Positions 1 through 64,000 of a stretch of DNA of 64,000 nucleotides are shown one piece after another. Positions within the stretch are counted from its first letter, which is position 1, and every line of letters starts with the position of its first letter. The notes beneath the pieces are model-generated. The model was not told the origin of the DNA, did no database searches, and saw only the letters and a list, made by a program, of their open reading frames with translations. The stretch is taken from positions 48,992 to 112,991 of the forward strand of contig PMIP01000084.1 of assembly GCA_003158295.1 (NCBI GenBank). Reading direction: 5' to 3'. Origin of the DNA: Chloroflexota bacterium (GTDB lineage Bacteria > Chloroflexota > Limnocylindria > Limnocylindrales > CSP1-4). The position numbers and the translations under genes are program-made.

Positions 1-11
1 GATGCCGACGT

Positions 12-1172
12 TCATGCCTTGACGCCTCCTCTTGGTGTCGGCTGCAGAAGCTTCCGAGTGGCTTCCTGGACGACCTTTCCGCCGTGAGTGATGACAGTCG
101 CGGCGATCACCGGGTCGTCAAAGTCGAGCCTGAGCTCCCCGGCCTTGACGAAGCTGAGGAGAAGGTTCGAGATGTTGCGCGAGTAGAAGGTGCTCGCGCC
201 GGTCGGCATCGACGACGGCAGATTCGTGGGTGCGTGGATCTCGACGCCGTTGGCCGTGATGGTGACCTTGTCCGGGTTGGAGAGCTCGCAGTTGCCGCCC
301 AGTTCGCTTGCCGCCATGTCGATGATGATCGAGCCTGGCCCCATTGCCTCGACGGCAGCACCGGTGACGAGGATTGGCGGCCGCCGGCCGGGAACCTGGG
401 CGGTTGTGATGACCACGTCCTGCGTGGCGATGATGTCGTTGAGCTCGGCCTGCTGAGCGGCCAGTTCTCCCGCTGTGAGGGCTCGCGCATAGCCGCCCTC
501 ACCGGTTGCGTCGGTCACCGAGGTGAGCGTCACGAACTGCGCCCCCAGCGACTCGACCTGTTCCTTGGTCTCGCGCCGGACGTCGTAGGCCTTGACCTGC
601 GCTCCGAGGCGGCGCGCAGTTGCGATTGCCTGGAGTCCCGCGACCCCGACTCCGAGCACGAGCACCTGGGCGGGCTTGGCCGTTCCGGCCGGCGTCGTCA
701 GCAACGGGAAGAATCGCCCGAACGATTCGGCCGCTATCAGCACCGCCTTGTAGCCGCCCACGTTGGCCTGCGAGGAGAGGGCGTCCATCGCCTGAGCTCG
801 GCTGATCGTCCGTGGGATCGCATCGAGGCTGATGGTCGTCAGTTGCAGATTCGCCATCTCCGCCATTGCCTGGGGGTCGAGCAGGGGAGCCAGCATGCCG
901 ATTATCACCTGGCCCGGGTGGGTTGCCTTGAGCTCGGCCGGCGTGGGTCGGTGGATGCGAAGGATGATGTCGCTGCTGGCGTAGAGCGTCGGCGTCGTCA
1001 CGACGCGGGCGTCCGCCTCCACGTAGGAGTCATCCGGGAACGCGGCGGCTTCGCCTGCGCCGCGCTCTACGAGCACGCTGATGTCTGCGGCTCGGAGCTT
1101 GTCGATCGCGTCGGGAACGAGCGCGACGCGTCGCTCTCCCGGTGCGGTCTCCCTGGCGACGCCGACTTTCAT
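12..1172 (-). CDS. pntAA: NAD(P) transhydrogenase alpha subunit, part 1 (PntAA; alanine dehydrogenase/PNT N-terminal and NAD-binding domains)
   Basis: 386 aa. Rossmann motif VLVLGVGVAGLQA and an alanine-dehydrogenase/PNT-like N-terminus MKVGVARETAPGERRVALVPD. Stops short of the membrane domain, as in split actinobacterial PntAA. RBS aggtga ahead of the ATG at 1172. Confidence 0.8.
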   Translation of the reverse strand: MKVGVARETAPGERRVALVPDAIDKLRAADISVLVERGAGEAAAFPDDSYVEADARVVTTPTLYASSDIILRIHRPTPAELKATHPGQVIIGMLAPLLDPQAMAEMANLQLTTISLDAIPRTISRAQAMDALSSQANVGGYKAVLIAAESFGRFFPLLTTPAGTAKPAQVLVLGVGVAGLQAIATARRLGAQVKAYDVRRETKEQVESLGAQFVTLTSVTDATGEGGYARALTAGELAAQQAELNDIIATQDVVITTAQVPGRRPPILVTGAAVEAMGPGSIIIDMAASELGGNCELSNPDKVTITANGVEIHAPTNLPSSMPTGASTFYSRNISNLLLSFVKAGELRLDFDDPVIAATVITHGGKVVQEATRKLLQPTPRGGVKA

Positions 1173-1727
1173 AGTGATATCACCTGCTGTGCGCGGTTTG
1201 GATCGTCCCGCCTATGGGGCCAAAGCGTCCAGCAAGGACGCACATCGTCCGCCGGGACGCCGCGAGTCCAGTGAGGACGCTCTGGAAGTCTAGCCGGGCG
1301 CGGCCGCATGTGTCGCGGCTGGAGGCTTCAGGCGTCGCCGGAGCCCCACTCGGACGGGTGCGGCTCGCACTACGCAACCGGGCGGTCGCGAGGCCCGGTG
1401 CCGCCGCGCCGCGTCGACGATCTGGCCGCCGGGACGGCAACCAGATCCGGCTCCGGGACAAGCCGGTGGAGATCCTGGACTGGTGCCGGAACGGAATCTG
1501 CTCTCGCCGCGGTGCCGGCGGGCAAGCGATCCGCGCGGGAATCTTCGCCTCCGTTTCACACCTCCGCGAAGGACGGCACGGAGATGGCGAGACCTCGAGT
1601 GCTAGGGCGCCGCGAGGATCTCAACTCGACATCTAGTCACACCACGCCGGAAGCGTATAGTCCACATGCCACCGTGCAGCGCGGCGAAGAATGCCACTCG
1701 GATTCGTGAGCTGGAGAGAGGAAGAAG

Positions 1728-2063
1728 ATGGTCAAGGTTAGGAAGGCCGATCCGGCTCTCATGGACAAAGCCGGCCCGCGGACGCGCAAGTTGAGCCCCG
1801 CGGCTCTTGTGCGCGAACAACAACAGCGCCAGTTCAAGCGACTCATTGGTCAGCTCAAAGGACCGCAGCAGGTTTTTGAGGTCCGCCTCGATGCGACCGA
1901 GAAACCGATTACGATCAGGCAGCGGCTCCTGCGCGTTGCCGCGGACGCCAATGTCGAGATCGCGGTGCGAAAGCACGGCGACGGTTTTCTGGTTGGCCTT
2001 CTCACACCTGAGCGACGCACGAACCGCGGCCGACGCCAGGGCGCCCCAGCCGCAAAGGGCTGA
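1728..2063 (+). CDS. hypothetical small basic protein (111 aa)
   Basis: Strong RBS gagaggaagaag immediately upstream of the ATG. No recognisable motif. Sits upstream of the coiled-coil protein. Confidence 0.4.
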   Translation: MVKVRKADPALMDKAGPRTRKLSPAALVREQQQRQFKRLIGQLKGPQQVFEVRLDATEKPITIRQRLLRVAADANVEIAVRKHGDGFLVGLLTPERRTNRGRRQGAPAAKG

Positions 2064-2317
2064 CAACCGGCCGGCAAGGTCGGCCTCAGCGGCGGATCTC
2101 GGGACGCTTTCACTCTTGCTCGGGAGGTCTTCGTTCGGGTCCGTTCGTCGCAGCGCCATGAGGTCTTTCCGGCGCGGCAGCCACCGAGCCCGTAGGGCGG
2201 CCGCCGAGACGGGCGTCCGTGCGGCTCGCCGGCCGTTCTCAGTCGAAGGAGATCCGCGCGGAGTCGGCGTGGGGTCGAGAGTCGCTTGGTAGCATTCCAC
2301 CGGAGGCGCGGACGAGA

Positions 2318-3856
2318 ATGAATCGGGGCCGGTCGAGAGCCAGGCACGAGGGCGAAGAAGCGCTGCCACCGAACGCCGATTCCCCCGGCGCCCGTGTCTC
2401 GGGCGATGGCGACGGAGCGTCGGCCGATCCCCTGAGCGATCAGATCGCTGCCCAGCGGCGCGTCGTCGACATGCGCTGCGGATTTGCGGATCTTGCCAGC
2501 AAGGAGGCGGAAGCGGCAGAGAGCCGGGTGGCGCAGGCCCGGCGCCAGTACGACGAGCAGATCGCCGCTCTGGCGCGAGCACAGGCGGAACTGGAGAAGA
2601 CCAGAACCGCCAAGGAGAAGGCCCGCCGCGTCTATCGGGCCAGCATGGGGGCGGCGACCGAACGCTCGCAGATCGAAGCCGCGGCAAACGCCTGGCTGGG
2701 GGCCATCAACCGCATCAACGGCCAGGTGCGGGTGACTCAGGCACGAATAGAGCGCAAGCGCGAAGCCACCGAGGCTCTGTTGGCGAAGGTGGACAGGCTG
2801 TCGCTGACTGCCGAGGCAAGCCGAGCCATGGCCGACGCGGCGATCGAAGCGTGCGGGGCGTTCCGGGAGTCGTTGCGACTCCTCGAGAATGGGATGCTGA
2901 AAGGCCCGCCGGAGACCACGACCGCGCCGGCGCCACCCGCTGTACCCAAGCCGAAGCCCGGGGCTGCGGCGAAGCCCCCCGCCACACCGAAGCCGGCGGC
3001 CAAGCCAGGGGCGGCGGCCAAGCCAGGGGCGGCGGCCAAGCCAGGGGCGGCGGTGGCCGAGTCTGCGACCAAATCGAAGCCCGCCGCCGCGGTCGCGTCC
3101 AAACCCAAGATCGCGTCCAAGCGCCCGGCACCGACCCCGCCCTCTCCGCCGTCTCCGCTGGCTCCGCCCACTGCCTCGGCTCCAACGGACGCCTCCCCCG
3201 CGGCTCCGGCGCTCGCCTCAGCGCCAACGGTGCCGGTCCAGCCGGCCCGCCCCGAGGGCCGGTTGTCGACAGCCTGGCTGGGTATCGACCTGCGGTCGCC
3301 GGATGGGCAGCCCATCGTAAGACTGCTCCGCGGAGACAGGGCAACCTTGAGCGCGCTGGTCGATAGGTTGGCCGATGTCGACCCTGCCTCACGCAGGCAC
3401 TGGCAGCTTCTCCTGTCGAGCTTCGTCGACGCCCTGGCCGCCGCGGCGATCGACGAGTCTTTCTTCGAGTTTCCGCCCGGAGACGCGTTCTGGGGTCTCT
3501 TCTCGCCGGAGGAGGCCCGAGAGGTGGCCAGAGGCCTGGCCGCACTCGGCTTCCGCTACGACGGATTGGGCGAGTTCGCCGACGGCCACGTGCCGGCGCA
3601 GCGCGATCTCGCCCTGGCTGTCGGGGCTGCCGGCCTGCTGCCGGTCAGGATTCGCTTCTGGCCGCAGGCCACCGAGACTGCCGCTCTGTTTCGCGGCGTG
3701 CGAGTAGCCACCGACCTATTCGTCGCCGAGCGAGCGCCGGCACTGACCCTGGGGGAGGTGGTCCGCATCCTGGGCCGGCGAGCGGAGCAGCTGACCGAGC
3801 TGTGGAACAATTGGCCGCGCGTGCGGCCGGTCCTCTTGACCACGATGGGCGACTAG
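2318..3856 (+). CDS. hypothetical protein: N-terminal coiled coil, basic Ala/Lys/Pro-rich repeat linker (AAKPGAAAKPGAAAKPG, H1/Hlp-like), C-terminal globular domain of unknown function
   Basis: Long ORF with high-GC third positions. Internal start MNRG at 2318 preferred over the ORF-track start at 2219. The low-complexity KPAA/PAAK region resembles the DNA-binding tails of actinobacterial Hlp/HupB. Confidence 0.55.
   Translation: MNRGRSRARHEGEEALPPNADSPGARVSGDGDGASADPLSDQIAAQRRVVDMRCGFADLASKEAEAAESRVAQARRQYDEQIAALARAQAELEKTRTAKEKARRVYRASMGAATERSQIEAAANAWLGAINRINGQVRVTQARIERKREATEALLAKVDRLSLTAEASRAMADAAIEACGAFRESLRLLENGMLKGPPETTTAPAPPAVPKPKPGAAAKPPATPKPAAKPGAAAKPGAAAKPGAAVAESATKSKPAAAVASKPKIASKRPAPTPPSPPSPLAPPTASAPTDASPAAPALASAPTVPVQPARPEGRLSTAWLGIDLRSPDGQPIVRLLRGDRATLSALVDRLADVDPASRRHWQLLLSSFVDALAAAAIDESFFEFPPGDAFWGLFSPEEAREVARGLAALGFRYDGLGEFADGHVPAQRDLALAVGAAGLLPVRIRFWPQATETAALFRGVRVATDLFVAERAPALTLGEVVRILGRRAEQLTELWNNWPRVRPVLLTTMGD
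2990..3055 (+). repeat. 18-bp tandem DNA repeat x3 (gcggccaagccaggggcg) encoding the AAKPGA repeats
   Basis: Perfect triplicated 18-mer visible at 3003-3056. Confidence 0.8.
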
Positions 3857-3886
3857 CCGGAGCGACGCCCCGCGCCCGATCCGGTG

Positions 3887-4678
3887 CTACCCGCGACCCT
3901 TGGGCCTGTTGCCTGCGGGGACCTCCGCTTCGCCGGCCTCTTCGGGATCCTGATCCAGCACGACCAGCCGGTACCCTTCGGCCGCCGCCGTCCCAATTCG
4001 CTTGCCACCTTCGGCGAGCCTTCCGCGTACCCGTTCGAACACGGCTTCCGGGTCGTGGAGCTGGCTGGCGTGGCACCGGAGCGCCTCGATCTTGCGGTCC
4101 GCCGTGGCGGTCACGTCGATCCAGGTGTCCGACTGGTTTCCCCACATCAGATACAGCCGCCGAACCCGGTGCGCGGCGAGACCCCCTCGGGCCAGCCACG
4201 GGAAGGCCATCGGATTGCGAGCCGCCGGATAGACCGCATCGATCGCCGCCAGGGCGGCGGCCCGATGATCGGTGTGATTGATGCCGCCGCCGGCGTGGAC
4301 CACGACTTCCGGATCGCCGCAGAAGACGGCATCGGGCTTGAACGTCCGAATCTCGCGAACGAGCAACTCGCGCAGGGGCATGTCGTTGGCCAGACCACCG
4401 TCCGGTTGATGCATGAAGCTCACGCCTGCGTAGCCGACGATCTCGGCTGCTCTGCGCTGTTCGGCTTCGCGTGCCTTTGCCAGTTCCGTCGGATCGAGAT
4501 TCGGATCCTCGCCGCCGGCCTCGCCCGACGTGCAGCAGACGAGCCAGCCCTCCGAACCGGCGTCGATCCACGCGGCCGCGGATCCCGCCGGCCCGAAGTC
4601 CGCGTCATCCGGGTGCCCGACGATGACCATGAACCGGCGCGGTCGCCAGGTGTGCTGTTGTGCTGTCTCGTCGGTCAT
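3887..4678 (-). CDS. PIG-L/LmbE family N-acetylglucosaminyl deacetylase (MshB/Mca-like)
   Basis: 263 aa. N-terminal VIVGHPDDADFG motif typical of the LmbE zinc-deacetylase family, plus HTDH. Confidence 0.75.
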   Translation of the reverse strand: MTDETAQQHTWRPRRFMVIVGHPDDADFGPAGSAAAWIDAGSEGWLVCCTSGEAGGEDPNLDPTELAKAREAEQRRAAEIVGYAGVSFMHQPDGGLANDMPLRELLVREIRTFKPDAVFCGDPEVVVHAGGGINHTDHRAAALAAIDAVYPAARNPMAFPWLARGGLAAHRVRRLYLMWGNQSDTWIDVTATADRKIEALRCHASQLHDPEAVFERVRGRLAEGGKRIGTAAAEGYRLVVLDQDPEEAGEAEVPAGNRPKGRG

Positions 4679-4900
4679 CTGGTCGTCAGGATCCTCGTTC
4701 GTAACGCCCGTTGTCCGGTGGCACCGGCCCTGCCAGACGGCACCCTAAGGAATGCCAAAAGGTAAGTTCACGAACCGCGATGAGAGTTATCATGCCCGCC
4801 GAGGCTTCGCTCGTCTCCCCCCACGGGCGAAGCCTCTACGCTTGCCCGGGACTCTACACGGTAGATAGGCGGCCCGGGGCGGACGGCCTGCGCGGGACGA

Positions 4901-5386
4901 TCAGACGGGAGTCGCGCGAGCCTCGCGCAAGGCAGCCAGGACCTCGGTGGCGTGGTCCTCTGGCTTGACGTTCGGCCAGACGTGGGCGACGCGGCCATCA
5001 GGTCCCACGAGGAAGCTGGTCCGCAGGATGCCCCAGTAGGTCTTTCCGTAGTTGTGCTTCTCGCCCCACGCACCGTACGAGTCGGCCACGGCGTGATCCT
5101 CGTCCGGTAGCAGGGTGAACGGCAGTCCGTACTTGGCCCGGAAGGCGGCCTTGCTGGCGGCTCCCTGCGGGCTCAAACCCCAGACTTCCGTGTCCTCGTC
5201 GCCAAAGGAGGCATGGGCGTCGCGGAACGAGCAGGCCTCCTTGGTGCAGCCGGTCGTGTCGTCTGCAGGGTAGAAGTAGACAACGGTGAAATGGCCGCGG
5301 CGATCGGAGAGGCGATGCGGCTTCCCGATGTCGTCACGGAGCTCGAAATCGGGGGCGAGCTCCCCCACCTTCGGCATTGTGCTCAT
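4901..5386 (-). CDS. bcp: thioredoxin-dependent peroxiredoxin Bcp
   Basis: 161 aa. [19 protein letters not shown] contains the peroxidatic and resolving cysteines of Bcp/PrxQ. Confidence 0.85.
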
Positions 5387-5527
5387 GGCATCAGGCTAGC
5401 AGCGACGCGTGGACGACGCCTCGAAGGAACGGTTCCGCATCGCCGGCCGCGACGACCGCGTCGCAATCGGGCGTGCCGGCCTGTGGCGCGCGGCGGTGTT
5501 AGGATCGTGGCAATCGAATACGCCTCC

Positions 5528-5612
5528 GGGGAGCGCCCAGGGCGCTGAGAGTGCGGCTTCAGCCGCAGACCCGCCGTACCTGATCTGGACAATACCAGCG
5601 AAGGAAGCAGGC
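5528..5612 (+). promoter_or_regulatory. TPP (THI-box) riboswitch in the thiD leader
   Basis: GGGGAGCGCCCAGGGCGCUGAGAGUGCGGCUUCAGCCGCAGACCCGCCGUACCUGAUCUGGACAAUACCAGCGAAGGAAG contains the conserved CUGAGA, ACCC and ACCUGAUCUGGAUAAUACCAGCGAAGGGA-type elements, about 65 nt upstream of the thiD start. Confidence 0.85.
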
Positions 5613-5674
5613 TCCGACCACTCCTCGCCGCACTCCCCGCGGAGCGCGGCGAAGTCTGTCTTGAGAGGTCGAAG

Positions 5675-6502
5675 ATGATTCGGGACGAACAACCCGGCGC
5701 GGCGCCACCCCGGCCCAGAGCGCTCACCATCGCCGGCTCGGATTCCGGTGGCGGAGCGGGAATCCAGGCGGACCTCCGGACTTTCGCCGCCTTCGGCGTC
5801 TACGGCGCGTCGGCGATCACCGCGATCACGGCTCAGAACACCATCGGCGTTCGCGCAGTCCATGATGTGCCCGCCGCGGTGGTTGCCGCCCAGATCGACG
5901 CCGTCCTCGACGACATCGGCGCGGACGCGGTCAAGACGGGCATGCTCTCGAACCGGGAGATCATCGAGACCGTCGCCGATCGGTTGCGGGCCCATGCCGT
6001 TACCGCGCTCGTGGTCGATCCGGTCATGGTCGCCAAGAGCGGCGATCGTCTGTTGCGCGAGGACGCGGTTTCTGCCCTGCGCGTTCTGATCCTGCCGCTG
6101 GCCGCCGTCGTGACCCCGAACTCACCCGAGGCGACCGTCCTGTCGGGGATCGACGTCGTCGACGCCACCTCCGCGCGAGAGGCAGCCCGCCGCATCCACG
6201 ACCTGGGCCCGGCCATGGTCGTAGTAAAGGGCGGCCATCTCGGGGGCGATACGTCCGACGATCTGGTCTTCGACGGGCGGACATTCGAGGTCCTGTCGGG
6301 TCGGCGGATCGCCACTCGTCATACCCACGGCACGGGCTGCACATTCTCGGCGGCCATCTGCGCGTGCCTTGCCCGCGGACTGGCCCCGCTCGAGGCGGTG
6401 CGGGAGGCGCGTACCTATGTTCAAGGCGCCATCGAGCACGCCGAGCCGCTCGGCGGAGGTCACGGCCCCGTCAACCATCTCTGGAGGCTCTCGAATGGTT
6501 GA
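5675..6502 (+). CDS. thiD: hydroxymethylpyrimidine/phosphomethylpyrimidine kinase
   Basis: 275 aa. [17 protein letters not shown] and the GTGCT anion hole of ribokinase-like HMP-P kinases. Confidence 0.9.
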
Positions 6503-7319
6503 GCTGGATCTGGCGGAACTGACCGCCGCGTCGCTGGAGCGAATTCACCAGCGGACCCCGCTGGTCCACAACATCACCAACTTCGTGGTGATGAACGACA
6601 CGGCGAACGTCCTGCTGGCAATCGGCGCATCGCCGGTCATGGCCCACGCCATCGAGGAAGTCCGCGAGATGGTCTCCTACGCCGGGGCGCTCGTCCTGAA
6701 CATAGGCACCCTGGACACGGAATGGGTCGAGTCGATGCTGATCGCCGGCGAGGAGGCCAATGCCCGCGGGATCCCGATCGTCCTGGATCCCGTCGGGGCG
6801 GGAGCCACCAGACTGCGGACTGCCACGACTCAGCAAATCCTCGACAACGTGAAGTTGGCATCGGTTCGCGGCAATGCCGGCGAGATAGCCACCATCGCCG
6901 GTTTCGAGGCCAAGCTTCGAGGCGTCGACTCCATCTCAGCCGACTCGCCCGACGCGGCCGTCCGAGCTGTTGCGCGCAGGATCGGTGGCGCGGCCGTGGC
7001 CAGTGGCGCGGTCGACTACGTGGCCGATGCCAAGCGCCTGGCCGAGGTCCGGAACGGCGACCCGCTCATGGGCCGCATCACCGGGTCCGGGTGCATGGCC
7101 ACCGCCCTGGTCGGGGCCTTTCTGGCGGTGGAGCCGGATCCGTTCCTGGCCAGCGTCGAGGCCATGATCGCCTTCGGGATCGCCGGCGAGGCCGCGGCGA
7201 AGGTCAGCTCCGGCCCCGGGACGTTCCGATCCAACCTGATGGATGCGGTCGCGAACCTTGATCGCGCGACGATCCTGGCCGGAGCCCGGGCCACGACGAG
7301 GGAGGTGGAGCCGGCATGA
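6495..7319 (+). CDS. thiM: hydroxyethylthiazole kinase
   Basis: Internal start MVELD overlaps the thiD stop by 8 nt. PLVHNITNFVVMNDTAN and the GSGC motif are typical of ThiM. Confidence 0.85.
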   Translation: MVELDLAELTAASLERIHQRTPLVHNITNFVVMNDTANVLLAIGASPVMAHAIEEVREMVSYAGALVLNIGTLDTEWVESMLIAGEEANARGIPIVLDPVGAGATRLRTATTQQILDNVKLASVRGNAGEIATIAGFEAKLRGVDSISADSPDAAVRAVARRIGGAAVASGAVDYVADAKRLAEVRNGDPLMGRITGSGCMATALVGAFLAVEPDPFLASVEAMIAFGIAGEAAAKVSSGPGTFRSNLMDAVANLDRATILAGARATTREVEPA

Positions 7320-7993
7320 CCGAACCCAGCCGCGAGCGCATTCGAAGGCGCGAGATGATCCGAACCTCCGCCGTCTACCTCGTCACGGAGGAGGCGCTGA
7401 GCGCCGGCCGCCGCTCGGAGGAGATAGCCGAGGCCGCGCTACGGGCCGGGGTGAGGGTCGTCCAGGTACGCGAGAAGGAAGGATCCGCCCGCCGCGCCCT
7501 GGAGGTGGCATTGAACCTGCGCGAGCTCACCCGCCGCTACGGCGCACTGATGCTCGTCAACGACCGAATCGACATCGCCATCGCCGCCGGAGCGGACGGC
7601 GTCCACGTAGGCCAGGAAGATCTGCCCGTGGAGCTGGCCCGGCGCCTGCTGGGCGACGACGCGCTCGTCGGCCTTTCGATCACGGGCGCCGATCAGCTGG
7701 CCGCCCGTGACGCTGCCGAGGCCGACTATCTGGGCGTAGGCGCGGTCTTTCCGACGGGCTCGAAGGGCGACGCGACACTGAGCGGCTTGCCTTTGCTGGC
7801 GGCTGCCCGGGCCGCCACTCAGGCCCCGGTCGTGGCCATCGGCGGAATCGACGCCGGCAACGCCGGGCTCGCCATCGTCGCAGGCGCCGACGGCGTCGCC
7901 GTCATCAGCGCCGTCGCCGCGGCCGCCGACCCGGCCGCAGCCGTGGAAGCCCTTTCGGCGGCCGTGGTCGCGGCCAAGGCAGGTCGTCGATGA
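7316..7993 (+). CDS. thiE: thiamine-phosphate synthase
   Basis: 225 aa. VQVREK, LVNDRIDIA and GVHVGQED motifs of ThiE. ATGA overlap with thiM. Confidence 0.85.
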   Translation: MTEPSRERIRRREMIRTSAVYLVTEEALSAGRRSEEIAEAALRAGVRVVQVREKEGSARRALEVALNLRELTRRYGALMLVNDRIDIAIAAGADGVHVGQEDLPVELARRLLGDDALVGLSITGADQLAARDAAEADYLGVGAVFPTGSKGDATLSGLPLLAAARAATQAPVVAIGGIDAGNAGLAIVAGADGVAVISAVAAAADPAAAVEALSAAVVAAKAGRR

Positions 7994-8973
7994 GCGGCGC
8001 CGGTGAGTTCGAGCTCATCGACGCTCTGTCCGCCCGCCTGGACCCTCCCGACGAGGGGCTCGGGATCGGCGACGATGCCGCGGCGTGGCGGCCCGGGGCA
8101 GGCTCGGTGGTGGTGGCAACGACGGACATGCTGGTCGAGGGGATCCACTTCCGGCTCGACTGGACTTCACCGCGGGATCTGGGCTGGAAAGCTCTGGCGG
8201 TGAGTCTCTCGGACCTGGCCGCCATGGGGGCACGGCCCGGCCGTGGCCTCGTCTCAGTCGCCCTCCTGCCGGGTCAGACGGAGCTGGTCGAGGAGCTGTA
8301 CGAGGGTATGAGCGATCTGGCCCGCCTCACCGGCTCGCGGATCGTCGGCGGGGACACCGTCCGCAGTCCGGGGCCGCTGGTCGTCAACGTGGCGATGCTC
8401 GGCGAGGCGTATCCGGACCAACTTCTGCGGCGCGACGGAGCTCGCCCCGGCGACCTGCTGGCCCTTACCGGGACCGTGGGCGCCGCTGCCGCCGGCCTGG
8501 ATCTGCTCCTGCGCGACGATCGGAAGTCGCTTGAGCGGCCGGAGGCAGTGCCGCTCCTGGCCGCGCTGCACCGTCCCCAGCCCCGGCTGGCTGCCGGAGC
8601 GGTCCTGGCCGCCCTCGGCCTCAGATGCGCCATCGACGTCAGTGACGGTGTCGCGAGCGAAGCGTGGCACCTGGCCCGAGCGAGCCGGGTCGCGATCGAG
8701 ATCGATGTGGACCGGTTGCCGCTGGCCGCTGAAGCGGTGGCGCTGCTCGGCCGGTCGAAGTCCCGCGACCTGGCCCTCTCCGGCGGCGAGGACTATCAGC
8801 TCCTATTCGCCGTGTCGGAACCGAGGCTGGCGGAGATCTCGGATGCGCTGGGCGACGGCGCTGCACCGACCGTCGTGGGTCGTGTCACGGGCGAGTGTCC
8901 GGGCGGCCGCGTGACCTTCCTGGCGTCGGGCCGGCCGATCGAAACGACCGCCGACGGCTACGTGGCCTTCTGA
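7990..8973 (+). CDS. thiL: thiamine-monophosphate kinase
   Basis: 327 aa. AIR-synthase-related fold with GDDAA and DMLVEGIHF N-terminal motifs. ATGA overlap with thiE. Confidence 0.85.
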   Translation: MSGAGEFELIDALSARLDPPDEGLGIGDDAAAWRPGAGSVVVATTDMLVEGIHFRLDWTSPRDLGWKALAVSLSDLAAMGARPGRGLVSVALLPGQTELVEELYEGMSDLARLTGSRIVGGDTVRSPGPLVVNVAMLGEAYPDQLLRRDGARPGDLLALTGTVGAAAAGLDLLLRDDRKSLERPEAVPLLAALHRPQPRLAAGAVLAALGLRCAIDVSDGVASEAWHLARASRVAIEIDVDRLPLAAEAVALLGRSKSRDLALSGGEDYQLLFAVSEPRLAEISDALGDGAAPTVVGRVTGECPGGRVTFLASGRPIETTADGYVAF

Positions 8974-8989
8974 GCGACGGAGGATCGAT

Positions 8990-10336
8990 TTGGCCGGGCC
9001 AGCGCAACCGCTCGGTGTGCCGCGGGACGACCTTGGTGCGGCGACGGTCGGCGTCGAGCCGGTGCCGGCACGCTTCCGCGTGCTCGGTTTCCTCGACTAC
9101 TTCGTCCTGTGGGCCGATCTTGGGGTGGGGCTGCTGGTCCTGGCCGCCGGATCGTATCTGGTGCCGGGGCTTGGGTTGCCCCAGGCGCTCGCGGCCATCG
9201 TTCTGGGCACGGCCGCTGGCAACCTCATGCTGGGCCTGGCCGGAGTCATCGGCAGCGAGCACGGCGTCCCGTCCATGGTCAGCCTCCGGCCGAGCTTCGG
9301 CCGGCGCGGCAGCTACCTGCCGAGCCTGATCAACGTCGTTCAGCTCGTCGGCTGGGGCGCCTTCGAGATAGTCATCATGGCCCAGGCTTCGTCGCGGTTG
9401 AGCGGCCCGATCCTGGGCCTCGCCAGCTACCCGATCTGGACGGTGGGCTGGGCTGCGATCGTCATCCTGATGGCCCTGGGCGGGCCACTCGTCGTGGTCA
9501 GGCAGTGGCTGGAGAAGATCGGCATCTGGCTCGTCCTGCTCACGATCTCGTGGATTGCGGTCTATGCCCTGACGCGAGGCAATCTAGGTTCCATCTGGGC
9601 CCGGCCCGGAGACGGCAGCCTCGGCTTCGCCCAGGCGATCGATCTCGTTGTGGCGATGCCGATCAGCTGGCTGCCGCTCGTAGCGGACTTCAACCGTTTC
9701 GCGAAGGACTCCCGGTCGTCCTTCGCGGGAACCGTGGCCGGGTTCGCCGTCGCCAACGTGATGTGCTACGCCCTGGGCGCGCTTCTTATCCTGGTCCTCC
9801 CCTCGACAGACCTCGTCGGCTCGATCATGACCGTGGCCTTCGGTGCGGCGGGCCTGGCGCTACTGCTCGGCGACGAGACAGACAACGCCTTCGCCGACGT
9901 GTACTCGAGCGCCATTTCGATCAAGAACGTGGTTCCCGGCCTGTCGACGCGTGCCCTGGTGGCGGCGGTTGGCGGAACGTGTCTTGCCCTCGCGCTGACC
10001 GTCGATCTGGCCAGCTTCCAGGGGTTCCTGTACCTGGTTGGATCGCTGATCACGCCGCTCTTCGGGGTTCTCTTCGCCGACTACTTCCTGCTGCGCCGGC
10101 GGCGCTACACGAGCGAGGAGCTGTATCCGCTCGAGCTTGGAGGCCAGCTGCCCTGGGGCGCGAATCCGATCGCCCTGCTCGCCTGGGCGGCCGGTGTGGG
10201 GGCATACCTGGTCGAGACGACCTACGTGCACTGGCTGGGCGGGACGTTGCCGTCGCTGGGCGCCTCGATGGCGGCATATCTCCTGATGAGCCTGGCGATC
10301 AAGGGTGCCCGCCCGCCGCATGAGACGACGACGTAG
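8990..10336 (+). CDS. cytX: NCS1-family permease, putative hydroxymethylpyrimidine/thiamine-precursor transporter (CytX-like)
   Basis: 448 aa with about 12 TM segments and a cytosine/purine/allantoin permease-like sequence. Last gene of the TPP-riboswitch operon. Confidence 0.7.
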   Translation: MAGPAQPLGVPRDDLGAATVGVEPVPARFRVLGFLDYFVLWADLGVGLLVLAAGSYLVPGLGLPQALAAIVLGTAAGNLMLGLAGVIGSEHGVPSMVSLRPSFGRRGSYLPSLINVVQLVGWGAFEIVIMAQASSRLSGPILGLASYPIWTVGWAAIVILMALGGPLVVVRQWLEKIGIWLVLLTISWIAVYALTRGNLGSIWARPGDGSLGFAQAIDLVVAMPISWLPLVADFNRFAKDSRSSFAGTVAGFAVANVMCYALGALLILVLPSTDLVGSIMTVAFGAAGLALLLGDETDNAFADVYSSAISIKNVVPGLSTRALVAAVGGTCLALALTVDLASFQGFLYLVGSLITPLFGVLFADYFLLRRRRYTSEELYPLELGGQLPWGANPIALLAWAAGVGAYLVETTYVHWLGGTLPSLGASMAAYLLMSLAIKGARPPHETTT

Positions 10337-10982
10337 CCCGATCGATACCGGAGGTTCCGAGGATTCGGTCGACCCACTCGGCCACCGAAGCTGCCGTCTC
10401 CACAGCTCCGGCCGCGGTGAGCTCTTCCGAGCGCGCCAGCATCGAAACGATCCCGACGCCTCGCACGCCGGTGGCGGAGGCCATACGCATGTCATCGAGC
10501 GCGTCCCCGACGTAGACGGCCTCCGCGGGTGCGCAGCCGCCCGCCAACTCGAGCGCGAGCAGGAGTGGCGCGGGGTGAGGCTTCCCGGCGGACGTGTCGT
10601 TGCCGTAGACGCGCACGGTCATCAGGTCGTCGATGCCCAAGCGGCGAAGTTGGGGCTCCACCTCGGCACGATCGCCGCCCGTTACCACACCCAGGGTGTA
10701 GCCGCCCATCACCAGCCTGGCCAAGGCTCCTTGGACGCCGTCGAAGGGCCGCGTCCGGTCGCTCCGGAACGTTTCTCTCCATACCTGGACGGCTTCCTCG
10801 GTCCGATCCCCCGGTATGCCGAGCGAGTCATACATGTGCCGCCAGTTGGGGGAGAAGGTGCGTCTGAAGATGGCCAGGTCGAACGGCACGCCGATCCTGC
10901 GGCAGATGGCCGCGTCGGTCTCGTAGAGGGCTCCGATGGAGTCGACGATCGTCCCGTCCCAGTCGAAGAGGATGGTCCGCAT
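10299..10982 (-). CDS. HAD-superfamily hydrolase (phosphoglycolate-phosphatase-like)
   Basis: Internal start MRTILFDWDGTIVDS (HAD motif I DxDGT). Motif IV GDALDD is also present. Confidence 0.75.
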   Translation of the reverse strand: MRTILFDWDGTIVDSIGALYETDAAICRRIGVPFDLAIFRRTFSPNWRHMYDSLGIPGDRTEEAVQVWRETFRSDRTRPFDGVQGALARLVMGGYTLGVVTGGDRAEVEPQLRRLGIDDLMTVRVYGNDTSAGKPHPAPLLLALELAGGCAPAEAVYVGDALDDMRMASATGVRGVGIVSMLARSEELTAAGAVETAASVAEWVDRILGTSGIDRATSSSHAAGGHP

Positions 10983-11182
10983 GGCAGTACATCCTACTGT
11001 CGGCAAATTGACACCGGGCCGATGCATCCAATTGCTTCCGTTCGTCGAATACACATATAGAGTGACCAGCGGGCCTCCTTTGGTTCCTCGACTCGAATTA
11101 CCGCGAAATCCCCTGTTCCGTCCTTCGGGAAAACCGATAACTCAGGTGCAGTTCAACTCGAACGCATGGTAGATTTCCAATC

Positions 11183-11740
11183 GTGACAGACCTCTCGCAC
11201 CCAGCAATCCAGCGTGTTATCGAGGCAGCCTCTCGGAAGGGTGTTGCGCTCGACATCACGATCTTCAGCGACTCGACGCGAACCGCCGAGGAGGCCGCCG
11301 CGACCGTCGGCGCCGAGCTCGGCCAGATCGTCAAGTCGCTGGTTTTCGTGGCGCCGCGCCTCGACGGACGGCTGGTGCCGATCGTCTGCCTGGTTTCCGG
11401 CCGGAATCTGGTCGACATCAGCCTGCTGGCAGCGGTCACCGGCGAGTCGGCGATCCGGCGGGCCACGGCGGTCGAGGTGCGGGAACTGACCGGGTTCTCC
11501 ATCGGCGGAATCCCGCCCTTCGGCCACGGTCGCAACGTCCAGACGGTGATGGATCAGGATTTGGGCGTCTACGAGTGGGTGTGGGCCGCGGCCGGCACGG
11601 ATACGGCCGTCTTCCGCGTCTCTCCGGGAACTCTCCGGATGCTTGCCAACGCTTTCGTGGCCCCGATCGCTGAGACCTCCTGGATGCACTCGCCCCGGGC
11701 CGCCGCAGCCGAGCAGCGACTTCAGTTCGAGACCGGCTAG
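11183..11740 (+). CDS. ybaK: YbaK/ProX-family aminoacyl-tRNA deacylase (Cys-tRNA(Pro) editing domain)
   Basis: 185 aa. KSLVF...GGIPPFGH signature of the YbaK/ProX editing-domain family. Confidence 0.75.
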   Translation: MTDLSHPAIQRVIEAASRKGVALDITIFSDSTRTAEEAAATVGAELGQIVKSLVFVAPRLDGRLVPIVCLVSGRNLVDISLLAAVTGESAIRRATAVEVRELTGFSIGGIPPFGHGRNVQTVMDQDLGVYEWVWAAAGTDTAVFRVSPGTLRMLANAFVAPIAETSWMHSPRAAAAEQRLQFETG

Positions 11741-12216
11741 TACGCCCTGATCCCGCCCGGACCCTGCCCGCCCAGTCGGGCCGCGTTCAGCCTTGAGACG
11801 ACGCCCTTCCGGCGTACGTCCGAGTCGATCGAGTTCGTTCGCGACTGTGGATTAACGGTGGGTAACTCTCGTGGGGGACCGCCAAACTCGGTGGAAAACC
11901 CCATTGCCCGGGCGATCAGCTTCGCCTAGCGTGAATAGCACGCCTGAAGGTGTCGAGCGACTGCTAGCGGCTGAGATGACATCAAGGCTCACGCAGCCGG
12001 GTAGGTTCCTTCGGGCGTCTTTGTTTGCTCGCCGATCCCTACGCGACCGCCCCGCCGGCGCAGCGCCGCCCCCGTTGATCAGATGTCGAGGCGGCGTCCG
12101 GATGACTCCGGGCACCGCCTCGGCATTTTGCGAGGTCCGGGGTGGAGGATGGGGACCCGGCTCTCGCTGGTATTCGGATTCGGGCCGCGGTTCCGAGCGG
12201 AACCGGTGGGCGCTTG

Positions 12217-12501
12217 TCAGGTCTGCAGCCGTTCGACCGTGCCCCACTCCGTGTTCGAGTACAGGTTTCGCAGGAAGAGGAGCCGATTGATCTGCTCGAG
12301 CGACCATCGAGAGTCGCATTCCGGCAGACCGACGACGTAGCCGATCAACATGGCGGCGTCCGCACCATCGAACCCGCCGGCGAGCAGCAAGCGGTAGGCC
12401 TCCTGCGTCTGGACCCAGCGCGGCAGGAGATCCGGTGGAAGCGGAGCCGCCGTCGGGGCCTCTGTGTCGTGCTGATCGGCGAGCTGGGCGGCTTCGCCCA
12501 T
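12217..12501 (-). CDS. hypothetical small protein (about 95 aa)
   Basis: Only the C-terminal roughly 95 codons of a long antisense ORF look protein-like (AYRLLLAGGFDGADAAMLIGYVVGLPECDSRWSLEQINRLLFLRNLY). ATG at 12501. Divergent from the membrane-protein/WYL/HD cluster. Confidence 0.35.
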   Translation of the reverse strand: MGEAAQLADQHDTEAPTAAPLPPDLLPRWVQTQEAYRLLLAGGFDGADAAMLIGYVVGLPECDSRWSLEQINRLLFLRNLYSNTEWGTVERLQT

Positions 12502-12801
12502 AGGAACCGGGAACGACAGGTACGACGACCGTCGCGAGGCCGGGCCAGGACGGCTTGCAAGCGGCCGCCGGGCCAGCGGCCCGGTCCTGCCTGTGCTGCG
12601 TCGATCCGCCTGTCGAGGCATCTTCGGAACCTCCGTGTTCACTCGCCCTTGTACCGGAACAGTCGGTTCCGCCGACCGTTGGGACGAGAGCCGTGGGTCC
12701 CAGCACGGCGGGTACTTGCGGTCCAGTGGTCGTGCGTTCGGACTAGGTGCCGGCTGTGCTTCCAGGCGAGTCGAGTGTCTGTGGTTCGCTAGACTGCCAA
12801 C

Positions 12802-13989
12802 GTGCGCGTCCGCCAGTTCGAGCTCAGGCTTCTCGCCGTCGCCCTCACCATCCTCTGGGCCGCGGGCGCCGGTGTGATCCTCGTTGCCTACCGGCCAGGC
12901 GGCCCCGTCGACTTGCTGGTAGGCGTCGCGGCGTCTCTGCCGCTGCTGGTCAGCGTCGCCTCGATCGTGTGGCCGCCGCTTGTGCGCAGCGATCGAGGAT
13001 CGGCGGGGGTCTTCTGGCTTGGCCTGGTCGCGGGGTTGTTGCTGCTGCCCTCGATCGCGGGGGTCACCGGCCAGGTTGTCGAGGGCGGCACTCAGGCTCT
13101 TCTGCCCTCCCTGGAGGTCGTCTACCCCTGGGCTCTGGCCCTGCTGGCTACGAGTCTCTTCGCCGGGATCGGAATCAGCCGCCAGTTCATCAATGAAGTC
13201 GGCATCGGCAAGCGTCGCATAGCCGCCTCTCTGGCCTTCGCCGTCGTGGCAACCTCGGTCATAGGCGGCGTCTACGCCGGCGTGAGTCTGGCCGACGAGG
13301 CCGCTCTTCGCGACCGGCCCGCGACCCATTCCAGGTTCGGACCCACGGAGGCCAACGTCATACCTCCCGAATGTAACCAGGCTCTGGTGAGTGCGACCAC
13401 GGCAAAGCTGGAGCTCGACCTCTGGGCCGACGTCGACGGGCGGTCGGTGGGGACCGTGAATCTCAACGGGAGCCGATCCGGCATGGACGTCTCCTGGACA
13501 GCGCAGGTGGTCCGCGGTGCCGACCTCTTCGTCCAGTACGCCGCAGTGCGTCGGGGATCGGCGGCCTGGCTTCTCGGACCGGGCGGCGCCTGGACGCCGG
13601 TGCCTCCCGCCGAGCTGGACGGCGACATGGTGGATGCCTCGGCCATCGCCGGAGCACTCTCGCTCGGCAACCGAGCCACGGCCGAGAACCGCGGGTTCGA
13701 GTACGTCGAGGGTGCGCGAGCTCGTCACTGCCGGATCGCCGTGGACGGCACCACGTTCCAGACGTCGTTCCCCCAGGTCGTCTGGCTGGTCGGAAACGCG
13801 GACACGTCGACGTGGCGGGGCGAGCTGGACTACTGGGTCTTCGGCGACGGAGAGGTCGGCCGGATCGAGGGTCGGATCAACGGAAGCGCGCAGGAGATCC
13901 TGCCTCACGGCCTCCTGGCGACAGTCAACCTTCGGATGACCGCGACGGACCGGGACACGCCGGTCTCGATTGCGACGCCGCGCACGTGA
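12802..13989 (+). CDS. hypothetical integral membrane protein (5 predicted TM helices plus about 230-aa extracytoplasmic domain)
   Basis: 395 aa. N-terminal hydrophobic helices, then a soluble domain. No recognisable family. Immediately upstream of and overlapping the WYL regulator. Confidence 0.6.
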   Translation: MRVRQFELRLLAVALTILWAAGAGVILVAYRPGGPVDLLVGVAASLPLLVSVASIVWPPLVRSDRGSAGVFWLGLVAGLLLLPSIAGVTGQVVEGGTQALLPSLEVVYPWALALLATSLFAGIGISRQFINEVGIGKRRIAASLAFAVVATSVIGGVYAGVSLADEAALRDRPATHSRFGPTEANVIPPECNQALVSATTAKLELDLWADVDGRSVGTVNLNGSRSGMDVSWTAQVVRGADLFVQYAAVRRGSAAWLLGPGGAWTPVPPAELDGDMVDASAIAGALSLGNRATAENRGFEYVEGARARHCRIAVDGTTFQTSFPQVVWLVGNADTSTWRGELDYWVFGDGEVGRIEGRINGSAQEILPHGLLATVNLRMTATDRDTPVSIATPRT

Positions 13990-15052
13990 TCGGTCGAGAA
14001 TGAGGCCGCCGACAGGACCGATGGGAGGCGGATCTGCGCCGGGCCGGTCCCTGGGCGATGCCGATGGCGCCCTCTCGTCCGATAGAGCGGTCAAGCGCGA
14101 TCGGCTGGCCCGCTTCTACCGGGCCCTTCGCTACCTGGCCGCCCATCCGGAGGGTGCCCCGGTGGACGCCGTCGCCGGCTTCGTGGGCATGTCGCGTCGA
14201 ACCGTCTACCGCGATCTGCAGGCCCTGGAGGGCGAGATCGGGATTCCACTGTGGAGCGAAGGCGGCCGGTGGGGGATCGTGGAAGGCGCCTTCCTGCCCC
14301 CGCTGCGACTGACCCTCGACGAGGCCGTTGCCTTCTTCTTTGCGGCGCGGCTGACGGCCCAATTCGCCGACCGATACGACCCGGACACGGGCGCGGCCTT
14401 CCAGAAGCTGGCGGAGATCCTGCCGCCGGCCGTGGCCCGACACCTGGAGCGGACGATCGACGTGCTGGCCAGCCGGCCGCCGGACGAGAGGCTGACACGG
14501 CACTTGCGGCTGCTCGCTCGAGCTTGGGCGGAGCGGCGAGTGGTGGAGCTGACCTACAACGCGGCGGCTCACAGTCCGGGGCGGCCGCCGAGGCGAGCGC
14601 GAGTGCATCCGTATCTGCTCGAGGCTTCCGCGACGACGCGGGCGCTGTACCTGATGGGCTTCGATGAATCGCGTGGCGCGATCAGGACCTTCAAACTGCA
14701 GCGAATCCTTGACCTGTCTCTCGCGCCGGAGACGTTCGAACCGCCCCACTCCGGAGTCGTGCAGGAGGGGCTCGACCGCGCCTGGGGGGTCATCGCAGAC
14801 CAGGAGGAGGTGGAGGTGGTGCTGCGCTTCGATGCGGCGATCGCCGGCCAGGTGACGGAGACGACCTGGCACCCTACCGAGCGCGTCGTTCCCGAGCCGG
14901 AAGGGAGCGTCGTCTGGAGGGCTCGTGTCCCGGGCACGATCGAGATCCGGCGGTGGATCCTTTCCTGGGGCTCCGAGGTAGAGGTCCTCGAGCCGCCCGA
15001 GCTTCGCGACGAGGTTGCCGCGACACATCGCGCGGCCGCGGCGCGGTACTGA
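13970..15052 (+). CDS. WYL-domain transcriptional regulator (HTH, WYL, WCX-like C-terminal extension)
   Basis: HTH GMSRRTVYRDLQALE near the N-terminus. Central WYL-like region RALYLMGFDESRGAIRTFKLQRI. Length about 330-360 aa as in PafC/BrxR/DriD-type regulators. Alternative starts at 14000 or 14021. Confidence 0.75.
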   Translation: MRRRARDRSRMRPPTGPMGGGSAPGRSLGDADGALSSDRAVKRDRLARFYRALRYLAAHPEGAPVDAVAGFVGMSRRTVYRDLQALEGEIGIPLWSEGGRWGIVEGAFLPPLRLTLDEAVAFFFAARLTAQFADRYDPDTGAAFQKLAEILPPAVARHLERTIDVLASRPPDERLTRHLRLLARAWAERRVVELTYNAAAHSPGRPPRRARVHPYLLEASATTRALYLMGFDESRGAIRTFKLQRILDLSLAPETFEPPHSGVVQEGLDRAWGVIADQEEVEVVLRFDAAIAGQVTETTWHPTERVVPEPEGSVVWRARVPGTIEIRRWILSWGSEVEVLEPPELRDEVAATHRAAAARY

Positions 15053-15075
15053 CCTTCTGCGTCTAGGCTTGCGGC

Positions 15076-16593
15076 ATGCAGGATGAGACCCCAGGCTCGC
15101 TCGACGAGAGGGATGTCGTGCCCGGCGCGCCCGGCACCGGTCCGGCCGCGGCGGCGCACCCGCTCCTGTGGGCCGTCAACCTGATCAGCGATCCGATCCA
15201 CGGCTACATCGAGCTGACGAAGCGCCTCACCTCCGATCGCGCCCGCCAGCTTGGCTTGGCGGGGGAGGAAGCGGCCGAGGGCGACCTGCTGGACTCGGCG
15301 TGGCTTCAACGGATGCGGCGCATCAGCCAGCTCCAGAGCGCCCGCTGGGTCTTCCCCACGGCCGAGCACAGCCGCTTCACTCACAGCCTGGGCGTCATGC
15401 ACGAGGCGGGCCTCTGGGCGCGCCAGCTCTATCCGAGCCTGCGGGCGGAACTGAGCGCGGTCGAGCCGGCCGTCGATCCGCCCTCCGAAGGCCTGGTCGT
15501 GGAGACCATGCGCCTGGCCGGGCTCCTGCACGACGTGGGTCACGGGCCGTTTGCCCATTTCTTCGACGACCACGTGCTGTGCCACTTCCCGGCGCCACCC
15601 GACCCGCGCCGCCGGCACAAGAGCCTGACCCACGAGGACCTCTCGCAGCTGATCATCGAGCGCGAGCTGGGCGACCAGATCCGATCCATCCGGCGGGCTC
15701 CGGGGGCGGTCCCGGAGCGCGACGCCCTCCGGCGTGACGAGTCGATCGATCCGCGCTGGCTCTCGTTCCTGATCTCCAAGCCTGCCCTGGCCGACCCGTC
15801 GATGCCGCGCTGGCTGCGCTGGCTCCAGCCCCTGCTCTCGGGCGTCTTCACCGTGGACAACCTGGACTACGTCCGGCGCGACTCGTACCTGATCGGCGTC
15901 TCCGCGGGGCCGGTGGACGTGGAGCGGCTACGGCGATACAGCTTCGTGGGGCCACATGGGCTCTCGCTGTACGAGCCCGGGTTGGGGGCGCTGGAGATGT
16001 TCCTCACCGCCCGGCTGTTCCTTTATCAGCAGATCTACTTCCACCGATCGGTCCGGGCGATCGATTTGGACCTCGAGGAGGTCTTCCGTCCGAGCATCCT
16101 GGCGATCTTCGGCGAGGGTTCGCCGGCCGATCAGCTGGATCACTACGCCGACCTGGACGAGTACGCCCTCCTGCACCAGGCGGCTTTGTGGGCCCGGGGC
16201 GAGAAACTCTCCGAGCGACCCGCGGCCGGCGACGGGACGGTGACGCCGGAAGTCGGGCGAGTCTGGCAGGCCATCCTGCTGCGCCGGCCACGATGGCATG
16301 CCGAGGCCGAGCTACGGCGCGCGTACGAAGCCAGCGAGCGAGATGCGGAGATGCGGGCGGCCCGGAGCGAGCTCGGACGCGACGAGCCCGGGATGGTCGC
16401 CATCGACCTGGCCGAGGTGGACGCCAGGCCGGCCGAGGCAACGGCCACCGACTCCCTGCTCGCGGTTGTCGGACGAGACGGCCACCCGGCTGCGCCCCTC
16501 AGTCAAGCCCTGGGCCGGATCCCGGCCTACTCGCTCGTGGCCAGACGGTATCGGCGCGGGCAATCCGTCGCGGACAAGGTCTCGGAAGGCTAG
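15076..16593 (+). CDS. HD-domain dNTP triphosphohydrolase, SAMHD1/COG1078-like
   Basis: 505 aa. HD signature HSRFTHSLGV...LHDVGHGPFAH. Downstream VDNLDYVRRDSYLIGV and FLTARLFLYQQIYFHRSVRAIDLDLEEVF align with SAMHD1 DVDKWDYFARDCHHLGI and FHTRNSLHRRAYQHK. Confidence 0.75.
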   Translation: MQDETPGSLDERDVVPGAPGTGPAAAAHPLLWAVNLISDPIHGYIELTKRLTSDRARQLGLAGEEAAEGDLLDSAWLQRMRRISQLQSARWVFPTAEHSRFTHSLGVMHEAGLWARQLYPSLRAELSAVEPAVDPPSEGLVVETMRLAGLLHDVGHGPFAHFFDDHVLCHFPAPPDPRRRHKSLTHEDLSQLIIERELGDQIRSIRRAPGAVPERDALRRDESIDPRWLSFLISKPALADPSMPRWLRWLQPLLSGVFTVDNLDYVRRDSYLIGVSAGPVDVERLRRYSFVGPHGLSLYEPGLGALEMFLTARLFLYQQIYFHRSVRAIDLDLEEVFRPSILAIFGEGSPADQLDHYADLDEYALLHQAALWARGEKLSERPAAGDGTVTPEVGRVWQAILLRRPRWHAEAELRRAYEASERDAEMRAARSELGRDEPGMVAIDLAEVDARPAEATATDSLLAVVGRDGHPAAPLSQALGRIPAYSLVARRYRRGQSVADKVSEG

Positions 16594-17694
16594 TCACGCC
16601 CCGGACGCGGGCGGCGCCGGCACGGGCGTCGGCGTGGGCACGGGTGTCTCCGTCGGCGTGGGCACGGGTGTCTCCGTCGGCGTGGGCGCTTGTGTCTCCG
16701 TCGGCACGGGCGTGGGAGTGGCCGTGACCTCGCCAGTCGGCGTGGCGGTGCCGCTGGCCGCCGGCGCCTTCGACGGCGTGGGCTTGGAAGGCGGTCGCTT
16801 GGTCGGCGGCGGACAACTCGAAGCCTCGTATGGTCGCAGCGCGACCATCTCTTCCACGTTGCAGCGGAACGGCAGGACCAGCAGCGGGTTGACCCGGGCT
16901 ATCTCCGCCGCGGGCATTCGGTCTCGCTCAACGACTCCTGGGTCCAGGGCGAAGATCTTGGTCTCCAGCGGGCTGTAGAGGCTGTAGTGAACGTGGCATC
17001 CGGTGGCCAGTCCGGTCATGCCTTCGTAGCCGATGCGGTCGCCGGCATTGACGTGCTGGCCGGGCTGGACGGTCACCGACGACTCGTGGGCGTAGATGCT
17101 GCGGTATCCGTTGCCGTCGTCGATGACGACCACGATAGGGACGGTGTTCCAGAACTTGTGTTGAGTGAGCCAGTCGTAGTAGCGGGTCAGGCTGCCTTCC
17201 CAGCCCACAAAGTCGTCGTACTGGCGCCCGGCCGCAAGGACGACGCCGTCATGGGCCGCGAGAACCGCGGGGCCGCAGCCGGTGGATATGTCCAGGCCGT
17301 CGTGGAACCGTTGACCGTCGACGATCATCTCGCCCCACGAGGTGGGCCCGAAGGGAAGCGTGACGTTGGCGTTGACGAGCGGCCAGACGTAGCCCGTGAG
17401 ATCCTGCGGCGGGATGGGGACCGGGGCCGTTATGAGTTCCTGGGCAGTCGGCGACTCAGTCACCGAGGCGGATGGGGAAGGGTCGGCCGCCGACGGGGAT
17501 GGCGACGGCGACGTCGCGACCGCGAGCAGTGACCGGGAGGCGCCGGACGAAACCGGCACGCCGGAGTTCGCGGCAACCCCGGGCTCCGTAAGCAGGGAGG
17601 CGGCTTCGACGGCGACCAGGCCGACGGCGAGTACCGCAGCCAAGGCACGGCGCCGACCGGGCAGCCGGCCGCGCAAAGGCCACGCGATCTGCAT
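16594..17694 (-). CDS. secreted M23-family (LytM) metalloendopeptidase with C-terminal Pro/Thr-rich repeat tail
   Basis: Signal-like N-terminus from internal start MQIAWPL at 17694. M23 motifs HDGLDI and GCHVHYSLY. C-terminal TPTETPVPTP repeats. Confidence 0.75.
   Translation of the reverse strand: MQIAWPLRGRLPGRRRALAAVLAVGLVAVEAASLLTEPGVAANSGVPVSSGASRSLLAVATSPSPSPSAADPSPSASVTESPTAQELITAPVPIPPQDLTGYVWPLVNANVTLPFGPTSWGEMIVDGQRFHDGLDISTGCGPAVLAAHDGVVLAAGRQYDDFVGWEGSLTRYYDWLTQHKFWNTVPIVVVIDDGNGYRSIYAHESSVTVQPGQHVNAGDRIGYEGMTGLATGCHVHYSLYSPLETKIFALDPGVVERDRMPAAEIARVNPLLVLPFRCNVEEMVALRPYEASSCPPPTKRPPSKPTPSKAPAASGTATPTGEVTATPTPVPTETQAPTPTETPVPTPTETPVPTPTPVPAPPASGA
16606..16720. repeat. approx 27-bp tandem repeats (gtcggcgtgggcacgggtgtctcc) encoding the PT-rich tail
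   Basis: Three to four near-identical units visible in the sequence. Confidence 0.7.
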
Positions 17695-18052
17695 CCGAGG
17701 ACCGGGGCCGCTCACGGGGGCTTTGTAGCACGTCTGGACGGCGTTCGTAGGCTGCCGCAGCAGGCCTCTCCGACCAAGGCCCCGGCAGGGTTGGGGCGAG
17801 TGGTGCGGTCGAGCCCTTTGCGGCGCGCTCGGCGTCGAGCACCGCCCTGCGCCTTCCGCGACAACGGGTGCCTCCCGGCGCCTCCGCGACAACATGAGTC
17901 GTTGCGAATCCGAGCGGCTGTCTCACTCCCCGGCCCGACGGTCGCGGCTGGCCTCGAAAGCCGCTCGATGTATGGACCGTCCCGGACTCTCCCACCCATA
18001 ATGGCAGCACACGAGTTCAGGTTCTGCATCCCGCCGAGAGCGGCAACGTCGA

Positions 18053-18091
18053 GAGCCCTGCCTGATCCACCTGGAGCCCTGCCTGATCCAC
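18053..18091 (+). promoter_or_regulatory. perfect 18-bp direct repeat x2 (gagccctgcctgatccac, 3-bp spacer) immediately upstream of the cydA RBS
   Basis: Exact duplication abutting the gaggag RBS. Candidate regulator binding site for cydAB. Confidence 0.45.
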
Positions 18092-18097
18092 TGAGGA

Positions 18098-19510
18098 GTG
18101 CGTGTGGACGTCGTCCAGCTGTCCCGCATCCAGTTCGCCCTGACTATCAGCTTCCACTTCGTCTTTCCCGCGGTCACGATCGGCCTTGCCGGGCTGATCG
18201 CCATCGTTGAGACGATGCGCTGGCGGACCAGGCGCGACGTATACGACCGGTTGTCGGTCTTCCTCACCAAGCTGTTCGCCGTCACCTTCGTCATCGGCGT
18301 GGTGAGCGGCATCGTCATGGAGTTCCAGTTCGGCACCAACTGGTCCACCTTCTCCGGATTCGTGGGCGACATCTTCGGAGCGCCGCTGGCCGCCGAAGGG
18401 ATCTTCGCCTTCTTCCTGGAGTCGGCCTTCGTAGGGATAGTCCTGTTCGGGCGGAACCGCGTTGGCTCGACGGTCAGGTGGCTGGCGGGCGTGCTGGTCT
18501 GCCTGGGCACGACGATATCGGCCTTCTGGATCCTGGTGGCCAATTCCTGGATGCAGACGCCGGCCGGCTTCAAGATCGTCACCGACGCGAACGGCGTCTC
18601 GAAGGCCCAGATGACCGACTTCTGGCAGGCCACCTTCAACCCGTCGATTCTTCAGCGACTCTTCCACACTCTGGCGGCGTGCTGGGTCGTCGGCGCGTTC
18701 TTCCTCATGGGGATCTCCGCCTGGTACGTCCTGCGCCATCGCAACTCCGACGTGACCGCCATCGCCCTCCGGCTGGCAGTCATCGTCGCCTTCCTCGGAT
18801 CGGGCCTCATGTTCGTCAGCGGCGACTTGCAGACCCGCGAGGTGCAGGCCAACCAGCCGCTCAAGTTCGCGGCCATGGAAGGCGTCTTCAAGACCGAGAA
18901 CGGCGTGGCCCTTGAGATCATCGGCCTGCCGCCGAGCCAAACCGGTCCGGCCGCCGTCCCGCCACTCGCCATCCCCAACGGCCTCAGCGCCATGACCAAT
19001 CTCGATCCGAACAGCCAGATCAAAGGCCTGGATCAGGAGCCGGACACTTCTCTCTGGCCGCCGGTGGCTCTGACGTGGATGAGCTTCCACCTAATGGTCG
19101 GCCTGGGCGTCCTGATGATGCTGCTGATGCTCTTTGGGGCCTTCCTCTGGTGGCGGCGCTCGCTGGATACGAACGTCTGGTGGCTGCGCTTCGCGGTGCT
19201 GGCGATCCCGCTGCCCATCATCGCGGTAGAGCTCGGCTGGATGACCGCCGAGGTCGGCCGACAGCCCTGGATCGTGCAGGGGCTGATGATGACCTCGAAG
19301 GGTGTATCGCCGGGGGTTTCGGCGACCGACGTTGGGATTTCACTCCTGGCGATCCTCCTCGTATACGCCCTGCTCTTCTTCCTGTGGATCTACGCGCTGT
19401 CCAAGGAGATCGGACGCGGGCCCGAGCCCGCCCCCGGCGTGGTGGTGGATCTGGCCGCCCGCGTGGTGGCCGCTCCGCCGAAAGCCGGGCGCTCCGAGGA
19501 GGGCAACTGA
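18098..19510 (+). CDS. cydA: cytochrome bd ubiquinol oxidase subunit I
   Basis: 470 aa. Q-loop and haem ligands in a typical CydA layout (RIQFALTISFHFVFPAVTIGL, WMQTPAG, GRQPW). Start could be the GTG at 18104. Confidence 0.9.
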   Translation: MRVDVVQLSRIQFALTISFHFVFPAVTIGLAGLIAIVETMRWRTRRDVYDRLSVFLTKLFAVTFVIGVVSGIVMEFQFGTNWSTFSGFVGDIFGAPLAAEGIFAFFLESAFVGIVLFGRNRVGSTVRWLAGVLVCLGTTISAFWILVANSWMQTPAGFKIVTDANGVSKAQMTDFWQATFNPSILQRLFHTLAACWVVGAFFLMGISAWYVLRHRNSDVTAIALRLAVIVAFLGSGLMFVSGDLQTREVQANQPLKFAAMEGVFKTENGVALEIIGLPPSQTGPAAVPPLAIPNGLSAMTNLDPNSQIKGLDQEPDTSLWPPVALTWMSFHLMVGLGVLMMLLMLFGAFLWWRRSLDTNVWWLRFAVLAIPLPIIAVELGWMTAEVGRQPWIVQGLMMTSKGVSPGVSATDVGISLLAILLVYALLFFLWIYALSKEIGRGPEPAPGVVVDLAARVVAAPPKAGRSEEGN

Positions 19511-19511
19511 C

Positions 19512-20531
19512 ATGCCTTCGCTACCGACCGTCTGGTTCCTTCTGCTCGGCCTGCTGCTCGTCGGCTATGCGGTTCTCGACGGCTTCGACCTCGGGGCCGG
19601 CATCGTCCATCTCCTCGTCGCCCGAAATGACGCGGAGAGGCGCAGCGTCCTCAACGCGATCGGTCCCGTCTGGGACGGCAACGAAGTCTGGCTGATCACC
19701 GGCGGCGGCGCGCTGTTTGCCGCCTTCCCGCTGGTGTACGCGACGGTTTTCTCGGGCTTCTACCTGGCCGTGATGCTCCTGCTCGGCGCGCTCATCCTGC
19801 GGGCGGTTTCGATCGAGTTCCGGAGCAAGGAAACGAACAGGCTGTGGCGCTTGTGGTGGGACGCAGGTTTCGCGCTGGGGTCGGCCCTGGCGGCGCTCCT
19901 CTTCGGCGTGGCCCTGGGCAACATCGTGCGAGGTCTGCCGCTGGACGACGGCGGCGTCTACCGCGGTGGCCTGGCCGGGCTGCTCAACCCCTTCTCGATC
20001 GTGATGGGCGTGCTCACCCTCGGGCTCGCGGCCCAGCAGGGTTCTTCCTGGCTCGTGCTCAAGACCGAGGGAGCTCTCCGGACTCGAGCTCAGCGAGCCG
20101 GCGTGGCGTCCACTGTGGTTGTCATCGCGGCCTGGCTTGGGGCGACCGGCATCGCCTGGTTCGACTCCAACCGCGTCTTCGACAACTTCGCGCGGAACCC
20201 TCTCGCCTGGGTCGGCCCCGTCGGGGCGGCCGTGGCGCTCGCGGGAATGCTGTACGCGTATCGCCGGCGACAGGAGTTCCTGGCGTTCGTCTTGTCGAGC
20301 GTGGCGATCGTGGGCCTGGCTGCCACGGCCGGCGCGACCCTGTATCCCAACCTGGTTCCCGCCGTCGATGCGACGCGAAGCCTGACGGTGGACAACGCCC
20401 ATTCCTCGGACACGACCCTTACGGTCATGCTCGTCATCGCCCTCGTCGGCATGCCGATCGTGCTCGCCTACACGGCCTTCATCTACTGGAAGTTCAAGGG
20501 CAAGGTCCAGCTGGACGAAGCCGGCTACTGA
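19512..20531 (+). CDS. cydB: cytochrome bd ubiquinol oxidase subunit II
   Basis: Starts MPSLPTVWFLLLGLLLVGYAVLDGFDLGAG (CydB N-terminal signature), 2 nt after the cydA stop. Confidence 0.9.
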   Translation: MPSLPTVWFLLLGLLLVGYAVLDGFDLGAGIVHLLVARNDAERRSVLNAIGPVWDGNEVWLITGGGALFAAFPLVYATVFSGFYLAVMLLLGALILRAVSIEFRSKETNRLWRLWWDAGFALGSALAALLFGVALGNIVRGLPLDDGGVYRGGLAGLLNPFSIVMGVLTLGLAAQQGSSWLVLKTEGALRTRAQRAGVASTVVVIAAWLGATGIAWFDSNRVFDNFARNPLAWVGPVGAAVALAGMLYAYRRRQEFLAFVLSSVAIVGLAATAGATLYPNLVPAVDATRSLTVDNAHSSDTTLTVMLVIALVGMPIVLAYTAFIYWKFKGKVQLDEAGY

Positions 20532-20559
20532 CCCGGACCAAGGCGACGTCGCGTCCTGC

Positions 20560-20592
20560 GTCTCCGGCGCCGGACGCGCAACGGACCGGCCC
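20560..20592. terminator. GC-rich palindrome (gcgtctccggcgccggacgc) between convergent cydB and lysA; possible bidirectional terminator hairpin
   Basis: Near-perfect inverted repeat centred on CCGGCGCCGG. No U-tract, which is common in high-GC genomes. Confidence 0.3.
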
Positions 20593-20608
20593 GATCGGCG
20601 GCGCGGGT

Positions 20609-21913
20609 CTACCAGTCCGGATCGACCTGGCGATCCAGGAGCTCGGTCGGGGTCACGTGCGGCCGAATCAGGCGGGCGCGACCGGCCAGGACCGCAACTT
20701 CCGCCGGCCACGGATGCGACAGGAAGAGCGGCATGGACTCGGTGAAGCCGTAGGCTCCCAGGTCCAGCAACGCAACCAGGTCGCCGACTCGCGGCCGCGG
20801 AAGCATGGCCTCGGTCGAGAAGACGTCCAGGCCCGTGCACAACGGTCCCGCGACGGTGGTCCGGACCAGCGCTCGGACCGCGTCGGAGGTCAGAACGGCG
20901 AGGCGGTGCTCGCTTCGCACCAGGGCCGGCCGGACCGCGTGGTTGATGCCGCCGTCCAGGATCGCCACCGGCGCTGAGTCCGGGCCCTTGACGTCCACGA
21001 CGCGGGCCACGTAGGCCCCGGCCGGGCCGACCAGGAAGCGGCCCGGCTCGAGGAGCACGGTCATCTCGCGAAGGGCCGGGCTGGAATCCCAGTGACTTCG
21101 CAGCTCCGACAGCCGCCGCCCGAACAGCGCCAGGTCCAGCGGCCGCTCCCCGCTGGCGTAGGCGATCCCCAGCCCACCGCCCGCGTCCACGATGCGCAGG
21201 GAAACGCCTGCCTCGGAGGCCACTTGCCGGCCTATCTCCACGAGCTCCGCCACGTGGCCGGCGAGCTGCTCGGCGTCGCGCAGGTTGGAGGCGCCGAAAG
21301 CGTGGACCCCGAGCAGCTCCAGGTGCGACGAGGCCGCCGCCTCCCGGGCAGCCTCGGTCAGCGTCGCCAGCGGCATGCCGAACTTTCCCTCGACGCCGCC
21401 GATGAGGCGAACGGTTTCCAGGCGCGCATCCTCGGAGACGGCCAGGCGCAACAGGATCGGCTGGCGGCGGCCGAGCTCGGCAGCGATCGCTTCCAGGCGG
21501 CGCAGCTCCCCGCGAGACTCGACCATGACGATGCCCACCCCGGCTACGACCGCGGCCGAGAGTTCGTCGTCGCTCTTACCGGGTCCGGTCATCGCCACAA
21601 GAGCCGGGTCGAAGCCGGCCCGCAGGACCGTCTCCAGCTCGCCTCCGGACGCGATGTCCGCACCCACTCCGCAGCGTTGCAGGTGGGCCACGACGGCCAG
21701 GGCCGGGTTCGCTTTCACGGCGAAGGCGATCCGGAATCCGCGCGGCAGGACGGCCCGGAGGGCCTCCACTCGCCGCCCGATCAGGTCCAGGTCGTAGACG
21801 TAGAAGGGAGTGCTGAATTCCTCGGCGAGTGCTGCGGGGGAGAGCCCGGCAAGCCGGCCTGACTCCAATATGCCGTCGATCCCGCCGGTCGAGCGGGCGG
21901 CCGCTTCCGTCAC
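20609..21913 (-). CDS. lysA: diaminopimelate decarboxylase
   Basis: PLP fold-III decarboxylase motifs (FYVYDL, AFAVKAN, GGGLGI, EPGR). GTG start at 21913 overlaps the dapD stop (GTGA). Confidence 0.85.
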   Translation of the reverse strand: MTEAAARSTGGIDGILESGRLAGLSPAALAEEFSTPFYVYDLDLIGRRVEALRAVLPRGFRIAFAVKANPALAVVAHLQRCGVGADIASGGELETVLRAGFDPALVAMTGPGKSDDELSAAVVAGVGIVMVESRGELRRLEAIAAELGRRQPILLRLAVSEDARLETVRLIGGVEGKFGMPLATLTEAAREAAASSHLELLGVHAFGASNLRDAEQLAGHVAELVEIGRQVASEAGVSLRIVDAGGGLGIAYASGERPLDLALFGRRLSELRSHWDSSPALREMTVLLEPGRFLVGPAGAYVARVVDVKGPDSAPVAILDGGINHAVRPALVRSEHRLAVLTSDAVRALVRTTVAGPLCTGLDVFSTEAMLPRPRVGDLVALLDLGAYGFTESMPLFLSHPWPAEVAVLAGRARLIRPHVTPTELLDRQVDPDW

Positions 21914-22752
21914 CTCAGCGCCTCCTCGAGCGCGACCCGAGCGTCGGTCCGGTCGTCGCGGTACTTCACCACGATCGCGGCGGAGAGGGCAAGTCCGTTG
22001 CGCTCTGCGAAGGCGCCCGGGACGCTCCGCACGCCGGGCGCAACGACTGCGCCGGCGGGCACGACCAGGGGCTCTGCCAGCGTGCCGACGACGACCCGAT
22101 CCCGGGCCAGGTCGTACAGCCGGCTGGTTCCGGTCAGGATGACCCCGGCGGCGATGACCGCGCCTCTCTTGACGAGCACGCCTTCCAGGAGAGCGGCCTG
22201 GGCGCCGACGAAGACCTCGTCCTCGACGATCACGGGGCGCCGGCCGGGCGGTTCCAGGACGCCGCCGATCTGGACGCCGGCGGAGAGATGGACTCGCGCC
22301 CCGACCTGGGCGCACGATCCCACGAGGACGTGGGAGTCGACCATGGTTCCTTCGCCCAGCCACGCCCCGACGTTGATGTAGGAGGGCGGCATGATGGTTA
22401 CGCCCGGGGCCAGGTAGACGCCGCCCCGGACCGATGTCCCGCCCGGGACGACGCGCCACGGCTTCCCGGCCACCAGCGCCGCTCGGGCCTCCGGCGAGTC
22501 CAGCAGCTCCTTCACCGGAAGGCCGACGCGATCACGGAACTGGAAGGCGCCACCAAGATCCCAGGTCCGGGTCGCACGGTCCGCGAAGAGCTCCAGGATC
22601 GCCGCCTGTACCTCCGGATTGACGCGCCAGCCACCCGGGGCGTCTTCGTCCGGTTGGGCGGCCCGAACACGTCCCGCCTCAAGGTCGGCCAGGATGGCCC
22701 CGGGCGCGGCCGCGGAACCGGTCGCGCCTCCGGGAGCTTCCGCGCCGCTCAC
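21910..22752 (-). CDS. dapD: 2,3,4,5-tetrahydropyridine-2,6-dicarboxylate N-succinyltransferase
   Basis: Hexapeptide-repeat region YINVGAWLGEGTMVDSHVLVGSCAQVGARVHLSAGVQIGGVLEP closely matches E. coli DapD. GTG start at 22752 overlaps the dapA stop. Confidence 0.8.
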   Translation of the reverse strand: MSGAEAPGGATGSAAAPGAILADLEAGRVRAAQPDEDAPGGWRVNPEVQAAILELFADRATRTWDLGGAFQFRDRVGLPVKELLDSPEARAALVAGKPWRVVPGGTSVRGGVYLAPGVTIMPPSYINVGAWLGEGTMVDSHVLVGSCAQVGARVHLSAGVQIGGVLEPPGRRPVIVEDEVFVGAQAALLEGVLVKRGAVIAAGVILTGTSRLYDLARDRVVVGTLAEPLVVPAGAVVAPGVRSVPGAFAERNGLALSAAIVVKYRDDRTDARVALEEALR

Positions 22753-23741
22753 GCGTGGCTCGAAGCTGCGGTCCGCGATCGCCCGCCCGCCCGTCCTGCG
22801 GTCGCCGATCCAATGGCCACGACCTTGCTGGACTCGAGCAGGCCCGCTGTCTCGAGGATCAGGTGCATGCGCGCCCGGTGCGGCTCTTCGAGCGGCAGGA
22901 GTGGCATTCGCAGCGTATCCGAGCACAGCCCCATCATCGACATGGCCGCCTTCACCGGCACCGGGTTTGGGCCACCCACGAAATTCGCCTTCATGAGCGG
23001 CAGCCAGCGTTCGTGGATGCGCCGAGCCTGGTCCCAATCGCCGGCGAACGCGGCGTCGCACATCTCGGCCATCTCGCCCGGAATCTCGTTGGCGCATGTG
23101 CAGATGACGCCGTCGCCGCCGAGCGCGAGCATCGGCATCGTCCACGTGTCGTCGCCGGCGAGGACGGAGAAGTCGGCCGGGCGATCACGCAGGATCGTGG
23201 CGATCTGGTCCATGTTCGCCGACGCTTCCTTGACCGCGACGATCCGGGGGTGTTCGGCGAGACGGAGGAGCGTTGCCGCTTCCACGTTCACGCCGGTCCG
23301 GCCCGGGACGTTGTAGACGACGATCGGCAGATCGCCCTCGTCGGCGATGGCTCGGAAGTGCGCCTCGATCATGCGCTGGTCCGGCTTGTTGTAGTACGGC
23401 GCGACCACGAGGGCGGCGTCGACGCCGAGTTCCGCCGCCCGGCGCGTGGCGCGGATCGCGGTCGCGGTGCTGTTCGAGCCGGTTCCGGCGATGACCCGGA
23501 GGCGGGCACGGCTCGCCCGCTCGGACGCGACCTCCAGGGTGGTGGCGATCACCCACTCGTCCTCTTCGTGGCTCAGCGTCGGGGTCTCGCCCGTGGTGCC
23601 GCAGGGTACGAGGCCGTGGATACCGGCATCGATCTGGCGGCGAACGAGGGTCCGAAAAGCCTCCTCATCGATTGCGCCCGATTGGGTGAATGGAGTCACG
23701 AGGGCGGTAAACGCTCCTCGTAGCTGGCGGCTCAACGACAT
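22749..23741 (-). CDS. dapA: 4-hydroxy-tetrahydrodipicolinate synthase
   Basis: 330 aa. ALVTPF, GTTGE and the Schiff-base lysine region KEA motifs of DapA. Confidence 0.9.
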   Translation of the reverse strand: MSLSRQLRGAFTALVTPFTQSGAIDEEAFRTLVRRQIDAGIHGLVPCGTTGETPTLSHEEDEWVIATTLEVASERASRARLRVIAGTGSNSTATAIRATRRAAELGVDAALVVAPYYNKPDQRMIEAHFRAIADEGDLPIVVYNVPGRTGVNVEAATLLRLAEHPRIVAVKEASANMDQIATILRDRPADFSVLAGDDTWTMPMLALGGDGVICTCANEIPGEMAEMCDAAFAGDWDQARRIHERWLPLMKANFVGGPNPVPVKAAMSMMGLCSDTLRMPLLPLEEPHRARMHLILETAGLLESSKVVAIGSATAGRAGGRSRTAASSHA

Positions 23742-23830
23742 CTCGAATTCTCCTTGGTGGTCAGGACGGCGGCGGTTGGCGATCTACGGGCGGTCGAAGT
23801 CGGCGGCGATTCCGCCGGCCGATTGCCGGC

Positions 23831-24652
23831 TCATGGGTTGGGGGTGCCGGCAGAAAGGACGCCGGGCGCCGGCCGACCATTCGAACCTTCGTCCGCCGAC
23901 TGCTTGGTGATGATCGAGTCGACGACCTCGTCGAAGCTGTGGAAGCCCGGAGCGCGCGGCTCGGCCAGGAGCCACTCGGCTGCCGTGATCGCGCCTGCGG
24001 CGTAGGCCGATCGATCGCGGGCCGTGAGGCGCATCTCCAGGGTCTCTCCTGGGGCGTCGAAGCCCACGAGGTGCATCCCCGGCGCGCTCCCGGCGCGGAT
24101 TACGGCCACGTCCAGCTCTTCGGGGGCGGGGGCGCCGTGCACCATGGCCCGGGCCACGCGCTGCTTGCGAGGATGGGCGGCGATCAGGCGTCGGGACAGG
24201 TCGAGGGCGGTGCCGGATGGGCGGTCCGCCTTGGTACGGCGGTGCCACTCCACGAGGTACGGGTCGTATTCCGCGAACGGGCCGAAGAGGCGAGCGGCGT
24301 CCTCGACCAGTCGGGCGAACAGCATCACCCCCAGGCTGAAGCTGGCAGAGGCAACGGCCGCCGCTTCGTGCTGGATCAGGAGGGCTTCGGCCGCGGCGCG
24401 GTCGGCCGACCAGTTGGTGGTGCCGATGACGAACCGCCTGATTCCGCCCTCGAGCGCCGCTCGGACGTTCTGCAGGACGGCCTCGCCGACGGTGAACTCG
24501 AAGAGCACCTCCGCACCTTCGAACCGGGAGGACGCGTGGCCGGCGCTCGTCTCGGGCATGCCCAGGATCGCGGTGGGTGGCATGCCTCGCCCGGAGAGGG
24601 CAGCGGCAACGGCACGGCCCATGCCTCCGTCGCCGGCTACGATGCTGAGCAT
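23831..24652 (-). CDS. dapB: 4-hydroxy-tetrahydrodipicolinate reductase
   Basis: 273 aa. N-terminal Rossmann fold plus the EWHHRRKADAPSGTA-like segment (EWHRRTKADRPSGTAL). RBS ggagg ahead of the ATG. Confidence 0.85.
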   Translation of the reverse strand: MLSIVAGDGGMGRAVAAALSGRGMPPTAILGMPETSAGHASSRFEGAEVLFEFTVGEAVLQNVRAALEGGIRRFVIGTTNWSADRAAAEALLIQHEAAAVASASFSLGVMLFARLVEDAARLFGPFAEYDPYLVEWHRRTKADRPSGTALDLSRRLIAAHPRKQRVARAMVHGAPAPEELDVAVIRAGSAPGMHLVGFDAPGETLEMRLTARDRSAYAAGAITAAEWLLAEPRAPGFHSFDEVVDSIITKQSADEGSNGRPAPGVLSAGTPNP

Positions 24653-25064
24653 TCCCGATCCTCCGTTATGTCTGTGTCGTGGCTGCTTGCGTGAAACAGA
24701 AAGGCCGCGGCACCGCCTGTGGTGTCGCGGCCCTCGGGAGCTTCGTGCCCCTCGGCTCCGCGGTTCGCTACGAACGCCGCCGAGCCCTAGGGCCGTGCCT
24801 CCCGGCAGGGCCGCCAGCGCTTGGACTTGGGCTTGGCGAGCATTCGAACGAACATGGTTCGCGGATTATGCATCAACTGGCGGCTGATACGCAACTGTTG
24901 CGGAGCTTATTCAGGCTGCATACGCGAGAGATGCATAGACGGTATGCGCCGCGGATTCCGCGACGGGAGCCGCCGCCGGAAAGTCCCGCCTGCCGTGTCT
25001 TAGTACTACTGGAGGTGGAAATGAGCGGAAACCGTCCCTGGCCCCCGCGCCCCCGCGCCGCTCG

Positions 25065-26135
25065 CTACTTGAGCGCCTCGGCGAGGATCTTGGTGAGCTG
25101 ATCCCACTCGACCAGGAAGGCGTCGTGGCCCTTGGTGGAGAGAATCTCGCGATAGGCCGCGTCCATGCCGGCCTCGTTCGCGGCCTCGACCATCGCCTTG
25201 ACCTGGTTCGTGCCGTAGAGGATGTCTCCCTCGATGCCGACGCCGGTCAGACGCGTTCCGTACGCGGCCAGCCGCGCCAGGGCGGCAACGACTCCGCCGC
25301 GTTCGCGGCCGATGTCGTGCGAATCCATCGCCAGGACGAGCGAGCGGTAGGTGTCGGGATCGAACCGATCCAGGAGCTTGCGGCCCTGGTGGTGCAGGTA
25401 GCTGACGATCGAGGGCGTGCCGTCCGGCTCGGCCCGACCGGCGAAGCGCTGCTCGAAGTCGATCTCGCTGCGGTAGGTCGTGATCGCCAGCTGGCGTGCC
25501 AGGTCCAGGCCCTCCATGCCGAGCTTGTCGACGATCTCGAGCTGGATGTTGTCCCAGCCGACCGCGAGCTGGCCGATGCGCGCGGGGGCGGCCATCGGCA
25601 CGACCCGGCTGATCTCGCCCGGCCGTTCCAGCGCGACCTCGAGTGCGACCATTCCGCCCAGCGACCCGCCAACCGCGAGAGCCAGCTTGCCGATCCCCAA
25701 CGCGTCGAGAAGGCGCCATTGGGCCCGGGCCTGATCGCGGACCGAGACGCGGGGAAACGACCGTCCGTAGGGCTTGCCGGTCAGGGGGTTGCGTGAGGTC
25801 GGGCCGCTGGTGCCGTAGCGGCTGCCGAGCAGGTTCATGCAGATGACGCCGTACTTGTCGGTGTCGAGGATCTGGCCCGGCCCGATCAGCGGCGCCCACC
25901 AGTCGCCCGCGGCGTCGGCCGACCCGGTAAGGGCGTGGACGACCAGGATCTGCCGTCCCTCGCCCACCGGGATGCCGTCGTGGCGGTAGGCCACGACCAG
26001 ATCCGGCAGCACCGCGCCCGACTCGAGCTGGAAGCGTCCGAGCCAGCGTGAGGCGATCTTTCCGGCTTGCGGGTCCGGCTGATTGTCCACATCGCTCAGG
26101 CTACGAAAACCGAGGTCTCCGCGTGCGGTCGACAC
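25065..26135 (-). CDS. metX: homoserine O-acetyltransferase (MetX); true start uncertain, ORF is open to 26423
   Basis: Alpha/beta-hydrolase with GGSLGGM nucleophile elbow. SDVDNQPDPQAGKIASRWLGRFQLESGAVLPD aligns with the mature N-terminus of mycobacterial MetX. The 100-aa upstream extension is low-complexity (R/S/T/A). Confidence 0.75.
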   Translation of the reverse strand: MSTARGDLGFRSLSDVDNQPDPQAGKIASRWLGRFQLESGAVLPDLVVAYRHDGIPVGEGRQILVVHALTGSADAAGDWWAPLIGPGQILDTDKYGVICMNLLGSRYGTSGPTSRNPLTGKPYGRSFPRVSVRDQARAQWRLLDALGIGKLALAVGGSLGGMVALEVALERPGEISRVVPMAAPARIGQLAVGWDNIQLEIVDKLGMEGLDLARQLAITTYRSEIDFEQRFAGRAEPDGTPSIVSYLHHQGRKLLDRFDPDTYRSLVLAMDSHDIGRERGGVVAALARLAAYGTRLTGVGIEGDILYGTNQVKAMVEAANEAGMDAAYREILSTKGHDAFLVEWDQLTKILAEALK

Positions 26136-26444
26136 GCCGGGATCGGCGGCGATGAACCTCGATCCTGACGCTTGAGTGGCTGAAAGGGTCGCTTCCGCCC
26201 ACGTTGAGGCGTCTGCGGCGCCCTCGGCCGGGAGTACGGCCTTGGTCGACACGACGGCCTTGGTCGGGCGGGCGGCCTCGTCCGGAGACGGAGTCGCGCC
26301 GGATCCCACGGGGGACCCGGCACGCCCGACCGCTGATTCGTCGCGAGTTCCGGGGCGAGCGGCATCGGTTCGGGCGGAACCGGTGCGCTGCCGCGAAACC
26401 CAACGAGTCGTCGACGCCGACATAGCGCTACTCCGAAACCTGAC

Positions 26445-28028
<1,584 letters not shown>

Positions 28029-28229
28029 TCATGGAACCGCGCAGGCTGGAGGCCTGGCGCGAATTCTCCCGGTGGCTGAAGGTGCTGGCGTTCATTGGGG
28101 GGAGAGTGTGCCGCAAAGGACGGGGATGCGCAAGTGCGTCGCACCGGGCGTCGCTCCTGCCGGCGAGTTGACCCGCGGCGGCCGACTGCCGGCCCGGGTC
28201 GGCCCCTGCGAAGGCCGCCGAACGGGAAT

Positions 28230-30251
28230 CTAGCGAGAGCCGCGGCGGCGGGGCGGGGACATGGCCTCGAGGCGTTCCCGCGCTCGGGTCGTCAGCGTGT
28301 TGTCCTCCCCGAGGGTCCGGCGGTACCCGTCGACAACGGTGCGGGCCAGGTTCTTGGCCGCGACCTTGCGTCCGAGATCCATGAGCGCCTCGGCGTCGTG
28401 AGCGACCATCGCGAGGGTGTCCGGATCCTCGGGTCCGGGATGCCTGCGCAGGATCGCCAGCGCCTCGCCGTATGAAGCGTGCGCCGCGGCGGGGTCCGAG
28501 AGCTTGCGGGCGATGTCGCCCAGGTGGCCTCGCATGTCGGCTACGGCGCGACCGCGCTTGCCCTGCAACCGCAAGTAACCCTCGAGAGTCCGTTGGTACG
28601 TGGCTCTGGCCGCCTCGAACTGGCCCAGGCGCTCCAGCGTCCGGCCGAGGTTGTGGCCCAGTTCGAGCGTATGCGGATCGTCCGGGCCGATCTCGTCGCC
28701 TGTGCTGGCATAGAGCCGGCCCAGCGGACCGGCCACGCGCTCGGAGATGACCCGGGCCCGCTCCTCCTCGCCGAGGTCGTCCAGAATCTCAGCCAGCCAC
28801 ACGAGTGCGTCCAGGGTGCGCTCGTCCTTGGGCCCGTGGAGCTGCTCGTGAGTCTCGACGAGCTGCGTCCAGTGGCGGCGGGCGGAGTCGAGCTCGCCGA
28901 CCTTGCGCTCCTCCCAGGCCAGTCCCCTCAAGGCATCCAGGGTCTCCACGGCTTCGGCGCCCAGGCGGCGGTCCTGCGTCTCATACAACCTGGCGAGGGC
29001 CCGACGCGCATCGGCGTGCGCTTCCATCTTGCCCAGGACCCGGGTCAGCCCCAGGAGAGTCCAGACAGTGTCCGGTTCGTCGGGACCGATGGTCCGAATG
29101 CGCGATTCGGCAAGTTCGGCCAGGCGCGCCGCGGCACCGCTGAGGTCGCCAAGCTGCTCCAGGTTCCAGGCCAGGTCGCCGGTGGCCCACATGGTGGCGG
29201 GATGGTCCGGACCGAGGGTCTTCTGGCGGCGCTCCAGTAGCTGTACGTCCAGGTCGTGGGCCCGGCGATGATCGCCGCCGCGCCCGATCGCGTCGGCGAG
29301 GCCGGCCAAGGCGTCGAGCGTGGCGACGTCCTCGGGCCCGTTGAGGCGAGTCAGTTTGTCGAAGAGGTTGCGATAGGCGATCGCGGCAGGTTTGGCCTCT
29401 CCCAGCTTGAGAACCAGACGGGCGTGCTGGGAGATCGCCGCGAGCGTCTCGGGCGCGTCCGGACCGAAGACCGCGGTGGTGGCCGCCAGCGCCTGCTCGG
29501 AGAGCGACCGTCCGGAGGCGGTGTCGCCTGCGCCGCACAGGGCCCGAGCCAGGCTCAGCATGGCGTCCAGCGTGTCGGCGTGAGTTGGTCCCAGTACGCG
29601 GCGACTCCGATCCACGCGCTCGGCGAGGATCTCGCAGGCTCGCGGGTACTCCTCCATGGCGATGAGGATGCTGCCCAGGTGCGTCATCGTCCGCAGCGTC
29701 AGAGCGTTCTCCGGTCCGAGAACGCGGCGTTGCGTATCCAGGAGTTGCTCGAACGTGGCCCGGGCGGCCGCGTTGTCGCCGAGCGCCCGATAGGTCAGGC
29801 CCAGGTTGTGCAGGGCGCTGAGTGTGGCCGGGTCCTCAACTCCCAGCGAGTTGCGCCGGCCGTTGTAGACCCGCTCGTACAAGGGACGGGCCAGTTGCGA
29901 CTCCTCCATGTACGACAGGGCGATGGCCAGGCCGTGGACCGCCGAGAGCGTGTCGAGGTTGCGCGGCCCAAAGACCCGCTCGGACCGTTCGAGCAGGACC
30001 GTGTAGGCGTCCCGGGCGCCCTGGTACTCCTCGAGCTCCATGGCGATCGCCGCCAGACGCGCCTCGACCTCGATCGTCGTGGGGTGGTCCGGGCCGAGCA
30101 GCTTGCGGCGCGCTTCCAGAACCTGCCGACAAATCGGTCGTTGCAGGCGGGGGTCTTCTACTCCTTCGAGGAGGACGCTCAGGTCCTGCAGCGCGGCAAG
30201 GCCCGCGATTGCTCGAGCCGGCGTGCCGGTGCCGGCTGAACCGCTATCCAT
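28230..30251 (-). CDS. tetratricopeptide-repeat protein (about 14 tandem 42-aa TPR_10/12-type repeats, no other domain)
   Basis: 673 aa. Regular LGP(D/E)HPDTL....LA.....G....A periodicity throughout. Confidence 0.7.
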   Translation of the reverse strand: MDSGSAGTGTPARAIAGLAALQDLSVLLEGVEDPRLQRPICRQVLEARRKLLGPDHPTTIEVEARLAAIAMELEEYQGARDAYTVLLERSERVFGPRNLDTLSAVHGLAIALSYMEESQLARPLYERVYNGRRNSLGVEDPATLSALHNLGLTYRALGDNAAARATFEQLLDTQRRVLGPENALTLRTMTHLGSILIAMEEYPRACEILAERVDRSRRVLGPTHADTLDAMLSLARALCGAGDTASGRSLSEQALAATTAVFGPDAPETLAAISQHARLVLKLGEAKPAAIAYRNLFDKLTRLNGPEDVATLDALAGLADAIGRGGDHRRAHDLDVQLLERRQKTLGPDHPATMWATGDLAWNLEQLGDLSGAAARLAELAESRIRTIGPDEPDTVWTLLGLTRVLGKMEAHADARRALARLYETQDRRLGAEAVETLDALRGLAWEERKVGELDSARRHWTQLVETHEQLHGPKDERTLDALVWLAEILDDLGEEERARVISERVAGPLGRLYASTGDEIGPDDPHTLELGHNLGRTLERLGQFEAARATYQRTLEGYLRLQGKRGRAVADMRGHLGDIARKLSDPAAAHASYGEALAILRRHPGPEDPDTLAMVAHDAEALMDLGRKVAAKNLARTVVDGYRRTLGEDNTLTTRARERLEAMSPPRRRGSR

Positions 30252-30513
30252 CGACAGAACAAGTGCTCCTGGCTAAACGCCTATGGGCGCCAATGATGCC
30301 AGGTTCGCGCTCCGACGGTCCGGCTTGGCAGGCGCGGAGCCATTGGTCTGCCCCACGCAAGCCCGCCGCAGCGAGGCGAACGAGGTTCGCACAGCGGCGA
30401 GAAGACGATGCGAGCCAAGTTGGGGTCGCGTCTTCACCCCGCGACGGCCGTCGCCCAGACGGAGCGCCACAGACGAGGCCGACCCAACGCGTAGAGCCCG
30501 GCCGGCCGGCCGA

Positions 30514-31044
30514 CTACTCCGCGTCTGGCGCCAATCCGCCCTCGGTCGAAGCGGTCCGCAGCGAGAGCGCCATCTCCCGGTTGGCCAGGACCGTGTGGAA
30601 CCACTCGGAGACCGGCTCGTCGCAGAACATGTACTCGAGAACCGCGTCTGTAATGGCGACCATGGTGGGCCGGTGATCGATGCTTCGTACGGGGTTCGCG
30701 GTCGGCGGTGCGTGCATGAATCCCTCGGCGCTGTAAGGGCCGAGCTTCATCAAGACGCCGTTCGGCTTCGTTGCGAGACGCCGGCTCGGGTCACCCCGCG
30801 GGCCGCTCGCGACGACGAGATCGAGTTCTTTGCGCTCTATCTCGAGCTGCTCGAACTCCTGGCTGTGACCGTCGACCGTGCTGACTACCACCGCGTGACG
30901 AACCAGGACGCTGTCTCGTCGATTCAACAGATCGGCCAGGCGCGCGTCCTCGAGGTCTACCCTGCCTTCGACGCGGCAATCGTCGGCGAATCCGACAAAG
31001 TCGATCTCCGTTCCCATGGTTTCGCCAGTCCGCTCGTCGCGCAC
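30514..31044 (-). CDS. hypothetical protein
   Basis: 176-aa ORF upstream of the TPR gene with typical codon bias and no recognisable motif. Start may be the second ATG (MGTEID). Confidence 0.4.
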   Translation of the reverse strand: MRDERTGETMGTEIDFVGFADDCRVEGRVDLEDARLADLLNRRDSVLVRHAVVVSTVDGHSQEFEQLEIERKELDLVVASGPRGDPSRRLATKPNGVLMKLGPYSAEGFMHAPPTANPVRSIDHRPTMVAITDAVLEYMFCDEPVSEWFHTVLANREMALSLRTASTEGGLAPDAE

Positions 31045-31189
31045 TTCACGAATCTCCTATGGGAGTAATCGGGCCTAGCGGTCCTCGAAAAGTATACGCC
31101 GCGTGCGGCACGCCACCACCGAAGACCAGTCGCGGCCGGCAGGGCCGAAGGATCGCGTAAAGACGCGGCCGAAGAACCGGACGAGGGCG

Positions 31190-31882
31190 TCAGGGCCGGC
31201 TTCTGGTGGCCCGATCGGCCGGTCCATCATCCTCTCCGGTACCGGCGGAGGTCGCTGCGGACCCGGGCGACCGGCCGATCTGTCGTTCCTGGCCGCGCAG
31301 GAGTCGCCCGATGTTGTCGAGGTGGAAAAGCCAGATGAGGCCGGGCACGCCGACGCCGTAGACGATGTATATGGGCGCGAGCGGTGTCGCCACGGCAATC
31401 ACGATCATCACGATCCCGCCGATGAGGCTCGCGCTGAGCGATCCGATCGATGAGACCCTGGTCAGAGCGATCGTGATGATGAAGACCGGGAAGATGGCGA
31501 CCAGGATCAACGGCGCGATGATCAACGCACCGCCGGTGGCCGGGGCTACTCCGCGGCCGCCGTGCATGGCGATGAAGGGAGAGCGGCTGTGGCCGACGAT
31601 CGCGGCCAGTGCGGCCACTATCCGCGGGACGTCGCCGCCGCCGATGGCCACGATCAGGAGGACGGCCGCCGACGCTTTGGCGACGTCCAGCAGGCCGGAG
31701 ACCGCGGCCCAGCGATAGCCGACCGCGCGCGAGACATTGGCGCCGCCTGTGCGGCCGCTGCCGATCGTCCGCGGATCCGGCCCCCCGATCAACCGCGGAA
31801 CGATGATTCCGAATGGAATGCCACCGAGTAGATAGCCGGCCACGAGCGCAACGGCGACCCGGACGAGGTCGATGGTCTGCAT
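31190..31882 (-). CDS. plsY: glycerol-3-phosphate acyltransferase PlsY
   Basis: 230 aa. GSGRTGGANVSR matches the PlsY GSGNxGATNV motif. Five TM helices. Confidence 0.8.
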   Translation of the reverse strand: MQTIDLVRVAVALVAGYLLGGIPFGIIVPRLIGGPDPRTIGSGRTGGANVSRAVGYRWAAVSGLLDVAKASAAVLLIVAIGGGDVPRIVAALAAIVGHSRSPFIAMHGGRGVAPATGGALIIAPLILVAIFPVFIITIALTRVSSIGSLSASLIGGIVMIVIAVATPLAPIYIVYGVGVPGLIWLFHLDNIGRLLRGQERQIGRSPGSAATSAGTGEDDGPADRATRSRP

Positions 31883-31948
31883 CGCCGGGAAGTATAGGGC
31901 GATGGATCGAACCCGAAGGCGATCCCTACGGCCGGCGGGACAGTCTGC

Positions 31949-33085
31949 TCAGGGAGCGTCCGGCCGGTCGCCGGCCGCCCCGCGACCCGTCCGGACGGCC
32001 TCGGTGAGCTCCGCTGCCAGTCGCTCGGGATGACCGCGCAGCCACTCCCGACGGCGCGGGTCCGAGGCCACTTCTTCGACCAGCTCGGCCAGGCGGGCAT
32101 TGACCGGGGTAGGGATTCCCAGATCCGCGCCGGCGCGGGCCACGGCGCCGTTCATCCACGGTGCTTCGGTTGGTTCCGTGGCGGCGCCGTCCGGAGCCGC
32201 TGATCGGACCTGGATCCGCAGCGACGGCGACTTGCCGGCACGGGCACCACCGACCGCACGAGTCAGGATGGGCCGGCCGAGCCAGGCCGGCAGTCGGAAC
32301 CCTCGAGCCAGCCACGGAACGGGACCTCCGGGCAGCGCAACCGGTCGAAGCCCGAGCCGGGCCATGACCCCGAGAGCCTCCAGCAGCTGCCGCCGTTCGA
32401 TCGAGAAGAGGCGCCGGTCGCGATAGATCCGGTCGGCGTCCATGTCGAGGATCGCACCCGTCGCGTTGGCGAGGAGATTGGCCAGCAGCTTGGACCACTT
32501 CATGGATCGCGAGTCGGTGAGCCTGGACGTTCGCAGCCCGGCGGCGCTGAAATCGGCGATGAGGCCTCCGAGCAGGGGCTCGGCGTTCGGTGTCACGGCG
32601 GCAAGGCCCAGCCCGCCCTTGCCCATCCAGACGACCTCGTCCTCGGACGCGAGCCGGATGGGCGCGGTCAGCGACCCGGCCAGGATGAGCGCTCCGGGAC
32701 GCACCTGCGCCGCGATCTCCTCGGCGCCGATGCCGTTCTCCACTGTCAGCGTCGGCACGGACGGCCAGAGCAGCGTCGGCGCCAGCGCCTCGCGCAGAGC
32801 GGGCATCTTGACTGCAACGAGGATCAGGTCCGGGGCGGGAGCGTCTTGGGTGCGGGTCACCCGCCGGACCTCGACCGTGACCCGGGTGCCGTCGGGCCGG
32901 ACCAGGTCGATCGGACGGCTCGAGTCCGGTTCGAAGATCCGGACCAGCGTGACGTCGTGGCCGGCGGAGCCGAGCAGGGCGCCCAGGAACGACCCCACGG
33001 CCCCGGCCCCCACGACCAATGTGTGGCGTGGCGTCGGCTCTGGGGGGCCGGCGCGTCTCGTTGTGGGCGCCTGCCGGTCTGTCAT
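31949..33085 (-). CDS. 2-dehydropantoate 2-reductase family (ApbA/PanE-like NAD(P)-dependent oxidoreductase)
   Basis: N-terminal VVGAGAVGSFLGALLGSAGHDVTLV Rossmann motif and ApbA-like length. Overlaps the upstream Fe-S gene by 4 nt. Confidence 0.65.
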   Translation of the reverse strand: MTDRQAPTTRRAGPPEPTPRHTLVVGAGAVGSFLGALLGSAGHDVTLVRIFEPDSSRPIDLVRPDGTRVTVEVRRVTRTQDAPAPDLILVAVKMPALREALAPTLLWPSVPTLTVENGIGAEEIAAQVRPGALILAGSLTAPIRLASEDEVVWMGKGGLGLAAVTPNAEPLLGGLIADFSAAGLRTSRLTDSRSMKWSKLLANLLANATGAILDMDADRIYRDRRLFSIERRQLLEALGVMARLGLRPVALPGGPVPWLARGFRLPAWLGRPILTRAVGGARAGKSPSLRIQVRSAAPDGAATEPTEAPWMNGAVARAGADLGIPTPVNARLAELVEEVASDPRRREWLRGHPERLAAELTEAVRTGRGAAGDRPDAP

Positions 33086-33951
33086 TGCCTGCCCCTACCC
33101 AGTAACGATCGAACCCGGCCGAAGGCAACTCGACGGCGCAACCCCAGCAACGCCCGGGCCGGATCCACCGCCGATGGGCAGACGGCTGTGCACTGCATGG
33201 CGTCGCGGCATCGCCACACTGAATCCGGCTCGGCGGCGATGGCGAAGATCGGGCCGAGTGGTTGGCCGCGCGGCTCATCGGCGACGCGGGCAGCCGCGGC
33301 GAGTGCGGCCGGGCCGAGGTAGGACCGGTCGGTCCGGGAGATCGGGCACGCGGACAGGCACAGGCCGCACTCGATGCAGTTCTCGAATCGGGTGTACGCC
33401 TTGACGCCCTCCGGCGGCTCCGCCCCACCGACGGTCTCTGCCGATCGAACGAGCGGAAACCCGACGGCCTCGAACCGAGCGTAGAAGTCGACCATGTCGG
33501 TCGCCAGGTCCGCCACGGGACGCTGATTCACGAGCGGCTCGACGTCGACGGTGGGTGCCGTGACGCCGGCCACCTTCGTGTCGCAGGCGAGGGCTTCTCG
33601 GCCGTTGATTCGGACGCCGCACGTGCCGCACGAAGCGTGCATGCAGGAATGGCGCATCACGAGCGACGGGTCGCGGTTCCGCCTGATCTCGAGGAGGAGA
33701 TCCAGGACGGTTGCGCCGGGCTCCGGCGTGAATTCGAACTCTTCGAAATGCGGCTTGCGATCGCCGGCCCGCAGGCGGGAGATGCGCAGATGAACGGTCG
33801 GCCCCACCTGCTCGGGAGGGGCTGCCGTCTCGGGCGTGCCTGCCGTCTCGGGCGGGCCTACCGGCTCGGGCGGGCCTACCGGCTCGGGCGGGCCTACCGG
33901 CTTGGGCGCCGTCTCGGCCGGCTGGATCGGCGGGAGTGTCGATTCGCTCAT
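33082..33951 (-). CDS. succinate-dehydrogenase/fumarate-reductase-type iron-sulfur subunit (2Fe-2S plus 4Fe-4S) with N-terminal PEPVGP repeats
   Basis: CMHASCGTCGVRINGREALAC (plant-type 2Fe-2S) and CIECGLCLSACP plus CTAVCP (4Fe-4S) motifs. Confidence 0.7.
   Translation of the reverse strand: MSESTLPPIQPAETAPKPVGPPEPVGPPEPVGPPETAGTPETAAPPEQVGPTVHLRISRLRAGDRKPHFEEFEFTPEPGATVLDLLLEIRRNRDPSLVMRHSCMHASCGTCGVRINGREALACDTKVAGVTAPTVDVEPLVNQRPVADLATDMVDFYARFEAVGFPLVRSAETVGGAEPPEGVKAYTRFENCIECGLCLSACPISRTDRSYLGPAALAAAARVADEPRGQPLGPIFAIAAEPDSVWRCRDAMQCTAVCPSAVDPARALLGLRRRVAFGRVRSLLGRGRQ
33856..33912. repeat. 18-bp tandem repeat x3 (ggcctaccggctcgggcg) encoding PEPVGP x3
   Basis: Visible triplication. 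Confidence 0.7.
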
Positions 33952-35264
33952 CGGGCGTACCAGGCCGCGTGAGGCAGAAGCGTGACGTCGCTGGTTTCAC
34001 AGGGCCGGTCGATGCCGAGCTTGCCGCAGACCACGTTCGCGGTGATCTCCGCCATGGCCCGCAGCGTGGTCGCCTTGCCCCCGGCGATCGTGACGAAACC
34101 CTCGGTTGGGCTGTCGTCCAGGGCGTGATCGAAGCAACGGAATTCGCGGGCCATCCCTCGCCCGCTCTGGGTGCCGTTCTTGCCGATGAGAGGCCGCGTG
34201 GCCGACCACGAAGCCCTGATCTCCGCACCACGAAGTGCCGGCAGCAGATTCGAAGTCTCGCGCACGACATTCTCGACGTGGTCGGCGGGGACGTCCGGAT
34301 CGTCCGGGTCGTTGACCGGCCACGAGCTCGTGCCGAGCACGGTCATGCCGCGCTGGGGCAGTGCGATGTCGCCGTCTCCCGGGGCGTGGAGCCGGTTGAC
34401 GACCATGTTGCAGTGGCGGCCGCGCACGGCAACCATCACACCGGCGGTTGGCGCGACCGGGACGGTGACGCCCGCCAGCGCCGCGACCTTCCCCGCCCAC
34501 GGCCCCGCGGCGTTGATCACGATATCCGCGCCGATCTCGTAGTCACGCCCGGCCGCGTGATCCCGGACCGCGACTCCCCGGACGGACCGCCCGGCCGTCG
34601 TCACGGCCGTTACCTCGGTGAAGGTCAGAATCTCGGCGCCGTTACGCCGGGCCGTGGCGAAGAACCGCAAGGGCAGCCGCATCGCGTCCATGGTGGCATC
34701 CGGCACCTGCACGGCCAGGCGCAGGTCAGGGTTGAGGCCGGGCTCGAGGCGAAGGGCATGGGCGCGGTCGATCCGGCGGGTCGGGACGGCACACTGCCAG
34801 CACCCCTCCAGGAACTGCCGCTCCAAGTCGGCGTCCTCGTCGGTCAGAGCCACGAACAGGCCGTCGTTCTCCTCGAACGATCCCGGAGCGATGCGGCGCA
34901 GGATCTTGTTCTCGCCGATGCACTCTATGGCGGAGGCACGGTCCGTCATCGCGTAGCGAGCGCCGCTATGAAGCAGGCCGTGGTGACGGCCCGTCGTGCC
35001 CGAGGTCACCTCGCCTCGTTCGACGAGGGTCACTCGCAGGCCGCGCAGGACGAGGTCGTGGGCGACCGCGGCGCCGGTGCCGCCGCCGCCGATGATCACA
35101 ACGTGGGGAGGATCCCTCGGCGCCGGCGGGGCGGCCTCGCGGAATTCGGCCCGCGCCCCGGGGCTCACCCGATCCAGTGGAGACACCATGCCACGATCAT
35201 CTTCCAGGACCCGTTCTCCTTCTGTCGCGCGGCCGGATCCATCGCGGCCGCCGGTCACGGTCAC
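33948..35264 (-). CDS. glpA: FAD-dependent glycerol-3-phosphate dehydrogenase (GlpA/GlpD family)
   Basis: VVIIGGGGTGAAVAHDL dinucleotide-binding motif and overall similarity to GlpA. Likely start MVSP at 35189. Confidence 0.7.
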   Translation of the reverse strand: MTVTGGRDGSGRATEGERVLEDDRGMVSPLDRVSPGARAEFREAAPPAPRDPPHVVIIGGGGTGAAVAHDLVLRGLRVTLVERGEVTSGTTGRHHGLLHSGARYAMTDRASAIECIGENKILRRIAPGSFEENDGLFVALTDEDADLERQFLEGCWQCAVPTRRIDRAHALRLEPGLNPDLRLAVQVPDATMDAMRLPLRFFATARRNGAEILTFTEVTAVTTAGRSVRGVAVRDHAAGRDYEIGADIVINAAGPWAGKVAALAGVTVPVAPTAGVMVAVRGRHCNMVVNRLHAPGDGDIALPQRGMTVLGTSSWPVNDPDDPDVPADHVENVVRETSNLLPALRGAEIRASWSATRPLIGKNGTQSGRGMAREFRCFDHALDDSPTEGFVTIAGGKATTLRAMAEITANVVCGKLGIDRPCETSDVTLLPHAAWYAR

Positions 35265-35542
35265 TCGCCAAGTTTGCGCGGAGATCGTCGATCGCGCTTT
35301 CGGAATCCGGCACGTGGCGGAGTCATATCGCGGGCGAAATGCCTCCGCGCTGCCGCCACTCTCTGGTTGCGGCCAGGCTCGCGAGCCCGGCCTAGCCCAG
35401 CCTGGAGGCCGGCCGCGATGAGCCGACCGACGAGCCGGCTCGGCCCTGTGCAGGAGGGCTGCGCCGACCGATGGCTGATGCGCACTGCGGGCGCCGCGGT
35501 CCGGTGTTGCTCGCTCGCCCGCCGAAAGCGCAGCATTGCGGC

Positions 35543-37025
35543 CATGACGATGCCACGAGCTGCGAGCGGAAGCCCGGTTCGGGCCCTGCTCTTTACGATG
35601 ACCCTGGGGTTGCTGACCGCCGCCTGCGGCGCGTCGACAACGTCCACCTTCTCGCCCGGCCCCCCGGCGGCAGTGGCAACGGCAACGCCCGAGACGGCCG
35701 TGTCCGCTGTTCCGACCGCATCGGTGGCGCCGATCGCGTCCGCGGCTCCGGCGTCGGCCAGCCCTTCAGCGACCCCGGCCGATCTCGGCGACTGGCCCGT
35801 CTACCACCTCGACGCGGAGAGGAGCGGCTACTCGCCGGCTTTCCCGGCCTTCAGGGGGTCGCTGAGCGCGGCCTGGTCGGCGCACCTGGATGGCGCCGTG
35901 TACGGTCAACCACTGGTCGTGCATGGGCGGGTCATCGCGGCCACCGAAGGCGACAGCGTCTACGCCCTGGATCCGGCGAGCGGCGCCATCGTGTGGCGCC
36001 GGAATCTGGGCACGCCGGTGCGACTGTCGTCTCTTCCGTGCGGCGACATCGACCCGCTCGGCATAACCGGAACACCCGCCTACGACCCGGCCACGAACTC
36101 GCTCTTCGCCGTCGCCGAGGTGACGGGACCGCACCACATCCTGTTCGCCCTGGATGCGGACTCGGGCGCTGTGCTCTGGTCCCGTGATGTCGATCTCCCC
36201 GGGCAGAACCCGGCCACGCACCAGCAGCGGCCCGCCCTGGCCGTGGCGAACGGATACGTCTACATCGGCTTCGGAGGCCTGGCCGGTGACTGCGGCCAGT
36301 ACAAGGGCAAAGTGGTCGGAGTGCCGACGAGCGGGCAGGGCGCCACGATCTCCTATGTCGTGCCGGTCGCCCGCGAAGGCGCGGTCTGGGCCACGGGCGG
36401 GCCGGCGATCGACGCCGTCGGGAATCTGTACGTCTCCACTGGCAACGGTAGCTCTACCAGCATCTACGACGGCAGCGACTCCGTCGTCCAGCTCTCCCCG
36501 ACGCTGAGCCTCCTCTCCAGGTTCGCGCCGGCGAGCTGGGCCCAGGACAACGCCACCGACGCGGACCTGGGCTCGACGAGTCCCATGCTCCTGCCCGGCG
36601 GCCTCGTCCTGATCGTCGGCAAGAGCGGCACGGCCTACGTCTTGCGACAGGGCGCGCTCGGCGGGATAGGTGGACAAGTGTCTTCGGCCTACGTCTGCGG
36701 TTCGTTCGGAGCCGCCGCGAGGAGCGGCAGCACGATCTTCGTGCCCTGTGAGAATGGGCTGCGCGAGATCCAGGTCATGGCCGATGGGACGATAGCTGTG
36801 GGTTGGAAGACATCGACTGGAGCCGGCGCGCCGCCGGTGGTGGGCGGAGGCGCGGTCTGGACCTGCAACATCGACAGGGGCACGCTGTTCGCGCTCGATC
36901 CGACGACCGGCGCCACTCTGGCGAGCCTTGCCGTCGGCGATCTTCCCCATTTCGCGTCTCCGACCCTGTGGCAGGGAAAGGTCTTCATCGGAACGCTGGC
37001 GGGCGTGGCGACCGTCAACGCCTGA
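35543..37025 (+). CDS. lipoprotein with PQQ-like beta-propeller repeats
   Basis: Lipobox LLTAAC after the signal peptide. Repeated AxDAxxGxxLW motifs (VYALDPASGAIVWRR, LFALDADSGAVLWSR, LFALDPTTGATL). Confidence 0.7.
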
Positions 37026-37162
37026 GCGCTGGGCGCCGTAGCCCTGAGGCAGGTGGCGCTCGGGTTCGATCCGTGGCTCATCGCTGCCTCGAACAGCGCT
37101 ACCCTTGGACCAGCCAACGATCCGCCGCCTGGCCGCTCAGGCGATCAGCACAGGAGATGCCC

Positions 37163-37700
37163 GATGACCCGGATGTCACCGGAGGAGGCCGACGCCTACC
37201 GCAAGCCCGTGCTCGACGCGTTGGGCGCGGATGACCCATTCGAGGTCCAGGAGGCCGAGTTCGAGGCCTGGCAACGGACGATCGAGGCCGCCGGCGACGA
37301 TCTCCGAGAACGTCCGGCCGACGAGGAATGGTCGGTCGTCGAACTGCTAGGCCACATGATGGACTCGGAGATGGTGACGTCGGTGCGCTACCGGTGGGTA
37401 CTCGCGGAAGACCGTCCGGCGCTGCCCGGTTACGACCAGGAGGCGTGGACGGAGCAGTTCAACCACCGCAGCGACGATCCGGAGCTGCTGCTGACGCTCT
37501 TCGGCGCCCTGAGGCTGGCCAACCTGGAGCTGTGGGAACGCACCCCGGCGGAGGATCGTGGCCGCGTCGGCATCCACGCCGAGCGAGGGCCCGAATCGTT
37601 CGACCTTCTCTTCCGGCTGCAGGCCGGCCACGGCCGCGTGCATCTGGCCCAGGCTGAGGAGGCTCTGGCGACGATACGGAGCCGCCAGGCGCCGGCCTGA
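37163..37700 (+). CDS. DinB/YfiT-like (DinB_2) metal-dependent hydrolase family protein
   Basis: About 178 aa with conserved His spacing (LLGHMMDSE ... RVHLAQ). Confidence 0.6.
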
Positions 37701-37813
37701 CCCACAACGACCTCGATTGGCGCCAATCGTCGCCTTCGGCCCTTGGCAGCGCCGGGTGGCGTCGGTAATCTTCGAACCAGCTACGGCACCGTCACGGCCG
37801 GGAGGATTGGGGT

Positions 37814-38752
37814 TTGAACATGGCGGTCATCGCGGCCACGGGCATCACGGCCCTGGTGGTGTTCCTCTTCCTGGCGGAGTGGGCCAGCCTGACAGAGAGC
37901 CGCGCTCGGCATTGGGCGCACATCTTCAACGCCGTCCGCTGGGGATGCGTGATCGCGTTGTGCTGGGCGCTCATTTGGGCGGCCTTCTCGGCGCCGGCGC
38001 CGGAGCGGACCGCCACACTGGTGGGCCTGGCCGCTCTCACCGTGGCCCTGATGCTCGTCCCCGTCCGCTGGTTCGTTCGCCTGGCCGGCCACGACCCGAC
38101 CTGGGAGGTGCGGCGGATTCGCGTCGAGGTAACTCGACTGACCAACGCGGTCCGGCGAGGCGGCGAATCGGTGCCAACCGATCAACTGCGCAGCCTGCTC
38201 GATCGCCTCGATCGGGCAAGAGATCCCGCGACGGCCGAGCTGTGCAGCTTGCTGGCGGCCGAGGTCCAGGATGTGCTGGCCGGCTCCGAATCATGGAACG
38301 AGGCGGGCCGGCGAACCATCCGGATCGACGAGTTGTGCCGCAAGTTCTGGCCGGGCGACATGCCTCCGCCCGATTTCGAAGCCGGCGAAGCTACCTTCCG
38401 GTGGCGCCTGTATCGAGCTTTTGGGCAGCTCATGGAAGCCGGAGTTGCGACCCCGGGAACTGAGCAGCGCGACGAGTTCGCGCGCCTCCTGGGCTCCCTC
38501 GACCCCTTCCGGCGACCCGACACCAAGAACCTGATCCGGGACATCCGGCGCTCGGGTAACCGCTGGCTGGCCGAACGCTCTTCCCAGCGACCCTGGATCG
38601 ATGCCTTCGACTTCTCCGTCCTGGGCCCCAACGGACTCGAGGAGGTCAGGCAGCTGTGGGGCCGAGACGCTGCCCTGTGGGGCGCTGAGCTCGATGAGGA
38701 GGATCGCCGGGCCCTCGAGGAGGACGTGGCGAGGCGCGCCTCCGCCTCGTGA
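37814..38752 (+). CDS. hypothetical membrane protein
   Basis: 312 aa. Three N-terminal TM helices, then a charged cytoplasmic domain. Confidence 0.5.
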   Translation: MNMAVIAATGITALVVFLFLAEWASLTESRARHWAHIFNAVRWGCVIALCWALIWAAFSAPAPERTATLVGLAALTVALMLVPVRWFVRLAGHDPTWEVRRIRVEVTRLTNAVRRGGESVPTDQLRSLLDRLDRARDPATAELCSLLAAEVQDVLAGSESWNEAGRRTIRIDELCRKFWPGDMPPPDFEAGEATFRWRLYRAFGQLMEAGVATPGTEQRDEFARLLGSLDPFRRPDTKNLIRDIRRSGNRWLAERSSQRPWIDAFDFSVLGPNGLEEVRQLWGRDAALWGAELDEEDRRALEEDVARRASAS

Positions 38753-38764
38753 TCGAGACGCCGC

Positions 38765-39754
38765 TCAGCGTTCGAGAATTCTGTCGATCTCGGCCATCTG
38801 GTCGGGTGTGAGCGAACCGAACTCCATCGCCGTCGCATTCTCCTCGACCTGCGCCACCGTCCGGAAACCGGGGATCGGGACGGTGTTCGGGCTGCGACCC
38901 CAGATCCAGGCCAGCGCCCCCTGGGCGAGAGTGCGGCCGTTGCTGGTCAGGATCCCGCGGATCGAGTCCAGGTCATCCAGCCACTCCTGGTTGGCGCGGC
39001 CATCCTTGATGCCGGCGAACCACTCGACCTTCTGGCGGACATCGCTGTCGCTGAATCGGGTCTCCGGCGTGATCTTGCCGGTCAGCACGCCCATCCCGAG
39101 CGGGGCGCGGGTCAGGTTGCCGAGGTCCAGCTTCTCGGCCAGGGCGGTCAGCTCGGCATTGCCGGTGAAGATGTTGAGCTCCTGCTCGAGGACGCTGCAC
39201 CCGGGCCCGGTGGAGAAGGCCGCGATCGCGTCGGTCCGGTCGGTGCTCCAGCCGTAGGTCCGGATCTTGCCCTCCCGCGCGAGGTCTTCGAAGACCTCGC
39301 GGGCCTCCAGGGCGCGCTCGATCGAGAGCCCCCAGACATGCAGGAGGTAGACGTCGACGTAGTCGGTTCGCAGTCGCCGAAGGCTGTTCTCGAGGTCCGC
39401 TCGCAGGTGCGCGGCGACGTCGCTGTCTGCCTCGGTTGTTCCGTAGAGGTCGACCTTCCTGCCGGCCTCGTCGACCTTGTGGCCGACCTTGGTGGCGATG
39501 ACCGCCCGGTCGCGCCGGCCTTCGAGGGCCTGCCCCAGGATCCGCTCGCTGTGGCCGGCGCCGTAGTTGGCTGCGGTGTCGAAGAAGGCGGCGCCGTGCT
39601 CCAGGGCGGCGTGGATCGCTCTGGTCGACTCGGCGTCGTCCACGATTCCCCATCCCGCCTGGGTGCCCGCCAGGACCCACGGCCCGCCGATGGCCCAGCA
39701 GCCCATCCCAACCGCGGGAACCTCAATGCCGCTTCGGCCGAGTACTCGCTTCAC
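38765..39754 (-). CDS. aldo/keto reductase
   Basis: 329 aa. FDTAANYG and IPG(F/T) signatures of the AKR superfamily. Confidence 0.85.
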   Translation of the reverse strand: MKRVLGRSGIEVPAVGMGCWAIGGPWVLAGTQAGWGIVDDAESTRAIHAALEHGAAFFDTAANYGAGHSERILGQALEGRRDRAVIATKVGHKVDEAGRKVDLYGTTEADSDVAAHLRADLENSLRRLRTDYVDVYLLHVWGLSIERALEAREVFEDLAREGKIRTYGWSTDRTDAIAAFSTGPGCSVLEQELNIFTGNAELTALAEKLDLGNLTRAPLGMGVLTGKITPETRFSDSDVRQKVEWFAGIKDGRANQEWLDDLDSIRGILTSNGRTLAQGALAWIWGRSPNTVPIPGFRTVAQVEENATAMEFGSLTPDQMAEIDRILER

Positions 39755-39863
39755 GCTTCGCCTCCCTGATGCGCTGCCTGGTCACGGGTCGTGCGCGGCG
39801 ATCGACCGCCGGGCGCATGCAATGGATGCGGTCAGGCCGGGAGAACCGCTCGCCCGACAATCG

Positions 39864-41048
39864 CTAGCGCCAGGGGATCGGGACGATACCGGCCTTGCGG
39901 GCTGTGGGGACATCTATCCAAGCGTAGTCCGCGTCCCCGGCGGCCACGTGAGGCTGGGCCTCCTTCCATTCGGCCAGGGCCGTGGTGCTGGCATCATCGA
40001 AGGTGGCCGCGCCGATCATCGTCGTCTCGATGAAGTAGTACGACTCGCCTGTGTCGTCCACGCTGACCGCGACGTAGGCATGGCCGGGAATGATGATCAG
40101 CGCCGCTTGCATTCCCAGGTACTCGGCCGCCGCCGCGTACAGCAGCGTCAGCTCGATGCAGTTGCCGCTCGACTGATCGAGGACCTCGCCGGGCAGGCGG
40201 ATCCGCTGGGATTGACCCGACGCGAACGTGATCGGCGTGCTGATGTAGGTGAGGTTGTAGTCGTTCGCCTCGGACTGCCAGATGTCCGAAAGGCGCTGCC
40301 ACACCGTGCCATCGCTGTCCTGCGCGCTGTCGTAGCCACTCGTCATGATCTTTCTTGGGTCGTAGTTGGCGGCGGCGCGAACAAGCGCGTTCACCGACGG
40401 ATCCGTCGGGGTGATCATGGCCACGACGAGCTGGTAGTTCTCCTGCTGGGTGAACCCCTTGATCGACCACGGGAAGTCGTCTCGGGAGGTGATGAGCGTC
40501 TGGCTCGTCTGGTCGAGGACGGTCCTCGGCTGGCCGGATTCGAGATACGAGACGACCACGTGCAGGTCGGCGGGGTGTTGGCTGTTCAGACTTTCGTAGC
40601 CCGCCTGGGTGAGCCTTGGGTTCTGGCGAACTTCCTGGCTTCCGTTCGCGTCAACGGTCACGGTGTCGCTGGCTTTGTCCGTGTAGCCGGAGATATCGCT
40701 CTGGACCGTGATCTTGACCGGCGACGCGTTGCCGTTCTTGACCGTCACGACCACGAAGTCGTCGATGAAGGTGCCGTAGAGGTGTGCGATCGGCGTGACC
40801 AGCTCCGACGTGTAGACGTAGTCGGCGGTGATCTGATCGACGGTGGCCGCGGCTGCCGTCGCTCGCGGGGCTTCCGAGGCGATTGCGTGGGACGGCTGCG
40901 CGCCGGAGGCCGCCGGCAGGTCGACATGAACTCCCCCGGACGGAGCAGTGGCCGGCCAGGTGGCGGAAGCGCTGCTGCAGCCGGCCGTGATGACGAGGAC
41001 GAGGGCCAGGGCCCCGAACCGCCCGTACGCGTTGCGCCACGAACCCAT
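39864..41048 (-). CDS. lipoprotein with possible transglutaminase-like cysteine-protease core
   Basis: Lipobox VITAGC. GNCIELTLLYAAAAEYLGMQAALIIIPGHAYVAV resembles the Cys...His core of transglutaminase-like domains. Confidence 0.5.
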   Translation of the reverse strand: MGSWRNAYGRFGALALVLVITAGCSSASATWPATAPSGGVHVDLPAASGAQPSHAIASEAPRATAAAATVDQITADYVYTSELVTPIAHLYGTFIDDFVVVTVKNGNASPVKITVQSDISGYTDKASDTVTVDANGSQEVRQNPRLTQAGYESLNSQHPADLHVVVSYLESGQPRTVLDQTSQTLITSRDDFPWSIKGFTQQENYQLVVAMITPTDPSVNALVRAAANYDPRKIMTSGYDSAQDSDGTVWQRLSDIWQSEANDYNLTYISTPITFASGQSQRIRLPGEVLDQSSGNCIELTLLYAAAAEYLGMQAALIIIPGHAYVAVSVDDTGESYYFIETTMIGAATFDDASTTALAEWKEAQPHVAAGDADYAWIDVPTARKAGIVPIPWR

Positions 41049-41206
41049 CGGAACCTCCCGGCCCGCCTGGCGGCGGGCGAACTGACTGCCCAAGTCGAGC
41101 GCGTCGATCGTAGCGTGGGCGGTGGGCGTCTACCAGTGGCGAATCGTCCCGGCCGGCGGGCTCCGACGCGGGCCCTGCATGGCGTCGCCCAGCCCGGCTG
41201 GCTGCC

Positions 41207-42130
41207 CTATTTCCCCGCCAGGGCCTCGACCAGCGGCGCCATCGATTCCATCGAGCGGCTTGGGAAGGTGTAGTAGCTGATGCCGAGCTCGTCGCGGCGC
41301 CGCTGCAGCTTCTCGCGCACTGACCCGAGCGTGCCGTACAGGACGTACGGACTGTCGTACACGGCCGTGGCGGCCCCCATCGCCACCGCCGCCGTGGACC
41401 TCAGGAACGAGTTGCCGCTCCCCGCGAGGCCGGCGGAGCTGGTCCAGACGTTGATCTCGAGGCGTTCGAAGCCATCGCCGGCCGCCTCTCTGACACGGGC
41501 TACCTTCTGGGCTGTGGCCGTCTCGGTAGCCTGGCCGAACAGGGGCCAGCCGCGGGCGTTGAAACCCGGCAGCAGCCCAACGATGTCGGCCTCCCGGGCG
41601 GCCAGTCCGAGCATCCGCGGGCCACCGGCGCCGATCGCCAGGGGCGGACGTGGCCTTTGCACCGTGGGCACGCCCGCCGACGCGCGCTCCATCTGGTAGT
41701 GCTCTCCGTGGTGCGTGACCGTCTCGCCGGCAAGTAGCCGCTTCACGAGCGGGACCGCCTCCTCGAGCCTGTCCACCCGCTGCGGGGCCGGGTCGTACGT
41801 CATCCCGAGCTCGCGGTAGTCGCTCGTCATCCAGCCGGCGCCCATCCCCAATTCGAATCGACCGCCCGACAGCACGTCCAGGGTCGCGGCCTCGCGGGCC
41901 AGCATCAGCGGATGGCGGTAGTCGTTGGCGAAGACGAACGCGCCGATGCGCAGGCGTGTCGTTGCGGCAGCGGCGGCTCCCAGCGCGGCAAACGGTGAGA
42001 GCTGATTGCCCAGATGATCGGGCATTACCAGGAGGTCGTACCCGAGCGACTCGGCCCGGCGGGCCAGGGCCGCCCACTCCTCTGCGCTCGACGCCGAAGC
42101 CTGCTGGACTGCGAATCGAAACGGGTGCAC
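41207..42130 (-). CDS. LLM-class F420-dependent (luciferase-like) oxidoreductase
   Basis: 307 aa. TIM-barrel LLM signatures (LGYDLLVMPDH, GMGAGW). Confidence 0.8.
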   Translation of the reverse strand: MHPFRFAVQQASASSAEEWAALARRAESLGYDLLVMPDHLGNQLSPFAALGAAAAATTRLRIGAFVFANDYRHPLMLAREAATLDVLSGGRFELGMGAGWMTSDYRELGMTYDPAPQRVDRLEEAVPLVKRLLAGETVTHHGEHYQMERASAGVPTVQRPRPPLAIGAGGPRMLGLAAREADIVGLLPGFNARGWPLFGQATETATAQKVARVREAAGDGFERLEINVWTSSAGLAGSGNSFLRSTAAVAMGAATAVYDSPYVLYGTLGSVREKLQRRRDELGISYYTFPSRSMESMAPLVEALAGK

Positions 42131-42323
42131 CGATGGAGGTTACTCCGATGCCCGACAGAGGCACGGAGGGACGGACACTCTGCCCGCGCCCCGGATCTCG
42201 GCGGGACCGGTCAGGGTCCGCAAGCCCGCCAATCTCGTGCCTTCCGCCACGCGGCCGGACGTACAATCGTCCGGACTCCAGGCACGTGGGGCATGCCGGA
42301 GCCGGGTGAGGAGGAAGAGGGGA

Positions 42324-44138
42324 TTGGGCAGACTCAGGGACGGGGCCGCTCGTCTATTTCGGTTCGTCGACCTTCGGAGTCGCTTGCGCCGGCCGGGGCT
42401 CCCAGCCCGGCCCGCCGCGCTGTCGCGCATCCTGGGCCCAGGCAGCCGGCTTCAAGCGATCGTCGATCGATCCAGGCCGGCCTGGCCGGTGGTGGGCGCC
42501 ATCGCCATCGCGGCGGCGATAACCCTCTTCTGGCGACTGACCGACACGCGGCAGGGATTTCAGGGAACGCTGATAGACATGGGCTTCGACCCGGGTCGAG
42601 CGGAGCTTCTTGGCGCCCTGACCGTAGGGGGCCTGATCGCCGCGGCCGTTGGCCTGGCCCTGGACCGCCACGCACTCTCTCTCTCCGTCGGCGCGCTGGC
42701 CGTGATCGTGGACGATTTCGAAGCCTTCAGGCGCGACACCCTCAGCGTCATCGATGGCGGACCCGCAGCCGGTGGCTTCAGCGTGGTCGGCTGGATCGAG
42801 ACCGGCCTCGCGATCATCGTCGCCGCGATCGTCGTTGCCTGGGCCGCGATGACGCTGGCCCGGCCGGTTCGCGCGTGGGCCGTCAGGAGCGTCGCCGTGC
42901 TCGATGAAACGCGCACAAGCCGGCGAGCCTCAAGATCACTGGTCGCTCCCGCGGTTGGTCTTGCCGCGGTGCTGATCTTCCTGACCCTGGGGCCTGTCCT
43001 GGGGAGTCTCCTCAACTACGGCACCGACGCGGCCATGCATGCCGGTGGTGCCCAGGAGATAGGCATATTCGGCGGAGGAGAATCGCCGACTCCTACGCTC
43101 GCGGATAGCCCCACGGACTCTCCGGCGCCGACTGCCACGGCCTCGCCCGCCTATTCCCCGGACCCGAGCTCGGCTCCGCCGAGCGCACCGCCTCCCACGC
43201 CGGAGCCGAGTCGAACCGGCGCGCCGCTGGTGGCGGGTCCCGCGCCGGACTCCATGGTCTCTCCGGGAGTGCTCGCGGAGAGCGCTCCGTGGGAGGCCCT
43301 GGCGCCGAAGGGCAAGGGAACCCGCTTCACCAAGTACATGCCCAAGTACTGGACCGGCGGCGGCGGCGGCGACAACGCGGTAGACGTCTACCTGCCGCCC
43401 GGCTACTACTCGGACACGACCCGCCGCTATCCGGTCGTATATGAGATGCCCTACAACACCAACATGTGGGACGCCGGGATGGGTCTGTCGTGGGCTCTCG
43501 ACTACCTGATTACGAGCGGGCAGTTGCCGCCGATGATCGTGATCTTCGTCTGGGGAGACAGCGCGCCCTATCGCGACACGGAGTGCTCGAACAGCCTGGA
43601 CGGCCGGGAATGGTTCGACGACTACCTGGTCCAGGTCGTGGTTCCGTCGGTGGACGTGTGGTACCGGACTATGCCGACGCCCGAGGCCCGGACCACCCTG
43701 GGGTCGTCCAAGGGTGGCTATTGCGCGGCGTCGGCACTGACACACCATGCGGGCGTATTCACGTCGGCGATCTCGTTCAGCGGTTACTACACCGCGGGCG
43801 CAGCCTCACCCCAGACCGCCGGCGCGGATCTCGTCTTCGGCCGGGACAAGGACTACGAGCGCAGCCAATCGCCGATTCTCCGACTCTCGGAGATTCCGTC
43901 CCAGCAGCGCAAGAGGATGTTCGTCGTCCAGTGCGCCGATCCCAAAGAGGATTTCTACGGCCCGCAGATGCGGGACTTCTCGGCCGCGCTGCTCGCGGCG
44001 AACGTCCCGCAGGCGGTGCTGAACTCCAAGCTGGGCCACTCCTGGGAAGCTCAACGCCAGTTGGTGCCCGTTGCTCTGAGACTGGTCGCGGCCCGGCAGG
44101 TGAGGCTGGGCGTCTTCCCGGTGCCGAACCACCCGTAG
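42324..44138 (+). CDS. membrane-anchored alpha/beta-hydrolase (putative esterase family) with Pro/Ser-rich linker
   Basis: N-terminal TM helices, PTPT linker, C-terminal esterase domain with GSSKGGY nucleophile elbow. TTG start at 42324 behind gaggaggaag preferred over the ORF-track start at 42237. Confidence 0.6.
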   Translation: MGRLRDGAARLFRFVDLRSRLRRPGLPARPAALSRILGPGSRLQAIVDRSRPAWPVVGAIAIAAAITLFWRLTDTRQGFQGTLIDMGFDPGRAELLGALTVGGLIAAAVGLALDRHALSLSVGALAVIVDDFEAFRRDTLSVIDGGPAAGGFSVVGWIETGLAIIVAAIVVAWAAMTLARPVRAWAVRSVAVLDETRTSRRASRSLVAPAVGLAAVLIFLTLGPVLGSLLNYGTDAAMHAGGAQEIGIFGGGESPTPTLADSPTDSPAPTATASPAYSPDPSSAPPSAPPPTPEPSRTGAPLVAGPAPDSMVSPGVLAESAPWEALAPKGKGTRFTKYMPKYWTGGGGGDNAVDVYLPPGYYSDTTRRYPVVYEMPYNTNMWDAGMGLSWALDYLITSGQLPPMIVIFVWGDSAPYRDTECSNSLDGREWFDDYLVQVVVPSVDVWYRTMPTPEARTTLGSSKGGYCAASALTHHAGVFTSAISFSGYYTAGAASPQTAGADLVFGRDKDYERSQSPILRLSEIPSQQRKRMFVVQCADPKEDFYGPQMRDFSAALLAANVPQAVLNSKLGHSWEAQRQLVPVALRLVAARQVRLGVFPVPNHP

Positions 44139-44149
44139 CCACGGATCGA

Positions 44150-46120
44150 CTAGGCGATGGCTTCCTCGAACTGCGAGTTGTAGAGGTCGTAGTAGAAGCC
44201 GTGGCGGGCGATCAGCTCGTCGTGACTGCCCTGCTCGACGATCTTGCCGTGGTCCATGACCAGGATCTCGTCGGCGTTGCGAATCGTCGACAGACGATGG
44301 GCGATGACGAACGCGGTACGGCCCTTCATCAGAAGGGCCATTGCCTGCTGGACCAGCACTTCGGTGCGGGTGTCGACCGAGCTCGTCGCCTCATCAAGGA
44401 TGAGGATCTGCGGGTCGGCCAGGAAGGCCCGGGCGATGGTCAGGAGTTGCTTCTCGCCCTGTGACAGGTTCGAGGCGTCGTCGTCGATGACGGTGTCGTA
44501 GCCGTCCGGCATCGTCCGCACGAAGTGGTCCACGTGAGCGGCCTTGGCGGCGGCGACGATCTCTTCCTCCGTGCCGTCCTCCCGGCCGTAGGCGATGTTC
44601 TCTCGGACCGTCCCGCCGAAGAGCCAGGTGTCCTGGAGGACCATGCCGAAGGTTCGGCGCAGGTTGTCGCGGGTCAGGTTCCGGATATCGATCCCGTCCA
44701 CCTTGATGGACCCCGCGTCGATCTCGTAGAAGCGCATCAGCAAGTTGACCACCGTGGTCTTCCCGGCCCCGGTCGGACCGACGATTGCCAGAACCTCGCC
44801 CGAGCGGATGTCGGCGCTCAGGTTTTCGAGGAGCGGGGTCTCGGGCTCGTAGCGGAAGGCGACGCCCTCGAGGCTGACGTGCCCTTGAGGATTTGCGAGC
44901 ACCTCCGGCTGCGCGGCATCGGGAATCTCCTCGGGCTCGTCCAGGAGTTCGAAGACCCGCTCGGCGGAGGCGATCGTTGACTGCAGCAGGTTGGCGATGC
45001 TCGCCGTTTGGGTGATCGGCATCGTGAACGAGCGCGAGTACTGGATGAAGGCCTGGACGTCGCCGAGGGACATCGTGCCGGAGGCGACCTGGATGCCACC
45101 GAGGACACCGATGGCAACGTAGTTCAGGTTGCTCACGAAGTTCATCGTCGGCTGGATGATGCCCGAGATGAACTGCGCCTTGAAGCTGGCCTGGTAGACG
45201 CGTTCGTTCTCTTCGTCGAACTGGCGGATCGCCTCCTCCTGGTGGCCGAAGGACTTGACGATCATGTGCCCGGTGTGGGACTCCTCCACCTGGCCGTTCA
45301 GGATGCCCGTTCGGTCCCATTGCGCCGCAAACTGCTTCTGCGAGCGTCGCGCGATCAGCATCGTCAGGCCGGCCGCGATTGGCAGCACGAGGAGCGAGAT
45401 CAGGGCGAGCAGCGGGCTGATCCAGAACATCATCGCCAGGACGCCCACGATGGTGGCCACCGAGGTGATCAACTGGGTCAGGCTCTGCTGGAGAGTGTTG
45501 GCTATGTTGTCGATGTCGTTGGTGACGCGGCTGAGCGTGTCGCCGCGGGCGTGTGTGTCGAAGTACTTGAGCGGCAGCCTGGCCAGCTTCTGGTCCACGT
45601 CGCGGCGGAGCCTGTAGACGGTCCGCTGTGAGACTCCCGCCATCGTGTACCAGGCCACCCAGGTGAAGAAGGTGGCGGTCAGGTAGAGCGCGGTCAGGCC
45701 GAGCAGGACCATTCCCAGAGCTCCGAAATCGACGCCGACTCCGGGCACGGCATTGGTACCGGCCACCAGATCCGCCAGGGGGTTGTGACTCTGCTGCAGG
45801 AGTGTCACCGCCTGCTGGTGAGACGTCCCGGCCGGCAGGAACCGGCCCAGCTCCTTGCCGACGAGCCCGTCCATCAGCTTGTTGATGCCCGTACCGAGAA
45901 TCTTCGGGCCGAAGACCGTGCCGGCCGTGCTTATGAGCGCGACCACCATCACGAGGATGATCCGCGGCCGCTCGGGCCGGAGCTCGCCCAGAAGCCGTCG
46001 GAAGGTGCGGCCGAAGTTCCGGGGCTTCTCTGCCGGCATCATCATGCCGCCCATGGGGCCGTGAGCGCCGCCCATCGGGCCGCGTCGTCGGGCACCCATT
46101 CCGCCCATCGGGCCGCTCAT
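44150..46120 (-). CDS. ABC transporter permease/ATP-binding protein (type I exporter half-transporter)
   Basis: Six TM helices plus NBD with Walker A GPTGAGKTT, signature LSQGEKQ and Walker B ILILDEATS. Confidence 0.85.
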   Translation of the reverse strand: MSGPMGGMGARRRGPMGGAHGPMGGMMMPAEKPRNFGRTFRRLLGELRPERPRIILVMVVALISTAGTVFGPKILGTGINKLMDGLVGKELGRFLPAGTSHQQAVTLLQQSHNPLADLVAGTNAVPGVGVDFGALGMVLLGLTALYLTATFFTWVAWYTMAGVSQRTVYRLRRDVDQKLARLPLKYFDTHARGDTLSRVTNDIDNIANTLQQSLTQLITSVATIVGVLAMMFWISPLLALISLLVLPIAAGLTMLIARRSQKQFAAQWDRTGILNGQVEESHTGHMIVKSFGHQEEAIRQFDEENERVYQASFKAQFISGIIQPTMNFVSNLNYVAIGVLGGIQVASGTMSLGDVQAFIQYSRSFTMPITQTASIANLLQSTIASAERVFELLDEPEEIPDAAQPEVLANPQGHVSLEGVAFRYEPETPLLENLSADIRSGEVLAIVGPTGAGKTTVVNLLMRFYEIDAGSIKVDGIDIRNLTRDNLRRTFGMVLQDTWLFGGTVRENIAYGREDGTEEEIVAAAKAAHVDHFVRTMPDGYDTVIDDDASNLSQGEKQLLTIARAFLADPQILILDEATSSVDTRTEVLVQQAMALLMKGRTAFVIAHRLSTIRNADEILVMDHGKIVEQGSHDELIARHGFYYDLYNSQFEEAIA

Positions 46121-47847
46121 GACGCTTCCTCCTGGGAGAGCTGCGAGAAGACGATCTCGCGGTAGATATCACAGGTCTTCATGAGCTGCGCGTGCGTCCC
46201 CTTGCCGACGATCTCGCCGCTGTCCAGGACCACGATCTGGTCGGCGTGCATGATCGTGCCCACTCGTTGGGCGACGATGATCACCGTGGCGTCGCGCGTC
46301 TCCTTGTGCAGCGCCGCCCGCAGTTGCTGGTCCGTCTTGAAGTCGAGAGCCGAGAAGCTGTCGTCGAAGATGAAGACCTTCGGCTTCTTCGCGATCGCTC
46401 GGGCGATGGCCAGGCGCTGCCGCTGCCCCCCGGAGACGTTCGTGCCGCCCTGGTCGATCTCAGCCCCCATCTGAGCGGGCATCTCCGTCACGAAGTCCCG
46501 GGCCTGGGCTATCTCGAGGGCGTGCCACAGCGCTTCATCCGTCGCGGATTCGTCGCCGTAGCGCAGGTTGCTGGCGACGGTGCCGCTGAACAGGAACGAC
46601 TTCTGGGGCACGACGCCGATCAGCTGCCACAGGTCTTCCTGGCGCATCTTCCTGACGTCGACGCCGTCGATGGAGACGCTGCCCTCGGTCACGTCGTAGA
46701 AGCGGGGGATCAGGTTGACCAGTGTCGTCTTGCCCGAGCCGGTGCTGCCGACTATTGCAGTTGTCTGGCCGGGCCGGGCCGTGAAGGAGATGGCGCACAG
46801 GACGGCGTCCTGGGCGCCCGGGTAACGGAACTCCACGTCACGGAACTCGACGGCGCCGTGCGGGTCGGAGATCTCGACCGGCTCGTCCGGATCGCACAGA
46901 GTCGCCTCTACGTCCAGTACCGCCTGGATCCGCTCGGCGGCGGCGGCCGCTCGCGGAACCATGACGAAGATCAAGGCGGCCATCATCACGGAGAAGAGGA
47001 TCAGCATCACGTACTGCAGGAAGGCCGAGAGGTTGCCGAGCGGCATTCCTCCGGAGTCGATCCGCAGGCCGCCGAACCACACGATCGCGACCGTAGAGAG
47101 GTTCATGATTCCGAAGAGGAAGGGGATCATCATCGCGAAGAGACGATTCACACGCAGGGCGTTGTTGGTCAGCTCCTGGTTGGCCTGGTCGTAGCGGGCC
47201 TCTTCGTGGTCCGTTCGAACGAACGCGCGAATCACGCGCATGCCGCTCAGGATCTCCCGCATGACCTGCTGGACTCGGTCGGTTCGCTTCTGCATCGAGC
47301 GGAAGAGCGGCAGGGCGATGATGGCCAGAGTGCCGATCACGATCAGCACGAGGGGGATGATCACGACGAGCAGTCCCGAGAGCGGGACGTCCTCACGCAG
47401 GGCCATGATGATGCCGCCGACGCACATGATCGGGGCCATGATCATGATGTTGAATGCCATCACCAGGACCATCTGGACCTGCTGGACGTCGTTGGTGTTG
47501 CGGGTGATCAGAGTCGGCGTCCCGAAGAGGTTCGTCTCCTTCTGCGAGAAGCTCATGACCTGGCGGAAGATCGCGCTCCGAACGTCGCGCCCGAAAGCCA
47601 TGGCAGTCCTCGAGCCGAAGTAGATCCCCACGATCGCGCAGATCCCGAGCAGGCCCGTGATCAGGAGCATCGAGACGCCGGTTCTGACGATGTAGCCCGT
47701 GTCGCCCTTGAGGACGCCGTTGTTGATGATGTCCGCGTTCAGGTTGGGCAGGTACAGGTTCGCCAGGGCCTGGATGGTGACCAGGACCATCACGATGGCC
47801 AGGCTCCCCCTGTAGGGGCGCAGGAACCGGCGCAGGAGTTTGGTCAT
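46117..47847 (-). CDS. ABC transporter permease/ATP-binding protein (partner half-transporter)
   Basis: GSTGSGKTT, VSGGQRQR and IFIFDDSFSALD motifs. 4-nt overlap with the downstream partner. Confidence 0.85.
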   Translation of the reverse strand: MTKLLRRFLRPYRGSLAIVMVLVTIQALANLYLPNLNADIINNGVLKGDTGYIVRTGVSMLLITGLLGICAIVGIYFGSRTAMAFGRDVRSAIFRQVMSFSQKETNLFGTPTLITRNTNDVQQVQMVLVMAFNIMIMAPIMCVGGIIMALREDVPLSGLLVVIIPLVLIVIGTLAIIALPLFRSMQKRTDRVQQVMREILSGMRVIRAFVRTDHEEARYDQANQELTNNALRVNRLFAMMIPFLFGIMNLSTVAIVWFGGLRIDSGGMPLGNLSAFLQYVMLILFSVMMAALIFVMVPRAAAAAERIQAVLDVEATLCDPDEPVEISDPHGAVEFRDVEFRYPGAQDAVLCAISFTARPGQTTAIVGSTGSGKTTLVNLIPRFYDVTEGSVSIDGVDVRKMRQEDLWQLIGVVPQKSFLFSGTVASNLRYGDESATDEALWHALEIAQARDFVTEMPAQMGAEIDQGGTNVSGGQRQRLAIARAIAKKPKVFIFDDSFSALDFKTDQQLRAALHKETRDATVIIVAQRVGTIMHADQIVVLDSGEIVGKGTHAQLMKTCDIYREIVFSQLSQEEAS

Positions 47848-47944
47848 TCGGATTCGTTCCTCGTGGTCTGGAGTGCGCGCTCAGCTTTGATCCGGATTGT
47901 GTAGGAGTCGTGAACGCCGGCCGGAGAAGTCACCATCGGGCCGA

Positions 47945-48505
47945 TCACGTGTCGGGCGAGGTGCCGTCGACGGCGGTCGTCGCCGTCTCTGATTCGGGCT
48001 GGAAGATCCGCCGCCGGGCGGCCTGGATCGCTCGCATGCCGACGAGCAGCGCGGCCACCTCGTCGGCTGTGAGCTCAGCCAGCACTTTGGAGAGGACCTC
48101 GCGACGCTGCGCGGCCATGTCGATGAAGACCTGACGCCCTGCATCCGTGGCGTAGACGAGCACAACCCTGCGGTCGTCCGTGCCGTGGCGCCGCTCCACA
48201 AGGCCGCGCTTCTCCATTCGATCGACGATCCCCGTGGCGCTTGCATCCGAGACGTCCATGGCCTCGGCCAGGCGCCTCATCGAGAGGGCGCCTTGCGCCT
48301 CGAGTGCTGTCAATACGTTCAGGTGGACGAGACTAAGGGCGTGGCGATGCCACTTCTTGAAGACGCCTCCGCGATCGCGCGGGGACCAGGCGGTCATCTC
48401 GTCCAGCAGTTCCCGCTCCAGAGTCGCGCGGTCACCAGGTTGCCGCACGGGCACTTGATCGCTCTGGCTCGCGTTGGCATTCCTAGGTACGTTGATAGTC
48501 GACAT
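47945..48505 (-). CDS. MarR-family transcriptional regulator
   Basis: Winged-helix region LSMRRLAEAMDVSDASATGIVDRMEKRGLVERR. Internal ATG at 48505. Confidence 0.8.
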   Translation of the reverse strand: MSTINVPRNANASQSDQVPVRQPGDRATLERELLDEMTAWSPRDRGGVFKKWHRHALSLVHLNVLTALEAQGALSMRRLAEAMDVSDASATGIVDRMEKRGLVERRHGTDDRRVVLVYATDAGRQVFIDMAAQRREVLSKVLAELTADEVAALLVGMRAIQAARRRIFQPESETATTAVDGTSPDT

Positions 48506-48721
48506 CGCATCAAGTATATCCCATGCCGGGCAGAACGCAAACCGCCTGCAATGGAGTCCATTCGTTCCGCCACATAGCACGGCCAACCCACCCATCGAGA
48601 CACATCGTTCCTGGCCCCAGGTTCGGCTAGTGTCCAACCGAGCTCCTTCGGACCGCCGCAGAGCGGAGACTGACCTCCGCTGATCGCGAGGCATCACAGG
48701 CGGTCCAGGGCCGGAGGAAGA

Positions 48722-49633
48722 ATGAAGCCGTACCGCGTCCTGTTGTCTGCCGCAGCTCTCGGGCTGCTCGCCCTCGTCGGCCCAGCCACCGCAAGTGGCG
48801 CTTCGGTGCCACTCGCACGCCAGGCGGTCGCGCCGGCGGCAGCGGCCCAGACGGTTCAACTGACTTTGATAAAGGTCATCTGCCCGAGCTACTCGGTCGT
48901 GCCTGCGAACCAGAACCCAACGATCCACGATCAGACGGGCGGTCATGCCGGCCAACTGGACACGAGCTACCAGACCGTCCTGGTCAACCCGGCGACGGAC
49001 ATCCCGAAGGTGTGCATGCGCGCCGACGGCTGGCAGTTCCAGCTCTACAACAGCGACGCGGCGTCCACCGCGGTTGGGTTGCCGCTGACGACGGGAACCG
49101 ACGGTTCGGGCACCGGCTCCGTCACGATCACACTCGACGCGTCGGAATTGGCTCTGGCGCAGACCGCCGGCTTCCCCACGGGACTATGGGTGGCTGAGAT
49201 GGAACAGCCGAGCGTGGCCACCTTCGGTGCTCTCCGCTGCTACCAGGACATCCTCCACGGCGACAACATCGAGAACGTGCGCGACCTCGGCACCACCGAT
49301 CAGCACATCTACTGCATCGCCTACAACGTTGCGGTCGCCCAGTCGACGCCGGCGCCCACCCCTACCCCGGCCCCTACCCCGACGCCCGTCGTCCCCACTC
49401 CGTTCCAATCGGTACAGGGTGCGACGGCGACCCCGGCTGCGACGCCAACTCCATTCCAGTCAGTCCAGGGTGAGACCGCGATCCCAGTTGGGACTCCGAC
49501 ACCGCCGCCCACCGCAACCAGCGGCGGATCGAACAACAGCTCGACCCCGATGGGCGCCCTGTTGATCTGTCTCGCCTTCGGCGGGCTTGGACTCCTGGCT
49601 GTCCAGGCTCAGCGCCGGACCGTTCGCCGCTAG
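48722..49633 (+). CDS. secreted repeat protein with C-terminal hydrophobic anchor
   Basis: Signal peptide. PTPT linkers. TPFQSVQG(A/E)TA repeat. C-terminal TM segment followed by RRTVRR. Confidence 0.55.
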   Translation: MKPYRVLLSAAALGLLALVGPATASGASVPLARQAVAPAAAAQTVQLTLIKVICPSYSVVPANQNPTIHDQTGGHAGQLDTSYQTVLVNPATDIPKVCMRADGWQFQLYNSDAASTAVGLPLTTGTDGSGTGSVTITLDASELALAQTAGFPTGLWVAEMEQPSVATFGALRCYQDILHGDNIENVRDLGTTDQHIYCIAYNVAVAQSTPAPTPTPAPTPTPVVPTPFQSVQGATATPAATPTPFQSVQGETAIPVGTPTPPPTATSGGSNNSSTPMGALLICLAFGGLGLLAVQAQRRTVRR

Positions 49634-49867
49634 CCACACCTCCCGGCGACCGAGATTGCTGTCCGGCCTCCGCGGGAGGCGCCCATCGACCCAGTGAGGG
49701 TTGAGTCGCCCACTGCCGGGTCCTGAGGCCGGGCGGAACGCCCCTCTCCAACGCGAGCACGCGGCGGCGGGCATCGGGGTCCCTCACGGGCCGCGCTCTG
49801 CCCGCAAATCGCTTGTCCAGACCGTGCGTAACCAATTCGAAAGACTGCCCAGCCCAGATTGTGAGTC

Positions 49868-50374
49868 ATGAAAGGCGCCTACATGAACGCCCCCTTCCTA
49901 ACCCAACCGTTCACGCTCCGCAGCAACACGGTCCGCCAGATCGCCCGCTTCGGGGCCATCGGCGTGGTCAGTACCCTGGCCTACGTTGTCTTGTATGCGT
50001 GGCTACGTCAGGGCACATCGGCCGGGCTCGCCAACGCGCTCGCGCTGGTGGTCACGGCCATCGGGAACACGGCCGCGAATCGCCGTCTCACGTTCGAGGT
50101 GCGCGGCCGGCAGGGCCTGGCCCGCGACCATGCCGCCGGCCTGCTTGCCTTGGGCGTGGCGCTCGTCATGACGACGGCGAGTGTTGCGGCGATGGACCTT
50201 CTCGCCCCGCATCGCGCTCGTATGGTGGAGATTGCCGTACTCGTTGCGGCCAACGCATTTGCCACTCTCGTCCGCTTCCTGCTGCTCCGTCTGGCGATCG
50301 ACAGTAGGGACGGTTCCCTGTCGCCTATCCCCGCAGTCGCTACGCTCTCGCCACCCGAAAGGACGCGCCGATGA
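49868..50374 (+). CDS. gtrA: GtrA-family membrane protein (polysaccharide/glycolipid precursor translocation)
   Basis: About 165 aa with four TM helices and FGAIGVVSTLAYVVLYAWL typical of GtrA. Confidence 0.7.
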   Translation: MKGAYMNAPFLTQPFTLRSNTVRQIARFGAIGVVSTLAYVVLYAWLRQGTSAGLANALALVVTAIGNTAANRRLTFEVRGRQGLARDHAAGLLALGVALVMTTASVAAMDLLAPHRARMVEIAVLVAANAFATLVRFLLLRLAIDSRDGSLSPIPAVATLSPPERTRR

Positions 50375-52380
50375 CCACTGTCCTGGAGCCGACCCTCACG
50401 CCGAGCGCGAGGTGGTTCGCCGGCGTTCGCGGTAGGCTCCTGGGCATGGTCCGCGGTCGGTCAGACGAAGCGCTTTGGGTCCGTCCCGCCTTCCTCGGCG
50501 TTCTGGCTCTGGCGGCCGTCCTGTACGTCTGGAATCTGACCGTCAGCGGCTACGCCAACACCTACTACTCGGCCGCCGCTCTGGCTGGATCTCAGAGCTG
50601 GTCGGCCTGGTTCTTCGGCAGCTTCGACGCCAACAACTTCATAACCGTCGACAAACCACCGCTCTCCACCATGGTCATGGGCCTCTCCGTCCGAATCTTC
50701 GGCCTGTCGGCTTGGAGCATCCTGCTGCCCGAGGCGCTTGTCGGTGTCGGCACCGTCGGGGTTCTCTTCCTGACAGTGAAGCGTTCGTTCGGGCCTGCGG
50801 CGGCGGTCATCGCCGGAGCGGTAATGGCCCTCACGCCGGCCGCGGTCATGATCTTCCGCTTCAACAACCCGGACGCGCTTCTCACCTTCCTGCTCGTGGT
50901 TTCGGCCTGGGCGCTGCTCCGCGCCGTGGACAAGGGGAGCCTTCGGTGGATGGCAGTCGCGGCATCGCTCGTGGGGCTGGCCTTCCTCACCAAGTACCTG
51001 CAGGCCTACCTCGTCCTGCCCGGCTACGCGCTCGTCTTCGGCTTCTCGGCCGATACGACGCTGCGCCGGCGACTGATCGGACTCGGTCTCGCGCTGGTCG
51101 CCGTCTTCGTCACCAGCGGATGGTGGGTCGCAATCGTCGAGATGCTCCCGATCGGCGGCAAGCCGTTCATCGGCGGCAGCACGACCGGCTCGCCGCTCGA
51201 CCTGATCTTCGGCTATGACGGTCTCGGTCGGATCTTCGGGGGTAGCGGTCCGGGCGGCGGTGGCTTCGGCGGGGGTGGCTTCAGCGGCGAAGTCGGCCCG
51301 CTGCGGCTCTTCAACGACCAGATGTTCGGCGAGATCGCGTGGTTCATCCCGCTCGCGCTCGTCTGCCTGGTGGTGGGCCTGTGGCGACGACGCTGGGCGG
51401 CCCGGACCGATCTCGCCGTGGCGGGATACCTGCTCTGGGGCGGTTGGTTCGTGGTCACGGCGATTGTGTTCAGCTACATGTCGGGCGTAATCCACTCCTA
51501 CTACGCCGTGGCTCTGGCGCCTGCCATTGCCGCGCTGGTGGGCGCGGGTCTGGTCGACCTGTGGGGGGCTCGGCTCCGGCTCTGGCTCGGCGGCGTGGCC
51601 GTGGGTGTGGCCTGCCTGGCCACGGCCTGGTTCGGCTGGCAGCTTCTCGACCGGACGCCCGGTTTTGCCGCGGGCGTTGGGCCGGCCGGAGTAGTAGCGG
51701 CCCTCGTGGCCACACTGGCTCTGGTGGCCGTCTCGGCACCGCAACTCAGCAAGAACGCGATGGCGCGAAGGATCGCCCTCGGAGCTGCGGCCCTGGGTCT
51801 GGGCGCGGCCCTGCTGGCCCCGGCCGCGTACGCCGTCGAGACGATGCAGACAGCCTACGGCGGCGGTGATCCGCATCCGGGACCCGGGGCGGCAAGCTCG
51901 CAGTTCGGCGGCGGCCTGGCCGGTCTCGCGGGCATCGTGCCCGGCGGTGGATTTCCCGGCGGTGGACTTCCCGGCGGTGGACTTCCCGGCGGGGGCGGCC
52001 GAGGCGGCTTCGGCGGCGGCCTGGCCACAGGCGCGGAGAACGAAGTGATGCTCGACTATCTGGTCGCCAACCGCGGCAACGCCGCCTGGATCGTGGCTGC
52101 CAACTCGTCACAACAAGCGGGCACGATCGAACTCGCCACGGGGCTGCCGGTCATGGCCATGGGAGGCTTCACCGGCTCGGATCCCACGCCCACGCTCGAC
52201 CAGCTGAAGAGCTACGTCGCCTCGGGCAAGCTGCGCTTCGTCCTGGTAGACGGCCTCGGCGGCGGCGGTTTCGGCGGCGGCGACACGACCGACCGGACCT
52301 CCTGGGTCACGAGCACTTGCAAGGTCGTGGACTACGGCGGCTCCTCGTCCAGCCTCTACGATTGTGCCGGAGCTGCGTAG
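50371..52380 (+). CDS. glycosyltransferase family 39 (ArnT/PMT-like) integral membrane protein
   Basis: 669 aa. Multiple TM helices. First periplasmic loop FFGSFDANNFITVDKPPL. Gly-rich spacer. ATGA overlap with gtrA. Confidence 0.75.
   Translation: MTTVLEPTLTPSARWFAGVRGRLLGMVRGRSDEALWVRPAFLGVLALAAVLYVWNLTVSGYANTYYSAAALAGSQSWSAWFFGSFDANNFITVDKPPLSTMVMGLSVRIFGLSAWSILLPEALVGVGTVGVLFLTVKRSFGPAAAVIAGAVMALTPAAVMIFRFNNPDALLTFLLVVSAWALLRAVDKGSLRWMAVAASLVGLAFLTKYLQAYLVLPGYALVFGFSADTTLRRRLIGLGLALVAVFVTSGWWVAIVEMLPIGGKPFIGGSTTGSPLDLIFGYDGLGRIFGGSGPGGGGFGGGGFSGEVGPLRLFNDQMFGEIAWFIPLALVCLVVGLWRRRWAARTDLAVAGYLLWGGWFVVTAIVFSYMSGVIHSYYAVALAPAIAALVGAGLVDLWGARLRLWLGGVAVGVACLATAWFGWQLLDRTPGFAAGVGPAGVVAALVATLALVAVSAPQLSKNAMARRIALGAAALGLGAALLAPAAYAVETMQTAYGGGDPHPGPGAASSQFGGGLAGLAGIVPGGGFPGGGLPGGGLPGGGGRGGFGGGLATGAENEVMLDYLVANRGNAAWIVAANSSQQAGTIELATGLPVMAMGGFTGSDPTPTLDQLKSYVASGKLRFVLVDGLGGGGFGGGDTTDRTSWVTSTCKVVDYGGSSSSLYDCAGAA
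51905..51965. repeat. 18-bp tandem repeat x3 (cccggcggtggacttc) encoding GGxPGG repeats
   Basis: Visible triplication. Confidence 0.7.
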
Positions 52381-52401
52381 CGCGCGCGAAGGAGAAGCCT
52401 G

Positions 52402-53070
52402 ATGCGAGTTCTGGTGGCCGAGGACGATCCGGGCCTGCGCCAGGTCCTTGTCCTTGGCCTTCGGGACTACGGCTACCAGGTGGACGCGGCCGAGCGGGGC
52501 GACGACGCGATCGACCTCCTGCGGTTCTACGACTACGACGTGGCCGTCATCGACTGGCGCATGCCGGGCGCCGAGGGGATAGACGTCGTCGCCTGGGCTC
52601 GCCGGCACGACAAGCCGACGGCGATCCTCATGCTCACCGCCCGCGACGCCCCGCCCGATCGAATCCGTGGTCTTGACGCCGGTGCGGACGACTACCTGGT
52701 CAAGCCCTTCGACTTCGGGGAGCTGCTGGCGCGCATCCGGGCCCTGCAGCGGCGGCCCCGCGGAGTGGATGCCCCCGTTCTCGCCCGGGGCAGGCTGGCG
52801 CTGGACCCGGTCAAGCGCGAGGTCACCGTCGGCGATCGCCCGCTGGCCCTCACCGCCACCGAGTACAAGATCCTGGAGCTGCTCATCCGCCGCTCGCCGG
52901 CCGTGGTCGACCGCAAGGCGATCGCCGAGCACGGCTGGGACGACGAGACGGACCCGCTCGGCTCGAACGCGATCGACGTGCAGCTGAGCCGTCTGCGCGC
53001 CAAGCTTCCGGGATCGGGAGTGCGGGTCGTGACGGTCCGAGGCGCCGGCTACCGGCTGGAGGAAGCGTGA
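52402..53070 (+). CDS. OmpR-family response regulator
   Basis: Receiver domain (DD...D...K) plus winged-helix output with RVVTVRGAGYRL. Confidence 0.9.
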   Translation: MRVLVAEDDPGLRQVLVLGLRDYGYQVDAAERGDDAIDLLRFYDYDVAVIDWRMPGAEGIDVVAWARRHDKPTAILMLTARDAPPDRIRGLDAGADDYLVKPFDFGELLARIRALQRRPRGVDAPVLARGRLALDPVKREVTVGDRPLALTATEYKILELLIRRSPAVVDRKAIAEHGWDDETDPLGSNAIDVQLSRLRAKLPGSGVRVVTVRGAGYRLEEA

Positions 53071-54383
53071 AAGCCTTCACGCGGGCACGAGCGCGGTCGC
53101 GGGGACAATCGGAGGTGCAGCCTCGCGACGGCCGCGCCGGCCCCTCGGTGGCCATGCTCATCGTCCGCGTGGCGATGGCCGCCAGCGCGATCGTGGGCGT
53201 GGCATACGTACTGATCGCAGTCGTGGTCGTCATCTTCGTCACCAACAACCTCACCGCGGGCGTCGACGACCGCCTGAACCGGGCGCTGGCGCCCGTGCCG
53301 AATCAGGCCGGGCCGAACCTGCCCTTCGGCCAGCAGGGAACCCCGGATCGACCCTTCGGTCCGCCGGTTCTCATGTGGCGGATCAGCCCAACCGGCTCGA
53401 TCACGAGCCTCAACACTTCGAACATCGATCTGCCTGCGGCCTACCGGCACGTGGTCGGACCGGCGACTGTCTCGGTCGGAGGCGCCGACATCCGCATCGA
53501 AGGAGCTTCGCGCGGTGACGACTACGTGGTCGTGGGCTTGACGATGGAGGACGTTTCCCAGACCGAGTCGACTCTGATCGTGGCCGAGCTCGGGATCGGG
53601 TGCGTTCTGCTGATCGTGGTCTTCCTCGGGGCGCTGACCATCGGCCGCAAGGTTGCCCTCCCGATCGAACGGTCCCGTCGGCGCCAGCTCGAGTTCACGG
53701 CCGATGCATCGCACGAGCTACGCACGCCGCTCTCCGTCATAGAGGCGCAAGCGACGCTGGCCCTGGCGCGCGGCCGGGACGCGACGTGGGATCAGGCCGC
53801 CTTCGGTCGCATCGACGGGGAGCTGAAGCGGACGCGGCGCCTGGTGGACGACATGCTCTGGCTGGCTCGCTTCGACTCGGCCGGTGGGCTCCCCGAGGCC
53901 GAACCGGTGGACGTCAAGGTCCTGGCCGCCCAGACGGCCGACCGATTCGGCGCCGTGGCGGAGGCGCGAGGACAGACCCTGACCATCGACCGCGACGCCG
54001 GCGACGAGGACGCCATCGTGACCGCATCCCCGGAGTTGCTGGACCGTCTCATCGGCGTCCTGCTGGACAACGCCTGCAAGTACTCGCCGGAAGGTGGCAG
54101 TCTCTCCGTGCGCGTCACGGCCGAGAAGCGGCGCATCCGCCTTACCGTAGACGACTCCGGTCCCGGCATTCCGGCCGCAGAACGCGCCCGCGTCTTCGAC
54201 CGTTTCCATCGAGCCACGGACGTCCCAGGCGGGGCAGGCCTGGGACTGGCGATCGCCGATGCGATCGTCCACGTCACGGGCGGACGCTGGCAGATCGGCA
54301 CCTCACCGGCGGGCGGGGCCAGCGTCTCCGTCAGCTGGCCCAGATCGATGAGCGGTCATCGAGAGGCGCGCGCGACCGACTGA
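53067..54383 (+). CDS. sensor histidine kinase
   Basis: Two TM helices. H-box ASHELRTPLSVIEA. N, G1 and G2 boxes of the HATPase_c domain. GTGA overlap with the regulator gene. Confidence 0.85.
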   Translation: MKAFTRARARSRGQSEVQPRDGRAGPSVAMLIVRVAMAASAIVGVAYVLIAVVVVIFVTNNLTAGVDDRLNRALAPVPNQAGPNLPFGQQGTPDRPFGPPVLMWRISPTGSITSLNTSNIDLPAAYRHVVGPATVSVGGADIRIEGASRGDDYVVVGLTMEDVSQTESTLIVAELGIGCVLLIVVFLGALTIGRKVALPIERSRRRQLEFTADASHELRTPLSVIEAQATLALARGRDATWDQAAFGRIDGELKRTRRLVDDMLWLARFDSAGGLPEAEPVDVKVLAAQTADRFGAVAEARGQTLTIDRDAGDEDAIVTASPELLDRLIGVLLDNACKYSPEGGSLSVRVTAEKRRIRLTVDDSGPGIPAAERARVFDRFHRATDVPGGAGLGLAIADAIVHVTGGRWQIGTSPAGGASVSVSWPRSMSGHREARATD

Positions 54384-54407
54384 ACTCGGCCCGTCGACGG
54401 CCTGGCG

Positions 54408-54462
54408 GCGATGTTCGGGCCGAACGATGGGGGGATCGCGGGCGATGTTCGGGCCGAACGAT
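54408..54462 (+). promoter_or_regulatory. two copies of a 21-bp direct repeat (gcgatgttcgggccgaacgat), each containing the palindrome GTTCGGGCCGAAC
   Basis: Exact duplication 34 bp apart in the 233-bp gap between the kinase gene and the next ORF. Confidence 0.4.
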
Positions 54463-54616
54463 CAGAGGACCGCGCTCGTAACCCGATCGACAGAATGCCT
54501 GCGCGAATCTGGCGTCATGACGGCGAGCTGGTCGGATCGGCTCGACCAACGCAAATCAAAGCGACGCGCCGTATCCGCCCTTCGGCGTGACCCGATAGCC
54601 AGCTCAAGGAGACGAG

Positions 54617-55279
54617 ATGACCACTACCGATGATGCCGCCCCCGTCTGGGAGCCTCAATTCGTGCCAGCTGAGGCATCCGCAGAAACGGAAATCGAGCCC
54701 GCCAAGGGGCCGTCCGAGGCACCGGAGGCCCTGGAGGTGCCACGGACTGCGCCTGCGACAAGGCGGCCGGGTGGAGCTCGCCGCGCAGGTTCCGTGAGCC
54801 TCCTGCTGGCAATCTCAGCCCTGGTGGCCCTGGGCGGCGTCGGCTTCGCCATCGGACGAGCGACCTCGTCCGGCCAGACCGACACGAGCCAGTCGAACGG
54901 CAACGCGGACATTGGCCAGTTCGCGGGTGGACCGAACGCCAGCGGCGGCCCCGGCTTCTTCGGTGGGGCAGCTTCCGTCGGGGCGCTCGGGGCGCTCGGG
55001 GCGACGACCGTCTCGGGCACCGTAGTGAGCGTCTCGGCCGACTCGATGACGCTCAAGCTCGCGAACGGACAGACGGTCCAGATCGCGACGGGCTCATCGA
55101 CGACGTATCACGGCCAGTCCTCGGCGGCCAGCACGGATGTCACGACCGGCGCCACGGTCACGGTCCAGACCACCGTCGGTACGGCCGCCGGCTCGAGCGC
55201 GGGCACGAACGCCGTCGCCAGTCCGGGCGCCGCAAACGACACCAGAACCGCCACGGACGTGACCATCACGACCAAGTAG
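54617..55279 (+). CDS. hypothetical membrane-anchored Gly/Thr/Ser-rich protein
   Basis: 220 aa. Single TM helix after an acidic N-terminus. Beta-rich Thr/Val C-terminal region. Confidence 0.5.
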   Translation: MTTTDDAAPVWEPQFVPAEASAETEIEPAKGPSEAPEALEVPRTAPATRRPGGARRAGSVSLLLAISALVALGGVGFAIGRATSSGQTDTSQSNGNADIGQFAGGPNASGGPGFFGGAASVGALGALGATTVSGTVVSVSADSMTLKLANGQTVQIATGSSTTYHGQSSAASTDVTTGATVTVQTTVGTAAGSSAGTNAVASPGAANDTRTATDVTITTK

Positions 55280-55432
55280 CCGGCCCCTTGCGGGCGCGGA
55301 CGGTTCGGATGGGTCGCCCGCGCCCGCGCCATCGGTTGCCGGTCTCGCCCGCGACCGAGACCTGGGTGCCTGGCCGGGGCAGGATGGACCTCGAGTCGCG
55401 CCACCGGTGCGGCCGGCAGGTCCGGCCTCCGA

Positions 55433-56470
55433 TCACGATCGCCGAACGACCACCGATCTGGCCGCTTCGTCGTGCCAGGCGCGCTTGAACGGGTCTTCGT
55501 TGGCCATCGCCGCGGCGATGATGCCGAGGATCACGGTGCCGGTGGAGACGGCGAATATGACGTAGCGGATCAGGACCGCCCCCAGGCCAAGCTTTAGGCC
55601 ATCCGACGCTCGAACCACTCGCAGCCCGAGAGCCCGCTGCCCGAGAGAGCTCCCGAAGGCGTACCAGCAGGCCGGGTGGTAGGCCACGAAGAAGATGATC
55701 CAGATCCAGTAGATTGCGGTCGCGGCTGAGGAGTAGATGACTGAATCGTCGGCGTAACGGCGGACTCCGGCCGCATCCGCGAGCAGCGTGGCAATGACGA
55801 ACGTGACGCCCATGAGAATGGCATCGATCAGGAGCGCACCGAAACGCACGCCGATGCCGCCCCAGCTGAGGCCGGGCGCCGGACCGGCGGGCACGAAGGG
55901 CATACTGCCGAATCCGGGAGGGTAGCCCCAGCCGAACGGCGGGTAAGGACTCCCGGGCCAGCCGCCCGGCTGCGGCGAATAGCCCGGCGGCTGAACGAAC
56001 CCCGGCGGCCCGTATCCCGGCTGCGGGGAAGGACCGGGTGGCGGCCCGTAGCCCGGCGGCTGAACGAACCCCGGCGGCCCGACCCCCGCCGGAGGGTAGG
56101 GAAGCGGGGTATACGGAATCGCCCCGGTTGGGGGAGGCCCGGGGAACGACGGCGGCACGGGCTGCTGCTGCGGCGCCTGCGGCCAGTTCCCCTGCGGCGT
56201 CACGGACTGCTGCGGCGCCTGCGGCCAGCTCTCCTGCGGCGGCACGGGCTGCTGCGGCGCCATACTCGGCCGCGACGCCTGCGGATCCCCTTCGACCGGA
56301 TCGACGCTACCGCCCGGCCAGGCCGATCCGGATCCGGTGCGATCGTCTGCCGCCATCTCCGTCGTTCCTTCCTTGCGCGGCTCCCCGAGGACGCCGCGTC
56401 GCGGTTCCATGGTATCAACGGGCAGGCTCGCCGAATCGCCGACTGGCCCGCTCCGCCGGTCGGCCGGCAT
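55433..56470 (-). CDS. RDD-family membrane protein with long Pro/Gln-rich N-terminal region
   Basis: C-terminal roughly 140 aa has RDD-family topology (RFGALLIDAIL ... GQRALGLRVV). N-terminal PQAPQQ and PPGY repeats. Confidence 0.55.
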   Translation of the reverse strand: MPADRRSGPVGDSASLPVDTMEPRRGVLGEPRKEGTTEMAADDRTGSGSAWPGGSVDPVEGDPQASRPSMAPQQPVPPQESWPQAPQQSVTPQGNWPQAPQQQPVPPSFPGPPPTGAIPYTPLPYPPAGVGPPGFVQPPGYGPPPGPSPQPGYGPPGFVQPPGYSPQPGGWPGSPYPPFGWGYPPGFGSMPFVPAGPAPGLSWGGIGVRFGALLIDAILMGVTFVIATLLADAAGVRRYADDSVIYSSAATAIYWIWIIFFVAYHPACWYAFGSSLGQRALGLRVVRASDGLKLGLGAVLIRYVIFAVSTGTVILGIIAAAMANEDPFKRAWHDEAARSVVVRRS

Positions 56471-56556
56471 AGTCGGGCCCGCCCGGCCTTCAGTGATACT
56501 TCAGTTGTCGAGTGCATAATCGGCAGCGTCGGAACTCGAACTACAGCGGCGGAAAC

Positions 56557-56952
56557 ATGAAGCGCAAGGGTGCGTTGGTTCTACTCGGGATCGTGATCGC
56601 GGGGGCCGTACTGGCTGCCATAGGTGTGATCGCCTACAACGTGGGCGCGACCAACGGGGGCAACGGCGGCCATGTGGTCTTCGGCCCAATGATGCGCGGC
56701 GATCGCGGCGCTGAGTTCGGAATGGGCGTCGGCGGGTGGTGGGGCATCATCCCGGCCCTTATGCTCGGGCTCGTCATCGTGTTGGTCGTGGCGGCCTTGC
56801 TGGCCGGTGCCGGCCGGGGCGCCTCGTCTCCGGCTCTCACGCCATCGGCCGACCCTCCGTCGGGTCTGCGCGAGCTGGTCGAGATGCACGACCGAGGCGC
56901 CTTGACAGACGAGGAGTTCGCGGCCGCCAAGCGCAAGCTGCTCGGCCTCTGA
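56557..56952 (+). CDS. SHOCT-domain membrane protein
   Basis: Two TM segments, then C-terminal LRELVEMHDRGALTDEEFAAAKRKLLGL, which is the SHOCT short C-terminal domain. Confidence 0.6.
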   Translation: MKRKGALVLLGIVIAGAVLAAIGVIAYNVGATNGGNGGHVVFGPMMRGDRGAEFGMGVGGWWGIIPALMLGLVIVLVVAALLAGAGRGASSPALTPSADPPSGLRELVEMHDRGALTDEEFAAAKRKLLGL

Positions 56953-57076
56953 CGCGAGTCGCGCCATCTCCGCGGCGCACCTCGGAACCCTCCTTCGGCT
57001 GAGCTATGCTGACGACTGCCGCCGCCAGAGCTCGTGGCGCCACAGCTCGCAGTTGATCGCAGTCGGGAGGACCGTC

Positions 57077-57481
57077 ATGTCCGGCTTCAAGTCGTTCCTG
57101 CTCAAGACCAACGCGCTGGCCCTGGCCGTAGGCGTGATCATCGGTGTGGCCCTGGGAGACGTGGTGAAGTCGCTGGTCAACGACATCATCATGCCGCCCG
57201 TCGGCGTGGCCCTCGGCGGTGTCGACTTCTCAGGCCTGGTCATCAAGCTCAAGGACGCAACGGTAGACGCGGCGGGCAAGCCCGTGCCCGAGGTCGACAT
57301 CCGCTACGGCTCGTTCATCAACCTGGTCATCGCCTTCATAGTCGTCGCGCTCGTCGTCTACGCCATCGCTTCGCTGCTCCTGCGAGAGGAGCCTGCGCCG
57401 CCCACCAAGACCTGCCCGTTCTGCAAGGAAGAAGTGCCGGTTGCCGCGACGAAGTGCCGGGCCTGCACGAGTTCGATCTAG
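57077..57481 (+). CDS. mscL: large-conductance mechanosensitive channel
   Basis: MSGFKSFLLKTNALALAVGVIIGVALGDVVKSLVNDIIMPPVG is the canonical MscL N-terminus/TM1. Confidence 0.85.
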   Translation: MSGFKSFLLKTNALALAVGVIIGVALGDVVKSLVNDIIMPPVGVALGGVDFSGLVIKLKDATVDAAGKPVPEVDIRYGSFINLVIAFIVVALVVYAIASLLLREEPAPPTKTCPFCKEEVPVAATKCRACTSSI

Positions 57482-57495
57482 CTTTGCGCGGCCAG

Positions 57496-58641
57496 ATGGA
57501 CGTTCGATACGAGCGGATCGCGCGCGTCCAGGCGGGGATGCGCGAGCAGGGCCTGATCGCGATCGTCGTCATGAACCACGACGACTATCGCTATCTCTTC
57601 GGCGAGGATCGAACGCAGCCTCGAGCGCTCATTCCGTTCCAGGGCCCGCCCGAGCTGATCGCGTTCACCGGCGAGGAACCCGAGCTGCGAGCGGCCATTG
57701 CCGACGGTCGCGTCCGGGTCTTCGGCAGTGTCGGCGGGCAGATCAACGACATAGTGGGCCGGGTTCGCGAGCTGGTCGCTGAGGGCGTCGCGGCGGGCAT
57801 TCCCGCCGGCGCCGCGAGCCGGCCCCGCGTCGGGATGCAGATGTGGTTTCACACTCCCGCGTTCCTTGTGGACCTGTTCCGGCACGTCAACCCGGAGGTG
57901 GAGCTCGTCTCCTCGGATCCGGTCATTGACCCGCTTCGAATGGTCAAGGATGCCGAGGAGCTCAGCCTGATGACCGAGGCCCAGCGGATCGCCGGCGTCG
58001 GGATGGATCGGGCACGAGAGCTGCTCCAGCCGGGCGTCACGGCTCAGGAGATCGCCACCGAGGCCACGTATTCGATGATGCGAGCCGGGGCCGAGGGTAC
58101 GAGCACGCCGATCTACGTGAACTTCGGGATCGAGACCTGCATGCTCCACGGCCGCCTCACTCCGGCGCCGCTGGAGCGCGGCCAGCTCGTCCTGATAGAC
58201 CTGACGCCCCAGGTGGACGGGTATTGCGCCAACCTTGCCCGGACGTTCGTCCTGGGAGAGCCGGACGCGCGTCAGGCCGAGCTTCTGGCCACGTACCGCG
58301 AGATCGTGGCGGACGTGCGCGCCGCGATGCGCCCCGGTGTCACCACTGCCCAGCTCGACGCAAAGGCCAAGGAGGCATGCGTCCGCCACGGCCTGGCCGA
58401 GCGGCAGGTCTACGGCATCGGCCACGGGATCGGACTGCGCTTCGAGGAGCCGCCGGCCTCGACGATCATCCCGCCGCACAGGAACCTCCCGCTGCTCGAA
58501 GGGATGACCGTAACGATCGGCCACCCGATTCTGGCTATCCCGGGCTTCGGCGGCGTCCGCTTCGAAGACGTCTATCGGCTTGCGGCCGCCGGCCCGGAGA
58601 TCCTCTTCGACTACCCGATCGATCCAGTCGTCGGGATCTAA
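57496..58641 (+). CDS. M24-family metallopeptidase (Xaa-Pro aminopeptidase/creatinase-like)
   Basis: Pita-bread fold residues (DLTPQVDGYCANLARTF, HGIGHGIGLRFEE). Confidence 0.8.
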   Translation: MDVRYERIARVQAGMREQGLIAIVVMNHDDYRYLFGEDRTQPRALIPFQGPPELIAFTGEEPELRAAIADGRVRVFGSVGGQINDIVGRVRELVAEGVAAGIPAGAASRPRVGMQMWFHTPAFLVDLFRHVNPEVELVSSDPVIDPLRMVKDAEELSLMTEAQRIAGVGMDRARELLQPGVTAQEIATEATYSMMRAGAEGTSTPIYVNFGIETCMLHGRLTPAPLERGQLVLIDLTPQVDGYCANLARTFVLGEPDARQAELLATYREIVADVRAAMRPGVTTAQLDAKAKEACVRHGLAERQVYGIGHGIGLRFEEPPASTIIPPHRNLPLLEGMTVTIGHPILAIPGFGGVRFEDVYRLAAAGPEILFDYPIDPVVGI

Positions 58642-58658
58642 GACCGGAGGAGGTGGGG

Positions 58659-59366
58659 ATGAGTGGCGGTGTGGATGGCCCCGTCCCGGGGAGCCGGCTC
58701 CGCGCCGGATCTGGACGGCCAAGCCGTCGAGTCCTGCTCGGTCTGGTCGCCGTTCTCTTAGTGGCGGCCATCTGCGTCACCGCCCTGGTGTGGCGGACGA
58801 ACTCGAGCTCGGACGGTGGCCGGCCGCACTCTTCGCCGGCGCCGTCGTCCGCGGGGGCGTCATCCGCGGCCAGCCTGGATCCAACCGGGATCCTGATCGT
58901 CGGCCCGGACTACCAGCTGCAGTCTGGTCCGAAAGACGAGGCAGTCGCGATGGCGTTCGATCGGGCCTTGCGTCTCGCCACGGAAACCAATCGGGACGAC
59001 CTCGGCTATCCGTGGATCGACCCGTCGACGGGTGAGCTGGTGGTCTCCGCTGCGACCGCCAGCGGTCGGGCCCTGCTGGAGAGCACGGCCTTCGGTGTCC
59101 CGACCCGGATCCGAGACGTGGCTCACAGCACCACCGAGCTCCTGAAGATCCAGGACGACGCCACGCGCCTCAATGCCCAGGGGGTGACGGACGCGCTGCT
59201 CATTTACATGACGGGTCCGGACTATCGTGACAACCGGGCGTGGATCACCATCGGTCGCTTCAGCCGGCCGCTGCTCGACGAGCTCGCGCGGAGGTTCCCG
59301 CCGGATGCAGTGGTGGTGGTTGTCGATCCTGCCCACTATCCGCTGAATGCGGCCTCAACGCCCTGA
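58659..59366 (+). CDS. hypothetical membrane-anchored protein
   Basis: One TM helix, then a soluble domain. No motif recognised. Confidence 0.45.
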   Translation: MSGGVDGPVPGSRLRAGSGRPSRRVLLGLVAVLLVAAICVTALVWRTNSSSDGGRPHSSPAPSSAGASSAASLDPTGILIVGPDYQLQSGPKDEAVAMAFDRALRLATETNRDDLGYPWIDPSTGELVVSAATASGRALLESTAFGVPTRIRDVAHSTTELLKIQDDATRLNAQGVTDALLIYMTGPDYRDNRAWITIGRFSRPLLDELARRFPPDAVVVVVDPAHYPLNAASTP

Positions 59367-59429
59367 CCGCTGCCTGCCGATCTCATCGTGGCCCGAGGCC
59401 TCAGGCCGTTCCCGGGCAGCGATCGAGGC

Positions 59430-60215
59430 CTACGCTCCGGCCGCGGTGAGGATGAAGTCCGTGCCGAAAGCGGCCAGGAGTCCGATCGTCAGCGCTACGC
59501 CCGTCACGATCGGCACCGAGAAGCGACGCGACACGGCCATCATCTCGTTGAAGACGAATATCAGCGCGCCCGCCGCCAACCCCAGGAAGAGGATCGACAG
59601 GATCGGCGAGACGATCGCGTAGCCGAGCACGCCGCCGGCGAATGTGGGCCCGCCGCCCACGACCCCGGCCGCGCCCAGGAAGCTCCAGCTCGGCAGCTCA
59701 CCCTGGCCGAGGGGAGCGGCGATGGCGAAGCCCTCCGTGGCGTTGTGCATGGCGAAGCCGATCACCAGGATCAGCGCGAAGGCCGTGGCGCCGGTCGCCG
59801 CCGACTGGCCGATGGCCAGGCCCTCGGAGAAGTTGTGCAATCCGAGCCCTACCGCGGTCCCAAGCGCGACCTGGCGTGGGGTTATAGGGATGACACCGCC
59901 TTGACGAGCGGCCATTCGGGAGGTCAGGTACGTGACCGACAGCAACCCGACCGCGATGCTGACGCCCAGCGTCAATGCGTAGGCGGCGAACTGGCCCGCC
60001 GAGCCACCGGCTCGCGCCGAGTCCAGGGCGGCTTTCACCGGCTCGACCGCCTGAGACAGCACGTCGTATATGAGGAAGAGGATGACTCCGCCGGCGCCCG
60101 TGGTCAGCGCAGCCTGCCACTTGCGCGGCAGCCCTCTCAGCCTGCCGACGGGCAATCCCAGGAAGATCGTCCCGCCGGCGAACGCAGCCAGCGCCACGGT
60201 CTGGGCGAAACTCAT
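59430..60215 (-). CDS. ZIP-family divalent metal (zinc) transporter
   Basis: 261 aa. HNFSEGLAIG and HNATEGFAIA signature helices of ZupT/ZIP. Confidence 0.8.
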   Translation of the reverse strand: MSFAQTVALAAFAGGTIFLGLPVGRLRGLPRKWQAALTTGAGGVILFLIYDVLSQAVEPVKAALDSARAGGSAGQFAAYALTLGVSIAVGLLSVTYLTSRMAARQGGVIPITPRQVALGTAVGLGLHNFSEGLAIGQSAATGATAFALILVIGFAMHNATEGFAIAAPLGQGELPSWSFLGAAGVVGGGPTFAGGVLGYAIVSPILSILFLGLAAGALIFVFNEMMAVSRRFSVPIVTGVALTIGLLAAFGTDFILTAAGA

Positions 60216-60321
60216 ACGGCCCTCTCGCTAATCCTTAGTAACTATGTCGGAATTAGCCCGAATGCTAGTGGCCGCTCAGAGGCGAGTCAAGCCTCGATCG
60301 ACGGTTCGCCGCGAGGCAGCT

Positions 60322-61119
60322 CTACTTGACTTCGAACGAGCGTTTGGCCAGCCCGAGCCAGTAGCCGTCGATCGTGAACTTGGGCGCTGAGCCGGGTTCG
60401 GTGGCGGCGCCGAGGGTCACGAAGAGTGGCGCGAAATGCTCCACGGTGGGGTGGGCGTACGGCATCCCCGGTGCCCGGTTGCGGAAGTCGAAGAGGGAGT
60501 CGAGGTCGCCCCGCTCGAGCTTCTCGACCGTCCACAGGTCGAACTCCTTCGACCACTCGGGCGCTCCGGGCCGGCCGCTGAAGTAGTCGTGGACGAAGGG
60601 CAGTCCATGGGTCATGAAGCCGCTGCCCATGATCAGGACGCCCTCGTCTCGGAGTGGCGCCAGTCGCCGGCCGATCGCGAAGAGGTGCGCCGGATCCAGA
60701 TCGGGCATGGACATCTGGAGGATCGGAATCTCCGCGTCCGGATACATGATCAGCAGCGGTATGAATGCCCCGTGGTCCAGGCCGCGGTTGCGCTGAGCCA
60801 CTGGTTCGTCCGCGGGCATGACGGCCATGACCCTCTCCGCCAGCTCGGGCGCGCCGGGCGAATCGTACTGAAGCTGGTAGTAGCGCTCCGGGAAGCCGTA
60901 GAAGTCGTAGACGAGCGGCGCCGGATCGGTGGCGCCCAGGGTCAGCGGCGCCGACTGCCAGTGCGCGCTGACGACCAGGATCGACTTCGGGCGAGGCATG
61001 GCGGCCGCCCAGGCGGCAAGCTCCGCCGGCCAGGTCGTGTCGTCGATGAGGGTAGGTGCGCCATGGCCCAGGTAGACGGCCGGCAGGCGTCCGGGGGTGG
61101 CAGGTTGCGAGTCGGGCAT
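60322..61119 (-). CDS. class III extradiol ring-cleavage dioxygenase subunit B (LigB/YgiD, 4,5-DOPA dioxygenase-like)
   Basis: 265 aa. LGHGAP ... SAHW ... GSGFMTH motifs. Confidence 0.8.
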   Translation of the reverse strand: MPDSQPATPGRLPAVYLGHGAPTLIDDTTWPAELAAWAAAMPRPKSILVVSAHWQSAPLTLGATDPAPLVYDFYGFPERYYQLQYDSPGAPELAERVMAVMPADEPVAQRNRGLDHGAFIPLLIMYPDAEIPILQMSMPDLDPAHLFAIGRRLAPLRDEGVLIMGSGFMTHGLPFVHDYFSGRPGAPEWSKEFDLWTVEKLERGDLDSLFDFRNRAPGMPYAHPTVEHFAPLFVTLGAATEPGSAPKFTIDGYWLGLAKRSFEVK

Positions 61120-61251
61120 CGATGGATCCTCTCGGAAGATGTCCGACTATCGTCGCCGTTGATGCCGGCCCTGTCATCGCCTTCGCGCTGAGCGGCGTGC
61201 GAGCCGCAACAACGGCCGCCGCGGAGGCCGACCCCACCTGACCTCTACGAG

Positions 61252-61713
61252 CTACCCGGCCGGGGTCGAGTGATCGAGCACCTTGTGTAGAAACAGGGCG
61301 CTATCCGGGCACGCTCCGGTGAACTCGGGAGAGCCACGGAGTTGCGCCGGGGCGGTGTCGCGCGCCATCAGCGAATAGCCCAGCCGCGGGAACCAGTCGC
61401 CGGCGGTCTCGGTGAGCAAGTAGAGCTGTCCGATGCCGAGGCTCGTGGCGGTGGCCTCCGCTTCGGCGACGAGACGGCGACCAAGACCGGTGTTCCGAAG
61501 GTGGGGCGCGACGCAGACCGACCGCAGCAGCCCGATCGAGCCATACGGCTCGACGGCGGCGCAGCCCACGATCTCGCGGTCGTCGGTTGCATCGAGTGCG
61601 ACGACGGCCGTCGTGGCCGCAAGCTCGAACCCGGCAGTCGGTAGGCCGCTGGCCTGCAGGAGGCTCTCGATGGCCGTCCGATCGGCCGTGTGGGCGCGTT
61701 CTATCGAGATCAT
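61252..61713 (-). CDS. GNAT-family N-acetyltransferase (ArsN-like, co-operonic with arsM)
   Basis: Acetyl-CoA motif A RNTGLGRRLV. ATGA overlap with arsM. Internal ATG at 61713 behind gggagga. Confidence 0.7.
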   Translation of the reverse strand: MISIERAHTADRTAIESLLQASGLPTAGFELAATTAVVALDATDDREIVGCAAVEPYGSIGLLRSVCVAPHLRNTGLGRRLVAEAEATATSLGIGQLYLLTETAGDWFPRLGYSLMARDTAPAQLRGSPEFTGACPDSALFLHKVLDHSTPAG

Positions 61714-62513
61714 CCGCAGCAAGCTCCTCCCGAGCGGCCCACGGCCGCGACGCCCGCAGGCGCGAGGTCGGCAGTCGAAGCCGCACCGGCCCCTACCGGC
61801 TTGGTCGCCTTGACGATGACACTGTACATGCGGTCGGCGACCTGATGGCTGACGGTCAGCGACACGTCGGCGAGCCCGACCTGCTCGAGCCCGGAGCGGA
61901 ACTCCGAGAAGGAGAGGGCGCCGGCGATGCAGCCGGTGTAGGTCCCCAGGGCGGCCCGCTCTTCGGCGGTCAGCGTGTCGTCGGCGACGATGTCCGTGAT
62001 GCCGATCCGGCCGCCGGGCCGCAGGACTCGCGCGATCTCGCGGAACACGGCGGGCTTGTCGGCGGCGAGGTTCACGACGCAGTTGCTGATGACGACGTCG
62101 ATCGAGGCGGCCGGCAATGGGATCGACTCGATCTGGCCCTTCAGCCACTCGACGTTGGTGGCCCCGGCCTGGGCTGCGTTGCGCTGGGCCAGGGTGAGCA
62201 TCTCATCGGTCATGTCCAGGCCGAAAGCGCGGCCGGTCGGGCCCACGCGGCGGGCCGAGAGCAGCACGTCGATGCCGCCGCCGGAGCCCAGATCCAGGAC
62301 CCGCTCTCCGTCGTGGAGATCCGCGACCATGATCGGATTGCCGCAGCCGAGCGAGGCCAGGACCGCCGCGTCGGGCAGCTCCTCGCGCTCGAGAGCCGAG
62401 TACAGGTTGCCGCCGTAATCGCCGCTGTCGCCGGAGCAGGACTCGTTGTTCAGTACGCTGAGGGCGGCTTCGCCGTAGTGCCGGCGAACGGTCTCGTGGA
62501 TCTGGTCGGTCAT
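61710..62513 (-). CDS. arsM: arsenite S-adenosylmethionine methyltransferase
   Basis: SAM motif VLDLGSGGGID. Conserved As(III)-binding cysteines (ESCSGD, NCVVNL, C-terminal CC). Internal start MTDQIHE at 62513. Confidence 0.8.
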   Translation of the reverse strand: MTDQIHETVRRHYGEAALSVLNNESCSGDSGDYGGNLYSALEREELPDAAVLASLGCGNPIMVADLHDGERVLDLGSGGGIDVLLSARRVGPTGRAFGLDMTDEMLTLAQRNAAQAGATNVEWLKGQIESIPLPAASIDVVISNCVVNLAADKPAVFREIARVLRPGGRIGITDIVADDTLTAEERAALGTYTGCIAGALSFSEFRSGLEQVGLADVSLTVSHQVADRMYSVIVKATKPVGAGAASTADLAPAGVAAVGRSGGACCG

Positions 62514-62735
62514 CGGATCGCCCTCAGCAAGCGCAGGTGGAGGGGGTGGTGCGGCTGGAGAAGAGACGGTCGACAATGCCGGAGAACCGAGACGGTCGTG
62601 CGGGTGTCCGGTGGGAGTGCTGCCGGCGAGCTTCGGTGGCCTCGCGGAGGCGTTCCTCCGTCAGTAGCTTCACAAGTCTTGGACTGTAGTAGAGGGACAT
62701 CGTTGGCTCCTTTCGGAGCGGACCCTAAGACATTC

Positions 62736-62753
62736 ATTGATACTTGTCAATAT
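62736..62753. promoter_or_regulatory. imperfect inverted repeat ATTGATAC-TTGTCAAT in the arsM/arsR divergent promoter region; candidate ArsR operator
   Basis: Sits in a locally AT-richer 250-bp divergent intergenic region. Confidence 0.35.
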
Positions 62754-62778
62754 CCATTCGTGTCGATATGATGCGGTC

Positions 62779-63117
62779 ATGAGGCGCCAGACAGACCCGG
62801 ACGTCCTGCTTCTCCAGGCCGCCGCCGACCCGACCAGGCTGGCCATCTTGCGCCAGCTCAGCACGGACGGGGAGGTCTGCGCCTGCGACTTCACAGCCTG
62901 CTGCGACGTCGCCCAGCCGACCATCTCGCACCATCTGAAGGTTCTACGTGAGTCGGGCTGGGTTACTAGCGAGCGCCGGGGGACCTGGATCTGGTACTCG
63001 ATCTGCCCGGATGCGGTGACGCGGTTCCGGGGGATGGCCGGGGAGATCTCGCCCGGCGCCCCCCGCCCCGCTACCGTGCTTGCCGCCGCGCTGAGCGCTC
63101 CAGCCCCAGCCCGATAG
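62779..63117 (+). CDS. arsR: ArsR/SmtB-family metalloregulator
   Basis: HTH with the As(III)-binding EVCACDF motif ahead of the recognition helix. Confidence 0.8.
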   Translation: MRRQTDPDVLLLQAAADPTRLAILRQLSTDGEVCACDFTACCDVAQPTISHHLKVLRESGWVTSERRGTWIWYSICPDAVTRFRGMAGEISPGAPRPATVLAAALSAPAPAR

Positions 63118-63204
63118 ACACGGCCGCCGTCCACCTCGAGTCGGATCGTCTCCTGCGCAGGCCCAGGCCGAGTACCTCGGCAGGCGCGCCGCAATCGGGA
63201 CCCC

Positions 63205-63235
63205 TTGACCTTCAAGTAACTTGAAGGTGTAGGGT
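63205..63235 (+). promoter_or_regulatory. MerR-type promoter: -35 TTGACC, 19-bp spacer containing the perfect palindrome CCTTCAAGT-A-ACTTGAAGG, -10 TAGGGT
   Basis: The 19-bp spacer with a dyad operator between -35 and -10 is diagnostic of MerR-family-controlled promoters. Lies 7 nt upstream of the fusion-gene RBS and ATG. Confidence 0.6.
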
Positions 63236-63241
63236 GGGGTT

Positions 63242-64000
63242 ATGAAGGTCGCCGAGCTCGCCAGACGCGCCGGAGTGGCCCCGTCGGCCGTGCGGTTCTA
63301 TGAGGAGACGGGCGTTCTGCCGCCCGCGGCCCGCCTCGTCAACGGCTACCGCGAGTTCGACGCCACCGATCTGGCGCGGCTGCGCCTGGTCGTGGTCCTG
63401 CGACGGCTCGGGCTCGCGCCAGTGGATGCCGGACGGCTCGCGGCGCTGTGCATGGAGCGGGGCCGGATCGACACCGATCTGGCGCCGATGATCGCCGCCC
63501 AACGCGCCGCCATCGAGGGTCAGCGGGCCGATCTCGATCGTTTGTATTCAGAGTTAACAGACCTGGAGTTGACTATCGAGGCCGCCGGCCGTGCCCGGCG
63601 CACAAGCAAGGAAACAGCCATGTCCGCTGATCCGATCCGCGTCCTCTTCGTCTGCACCGGCAATTCGGCCCGCAGTCAGATCGCCGAAGCCCTGCTCAAG
63701 GATTTCGGTGCCTCCGACTTCGCCGTCTTCTCGGCGGGGACGGCGCCACAAGGCGTTAGTCCAGACACCGTGCGCGTCCTGGGCGAGATCGGGATCGACT
63801 GGTCCGGCGCCCAGGCCAAGTCCGTAACCGGGTTCGTGGGCCAGCCGTTCGACTACGTGATCACCGTCTGCGACCGGGCTCGCCAGACCTGCCCGGTCTT
63901 CCCGGGCCAGCACAACTCGCTCCATTGGGGTCTGGACGATCCGGCCGACGTCGACGGCACCGACGCGGAAAAGCTGGAAGCGTTTCGACGGACCCGCACC
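63242..64000 (+). CDS. arsC: fusion protein: N-terminal MerR-family HTH regulator domain plus C-terminal LMW-PTP-type arsenate reductase (ArsC); 3-prime end truncated by the window
   Basis: MKVAELARRAGVAPSAVRFYEETGVLPP (MerR HTH) plus coiled coil. Then, in the same frame with no stop, MSADPIRVLFVCTGNSARSQ (CX5R P-loop of LMW-PTP ArsC). My manual translation finds no stop through 64000. Absent from the ORF track, apparently because the frame has no stop before the window end. Confidence 0.7.
   Translation, partial: MKVAELARRAGVAPSAVRFYEETGVLPPAARLVNGYREFDATDLARLRLVVVLRRLGLAPVDAGRLAALCMERGRIDTDLAPMIAAQRAAIEGQRADLDRLYSELTDLELTIEAAGRARRTSKETAMSADPIRVLFVCTGNSARSQIAEALLKDFGASDFAVFSAGTAPQGVSPDTVRVLGEIGIDWSGAQAKSVTGFVGQPFDYVITVCDRARQTCPVFPGQHNSLHWGLDDPADVDGTDAEKLEAFRRTRT

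What the first reader, a model, noticed from the sequence alone, without database searches (positions are those of the whole stretch)
12217..16593. WYL-domain regulator paired with a SAMHD1-like dNTP triphosphohydrolase and a membrane protein
Three co-directional, tightly spaced genes: a five-TM protein with a large extracytoplasmic domain, an HTH-WYL regulator, and an HD-domain protein carrying the SAMHD1 catalytic signature (HxxxxHD, DYxxRD). A small ORF diverges from the cluster. WYL regulators sense ssDNA or nucleotide ligands. They control DNA-damage regulons (PafBC, DriD) and derepress defence systems (BrxR, CapW). dNTP-depleting enzymes are established anti-phage effectors. A WYL-gated dNTPase would couple a damage or infection signal to nucleotide-pool depletion. 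I am not aware of a characterised WYL-regulated, SAMHD1-like dNTPase. The membrane partner is unexplained.
Basis: partly seen in the sequence, partly recalled or inferred. Interest (0 to 1): 0.65.

Follow-up and report, generated by a model that had tools for sequence, protein, structure and literature searches.

The report
WYL regulator beside housekeeping-type dNTPase
A DNA-damage-type WYL regulator lies next to a SAMHD1-like dNTP-degrading enzyme in a five-gene block conserved across one class of soil Chloroflexota, but it looks like core chromosomal housekeeping, not an anti-phage system, and the regulatory link is unproven.

Summary
The window carries a 5-TM membrane protein (12802-13989), an HTH-WYL-WCX regulator (14021-15052) and a SAMHD1/EF1143-family HD protein (15076-16593). 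They run in the same direction, with gaps of 31 and 23 nt. A divergent small gene is really 134 aa, not 94 aa.

The organism is a Candidatus Limnocylindria bacterium (Chloroflexota).

WYL-HD linkage is conserved across this class: 8/8 genomes and 54/59 metagenome loci. The block small134-memb-WYL-HD-M23 survives where all other flanking genes have changed. In one clade the WYL stop overlaps the HD start.

The defence reading is not supported:
- The locus is core and vertically inherited, with housekeeping flanks.
- The HD protein is the slowest-evolving gene of the block.
- The PADLOC defence-dGTPase model is matched only weakly.
- 72 HD relatives from other phyla have no WYL neighbour. Several sit next to NrdD or thymidylate kinase.
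- In the window's clade HD has its own conserved -10 box, placed for a leaderless transcript.
- Unrelated genes are inserted between WYL and HD in about a third of relatives.
- No shared operator was found.

The membrane partner carries an LprG/LolA-like extracytoplasmic domain.

Verdict: new members of known families in a lineage-specific conserved block. Control of the dNTPase by the WYL protein is plausible but untested. Interest is modest.

The parts
12217..12621 (-). Divergent gene 'small134'. It encodes a 134-aa lineage-specific protein of unknown function, with a conserved N-terminal MAGxADRSSxGQTGPxARRP motif, a variable linker and a conserved three-helix C-terminal region.
   Evidence: ORF and in-frame extension. 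GGAGG lies at 12630-12634, 8 nt before the ATG. The N-terminus is conserved in 28 orthologues. No Pfam or PDB match. Gene callers in public data record it as 94 aa in most entries and as 134 aa in one. The single-sequence AF2 model is unreliable (pLDDT 52.8).
12622..12801 (.). Divergent control region. It holds conserved DNA blocks (for example GGTACTTGCGG at 12711-12721), which probably form the leader or promoter of small134. It also holds the -10-like hexamer TAGACT (12790-12795), 6 nt before the GTG of the membrane gene, which implies a leaderless transcript.
   Evidence: TAGACT is invariant or nearly so in 50 dereplicated loci. The GGTACTTGCGG block is kept even in the deep clade, at variable distance. 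Window-wide matches to it are not clearly above chance (5 found, 1.7 expected). No Rfam family matches. No convincing inverted repeat.
12802..13989 (+). Membrane protein (395 aa). Five TM helices anchor an extracytoplasmic domain with an LprG/LppX/LolA-like fold.
   Evidence: No Pfam, NCBIfam or PADLOC hit. Hydropathy. AF2 model pLDDT 81.6. Foldseek against PDB: LprG E 4e-7, TM 0.57-0.59 normalised to the target; then LprF, LppX, LolA and RseB. Found upstream of WYL in 60/62 informative loci.
14021..15052 (+). HTH-WYL-WCX transcription factor (343 aa; 350 aa if it starts at 14000). It is of the DriD/PafBC/SiwR type.
   Evidence: Pfam WYL and WCX. PDB: DriD 8tp8 5e-15, other WYL proteins about 1e-14, PafBC 6sj9 3e-8. 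The DriD DNA-reading Arg37/Arg41 correspond to R60/R64. The DriD ssDNA contacts Y168/Y192/R204/W206/R207 correspond to Y179/Y210/R222/F224/K225. All of these are invariant or conservatively substituted in 137 orthologues.
15064..15069 (+). -10-like hexamer TAGGCT inside the 23-nt WYL-HD gap, 6 nt before the HD start codon. It marks a probable HD-specific leaderless promoter.
   Evidence: TA[G/C]NCT lies exactly 6 nt before the ATG in most of 39 dereplicated loci of the window's clade; two outliers have TACAAT 7 nt before a GTG. This holds also where 0.5-2.1 kb of unrelated genes separate WYL and HD. The same arrangement precedes the HAD, YbaK and membrane genes. Little information content is seen upstream of -15.
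15076..16593 (+). HD-domain protein (505 aa) of the SAMHD1/EF1143/TT1383 (COG1078) dNTP triphosphohydrolase family.
   Evidence: Pfam HD. PDB hits 2hek, 2q14, EF1143 and SAMHD1. The catalytic signature is conserved. 211 clusters at 50% identity match at E<=1e-30 and 11552 at E<=1e-3. Close relatives are 75-96% identical across many metagenomes.
16594..17694 (-). Convergent M23 peptidase gene. It is the fifth member of the conserved block and has a Pro/Thr-rich tandem-repeat C-terminus.
   Evidence: Pfam Peptidase_M23 3e-20. Kept directly downstream of HD in most relatives, including the deep clade. A 24-nt tandem repeat lies at 16627-16716.

Best explanation
This is a vertically inherited, core chromosomal gene block specific to the class Candidatus Limnocylindria (Chloroflexota). 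Its order is small134 (<-), membrane LprG/LolA-like protein (->), HTH-WYL-WCX regulator (->), SAMHD1-like HD dNTP triphosphohydrolase (->), M23 peptidase (<-).

Shown:
- The domain identities.
- Conservation of the block beyond the surrounding synteny.
- Stop/start overlap of WYL and HD in one clade.
- A separate -10 box for HD in the window's clade.
- Absence of the WYL association in HD relatives from other phyla.

Inferred:
- The WYL protein is a homodimeric ssDNA-sensing transcription factor like DriD, SiwR or PafBC.
- It acts locally. It autoregulates the leaderless membrane-WYL transcript and/or controls the divergent small134 gene.
- Read-through from that transcript adds a damage-responsive component to HD expression. 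In the basal clade this happens through true operon membership.
- HD itself hydrolyses dNTPs to deoxynucleoside plus triphosphate and serves dNTP-pool homeostasis. In the window's clade it is expressed mainly from its own generic promoter.

The pair is best read as a housekeeping dNTPase loosely coupled to a DNA-damage-type regulator. It is not a gated anti-phage effector.
For: - Domains.
- Taxon: names given by sources; lineage.
- Linkage: 8/8 genomes; 54/59 loci have HD and 60/62 have the membrane gene.
- At about 70% HD identity only the five block genes persist. None of 14 flanking genes is found within +-10 kb in 9 of the 10 deep loci that carry HD. L009 is the exception: it keeps the HAD and YbaK genes but lacks the membrane and small134 genes.
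- TGATG or GTGA stop/start overlaps occur in L009, L010, L011 and L067.
- No terminator-like site lies between the three genes.
- The WYL gene starts about 10 nt after the membrane gene's stop in most relatives.
- Ligand-pocket and recognition-helix residues are invariant in 137 orthologues.
- Housekeeping character: flanks, strong conservation of HD, and NrdD, ATP-cone and thymidylate kinase next to HD relatives in other phyla.
- The HD-specific -10 box is kept across insertions.
- WYL regulators are known to control adjacent genes in response to ssDNA: SiwR (PMC10693628), DriD (PMC10853764), PafBC (PMC11804915).
Against: - No operator was identified. No motif is shared between the membrane/small134 control region and the HD promoter, and the HD promoter carries little information upstream of -15.
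- In about a third of relatives unrelated genes (CAP, DUF4232, TPR, unknowns) sit between WYL and HD. Tight co-regulation is therefore not required.
- One outgroup locus (L158) keeps membrane-WYL without HD within 6 kb.
- Leaderless transcription and the promoters are inferred from sequence conservation only.
- dNTPase activity and ssDNA binding are inferred from homology only.
- Conservation of the block could reflect a different shared function, for example an envelope function, with HD as a passenger.
Confidence: 0.5

Rival explanations
1. No functional link. WYL and HD are neighbours by descent only. The WYL protein regulates small134, the membrane gene or a distant regulon. HD is a constitutive housekeeping dNTPase that has simply never been separated from them.
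For: - HD has its own generic -10 box.
- The WYL-HD junction tolerates unrelated inserted genes in about 24 of 70 loci.
- HD relatives in 72 loci from other phyla never have a WYL neighbour.
- L158 keeps membrane-WYL without HD.
- No shared operator was found.
Against: - The block is retained where every other flanking gene has been lost from the neighbourhood.
- WYL and HD show stop/start overlap in the deep clade.
- There is no terminator between the genes.
- Neutral retention of five genes across order-level divergence is unlikely, but it was not quantified.
Confidence: 0.3
2. One reading: a WYL-gated dNTP-depletion defence. Phage infection or ssDNA derepresses or activates the dNTPase, which starves phage replication.
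For: - WYL repressors such as CapW sense ssDNA and control defence operons (PMC11662680).
- The HD protein keeps the full SAMHD1-type catalytic signature.
- Linkage is conserved in the class.
Against: - The locus is not in a defence island; its flanks are housekeeping genes.
- It is present throughout the lineage with slow evolution of HD. I take that as opposite to the patchy distribution of defence genes; this expectation rests on established knowledge of defence islands and was not tested here.
- The PADLOC dGTPase model is matched only at 18.9 bits, over the HD motif.
- No mobile-element or other defence genes were seen nearby.
- The HD promoter looks like the generic promoter of this genome.
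Confidence: 0.08
3. The block is an envelope or cell-division module under DNA-damage control. The WYL protein, like DriD controlling the division inhibitor DidA, regulates small134, the LprG/LolA-like membrane protein and perhaps the M23 peptidase. HD is a passenger or a secondary target.
For: - Three of the five conserved genes are envelope-related or unknown: the membrane protein has a LolA/LprG fold, M23 is a peptidase, and small134 has a long conserved leader.
- DriD-type regulators activate division inhibitors (PMC10853764; PMC13010146 for Acinetobacter).
- The strongest non-coding conservation lies in the small134/membrane divergent region.
Against: - There is no evidence that small134 or the membrane protein affects division.
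- small134 has no predicted TM segment and no known homologue.
- This model gives no reason for HD being the most constantly retained partner.
Confidence: 0.12

Closest known systems
DriD (Caulobacter crescentus) and SiwR (Mycobacterium smegmatis): homodimeric wHTH-WYL-WCX activators that bind ssDNA
   Same: - Same domain order and size. DriD is the best match among solved structures (8tp8, 5e-15, aligned over residues 23-339).
- The DNA-reading arginines and most ssDNA-contact residues are conserved.
- Encoded by a single gene, so presumably a homodimer.
- SiwR controls adjacent genes (PMC10693628), which is the arrangement proposed here.
   Different: - Sequence similarity is low; the E-values are modest.
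- DriD Y240 corresponds to Ile here, and R178/R189 vary in the deep clade.
- No DriD-like CGxC-N7-GxCG operator and no -26 element was identified.
- The neighbouring genes differ: a dNTPase and an LprG-like membrane protein here, against didA/recA or DinB-like genes there.
PafBC (Actinobacteria DNA-damage activator)
   Same: - HTH-WYL-WCX architecture.
- Detectable similarity: 6sj9 3e-8, PafC 7p5x 6e-7. JGI names many orthologues 'proteasome accessory factor B'.
- Leaderless, -10-dominated promoters, as in actinobacterial PafBC targets.
   Different: - One gene here, not a PafB/PafC pair or fusion.
- No proteasome or Pup genes nearby.
- No conserved RecA-NDp-like motif. A TGTCTGTG near the membrane gene's promoter in the window is not conserved even in the closest relative.
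SAMHD1 / EF1143 / TT1383 family dNTP triphosphohydrolases (COG1078)
   Same: - Homology across the catalytic core (query residues 70-349).
- All metal-binding and catalytic motifs are conserved.
   Different: - 26-50% or lower identity to any characterised member.
- N-terminal (1-30) and C-terminal (about 350-505) regions are specific to the subfamily.
- Allosteric sites and oligomeric state were not examined, and activity is untested.
- It has no SAM domain.
Anti-phage dNTP-depletion enzymes (defence dGTPase / dCTP deaminase; PADLOC 'dGTPase')
   Same: An HD-superfamily enzyme predicted to degrade dNTPs.
   Different: - Only a marginal local hit to the PADLOC model (E 2e-4, 18.9 bits, residues 98-161) and to the NCBIfam Dgt models (<=26.5 bits against cut-offs of 150-440).
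- Core, syntenic, housekeeping genomic context.
LprG / LppX / LolA-superfamily lipid-binding proteins
   Same: The C-terminal domain of the membrane protein has this half-barrel fold (Foldseek E 4e-7 to 1e-4).
   Different: - It is anchored by five TM helices, not by a lipobox lipid anchor.
- 9-16% sequence identity and no Pfam hit.
- The ligand is unknown.

Membership tests
HTH-WYL-WCX transcription factors | WYL domain | tested here: met
   Pfam PF13280, 48.4 bits against a cut-off of 21.8. The L-Y-L motif at 209-211 is invariant.
HTH-WYL-WCX transcription factors | C-terminal WCX domain | tested here: met
   Pfam PF25583, 72.8 bits against a cut-off of 23.9, covering residues 280-357 of the 360-aa ORF.
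HTH-WYL-WCX transcription factors | N-terminal winged HTH | tested here: inconclusive
   The Pfam HTH models score only 17-21 bits, below their cut-offs. However, the region aligns with the DriD wHTH, and the equivalents of R37/R41 (R60/R64) are invariant in 137 orthologues.
HTH-WYL-WCX transcription factors | ssDNA (or nucleotide) binding by the WYL domain | not testable with these tools
   Only residue conservation is available. 5 of 9 DriD contact positions are invariant or conservatively substituted, 1 is mostly conserved, 2 vary in the deep clade, and 1 is replaced by Ile.
PafBC | Two-subunit (PafB+PafC) or fused tandem architecture, encoded in the Pup-proteasome locus | tested here: not met
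   A single 343-aa gene. No second WYL gene in the 64-kb window. No proteasome genes among the neighbours.
SAMHD1/EF1143-type dNTP triphosphohydrolase (COG1078) | HD metal site H...HD...D plus the family motifs R-x-x-H-S-L-G, HDxGHxPxxH and DxxDYxxRD | tested here: met
   H103, H152-D153, H156, H161, D261/D264, R268 and D269 are aligned to SAMHD1, EF1143 and 2hek. They are invariant in 31 diverse relatives.
SAMHD1/EF1143-type dNTP triphosphohydrolase (COG1078) | Homology over the whole catalytic domain to members of proven activity | tested here: met
   SAMHD1 5e-18 over query residues 71-349; EF1143 3e-21.
SAMHD1/EF1143-type dNTP triphosphohydrolase (COG1078) | dNTP -> deoxynucleoside + triphosphate activity, nucleotide-activated oligomer | not testable with these tools
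   Needs an enzyme assay. The allosteric-site residues were not analysed.
Anti-phage dNTP-depletion system | Match to defence dGTPase models | tested here: not met
   PADLOC PDLC02374 scores 18.9 bits (E 2e-4), a local match only. NCBIfam Dgt models score far below their cut-offs.
Anti-phage dNTP-depletion system | Defence-island or mobile context with patchy distribution | tested here: not met
   The flanks are housekeeping genes. The block is present and syntenic in all sampled Limnocylindria loci.
Anti-phage dNTP-depletion system | Protection against phage | not testable with these tools
   Needs a phage-challenge experiment.
LolA/LprG/LppX fold (membrane protein C-terminal domain) | Half-barrel lipid-binding fold | tested here: met
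   AF2 model pLDDT 81.6. Foldseek to LprG gives E 4e-7 and TM 0.57-0.59 normalised to the target.
LolA/LprG/LppX fold (membrane protein C-terminal domain) | Lipoprotein signal peptide or lipobox anchor | tested here: not met
   The N-terminus is a five-helix TM bundle, not a lipobox signal peptide.

The most novel reading that the evidence does not exclude
In Limnocylindria a chromosomal ssDNA-sensing WYL regulator directly controls a SAMHD1-like dNTPase, together with an envelope protein. Replication stress, DNA damage or phage DNA would then trigger a programmed drop or rebalancing of dNTP pools. This would be a bacterial, transcriptionally gated analogue of SAMHD1-type pool control. No such WYL-dNTPase pairing turned up in the full-text searches.
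Probability: 0.15. Interest if true: 0.55.

Novelty: new member of a known kind. Interest (0 to 1): 0.3.

Why it matters
If the WYL protein does control the dNTPase, this would add dNTP-pool control to the outputs of the ssDNA-sensing WYL regulators. Known outputs so far are repair genes, division inhibitors, DinB-like enzymes and defence operons. It would also give an entry point into the DNA-damage response of an abundant, uncultivated soil and freshwater Chloroflexota class.

As the evidence stands, the locus is mainly useful as a well-defined, lineage-specific conserved block. It contains two proteins of unknown function (small134 and the LprG-like membrane protein), and a candidate small RNA lies next to it.

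Tried and rejected
1. A shared operator. I compared k-mers and alignments of the regions upstream of the membrane gene, WYL and HD in 50-79 loci and scanned for inverted repeats. Only the generic -10 boxes and a GGTACTTGCGG block near small134 are conserved. A RecA-NDp-like TGTCTGTG near the membrane gene's promoter is not conserved even in the closest relative. Partial 'TCTCGG' direct repeats upstream of HD occur only in a subset of loci.
2. Window-wide search for GGTACTTSCGG as a regulon motif: 5 matches against 1.7 expected, not convincing.
3. Rfam on 11500-17000 at E<=1: no match.
4. WYL neighbours of HD relatives in other phyla: tblastn, jackhmmer and Pfam on 254 neighbouring ORFs. None was found, though the Pfam summary lists only the 25 commonest families per set.
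5. Structure of small134.
6. Literature. No paper links a WYL domain with a dNTPase or triphosphohydrolase, or PafBC with a triphosphohydrolase, or a PafBC regulon with an HD-domain protein. The 'WYL'+'SAMHD1' hits listed were unrelated to the WYL domain.
7. PafBC membership was rejected (single gene, no proteasome locus). Defence-dGTPase membership was rejected (PADLOC and NCBIfam scores, genomic context).

Full report
OBSERVATION

The window has about 69% G+C. The ORF table and family scans confirm three co-directional genes:
- a 395-aa membrane protein at 12802-13989;
- an HTH-WYL-WCX protein at 14021-15052 (Pfam WYL 48.4 bits, WCX 72.8 bits);
- a 505-aa HD protein at 15076-16593.

The gaps are 31 nt (10 nt if the regulator starts at the ATG at 14000) and 23 nt. 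No terminator-like hairpin lies between the genes. Five hydrophobic segments, and an AF2 model with five TM helices followed by a soluble domain, confirm the topology claim.

The HD protein matches solved dNTPase-family structures: 2hek at 6e-26, EF1143 at 3e-21 and SAMHD1 at 5e-18 over residues 71-349. The alignments show the family signature: R-F-x-H103-S-L-G, H152-D153-V-G-H-G-P-F-A-H161, T-H186-E and D261-x-x-D264-Y-x-x-R-D269. 'DYxxRD' does.

The divergent small ORF is better read as 134 aa (12217-12621). The extension has a GGAGG box 8 nt upstream, and its N-terminal motif MAGxADRSSxGQTGPxARRP is conserved in relatives.

ORGANISM AND CONTEXT

Close homologues of all three proteins come from peat, soil and freshwater metagenomes. 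Where a source names them, the name is Candidatus Limnocylindrales (lineage). Contigs carrying an identical HD protein show the flanks: a thiamine operon (with a TPP riboswitch at 5517-5624), a transporter, a HAD hydrolase and a YbaK-like editing protein upstream. Downstream lie an M23 peptidase, cytochrome bd oxidase and lysine/DAP biosynthesis genes. None of the neighbours resembles a defence gene or a mobile element. The window holds no paralogues of the cluster genes.

IS THE WYL-HD LINKAGE CONSERVED?

From the HD side, I scanned one genome per species with a profile of diverse HD relatives (A1). The scan returned 80 loci. The eight Limnocylindria-like loci (HD 66-74% identical) all have the WYL gene upstream of HD. 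The other 72 loci (HD 26-50% identical) come from Nitrospirota, Desulfobacterota, Planctomycetota, Dormibacterota, Methylomirabilota, Thermoleophilia and archaea. None of them has a detectable WYL gene within +-10 kb by tblastn or jackhmmer. Pfam scans of 254 neighbouring ORFs list no WYL or WCX among the recurrent families. They list AIRS and DUF2062 (Nitrospira), thymidylate kinase, NrdD and ATP-cone instead.

From the WYL side, a metagenome scan gave 80 loci. HD is found downstream in 54 of the 59 loci with at least 600 bp of downstream sequence. The membrane gene is found upstream in 60 of 62.

In the deep-branching loci, 9 of the 10 that carry HD have none of the 14 other window genes within +-10 kb. 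L009 keeps the HAD and YbaK genes but lacks the membrane and small134 genes. Apart from such single losses, small134, the membrane gene, WYL, HD and M23 persist in these loci. The block is therefore conserved beyond background synteny.

In the deep loci without an insertion the WYL stop overlaps or abuts the HD start: TGATG in L009, L011 and L067, and GTGA in L010. That implies co-translation from one mRNA.

EVIDENCE AGAINST A TIGHT, GATED EFFECTOR

1. The WYL-to-HD distance is 48-300 bp in about 46 loci but 450-2130 bp in about 24 loci. The inserted genes are unrelated to each other and to nucleotide metabolism: a CAP-domain secreted protein, DUF4232, a TPR protein and unknowns.
2. In the window's clade a -10-like hexamer (TAGGCT, TAGTCT or TACGCT) sits exactly 6 nt before the HD ATG in most of 39 dereplicated loci. 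Two outliers have TACAAT 7 nt before a GTG. The hexamer is present whether or not genes are inserted upstream. The same geometry precedes the HAD, YbaK and membrane genes. It looks like the generic leaderless promoter of this genome. Positions upstream of -15 carry almost no information.
3. No inverted repeat or shared motif connects the HD promoter to the membrane/small134 control region.
4. HD is the slowest-evolving gene of the block, at about 70% identity against about 55% for WYL and about 45% for the membrane protein at the deepest split. It is present throughout the sampled lineage.
5. The PADLOC defence dGTPase model and the NCBIfam Dgt models are matched only marginally.
6. One outgroup locus (L158) keeps membrane-WYL but has PntB and other metabolic genes downstream, not HD.

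THE REGULATOR

Its best solved relatives are DriD (8tp8, 5e-15), several WYL-domain proteins and PafBC. Using the DriD-ssDNA-DNA paper (PMC10853764) I mapped functional residues onto this protein.
- The base-reading Arg37 and Arg41 correspond to R60 and R64. Both are invariant in 137 orthologues.
- The ssDNA contacts Y168, Y192, R204, W206 and R207 correspond to Y179, Y210, R222, F224 and K/R225. All are invariant or conservatively substituted.
- R176 is mostly conserved. R178 and R189 vary in the deep clade. Y240 is Ile here.

The protein is therefore very probably a functional nucleic-acid-sensing WYL transcription factor. Members of this class act on adjacent genes (SiwR, PMC10693628) or on DNA-damage regulons (DriD; PafBC, PMC11804915), or they repress defence operons (CapW, PMC11662680). 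It is not PafBC proper: there is one gene and no proteasome locus.

THE MEMBRANE PARTNER

It has no sequence family. An AF2 model (pLDDT 81.6) shows that residues about 195-385 adopt the LprG/LprF/LppX/LolA/RseB half-barrel fold. Foldseek gives E 4e-7 and TM 0.57-0.59 normalised to LprG. With two invariant cysteines this fits an extracytoplasmic lipid- or glycolipid-binding domain on a five-helix anchor. In most relatives the WYL start codon lies about 10 nt after its stop, so the membrane gene and WYL are probably one leaderless transcript. That transcript would start from the invariant TAGACT at 12790-12795.

MECHANISM PROPOSED

The WYL protein senses ssDNA and acts locally, on its own membrane-WYL transcript and/or on the divergent small134 gene. 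The long leader of small134 holds the best-conserved non-coding blocks. HD is a dNTP triphosphohydrolase for pool homeostasis. It receives read-through from the WYL transcript; in the basal clade it is a true operon member. In the window's clade it also has a promoter of its own. All steps beyond domain identity and gene order are inferred.

Confidence is about 0.5 for this package, 0.3 for 'no functional link', about 0.1 each for the defence model and for an envelope or division module with HD as a passenger.

NOVELTY

Full-text searches found no paper that couples a WYL regulator with a dNTPase. The components are new, divergent members of known families. The arrangement, a WYL regulator beside a candidate target, is a known kind. 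I rate it 'new member of a known kind', with interest 0.3. The most novel reading not excluded is a damage-gated dNTPase. It has a probability of about 0.15 and would deserve an interest of about 0.55.

SIDE OBSERVATION

Just upstream of the finding (about 11939-12027, + strand) lies a strongly conserved, structured element.
- It has its own promoter-like TTGCCC-17 nt-TAGCGT.
- It ends in a terminator-like U-rich tail.
- RNAalifold predicts 25 pairs, 6 of them with compensatory changes.
- It has no Rfam match.

It is a candidate novel small RNA.

Noticed in passing
window 11939-12027 (+); promoter-like boxes at 11904-11909 and 11927-11932: Candidate small RNA between the YbaK-like gene and small134. 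It is about 89 nt long and conserved at DNA level in about 40 Limnocylindria loci. It forms a long imperfect hairpin with an invariant apical GAUGACAUCAA and ends in a U-rich tail. RNAalifold gives -33.4 kcal/mol and 25 pairs, 6 of them with compensatory changes. No Rfam match at E<=1.
   Followed up: partly
window 12622-12760 (- strand leader of small134): The roughly 140-nt region upstream of the small134 start codon has several blocks conserved at DNA level, including in deep-branching relatives: GGTACTTGCGGTCCA, GTGCGTTCGGATTAG and CTGTAYCnGAACAGTCGG. It could be a structured 5' leader or a regulator-binding region. No Rfam match.
   Followed up: partly
L100, L119, L121, L125, L129, L105, L115, L126, L006-L008, L148-L154 (between WYL and HD): The WYL-HD junction is an insertion hotspot. 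Different lineages carry different unrelated genes there, from 0.5 to 2.1 kb: a CAP-domain secreted protein, DUF4232, a TPR protein, a weak GH12-like protein and unknowns. The HD -10 box is kept in all of them.
   Followed up: partly
window 10982 (-), 11183 (+), 12802 (+), 15076 (+): Four genes (HAD, YbaK-like, membrane, HD) have a TAGNNT-type -10 hexamer 6-8 nt upstream of the start codon and no Shine-Dalgarno box. This suggests that leaderless mRNAs are common in this genome. Internal operon genes (thiM, thiE, small134) have GGAGG-type boxes.
   Followed up: no
window 5517-5624 (+): A TPP riboswitch (RF00059, 64.9 bits) lies directly upstream of the thiD-thiM-thiE-thiL-transporter operon.
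   Followed up: no
window 16627-16716 (- strand coding, M23 peptidase C-terminus): A 24-nt tandem repeat (3.3-3.8 copies) encodes a Pro/Thr/Glu-rich repeat (TETPVPTP) at the C-terminal end of the M23 peptidase.
   Followed up: no
L012-L085 (HD relatives in other phyla): Relatives of this HD subfamily in other phyla recur next to nucleotide-metabolism genes: anaerobic ribonucleotide reductase NrdD in 5 loci, ATP-cone in 3 and thymidylate kinase in 2. In Nitrospira they sit next to an AIRS-family gene plus DUF2062 (9-10 loci). This fits a dNTP-pool role.
   Followed up: partly

Follow-up and report, generated by a model that had tools for sequence, protein, structure and literature searches.

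TipAL and TipAS of Streptomyces lividans, a full-length activator and an effector-only protein produced from alternative starts, are the model of the TipA class, in which sensor, activator and neutraliser are encoded by one gene (PMC7762955). The gene described here shares with this class, which also includes AlbA/AlbAS, the order of MerR HTH, coiled coil and C-terminal effector domain as well as the position behind its own MerR-type promoter, and both the promoter and an internal start are conserved. The effector, however, is an LMW-PTP-fold ArsC enzyme instead of the antibiotic-binding TipAS domain (PF07739), the neutraliser would work by catalysis rather than by sequestration, and the two products are predicted from sequence. 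Judging from the Pfam scan, which returned no PF07739, the protein is not a TipA-class member and the likeness is one of logic only.

Among the MerR regulators, the subgroup of CueR, ZntR, MerR and CadR/PbrR is the most similar: CueR is the best match to the N-terminal part, and the 19-bp spacer and a dyad between the -35 and -10 hexamers are common to both. In contrast to these regulators, the protein has no Cys-x7-Cys metal loop, in place of which there are a linker and an enzyme domain of 140 aa, and it has D77 in place of S77. The enzyme domain itself resembles Staphylococcus aureus pI258 ArsC, Bacillus subtilis ArsC and Deinococcus indicus ArsC2 (33-46% identity, TM ~0.9, rmsd 1.2-2 Å) and has the same CX5R P-loop, resolving cysteines seven residues apart and DDP motif. 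Unlike these three it is fused behind a DNA-binding domain, its TIGR02691 score is 116 against 174 bits, and its activity is predicted.

Regulator or accessory domains ahead of an ArsC fold are also found in ArsR-ArsC and other N-extended ArsCs (winged HTH or three-helix bundle with LMWPc, ArsN-ArsC and tandem ArsC-ArsC). Fusions of this group are the commonest N-extended ArsCs among the 50%-identity representatives, and one of them adjoins merR-arsC in locus L082. They pair ArsC with a repressor fold of the ArsR/SmtB type or with a dimerisation bundle, whereas the partner here is an activator of the MerR type behind a 19-bp-spacer promoter of its own, an arrangement that implies activation instead of de-repression. 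In Sinorhizobium meliloti, ArsC and the aquaglyceroporin AqpS form an arsenate-detoxification pathway regulated by ArsR. To our knowledge, the known cytoplasmic arsenic sensors, those of the ArsR family, detect trivalent arsenic, and we know of arsenate sensing only as an indirect process or one that proceeds via periplasmic binding proteins.

The MerR-ArsC Fusion Gene

The window, that is the whole 64,000-nucleotide stretch of Chloroflexota DNA analysed here, ends within the fusion gene, the features of which are as follows.

63242..64000, + strand: merR-arsC fusion ORF, codons 1-253 of 281, running past the window end
63242..63418, + strand: MerR-type winged HTH DNA-binding domain, aa 1-59 (Pfam, CueR alignment, model)
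63467..63613, + strand: predicted dimerisation (coiled-coil) helix, aa 76-124, a single helix in the AF2 model, aligned to the CueR dimerisation helix
63530..63577, + strand: low-GC3 rare-codon patch (TTG TAT TCA GAG TTA ACA ... TTG ACT) within the dimerisation helix
63587..63634, + strand: inter-domain linker GRARRTSKETAMSADP, aa 116-131, located where CueR has its metal-binding loop
63635..64000, + strand: LMW-PTP-fold thioredoxin-type ArsC domain, aa 132-253 in the window, ending near aa 270
63653..63676, + strand: catalytic P-loop C138-T-G-N-S-A-R-S145 (CX5R), invariant in alignment A1
63869..63892, + strand: resolving cysteines C210 ... C217 (VCDRARQTC), equivalent to C82/C89 of pI258 ArsC
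63935..63943, + strand: D232-D233-P234 in the HWGLDDP motif, the general-acid Asp region by alignment

From the ATG at 63242-63244 the frame is free of stops for 253 codons up to base 64000. The closest upstream in-frame stop is a TAG within the -10 hexamer, with no alternative start codon between it and the ATG. The C-terminus was invisible in the earlier note because the window stops before the stop codon, and it was reached 28 codons further on via a full-length twin, P0001, an identical protein of 281 aa. The domain order is MerR HTH, long dimerisation helix, short linker and complete thioredoxin-type ArsC. The homology search proposed in that note yielded more than 230 related proteins with MerR and LMWPc, and 11 GTDB species carry the architecture; the best 120 and a further 119 homologues are all 270-301 aa long.

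A frameshift or a lost stop codon that joined a small merR to a separate arsC would produce a similar picture. Apart from the location of the stop codon outside the window, nothing was found in favour of such an artefact. A protein identical to P0001 is encoded on 29 contigs from four independent sources, NCBI, JGI and ENA assemblies among them, the architecture and length recur in all the distinct proteins counted above, and the linker motif AAGR is conserved. An artefact is thus extremely improbable and the fusion is genuine, as is the single uninterrupted frame, described earlier, from a MerR HTH through a coiled coil into a complete LMW-PTP ArsC site.

The MerR Half and the Linker

Residues 1-59 match the Pfam families MerR_1 (PF13411; E 3e-14, 53 bits against a cut-off of 21.6) and MerR (PF00376; 2e-12, 47 bits against 28.2), with a weak match to MerR-DNA-bind at aa 44-108. 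In the AF2 model the HTH helices span aa 3-10, 14-22 and 41-55, and residues 1-105 of Escherichia coli CueR align to the N-terminal half with no gap. The top NCBIfam match on the MerR side of the window protein is likewise CueR (1e-13), with all NCBIfam equivalog scores far under their cut-offs. An HTH, a helix at aa 76-124 through which the protein is predicted to dimerise and a dyad promoter with a 19-bp spacer are all present, as in the MerR family. Within that family the sequence makes the protein a relative, the nearest one, and not a member of the CueR/ZntR/MerR metal-sensor subgroup, since the Cys loop and the Ser/Cys at 77/79 are absent: in the ungapped alignment the metal-loop positions C112-C120 of CueR read I112...R120, with no Cys, and the S77 position is an invariant Asp. 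A role of Cys70 as ligand of a metal or thiol, corresponding to C79 of MerR or S77 of CueR, was considered and rejected; Cys70 aligns to CueR F70, probably in the core, and D77 is found at S77.

In the AF2 monomer (pTM 0.53) helix 76-124 is followed by a low-confidence linker, with pLDDT below 50 at aa 123-127, and then by ArsC, the first strand of which leads straight into the P-loop. Because of the low pTM the inter-domain contacts in the model are unreliable.

Codons atypical for this genome had been placed at the junction (63541-63600) and attributed to a recent or laterally acquired linker. The rare codons do exist: GC3 falls to 0.42 in aa 97-108, compared to 0.83 for the whole gene. They lie, however, in the dimerisation helix (approximately 63530-63577) and not in the junction (approximately 63587-63634), they encode amino acids conserved throughout the family, and they are shared with relatives of 93, 84 and 77% identity (L005, L007 and L082, respectively), fading only in more distant orthologues. 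A recent or laterally acquired linker is therefore not supported. The AT-rich patch (63540-63580) was also considered as an internal promoter and rejected, as inspection by eye of both strands gave no -10-like hexamer at a usable distance from TTGACT or TTGTAT; the patch is not kept in distant orthologues.

The ArsC Domain

The Pfam LMWPc match covers aa 134-246 (E 2e-17), and the best overall NCBIfam match of the window protein is the pI258-type thioredoxin ArsC (1e-31). On the full domain TIGR02691 gives 1e-33 and 116.4 bits, which is under the 174.3-bit equivalog cut-off, and the domain is therefore filed as an ArsC-like LMWPc with no equivalog name. The C138TGNSARS loop, C210, C217 and DDP align with the B. 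subtilis and S. aureus enzymes (1jl3, 1ljl), and the top Foldseek matches are D. indicus ArsC2, B. subtilis ArsC and S. aureus ArsC. All but three of the 230 family members (227/230) retain C138, C210 and C217 together, and R144 and DDP are invariant in alignment A1. The residue set of a thioredoxin-coupled LMW-PTP ArsC is thus present, from which reductase activity is predicted.

Promoter and Operator

63205..63210, + strand: -35 hexamer TTGACC, TTGAC[C/A] in 14/14 of the orthologous loci examined first
63208..63228, unstranded: dyad operator ACCTTCAAGT-A-ACTTGAAGGT, a perfect 10-1-10 palindrome that overlaps the -35 and fills the 19-bp spacer
63230..63235, + strand: -10 hexamer TAGGGT, 19 nt past the -35 and 6 nt ahead of the ATG

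The MerR-type promoter recognised in the earlier note, with its -35/-10 pair, 19-bp spacer and dyad, co-occurs with the gene in 14 loci. Its palindrome is perfect as stated there, and it is one pair longer than the 9-1-9 described. It is the single match in the window at up to three mismatches, and 100 shuffles gave none. CTTGACCTTCAAGTnACTTGAAGGTGTAnnnT and the 19-bp spacer are kept in 14/14 orthologous loci, as is TAnnnT at equal spacing, and the DNA further upstream is unalignable. Complementarity of dyad pairs 2-10 is retained in 17-22 of 22 sites, and at pair 4 A:T is replaced by G:C through compensatory double changes. The protein is predicted to bind the dyad at 63208-63228 and to activate the promoter.

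A metagenome scan for extra operator copies, in which the start-codon position was forced to C/T, yielded for the most part promoters that belong to other small CueR-like merR genes and have TTCCAG..CTGGAA half-sites; its only additions to the family were L127, two uORF variants and deletion remnants. The operator, with the half-site ACCTTC...GAAGGT, resembles those of the CueR-like merR genes in the scan. By this sequence comparison the design is generic to CueR-like regulators, and cross-talk with copper regulators is therefore possible.

The -10 hexamer and the start codon are 6 nt apart in 13 of the 14 orthologues and 7 nt apart in the remaining one (L013), which implies a leaderless mRNA with the ATG at 63242 as its putative +1. 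The neighbouring arsR promoter has the same geometry, and many small CueR-like merR genes in the metagenomes have 5-8 nt between -10 and start. Terminator scans gave no prediction between arsR and merR-arsC or after the gene in L001, and an Rfam search of the region returned no match.

A Putative Internal Start

63608..63613, + strand: internal Shine-Dalgarno (SD)-like AAGGAA, 6 nt upstream of the internal ATG
63620..63622, + strand: internal in-frame ATG, M127, the putative start of a free 155-aa ArsC

In the alignment M127 coincides with the N-terminus of the stand-alone ArsCs. The internal start is ATG in 12 and GTG in 2 of the 14 orthologues, always exactly four codons ahead of PIRV, and purine-rich GGA/GAGG cores occupy the SD position in all 14, with varying encoded residues. 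The predicted anti-SD pairing of the orthologues is between -3.5 and -10.8 kcal/mol, the background averaging about -2.4. The energies lie in the low tail of each gene's own background and are comparable to those of annotated starts on the contigs concerned. AAGGAA in the window is moderate (-5.2 kcal/mol, approximately the 15th percentile of the gene's background), and L127 has TTG with a weak SD. A Met within seven residues of PIRV is found in 152/230 members, compared to an overall Met frequency of 1.1%; 70/230 have only Val near the junction and 8/230 have neither. This pattern suggests that one gene may yield two products, the full-length protein and a free ArsC from M127.

Genomic Context

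62779..63117, + strand: arsR, immediately upstream of merR-arsC, 112 aa, cysteine cluster CxC + CC (HTH_5 8e-14, NF033788 3e-25)
62744-62772: arsR's own promoter, ending 6 nt before the arsR ATG (promoter scan)
61252..62700, - strand: divergent arsenic operon of a small ORF, arsM and arsN2
62524-62700, - strand: small ORF of 58 aa, CxC-terminated, conserved
61710-62576, - strand: arsM (NF008823, 269 bits, above cut-off)
61252-61713, - strand: arsN2 (NF040501, 132.5 bits, cut-off 125)

The context of merR-arsC is one of arsenic resistance. Synteny of arsR with merR-arsC is seen in five other loci (L005, L006, L007, L009 and L085), and ACR3, MIP and arsP genes occur near merR-arsC in relatives. 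An MIP channel gene follows it in L010, L012 and L013, and an ACR3-like gene in L015. As in the AqpS pathway, the former arrangement would combine reduction with downhill arsenite exit into a complete As(V)-specific pathway, although the regulator in S. meliloti is ArsR. The genome of the window has neither an arsenite exporter nor an MIP channel within 64 kb. Thioredoxin-fold genes adjoin merR-arsC in L085 and L011.

Additional operator copies are found in several relatives. In L011 a second copy is situated approximately 50 nt upstream of ACR3 and shares with the operator of its own merR-arsC a lineage-specific TTCGAGC..GCTCGA variant. In L082 the second copy faces a divergent ArsC-phosphodiesterase-MIP operon, and in L127 an operator copy precedes phosphodiesterase-merR-arsC. 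No second copy was found in the window and 8 kb downstream; as the sole copy is the gene's own, the regulon here may be merR-arsC alone.

Distribution and a Cysteine-less Clade

The named carriers are all Chloroflexota (Limnocylindria), and the 11 GTDB species all belong to the Chloroflexota. Apparent extra fusions, GTDB matches starting from residue 70-108 in Comamonadaceae and others, were discarded, as extension of the frames revealed either stand-alone ArsCs or an arsR read in a different frame. MerR-ArsC genes are plentiful in Chloroflexota metagenomes from peat and soil, because of which the family probably shapes arsenic handling in these communities.

Three members, P0124, P0271 and P0272, form a cysteine-less clade (61-65% identity to P0124) with the P-loop SNFNAARG, in which the Arg/Asn scaffold is kept. 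The two with readable DNA, P0271 and P0272, keep the 19-bp-spacer promoter design and are located outside arsenic clusters, P0271 adjoining a TauE/SafE permease. P0124 and P0271 have no M or V ahead of the first strand. This small sister clade keeps the promoter with neither internal start nor arsenic context, which fits a sensing role for the ArsC domain.

Proposed Mechanism and Alternatives

The locus can be described as a lineage-conserved one-gene arsenate module of Limnocylindria-type Chloroflexota, a CueR-like MerR joined to ArsC that would be arsenate-sensing, self-activating and the source of two products; on balance, we favour this description with some confidence. The ArsC domain is carried on a linker of approximately 8-15 residues, in the position that the metal-binding loop has in CueR. 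A dimer would bind the ACCTTCAAG-N3-CTTGAAGGT dyad in the suboptimal 19-bp-spacer promoter and, once its effector domain is occupied, remodel the promoter as other MerR activators do. The signal would be arsenate in the ArsC P-loop and/or the ensuing Cys138 to Cys210 to Cys217 disulfide cascade, and thioredoxin would reset the switch. The resulting rise in leaderless mRNA would give the full-length sensor-activator from the 5'-terminal AUG and the free ArsC enzyme from the internal SD and AUG at M127, and sensor, activator and neutraliser would come from one gene. In the sister genomes the same operator may also drive arsenite exit (ACR3, aquaglyceroporin), and in the genome of the window, where it is seen only before merR-arsC, the module stands beside a separate ArsR-controlled As(III)/methylation unit. 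Probably, then, the gene encodes a sensor of arsenate that activates its own expression and is at the same time the source of the enzyme for detoxification. Its reading in the earlier note as a self-regulating, substrate-sensing reductase is reasonable, because the fusion is genuine, the MerR-type promoter co-occurs with it and the context is arsenic resistance; both the sensing and the regulation are putative.

The nature of the signal allows other readings. As(III) bound to the three ArsC cysteines, or any oxidant closing C210-C217, could be sensed rather than arsenate: the cysteines are almost invariant and near one another in ArsC folds, two loci have neighbouring thioredoxin-fold genes, and the cytoplasmic arsenic sensors known to us, of the ArsR family, all respond to trivalent species. 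The gene immediately upstream, however, already encodes an ArsR of the As(III) type with a CxC site, next to which another sensor of As(III) would be redundant, and operons that combine merR-arsC and an aquaglyceroporin amount to a complete As(V) pathway. The cysteine-less clade, having retained the scaffold and the promoter, further indicates that an oxyanion bound in the P-loop can be a sufficient signal with no thiol chemistry, and we regard sensing of arsenite or redox state as rather unlikely. It is also conceivable that the MerR part obeys another cue and that ArsC is a tethered enzyme with no sensory role, a 'Rosetta-stone' fusion for co-expression. Full retention of the catalytic residues, a flexible linker with no confident domain contact in the model and an internal start that would free the enzyme anyway are all compatible with a passenger enzyme, and arsenic-responsive input would exist even with no sensing by the MerR part, because ArsR is next door. 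Yet the MerR part has neither the CueR/ZntR/MerR Cys loop nor any other C-terminal effector region, ArsC starting at that very point, and a clade that keeps the domain without the chemistry and outside arsenic clusters is hard to square with a passenger, which leaves mere co-expression improbable.

Only the 281-aa protein might be made, with the junction Met and the purine run as a functionless relic of an ancestral arsC start and possibly with a leader acquired by read-through from arsR, where no terminator is predicted. The moderate SD in the window and the members with only Val or with neither residue near the junction point in that direction. Against this, start codon and SD-like core persist down to 67% identity as the surrounding linker residues change freely, Met is far above background, and the members lacking both M and V include all three proteins scored as catalytically degenerate. 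A single product is accordingly a possibility that we take seriously and consider doubtful.

Implications

MerR-ArsC may be regarded as an uncharacterised variant of the MerR regulators with a candidate effector and two candidate products. If the proposal holds, the ArsC domain as a MerR receptor would be a direct As(V)-responsive switch and an example of an enzyme recruited as a MerR effector domain, and the gene would be a second, independent instance of the TipA design of sensor, activator and neutraliser. More tentatively, it could be the first cytoplasmic one-component As(V) sensor, with a working ArsC as the MerR ligand module and one leaderless gene giving both sensor and free enzyme, and the cysteine-less clade could represent a derived sensor of oxyanions for which a dead enzyme serves as the scaffold. 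The promoter and gene form a unit of approximately 0.9 kb that could serve as an arsenate-specific biosensor part. Searches of the literature on MerR-arsenate reductase fusions and on Limnocylindria and arsenic found no description of the MerR-ArsC architecture. MerR-ArsC proteins are already present in public databases under generic names.

Architecture of the fused gene

The merR-arsC frame is free of stops from the ATG at 63242-63244 to the final base of the window (253 codons). The nearest in-frame stop upstream is the TAG within the -10 hexamer of its promoter, and no other start codon lies between the two. Pfam matches divide the product as follows.

aa 1-59: MerR/MerR_1
aa 44-108: MerR-DNA-bind, weak match
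aa 134-246: LMWPc

The top NCBIfam matches are CueR for the N-terminal half and the pI258-type thioredoxin ArsC for the C-terminal half, where the ArsC domain reaches 116 bits and thus stays below the equivalog cut-off of 174 bits. Alignment with the Bacillus subtilis and Staphylococcus aureus enzymes shows the catalytic set of thioredoxin-coupled ArsC to be complete (C138-TGNSAR-S145, C210, C217, D232-D233-P234). The uninterrupted MerR-ArsC frame proposed from the sequence in the earlier note is confirmed by the stop-free frame, the domain matches and the complete active site.

In the AF2 model (pLDDT 82.7) a MerR HTH and wing are followed by one helix (aa 76-124), a low-confidence linker (aa 123-131) and the ArsC domain, of which the first strand leads directly into the P-loop. 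Because the pTM is only 0.53, the modelled orientation of the domains relative to each other is unreliable. Foldseek paired the N-terminal half with CueR and the C-terminal half with Deinococcus indicus ArsC2 and the B. subtilis and S. aureus ArsCs (TM about 0.9). Residues 1-105 of CueR align without gaps to the fusion; continued ungapped, the CueR metal loop C112-C120 corresponds to the cysteine-free I112-R120, and the position of CueR S77 is an invariant Asp in the family alignment. The enzyme domain therefore sits where metal-sensing relatives bear their receptor.

Atypical codons had been placed at the domain junction and taken as a sign of a recently created or laterally acquired linker. 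The patch itself is real (GC3 of 0.42 over aa 97-108 vs 0.83 for the whole gene), but it is located elsewhere:

63530-63577, plus strand: rare-codon patch within the MerR dimerisation helix, with the near-repeat GAGTTAACAGAC / GAGTTGACTATC

The helix sequence DLDRL.SELTDLELTI is conserved family-wide, and the TTG, TCA, TTA and ACT codons recur in the orthologous loci L005 (93% identity), L007 (84%) and L082 (77%), being absent only in more distant orthologues. The patch is thus not the junction, and it was not acquired recently. Inspection by eye gave no internal promoter that fits it.

Distribution and novelty

The identical full-length protein (P0001), which supplies the C-terminus beyond the window, is 281 aa long and is on record from 29 contigs. 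Copies were retrieved from the NCBI MAG GCA_003158575.1, one JGI metagenome and two ENA assemblies. The neighbours are identical every time, and an error limited to the present assembly (frameshift or lost stop) is for practical purposes excluded. The 120 top-scoring homologues (76-100% identity), and 119 more obtained with a distant query, all combine MerR and LMWPc in 270-301 aa. In a search of GTDB with one genome for each species, full-length matches came from 11 species, all Chloroflexota and several labelled Candidatus Limnocylindrales; the remaining matches were stand-alone ArsCs. Among the 50%-identity representatives of 15 billion proteins, N-extended ArsCs are mostly ArsR-ArsC, ArsC-ArsC or ArsN-ArsC, and MerR-ArsC forms only a few clusters. 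Database names are generic, among them "arsenate reductase" and "MerR family transcriptional regulator". Full-text literature searches found no description of the architecture, and structure comparisons found no solved structure uniting the two domains.

Promoter and operator

63205-63210, plus strand: -35 hexamer TTGACC, by sequence reading
63208-63228: perfect palindrome ACCTTCAAGT-A-ACTTGAAGGT
63230-63235, plus strand: -10 hexamer TAGGGT, after a 19-nt spacer

The dyad is the sole copy in the window at up to 3 mismatches and did not occur in 100 shuffles. The perfect palindrome and the 19-bp spacing described earlier both hold, but the arms are one pair longer than the reported 9-1-9. The label of a textbook MerR-type promoter is accurate, since in a metagenome scan ACCTTC-N9-GAAGGT in a 19-bp spacer proved to be a generic CueR-like design.

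Fourteen orthologous loci (67-100% protein identity) were compared. Their DNA cannot be aligned beyond about 40 nt ahead of the start codon, yet CTTGAC[C/A]TTCAAGnnnCTTGAAGGTnTAnnnT is present in all 14 with the 19-bp spacer retained. Among 22 sites, each of dyad pairs 2-10 is complementary in 17-22, and at pair 4 an A:T to G:C change affects both sides in four of the 22. This comparison assigns the promoter and operator to the merR-arsC gene. The start codon (ATG or GTG) follows the end of the -10 by 6 nt in 13 of the 14 loci and by 7 nt in L013, which puts it at the expected +1, and the mRNA would therefore be leaderless. Similarly short spacing was seen in many small CueR-like merR genes in the metagenome pattern scan. 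In three loci (L112, L122 and L160) a short leaderless uORF of about 13-25 codons begins 7 nt past the -10, downstream of the operator, and its TGA overlaps the merR-arsC GTG (GTGA), which suggests translational coupling in place of a leaderless main ORF.

Internal start and two proposed products

Exactly four codons before PIRV, the first ArsC strand, the orthologues carry ATG (12/14) or GTG (2/14), preceded at 6-9 nt by a GGA/GAGG-type purine run in all 14, although the residues encoded by the run vary (KE, EG, ED, KG, EA, RG and others). Predicted anti-SD pairing at this site is -3.5 to -10.8 kcal/mol, vs a mean of about -2.4 over all positions of the same genes, and annotated starts on the contigs concerned cover this range too; the AAGGAA of the window itself is only moderate (-5.2 kcal/mol). 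A Met lies within seven residues of PIRV in 152 of 230 proteins (overall Met frequency 1.1%), 70 have only Val there and eight have neither, the last including all three catalytically degenerate proteins scored by pattern. In the alignment, M127 takes the position of the stand-alone ArsC N-terminus. We infer that the 5'-terminal AUG yields the 281-aa regulator and the internal, SD-led AUG a 155-aa free reductase.

A parallel is tipA of Streptomyces lividans, from which translation at alternative starts produces both the activator TipAL and an abundant ligand-binding protein, TipAS; a single gene thus provides sensor, activator and neutraliser (PMC7762955). For merR-arsC the two products are predicted. 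MerR-ArsC lacks the Cys loop of the CueR metal-sensor subgroup and the TipAS domain of the TipA class and is a member of neither. We rate it as a putative MerR regulator whose receptor is an enzyme, with a TipA-like organisation.

Arsenic neighbourhood

62524-62700, minus strand: small ORF between arsR and arsM, 52-59 aa, MSLYYSPRLVKLLTEERLREA...TCAC-stop
62744-62779, plus strand: arsR promoter TTGTCA-17-TATGAT with the arsR start, 10-of-12 sigma-70-type

The context of merR-arsC is consistently arsenic resistance. In the clade of the window, arsR lies immediately upstream on the same strand, and a divergent unit holds the small ORF, arsM, arsN2 and sometimes arsP. The arsR promoter ends 6 nt before the ATG and no SD is present (energy +0.3); the arsR mRNA therefore also looks leaderless, like that of merR-arsC. 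In L002, L005, L006/L084, L007, L009 and L085/L086 the N-terminus of the small ORF is conserved and its C-terminal Cys-x-Cys-stop is invariant; it has no Pfam or NCBIfam match. The product may be a small protein that binds As(III)/MAs(III), and the ORF may lead the arsM-arsN2 operon.

In the window and 8 kb downstream, the only operator copy found is that of merR-arsC, and no arsenite exporter was found within 64 kb. Elsewhere, the promoter occurs twice in L011; the second copy, about 50 nt ahead of the gene for an ACR3 arsenite pump, has the lineage-specific TTCGAGC..GCTCGA variant also seen in the merR-arsC operator of that genome. A second copy in L082, on the opposite strand, faces an ArsC-phosphodiesterase-aquaglyceroporin operon, and L127 has a single copy followed by phosphodiesterase and merR-arsC. 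Directly downstream of merR-arsC lie a MIP channel in L010, L012 and L013 and an ACR3-like gene in L015.

A YfcE-like metallophosphoesterase recurs beside merR-arsC with the same operator in two lineages (L082 4409-5137, minus strand; L127, 243-1022 reverse-complemented) and might hydrolyse arsenate esters. Two loci appear to derive from the module by deletion: L017 (1705-1745) retains the right operator half-site, -10 and 6-nt spacing before a stand-alone arsC that has lost the MerR part, and L147 (site 7173, reverse-complemented) has an intact promoter with the ATG fused to the last ~25 ArsC codons, followed by an aquaglyceroporin. Past the window end, about 560 bp downstream of merR-arsC, L001 encodes a 525-aa protein (9406-10983, plus strand) for which neither Pfam nor NCBIfam gives a significant family; the sole match is a faint Sulfatase (E 0.003), and no terminator is predicted between the two genes. 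A TPP riboswitch (RF00059, 64.9 bits, above the gathering score) lies at 5517-5624 (plus strand) of the window.

Catalysis, possible sensing and proposed mechanism

MerR-family activators bind as dimers to the dyad of a mis-spaced promoter, which is realigned once the effector domain is engaged. By analogy, a MerR-ArsC dimer would occupy its dyad and realign the promoter upon engagement of the ArsC domain. The signal would be arsenate in the P-loop and/or the ensuing disulfide cascade, with thioredoxin as the reset. The outcome would be positive autoregulation and, where the operator is present, expression of an arsenite exit route, while the adjacent ArsR would handle As(III). There are two less likely alternatives: the effector could be arsenite or a general thiol-redox signal, or ArsC could be a purely passive enzyme passenger.

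The three cysteines C138, C210 and C217 are all retained in 227 of 230 family members, which argues that catalysis is under selection. P0124, P0271 and P0272, the latter two 61-65% identical to the first, share the cysteine-less P-loop SNFNAARG. P0271 and P0272, the two with readable DNA, keep the 19-bp-spacer promoter and a start 6-7 nt past the -10. The simplest reading of a domain that is kept without its chemistry, still attached to this DNA-binding module and its promoter, is that it forms the ligand-sensing part of a regulator, and this clade may represent a sensor of oxyanions derived from a dead enzyme. P0271 and P0272 lie outside arsenic clusters (clade loci L207 5001-8177 and L209 4001-4867), and P0271 adjoins a TauE/SafE anion permease. 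In L207, genes for TauE/SafE, DUF1634 and a Na/Ca exchanger come after the cysteine-less gene, and those for a cupredoxin and a P-type ATPase before it.
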